A stretch of 9,869 nucleotides of DNA from Caedimonas varicaedens (GTDB taxonomy: Bacteria; Pseudomonadota; Alphaproteobacteria; Caedimonadales; Caedimonadaceae): positions 1 to 9,869 of the forward strand of contig BBVC01000076.1 of assembly GCA_001192655.1 (NCBI GenBank), written 5' to 3'. The notes beneath the pieces were generated by a model, which was not told the DNA's origin, did not search any database, and saw nothing but the letters and a program-made list of their open reading frames with translations. The position numbers and the translations under genes are program-made. Shown here piece by piece: positions 1-9,869 of this stretch; position 1 is the stretch's first letter; each line of letters starts with the position of its first letter.

Positions 1-98
1 ACTCCAACACCAAAGAGATCCGCCGTTTCAGCAAAACTCAAATTTTTCTTCTTTTTTACAGATAAAACACGAAGTCTAAAATCTAATGAATAGGTCAT
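1..98 (-). CDS. IS630-family transposase, N-terminal 32 codons only (partial, runs off the window)
   Basis: The reverse complement of 98..1 translates as MTYSLDFRLRVLSVKKKKNLSFAETADLFGVG. This matches the characteristic M-x-YSLDFR-x-[KR]VL...LSF-x-E-x-A..FGV helix-turn-helix N-terminus of IS630-family transposases. A good SD lies 7 nt upstream. The ORF track misses it because it is truncated by the window edge. Confidence 0.7.
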   Translation of the reverse strand, partial: MTYSLDFRLRVLSVKKKKNLSFAETADLFGVG

Positions 99-137
99 GG
101 AATAATCCTCTTAAAAATTATCCATAATATAACCATT

Positions 138-156
138 TTAAAGGTTTTTAGCTATA
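138..156. repeat. Terminal inverted repeat of the IS, left copy (partner at 9851-9869)
   Basis: Direct comparison: the reverse complement of 9851-9869 (tatagctaaaaacctttaa) equals 138-156 at 19/19 positions. The match runs to the window edge, so it probably continues. Confidence 0.85.
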
Positions 157-461
157 ATACAGTGATTATCCATCGGCTCGCACACCATAAAACCCGTCTG
201 AGAGATCACATCGTAGCAGGTAAGCCCCAGGTCGATGAAATGATCACAGCCCTTCAAAGCCATATAGATACAGTGTTGCCAGGAGATGCACAGCTTGCAG
301 CAACTCAGAAAATTTACAATTTGATGGTTCAGCAAGCTTATGTGCTAACGTTTGCTGATACATTCTATCTGATTGCTCTTTTATTTTTTGGATTACTTGT
401 CTTCGTCCCCTTTATCAAGAAACCCGTTATGGAAGATCAGAGCATTGAAACTCATGGATGA
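157..461 (+). pseudogene. 3' remnant (about the last 100 codons) of an EmrB/QacA-type MFS efflux permease, cut off by the IS
   Basis: The translation HRLAHHKTRLRDHIVAGKPQV...AATQKIYNLMVQQAYVLTFADTFYLIALLFFGLLVFVPFIKKP has the layout of the EmrB C-terminus: an R-x-x-HH-x-x-L-x-[DE] segment, a soluble loop, the last TM helix, then a KPP-like end. EmrB-type proteins are ~500 aa. Here the homology starts right at the IS boundary, with only a GTG at 162 and no RBS. Confidence 0.6.
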
Positions 462-2083
462 TTTTTTATCAGCACATCCTTTGATGTTTCTTCAACCAAG
501 ATCATTTTTCGACCCTCTGCACGCAAGTTTTCAAAAGTATTTTTCCTGAGAAAGGCATACACTTTGTGAGGACTATCCCAAAACTCCCAAAATTTTTGGC
601 GCGAGATCATCCAGGATGTTGTATCTTCTTGTTGCATGCCAAATCCCAATTCTCCTATCCATGCCGTAACCATCACTGTCTGATTCAAATAAACAGGGAG
701 ATCCTGATAATATTTTTCATAGCAGATAATTTTATCACCCGACAGACGTAGTCTTTGCACTGTTAGCGCAAGGGGTTTGATAGATCGCTCTGCTAGCGTT
801 GACCAGGCGGCATTCAGCGTTATAAAAATCACCACAGAAACACTGACAATAGAAATCAAGGCTGACCTTACACGTCCTCGAGAAACAAAAAAGCCGGGAA
901 CAATAGCACCTGACAGCAACGACACTAAAAAGAGACCAAGAAAAAAACCCAAACTTTTCAAGCTTTCCAAAAGTTCCTGCGTATAAAAAATAATGGGAAG
1001 GGCAAAAATCAACAGGATACAGACCAAACGAAAAGCCTGAACGCCCCATACAAAGCCCAGAGCATTTTTATTCTCTCTCCAGAATTTTCCTATATAGACT
1101 CCCAAAAACAAGGATAGAGGAGGGAAAATCGGTAGAATATAGGGAATAAGCTTTGAATGAGAAATGGAAAAAAAGATAAAAACGAAACCAACCCATAACC
1201 CAAGAAACTGGATGATGTCTCCGGGAAGTTTTTTCCACGCATGATTAACAGCCTGAGGTAGAAAATGAATCCAGGGAAATAACCCTACAAGAAGAATAGG
1301 GATAAAAAACCACCAAGGTTGGAAACGTCCATGTTCAATCGTTGTAAAGCGCGTGAAGTGTTCATAAATGAAGTAAAAATAGGGGAATTCAGGATTTTTA
1401 AGACTGACTAGAATATGCCAGGGTGCTGCAATCAGAAAGAAAAGCAAGACCCCCCAAGGCTTGAAAGCTAATTTAAGTTCAGACCAACGCTTCCAGGGAA
1501 TTGTCCATAATAAAATGATTGTACCAGGAATAACGGCGCCGATGATGCCTTTCGTTAAAACAGCCAGGGCAGAACCTGTATAAAATCCCAAAAGCCAGCT
1601 ATTTTGAGTTCGCGAAGATGGTGATTTAGCAGCCAGAAGGAAACTTAAAAGTGTTAGAGAAAGAAAAACTGTCACGCCCAAGTCCAGAATCAATAAACGT
1701 GTATGGGCATAATAAAGACTACAAGTCGCAAGAATAGCTGCTGAAGCCCAGGCTTCTTCCCGACCAAAAAGCAATCGAGCAACAATAAAAATCCATACGC
1801 AACCCAGGATGCCCAACAAGGCTGGCAAAAGTCGCAAAGACCACTCAGAAAGCCCAAAAAATTTAATAGTTACAGCTTCCATCCAGTACATCAAGGGAGG
1901 TTTTTCAAAATATTTAACGCCATTGAGGCGAGGCGTAAGATAATCGCCACTCACAACCATTTCACGGGGAATTTCTGCATAACGTCCTTCATCCGGTGTA
2001 GAAAGAGGACGTTGCCCCAGCATAAAGCCAAACAGGATTGTCAGAAATAGAAGCAATAGGAGCAGTTCCCGCCGAAACGTCAT
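452..2083 (-). CDS. ArnT-like polyprenyl-phosphate-sugar : lipid A/glycan glycosyltransferase (GT83/GT39 family, polytopic membrane protein)
   Basis: 543-aa ORF whose N-terminus has the ArnT/PMT signature DEGRYAEIPREMVVSGDYLTPRLNGVKYFEKPPLMYW. About 12 hydrophobic segments follow, then a C-terminal soluble domain. The SD AAGGA lies 8 nt upstream of the ATG at 2083. The sugar substrate cannot be read from the sequence. Confidence 0.85.
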   Translation of the reverse strand: MTFRRELLLLLLFLTILFGFMLGQRPLSTPDEGRYAEIPREMVVSGDYLTPRLNGVKYFEKPPLMYWMEAVTIKFFGLSEWSLRLLPALLGILGCVWIFIVARLLFGREEAWASAAILATCSLYYAHTRLLILDLGVTVFLSLTLLSFLLAAKSPSSRTQNSWLLGFYTGSALAVLTKGIIGAVIPGTIILLWTIPWKRWSELKLAFKPWGVLLFFLIAAPWHILVSLKNPEFPYFYFIYEHFTRFTTIEHGRFQPWWFFIPILLVGLFPWIHFLPQAVNHAWKKLPGDIIQFLGLWVGFVFIFFSISHSKLIPYILPIFPPLSLFLGVYIGKFWRENKNALGFVWGVQAFRLVCILLIFALPIIFYTQELLESLKSLGFFLGLFLVSLLSGAIVPGFFVSRGRVRSALISIVSVSVVIFITLNAAWSTLAERSIKPLALTVQRLRLSGDKIICYEKYYQDLPVYLNQTVMVTAWIGELGFGMQQEDTTSWMISRQKFWEFWDSPHKVYAFLRKNTFENLRAEGRKMILVEETSKDVLIKNHP

Positions 2084-2247
2084 TCAAGTTATCCTTTATC
2101 CAGATTGGAAAGGCAGTTTAATAGAGAAGAAGCAATTTGTCATCTCACCAAAATCTGAAAAATCATAAAAATAAGGATTTCAAATTGCGTCTTACGCAAG
2201 AATCTGACAGAATTCAAATAATTTTTTCAAATCTTTAAGGAACAACG

Positions 2248-3549
2248 ATGAGACTCTCCTATTATTTTCTGCCCACGCTCAAGGAAAACCCTAGTGAAGC
2301 GCAGATTATTTCCCATCGCCTTATGCTAAGAACAGGAATGATTTTTCAGGCAAGTGCAGGAATTTATGCGTGGCTTCCCCTGGGAACGCGCGTTCTTCGA
2401 AAGATTGAACAAATTGTACGCGAAGAACAAGACCGCACAGGCGCACAAGAGATCCTCATGCCCACCATTCAATCAGCGGAATTATGGCGAGAGAGCGGCC
2501 GCTATGACGCCTATGGACTTGAGATGTTGCGCATTACCGATCGACATGATCGTGAGATGCTTTACTCGCCTACAGCTGAGGAATTGGTGACGGATATTGC
2601 TCGTAAGCACATCAAAAGTTATCGTGACCTTCCCAGGATGATGTATCAAATTCAGTGGAAATTTCGGGATGAGATTCGTCCCCGCTTTGGTGTCATGCGA
2701 GGACGCGAATTTCTCATGAAAGACTGCTACAGTTTTGACCTCAATTATGAGGGTGCCCTCGTTTCCTACCGCAAAATGCTGGAAGCTTATATCAAAACTT
2801 TTTCACGCATGGGATTGACGGCAATTCCTGTCAAGGCAGACTCAGGCGCTATTGGTGGCGATTTAAGTCAGGAATTTCAAGTACTTGCGTCAACAGGAGA
2901 AAGTCTTGTTTTTTATGATCAAGCACTGGACAGTATAGTCAAAAACAAGGGAGAAGTTGACGTTAATCGTCTGATGAGTCTTTATGCCGCCGAAGAAGGA
3001 TTGCATGATCCTCAGAAATGCCCCGTCCCTGAAGACCAGCTGAAAACAGCGCGCGGCATTGAAGTCGGGCATATTTTTTATTTTGCAACGAAATACTCCG
3101 ATGCCTTTAATGCCTGTGTCACAGGAAAAGATGGTGAGACAATCCCTTTGCATATGGGCAGCTACGGAATTGGCGTCTCAAGGCTTGTCGGTGCACTGAT
3201 TGAAGCCAACCACGATGAAGCCGGGATCATTTGGCCGGAATCGGTCGCGCCCTTTATCGTAGGCTTACTGAATTTGAAACCCGGTGACAATAAGTGTGAT
3301 ACCTTGTGTGAAGAAATCTATCATAAATTTTTAAATCAGGGGATAGAAGTCCTCTATGATGATCGCAACGAACGCCCGGGAGCAAAATTTGCAAACATGG
3401 ATCTTATTGGTATTCCCTGGCAAATTCGAGTCGGTACACGAACAATGGAGACAGGACAAATTGAGATGAAATGCCGAAGATCAGGTGAAATTCAGGAGCT
3501 TTCATTTGAATCTGCCCTGACCTCTCTCAAGAAAAGGATGGCGACTTAA
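2248..3549 (+). CDS. proS: Proline--tRNA ligase (class II), short alphaproteobacterial type without the INS editing domain
   Basis: 433 aa. The N-terminus [32 protein letters not shown] is typical of bacterial ProRS. Motif 2 is [21 protein letters not shown] and motif 3 is [15 protein letters not shown]-terminal anticodon-binding domain is present. The SD AAGGA lies upstream. Confidence 0.95.
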
Positions 3550-4796
3550 TGTCTTTCGCTTTTATTCGGAAAGTCGCTTTTCGATATCTGAAACCCAGTC
3601 GCAAAGAAGGATTTGTCTCGGTTATTGCGGGTTTTTCTTTTTTGGGAATCTTGTTGGGAGTTGCGACCCTCATTATCGTGATGTCTGTGATGAACGGTTT
3701 TCGTGAAGATCTTTTCGCTCGCATTTTGGGCTTTAATGGTCATATTGCTGTTGCAGGACTGACGCGCGAGGGATTTAAGGATTATGACGCTGCGGTTCAT
3801 AAAATTAAAAACCTGAAAGAAGTGATCAGCGCAACGCCTGTCATCGAAGCCCAATCCATGGTTATGCAACAGGGAACGGCTTTTGGTGTTCTGGTTCATG
3901 GGATTCGTCTTTCCGATCTGGAACAGCGAAAGTTGGTTTCTGACCATATCATCATGGGCTCTCTGGAAAAATTTTCTCAACCTAACGCAATTGTTATTGG
4001 TCGAAAATTAGCGGAAAAGCTTGAAGTTTTGCCGGGCGACAGCATTACGCTCGTGGCACCCGAAGGAAATCCTACGGCCTTTGGCATGGCGCCTCGCCTT
4101 CGCAAGTTTATCATTTCTGCCATTTTTGATGTGGGAATGAAAGATTATGACGGAAGCGTTGTCTTTATTCCCCTGGCATCCGCACAAAAGTTTTATCGTC
4201 TCCCAGATGCCGTCTCAGGCATTGAGATTTTTGTTCAACATCCTCAACATATTCAGGGTATGACAACCGAAATCGTCAATACCCTAGGAGAAGGCGCGCG
4301 CGTCATCGATTGGCAAAAAGCTAACGAGAAATATGCCGTTGCGGTTGAAGTGGAAAGAAATGTTATGTTTACAATTCTTACGCTTATTATTCTGGTGGCT
4401 TCTTTCAATATTGTCTCTAGCCTGATTATGCTCGTCAAAGATAAAGTCCAGGATATTGCCATCCTGCGCACTATGGGAGCAACCCAAGGCATGATTATGG
4501 CTATCTTTTTTGTGTCAGGCTCTACCATTGGTGTAACGGGCATTCTTGCGGGAAGCGCCCTTGGCATCGCGTTTGCTCTGAATATTGAAACAATCCGAAG
4601 GATTATTGAAAAGTTGTCAGGCACAAACCTCTTCAGTCCTGAAATTTACTTCCTTTCCAAACTCCCCGCCAAGATTGATTCCTATGAAGTAGCTGCTGTC
4701 ATTGTCATGGCGTTTATCCTTGTTTTTCTGGCATCTCTTTATCCATCATGGCGCGCAGCAAAGCTGGATCCCGTAGAGGCCTTGCGTTATGAATAA
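3549..4796 (+). CDS. lolE: Lipoprotein-releasing ABC transporter permease, LolC/E family (single copy, LolF-like arrangement)
   Basis: 415 aa. The N-terminus FRYLKPSRKEGFVSVIAGFSFLGILLGVATLIIVMSVMNGF is the canonical LolC/E/MacB-type start. It has a large periplasmic domain and a C-terminal FtsX-type 3-TM bundle ending in YPSWRAAKLDPVEALRYE. Its start overlaps the proS stop (TAATG at 3547-3551). Confidence 0.9.
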   Translation: MSFAFIRKVAFRYLKPSRKEGFVSVIAGFSFLGILLGVATLIIVMSVMNGFREDLFARILGFNGHIAVAGLTREGFKDYDAAVHKIKNLKEVISATPVIEAQSMVMQQGTAFGVLVHGIRLSDLEQRKLVSDHIIMGSLEKFSQPNAIVIGRKLAEKLEVLPGDSITLVAPEGNPTAFGMAPRLRKFIISAIFDVGMKDYDGSVVFIPLASAQKFYRLPDAVSGIEIFVQHPQHIQGMTTEIVNTLGEGARVIDWQKANEKYAVAVEVERNVMFTILTLIILVASFNIVSSLIMLVKDKVQDIAILRTMGATQGMIMAIFFVSGSTIGVTGILAGSALGIAFALNIETIRRIIEKLSGTNLFSPEIYFLSKLPAKIDSYEVAAVIVMAFILVFLASLYPSWRAAKLDPVEALRYE

Positions 4797-5472
4797 TACG
4801 CCGACTCTTGAACTGCGCCACCTGCAAAGGACTTTCAAACAGGGCGAGATTATTTTAAATGTTTTGAAAGATATTAACTTTAGCCTGAAAGCAGGAGAAA
4901 TTGTTGCTCTCGTTGGTCCTTCAGGCTCGGGAAAATCTACCTTGCTCCAACTGGCTGGCTTACTTGAGCGCCCTTCAAGTGGAGAGATCTTTATTCAGGG
5001 ACAACCCTGTAATCAGATGACAGATAAACAACGCACAGCCATGCGATGCCAAACCATTGGTTATGTCTATCAATTTCACCATTTATTGCCCGAATTCACA
5101 GCCCTTGAAAATATTGTTCTTCCTCAAATGATTGCAGGTATTTCGTCTATAGATGCCCAGAAAAAAGCCCAACAGCTTTTGAAAAATCTCTCTCTTGAAA
5201 ATCGTGCGACCCATCGCCCTTCCCGGCTCTCCGGTGGAGAGCAACAACGGGTGGCCATTCTGCGCGCGCTGGCCAACAATCCCGCTCTTCTCATTGCGGA
5301 TGAACCAACAGGAAATTTGGACGAAAGCACATCCCAACAAGTTTTTGATGAACTGATGAATTTGGTTAAGGGTTCCAATATGGCCGCCCTTGTGGCAACC
5401 CACAATGTTGAGTTGGCAAAAAAAATGGATCGCATTGTGACACTTCATAAAGGCACGTTGAAGGAAAATTAG
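4789..5472 (+). CDS. lolD: Lipoprotein-releasing system ATP-binding protein
   Basis: 227 aa. Walker A is GPSGSGKST, the ABC signature is LSGGEQQRVA, Walker B is LLIADEPTGNLD, and the H-loop is ATHN. It overlaps the permease gene by 8 nt, which suggests translational coupling. Confidence 0.92.
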   Translation: MNNTPTLELRHLQRTFKQGEIILNVLKDINFSLKAGEIVALVGPSGSGKSTLLQLAGLLERPSSGEIFIQGQPCNQMTDKQRTAMRCQTIGYVYQFHHLLPEFTALENIVLPQMIAGISSIDAQKKAQQLLKNLSLENRATHRPSRLSGGEQQRVAILRALANNPALLIADEPTGNLDESTSQQVFDELMNLVKGSNMAALVATHNVELAKKMDRIVTLHKGTLKEN

Positions 5473-5516
5473 AAAAAATCAAAAAAATCTATGTAAGCTC
5501 TTGATTTATTCCCATT

Positions 5517-5546
5517 TTGTCAATATAAGACTCCCACATATATAAT
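5517..5546 (+). promoter_or_regulatory. Candidate sigma70-type promoter (TTGTCA - 18 nt - TATAAT) facing the F-box ORF
   Basis: The -35-like ttgtca is at 5517-5522 and a perfect tataat is at 5541-5546. The DNA here is AT-rich, so such matches arise by chance. It would imply a ~270-nt leader. Confidence 0.25.
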
Positions 5547-5818
5547 GACATAAAGTTTGGAGCTTATTCTGTGTTTAATTTAGTTATAAAAAAAATAACA
5601 TCTTTTTCAGAAGAACTAAAATTAAATTCCTTTTATCAGAATATATTTAATCTCTATTTCAAAATCCGGGTAGGCGAACGAGCGATGAATTCCGCGCAGC
5701 GTACATAAAGTACGTGAGCAAGGGCGCCAACGACCCTCAGGTTTTGAAAGGCGAAGGTTATCCCTTCATCTGTAATCTCTGCTCTACATCTGAATTATTT
5801 GACAAGAAAGAAAAGAAT

Positions 5819-6580
5819 ATGCGTTTTATAGAAAAATTGTTTTTGATTATCATTTTGACTTTTACAATGACAAATATGTCTGCCTTGTCGTCTTATGAAG
5901 AAGAAGAAAAATACTTTTCAAAAAAGAAAAATTTCTCTGTCTCTTTCCAAATACAACCAAAAATCAAAATAGCAACTGCACAGGGAATACCTGACGATCT
6001 CTGGAAGGAAATTTTTCTTCATCTACCAAGTGATCGTTACTTATTCGCGCGACAAATTTGCAAAAGGTTTTATTTGTTATTAGCAGATAAATCATGCGTT
6101 ATAGAACACTTCAAATATCAGACAAATCGCCTCAACTTACCTCTTTTAATTCAAAATTTTAATAAATTGCCATTTTCACCTGATAACTCTCTCAGTGATA
6201 TGCACACAAATCTGCAATCTTTTGAGAACCAATATAAAGAGAAGATTGATGTGTTATGGCAAGAAACAAATATTCATTTAAAAATTCTGAGTCAAAGAAC
6301 TATTTCTTTTCAGAAAATAGACAAGGAAAACATTGATCCCCGTTTGGGGAACCAGGCTCAATATGAGGAATTTCCCCTGAATAAACTTATTAAAATAGTA
6401 AGAAGGCATTTTAATAAGTTTTCTAAAGCTTCCATGAGAGGACACGTCCTTTGCGTGAATCAGAAAAAATCAAGGTTTTATAGGGAAAATATGAATTCCA
6501 TTCGAAATTACTCTGCCGCTCATTATGGTTTTTCACTGAAGCTCAGAGATATGAATAATCTAAAATTCCCAAGGAATTAG
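5819..6580 (+). CDS. F-box domain protein with an N-terminal signal peptide or membrane anchor (eukaryote-like, candidate host-targeting effector)
   Basis: The ORF is open from 5651; the track starts it at GTG 5714. I prefer ATG 5819 (MRFIEKLFLIIILTFTMTNMSALS...), which has a purine-rich stretch upstream and a classic n/h/c signal-like N-terminus. Residues encoded at 5987-6082, IPDDLWKEIFLHLPSDRYLFARQICKRFYLLL, track the F-box consensus LPdEllleIlsrLdpkdLlrlrlVcKRWrsL. The remaining ~165 aa have no repeat family I recognise. Confidence 0.75.
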   Translation: MRFIEKLFLIIILTFTMTNMSALSSYEEEEKYFSKKKNFSVSFQIQPKIKIATAQGIPDDLWKEIFLHLPSDRYLFARQICKRFYLLLADKSCVIEHFKYQTNRLNLPLLIQNFNKLPFSPDNSLSDMHTNLQSFENQYKEKIDVLWQETNIHLKILSQRTISFQKIDKENIDPRLGNQAQYEEFPLNKLIKIVRRHFNKFSKASMRGHVLCVNQKKSRFYRENMNSIRNYSAAHYGFSLKLRDMNNLKFPRN

Positions 6581-6606
6581 AATCAAAAAAGGATACTGAA
6601 CGTTTT

Positions 6607-7263
6607 CTAACAAAGGGTTTGTCCTGTTTTTGCCCAGTCAGCCAGAAAGCTTTGCAATCCGTTGTTGGTCAAGGGATGATCATACAGTTGTCTGAAAATT
6701 TTTCCCGGCAAAGTGACAACATCTGCTCCTGCTTTGGCTGCCTGAACAACATGCAGGGGATGGCGGATTGAGGCTGCCAAAACTTCCGTCGTCAGCGAAG
6801 AATAGTTTTGGTAAATATGACAAATTTCCTCAATCAGCAAAAGTCCATCGAAGCTGATATCATCCAGACGCCCAATAAAGGGTGAGACGAAACTAGCGCC
6901 TGCTTTCGCTGCCAAAAGAGCCTGTGCCGCAGAAAAGCAAAGTGTGACGTTAACGTCGATATTTTTCTCTCTAAGCGATTTGCAGGCCTTTAATCCGTCC
7001 ATAGTCAAGGGAACTTTAATAATCACATTGGGGGCAATTTGACTAAGGACAAGACCCTCTTTCATCATCTCTTCATAATTTGTTGCAACGACTTCGGCGC
7101 TGACAGGACCGGCAACAAGACGGCAAATCTCTTCAATAACTTTTTTGATATTCTGTCCCGATTTTGCAATCAGGGAGGGATTGGTCGTCACACCATCGAT
7201 CAACCCTGTCTGGGCATATTCCCTTATTTCCTGAACATCCGCACTATCGAGAAAAATTTTCAT
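6607..7263 (-). CDS. tal: Short-form transaldolase / fructose-6-phosphate aldolase family (class I aldolase TIM barrel)
   Basis: 218 aa. [36 protein letters not shown]..., IIKVPLT (Schiff-base Lys region), SPFIGRLDD and [13 protein letters not shown] are near-identical in pattern to Bacillus/Thermotoga-type Tal/FSA. The SD GAAGGA lies 8 nt upstream of the ATG at 7263. Confidence 0.93.
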
Positions 7264-7333
7264 CTTGCAGTTCCTTCATTTCAAGCGTTTAACTGATCTC
7301 ATAAATTATTAAATCTGCGGCGAGTATAGCAAA

Positions 7334-9869: not shown

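Follow-up and report, generated by a model that had tools for sequence, protein, structure and literature searches.

Bacterial F-box effectors, among them AnkB, LegU1, and LicA of Legionella, VirF of Agrobacterium, the GALA proteins of Ralstonia, and those of amoeba symbionts and 'Ca. Berkiella', are presumed to be mimics of SCF adaptors, and the ones that have been characterised follow a type III or type IV route. As tools for manipulating the host, F-box proteins have gained acceptance in Legionella, Coxiella, and the intranuclear 'Ca. Berkiella' (PMC11338181; PMC9803151). A precedent for another delivery route is found in Holospora obtusa, whose 63-kDa protein PRP1, equipped with a putative signal peptide, is kept in the periplasm before its secretion into the macronucleus of Paramecium, and whose 89-kDa protein is periplasmic as well and released into the host (PMC9866348). 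Both come from the same bacterial order as the protein described here, and from a bacterium that also has a Paramecium host. However, PRP1 differs in having a DNA-binding domain and no F-box, and neither bears a sequence relationship to our protein.

The organism of concern here, Caedimonas (formerly Caedibacter) varicaedens, is the killer symbiont known as 'kappa' in Paramecium biaurelia. It leads an obligate intracellular life in ciliates, and its draft genome consists of 142 contigs (1.69 Mb, 42.1% GC, 454 sequencing) (PMC4645214). A 2025 review of the Holosporales puts C. varicaedens in the family 'Caedimonadaceae' and describes the host-interaction molecules as essentially unknown. For this order, an atypical type VI system, unlike Dot/Icm, is reported in the same review as the main candidate apparatus, though without experimental effector data, and ubiquitin-related effectors are not mentioned there. 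Moreover, a search of the full-text literature found no paper that joins Caedimonas or the Holosporales with an F-box. Since the review names no such molecules and the search brought up no such paper, the F-box gene that we describe from C. varicaedens gives the classical Paramecium 'kappa' system a concrete candidate effector that can be put to the test.

Compared with the bacterial F-box effectors, the Caedimonas protein is alike in its eukaryote-type F-box, in belonging to an intracellular bacterium of a protist, in the low GC content of its gene, and in its strain-variable presence. In contrast, it shares no detectable homology with them outside of the F-box, it is devoid of ankyrin and LRR repeats, and its N-terminus shows a Sec-like signal instead of pointing to the type III/IV route. 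Bacterial F-box mimicry is itself well established, and the points of interest are this signal peptide, a rare extension to the F-box that is specific to the family, and natural strains that differ in whether they carry the gene.

The F-box gene and its surroundings

The window, by which we mean the whole 9,869-nucleotide stretch of DNA that was analysed, encodes proteins that match GAO98660-GAO98666 of C. varicaedens by exact sequence. Its genes include an ArnT/PMT-type glycosyltransferase on the reverse strand (452-2083), proS (2248-3549), lolCE (3549-4796), lolD (4789..5472, forward strand; NCBIfam TIGR02211, 269 bits), a tal/fsa-type transaldolase (6607..7263, reverse strand; NCBIfam TIGR00875, 279 bits), and priA (7334-9379), after which the window closes on the first part of a secreted hypothetical protein. 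The F-box gene (5819..6580, forward strand) is flanked on the left by lolD (stop at 5470-5472) and on the right by tal (stop at 6607-6609), which is convergent with lolD. An earlier note on this DNA, made from the letters alone, had described a stand-alone F-box ORF between lolD and tal/priA, and its status as a single gene is borne out.

The gene comprises 253 codons plus a stop, begins with ATG, and corresponds to GAO98663.1 (Cva_01327; UniRef A0A0K8MEK6). As had been given in the earlier note, nt 5987-6082 of this ORF encode IPDDLWKEIFLHLPSDRYLFARQICKRFYLLL, which proved to be an exact match. The GAO98663.1 record is labelled 'hypothetical protein Cva_01327', while the UniRef entry is called "F-box domain-containing protein"; the F-box annotation is therefore not new, as UniRef carries the name already. 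In composition, the ORF (GC 32.0%, GC3 31.9%) stands apart from the flanking genes, these being 44.9% GC for lolD and tal and 46.1% for priA, with a GC3 of 40-43%. Such a contrast had been put at about 30% versus about 50% in the earlier note; it is real but smaller than that.

As for the start of translation, a longer 288-aa version with a GTG start (5714) was rejected as an artefact, its extra codons being inside a repeat element that is missing from L089, a contig of a diverged relative. Because L089 is without the sequence that holds the upstream GTG, and because the N-terminal 25 codons are nearly the same in the window and L089 lineages, the start codon is the ATG at 5819. Here, a Sec-type signal peptide is predicted from hydropathy and sequence shape (5819..5890, forward strand; aa 1-24, MRFIEKLFLIIILTFTMTNMSALS), and this is followed by the acidic run SYEEEE. 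The N-terminus reads MRFIEK-LFLIIILTFTMT-NMSALS and continues with SY, so as to give a charged n-region, a hydrophobic core of 12-13 residues, and an A-x-S site, with the core having the highest Kyte-Doolittle window in the whole protein. In our judgement, a shape of this kind would better fit a cleavable signal peptide than a 20-residue anchor, and thus, of the two options named in the earlier note for a Sec-type N-terminus, the signal peptide is favoured over the membrane anchor.

At the other end of the protein is a basic C-terminal tail (6329..6577, forward strand; aa 171-253, 83 residues) with a pI of 10.6, which is lineage-specific and without a recognisable domain. No homology to this tail was found outside of the two Caedimonas-type clusters, and the full-length structural model is of low confidence at this region.

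The F-box and its helical extension

The F-box domain (5987..6103, forward strand; aa 57-95) is delineated by Pfam PF00646, by sequence matches to the Skp2 F-box, and by three modelled helices. With PF00646, for which the gathering cut-off is 20.5 bits, the window protein scored 23.4 bits (E=5.3e-5, aa 57-91 on profile positions 4-38 of 43), a margin of only about 3 bits over the cut-off. Three homologues pass this threshold too, and these are P0049 (27.3 bits), P0050 (23.7 bits, with a further 26.6 bits for the F-box-like profile), and P0053 (23.5 bits). With the F-box-like profile PF12937 (cut-off 24.3 bits), the window protein gave 14.8 bits. The profile-HMM check put forward in the earlier note was consequently passed with PF00646, in the window protein and its three homologues alike, but came out as sub-threshold with PF12937 for the window protein.

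When aligned with the Skp2 F-box, IPDDLWKEIFLHLPSDRYLFARQICKRFYLLLADKS lies in register with a 36-residue Skp2 stretch. Core F-box positions are kept, including the I-P-D-x-L, the hydrophobic helix 1, the LP loop, and the CKRF/W in helix 3, although the helix-3 tryptophan is a phenylalanine in the window protein. In a search of PDB sequences, the Skp2 F-box was the best match both for the single protein and for the family profile (E=0.01 with the profile), and F-box chains accounted for nine of the 11 matches to the profile. Moreover, a HMMER profile built on the window protein together with its orthologue (75% identity) retrieved only five proteins at E<=0.001 from all 1.84 billion representatives, and ankyrin and LRR domains are absent from all five. 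These were the orthologue P0049, two metagenome proteins of bacterial context (P0050 and P0053), and two of plant type (P0051 and P0052, each with an E-value of about 2e-6). P0051 is XP_026412940 from Papaver somniferum, which has an F-box plus FBA_1/FBA_3, and P0052 is 36% identical to the window protein over 87 aa, from the F-box through into the linker.

Structural modelling gave results of uneven quality. An alignment of two sequences gave a full-length AlphaFold model too poor to use (pLDDT 37.5), while a model of aa 50-170 with a six-sequence alignment reached a pLDDT of 65 and a pTM of 0.52. In the latter, helices at 59-67, 71-77, and 82-89 follow the F-box pattern, and three more helices come after. 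With this moderate-confidence model, Foldseek placed Skp2 first (rmsd of 2.5 Å over 36 residues with 39% identity, E=2.1), and FBXO31 and Cdc4 are also on the list, though every match is non-significant (E>2). The structure check suggested in the earlier note thus yields an F-box region made up of three short helices, with Skp2 as the top match, but from a moderate-confidence model and with E-values above 2. We regard membership in the F-box family as well supported by the sequence profiles, with which the predicted fold is consistent without being proof.

Given its marginal score of 23.4 versus 20.5 bits, the sub-threshold PF12937, and the non-significant Foldseek E-values, the F-box match might be suspected of being a chance likeness in an AT-rich, helix-prone sequence. 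We consider this highly improbable, since four divergent family members (28-30% identical) each score above the PF00646 threshold. F-box proteins also make up the best non-family matches among 1.84 billion proteins and nine of the 11 from the PDB, and they align in register over the domain.

Beyond the F-box, no further Pfam or NCBIfam domain was found in the window protein, with WD40, LRR, kelch, and FBA all being absent, and this agrees with the view in the earlier note that no known substrate-binding domain follows. Instead, there is a helical extension of about 70 aa that is particular to the bacterial family (6104..6328, forward strand; aa 96-170), which is predicted to be helical and matches no Pfam family. 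It is marked by V(I/L)xHF and (D)V(x)(V/I)LW(x)E(T/V)(N/K)(I/F)H, and motifs such as HDKxV(L/I)xAHF and DV(x)(V/I)LWxE(T/V)x(I/F)H are common to P0050, P0053, and the window protein. P0050 and P0053 show 28-30% identity with the window protein, from aa 56-58 to about aa 165-169. The likeness takes in the F-box and the ~70-aa helical extension with its VLW-E-x-x-H, whereas the C-terminal regions are unlike. P0049, the orthologue in L089 (252 aa, 75% identity), has conserved the signal peptide, and P0053 (401 aa) starts with a signal-like MTIAFFFLIFILVSAVYA that runs into the acidic SGEEG. P0050 (233 aa) is without a signal peptide. In all, three of the four family clusters have a signal-peptide-like N-terminus and then acidic residues. 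P0053 adjoins a LuxR-type regulator and a signal-peptide protein, and P0050 adjoins a serine-recombinase gene, both contigs being bacterial. Word-index searches of 5.8 billion proteins, including one with the family profile, found no further members, and the family, with four clusters among some 1.8 billion representatives, is very rare.

With respect to eukaryotic proteins, plant F-box/FBA proteins have a linker after the F-box, D-x-x-V-x-EH-x-YQ, that is alike in the window protein, and homology to plant F-box proteins stretches to aa 134-136. Eukaryotic F-box proteins otherwise differ, in that the window protein is bacterial, has an N-terminal signal peptide, is only 253 aa in length, ends in a basic tail unrelated to them, and is without FBA, LRR, WD40, or kelch modules. 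The FBXW and FBXL receptors of SCF, for example, have a WD40 or LRR substrate domain, of which the window protein has neither, and it is at best 'FBXO-like' with an uncharacterised C-terminus. Outside of the F-box, its chain is modelled as helical at low confidence. A recent origin from a F-box gene of the ciliate host is unsupported, the named non-family match at E<=0.001 being from a plant (Papaver). Likewise, although P0052 has the looks of a plant F-box/FBA protein, the two marginal plant matches are too weak for a claim of plant origin.

An accessory segment between lolD and tal

The F-box gene is contained in an accessory segment of 1124 nt (5478..6601; 32.4% GC), together with a promoter-like site and a hairpin repeat. 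This segment is missing in five metagenome contigs (L003-L007, one of which is 88 kb), even though their Tal is identical to that of the window. Here, the stops of lolD and tal are 10 nt apart (TAG-AAAAAGCTTT-CTA), and on either side the match to the window is 97.6-99.1%, reaching as far as 5477 on the left and resuming at 6604 on the right. The segment is carried by L088 and L001 of the same species, and by L089 and L002 of the diverged relative (two Logan assemblies), in which the gene for P0049 is found between the same lolD and tal. L088, a 102-kb JGI contig, encodes an identical protein and has 98.98% identity across the whole window. The metagenome JGI 3300045973 includes an empty-site contig (L005) and a separate gene-bearing contig of 943 nt (L001), which suggests that both alleles are together in it.

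To place these alleles in relation to each other, flank SNPs were compared at 1059 positions. Differences numbered nine between the window and L088, 0-7 among the empty-site contigs themselves, 12-17 between the gene-bearing and empty-site groups, and 50-57 between L089 and all others, and this sets L089 as the outgroup to both groups. As derived flank SNPs are found on both haplotypes, the polarity of the indel is read only from this gene-bearing outgroup, and the most parsimonious history is that the gene was there ancestrally and that the L003-type lineage lost it by deletion. Alternatively, the gene may have been transferred by homologous recombination. Between 4500 and 6873, the window and L088 have just three differing sites, versus about 1% elsewhere, and the gene allele thus belongs to, and moves with, a local haplotype block of some 2.4 kb that the two share.

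The segment borders show neither terminal inverted repeats nor a target-site duplication, and there is no tRNA gene around the segment and no recombinase in the window, and an Rfam scan of the segment gave zero matches. The borders are those of a plain indel, with the hallmarks of a mobile element or genomic island absent. A recent foreign insertion, which the earlier note had entertained, is not what we find, as a relative that has diverged by ~5% has the gene at lolD-tal. Rather, because this relative has the gene and strains diverged by only ~1% lack it, we view it as an accessory gene of older date that only some strains have kept. It has probably been lost in some strains, and, being cleanly missing from them, it is dispensable.

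The same locus was sought in other bacteria by means of Tal. At 80 other recovered loci (alphaproteobacterial or related, Tal 59-69% identical), tal-priA adjacency was common, whereas lolD-tal adjacency and an F-box ORF were each found at none of the 80, and among the GTDB species genomes scanned with Tal the closest was 69% identical. The earlier note had named orthologues common at this locus in free-living relatives as a finding that would speak against its reading, and none came to light at these loci; accordingly, lolD-tal is a lineage-specific junction, and the gene is not one that free-living relatives conserve.

The ORF has the properties of a protein-coding gene. Its reading frame is unbroken in the window, L088, L001, L089, and L002, and the ORF is intact in three lineages, with zero frameshifts at 14-18% nucleotide divergence between the orthologues. 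Nei-Gojobori estimates for the window versus L089 gave a dN of 0.124 and a dS of 0.448 for the F-box ORF (dN/dS 0.28), compared with 0.012 and 0.301 for tal (dN/dS 0.04) and 0 and 0.160 for lolD (dN/dS 0). The dN/dS is well below 1 in all four analysed segments except aa 1-25, which has too few substitutions. From the value of 0.28, we conclude that the ORF is protein-coding and under purifying selection, and at the protein level it is evolving about ten times faster than its neighbours.

Upstream of the gene, a consensus scan identified a sigma-70-like promoter candidate (5517..5546, forward strand), with TTGTCA, an 18-nt spacer, and TATAAT (11/12 matches). Both of the promoter-like hexamers are unchanged in L089, and the upstream 160 nt are ~92% identical to L089, compared with ~84% for the ORF. 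Between the promoter-like site and the ATG is an imperfect-hairpin repeat of the ERIC family (5661..5766, forward strand; about 105 nt, 53% GC), which is the source of the GTG at 5714 and folds into a long hairpin. It has a second copy 7.7 kb off (L088:17701-17815). By direct alignment, the repeat is 77% identical to an E. coli ERIC copy over 103 columns (z=7.7, single orientation), and for the Caedimonas-type copies the identity to the E. coli ERIC element is 70-77% (z 7.6-10.7, also in a single orientation). On the strength of this identity, we take the repeat to be an ERIC-family element beyond the enterobacteria. The likeness is one of direct alignment only, as blastn of the repeat against E. 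coli gave zero matches, and no Rfam family matched it. As a separate observation, the 27-nt apex of the repeat has exact matches in 14 metagenome contigs with GC contents of 42-61%, in which all copies are intergenic, form 110-130-nt hairpins, have varied housekeeping neighbours, and differ in stem sequence by organism.

A possible role in the host and its alternatives

We consider it somewhat probable that this is a functional accessory gene whose product is an exported F-box protein serving as an adaptor for the host SCF. In such a mechanism, the gene would be transcribed from its own conserved sigma-70-like promoter, and the cleavable Sec signal peptide would take the protein past the inner membrane. 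Passage out of the periplasm and into the host compartment could then proceed by type II secretion, vesicles, or lysis. Once there, the F-box would dock on Paramecium Skp1, with the helical extension and the basic tail as a new part by which a host SCF ubiquitin ligase would recruit substrates. For the window protein, signal cleavage and export, entry into the host, docking on Skp1, and the targeting of substrates are all inferred steps, and the delivery step is the weak link. Also counting against this mechanism are the thin margin of the profile score, the non-significant structural matches, the want of a signal in P0050, and the near-identical strains that manage without the gene. By default, a Sec signal leads to the periplasm, and we know of no F-box partner in that compartment.

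It is the same signal that lends some credit to a different explanation, according to which the product is a periplasmic or envelope protein whose F-box-like helices serve a bacterial purpose, such as contact with an envelope protein, and never meet the host Skp1. A Sec-type N-terminus is shared by three of the four clusters in the family and is the only delivery signal visible in the protein sequence; furthermore, the gene adjoins the lipoprotein-sorting lolCD, and the homologue on contig L090 adjoins a signal-peptide protein and a LuxR-type regulator. However, the proximity to lolD is that of a lineage-specific junction in convergent orientation and without an operon. The likeness to eukaryotic F-box proteins spans 80-87 residues, inclusive of the plant-type linker, and the family is confined to a handful of contigs, with none at the locus in free-living relatives. 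Moreover, the related Holospora has Sec-exported proteins that arrive in the nucleus of its host. With this in mind, a purely bacterial role seems rather unlikely to us. Also to be weighed is whether the gene, once acquired from a eukaryote, now survives as a decaying or functionless relic, tolerated in some strains and deleted in others. Its absence from five near-identical contigs would suit a remnant, as would the low GC, a dN about ten times that of tal, the repeat element inserted in the gene leader, and the scarcity of homologues anywhere searched. Yet a gene in decay would hardly be expected to show a dN/dS of 0.28, well below 1, an unbroken frame in the window, L088, L001, L089, and L002, and a conserved promoter-like site, and we judge this to be a quite unlikely origin for what is seen.

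Going further than a functional host SCF adaptor, the proteins may constitute a small, undescribed family of Sec-exported F-box proteins that pass from the periplasm of protist endosymbionts to the host without type III/IV secretion, and in which the helical module is a new substrate receptor on the host SCF; this we put forward as a tentative and more doubtful proposal. Only if the route of delivery or the substrate module turned out to be novel would the advance be more than incremental. Nonetheless, how a protein that pairs a signal peptide with an F-box would be delivered to the host is a tractable question, and natural strains with and without the gene exist for comparison. Were the proposal true, the presence or absence of the gene in near-identical Caedimonas strains may shape their host range or their effect on the host.

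An ERIC-family hairpin repeat in the leader of the F-box gene

The F-box gene carries within its 5' leader an inserted hairpin repeat of the ERIC family (window 5661-5766, + strand), a type of element about 105-130 nt in length, and further copies occur in the 102-kb conspecific contig L088 (L088:17701-17815) and in the metagenome contigs L094, L101, and L105. When an E. coli ERIC copy was compared with these Caedimonas-type copies, it gave 70-77% identity with z values of 7.6-10.7, and in a single orientation only. Descriptions of ERIC elements usually concern enterobacteria and vibrios; the organism carrying the present repeat is an alphaproteobacterial symbiont of ciliates.

Here, the 27-nt apex of the hairpin (GCGCAGCGTACATAAAGTACGTGAGCA) has an exact match in 14 metagenome contigs (L092-L105) with a GC content of 42-61%, and in all of them the copies are intergenic, adjoining varied housekeeping genes (gnd, nrdE/F, purH/purD, pyk, ftsY/gpmI, rpmB, and rpsD). 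Every one folds as a hairpin of 110-130 nt, and while the apex is invariant across these very different genomes, the stem sequences vary from organism to organism, with outer stems that were not alignable by MAFFT/RNAalifold. Moreover, no Rfam family covers the apex hairpin of these contigs.

Neighboring genes

Downstream of priA, the gene at window 9463-9869 corresponds to L088:13783-14625, which encodes a protein of 280 aa that has a signal peptide and a lipase/alpha-beta-hydrolase-like motif, GHSRG. The window copy has lost 10 nt at ~9712, and the resulting frameshift leaves a 119-aa ORF, this being either a real disruption or a 454-sequencing or assembly artefact close to the contig end. 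Within priA itself, the match of RMST_1, an Rfam eukaryotic lncRNA region, to window 7758-7840 (- strand) is sub-threshold, at 25.6 bits against a gathering score of 40, and is almost certainly due to chance. On the other side of the F-box gene, gene calling in the near-identical ENA GROS21-1 contigs L004 and L006 breaks up or truncates lolCE and lolD (ORFs of 386+33 aa, 236+197 aa, and 151+71 aa), which may reflect assembly errors or Lol-system pseudogenisation in some populations.

Haplotype block and segment border

At the left border of the accessory segment (window 5473-5490), a 9-nt tandem duplication (AAAAAATC AAAAAAATC) is present in the window and L088, and is absent from L089, a relative ~5% diverged in the flanks. 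Over window 4500-6873 (~2.4 kb), we counted 3 differing sites relative to L088, against ~1% outside, and the empty-site contigs have 13 differences within 4500-5477 alone. This stretch is a local haplotype block surrounding the accessory gene, which suggests recombination between co-occurring strains.
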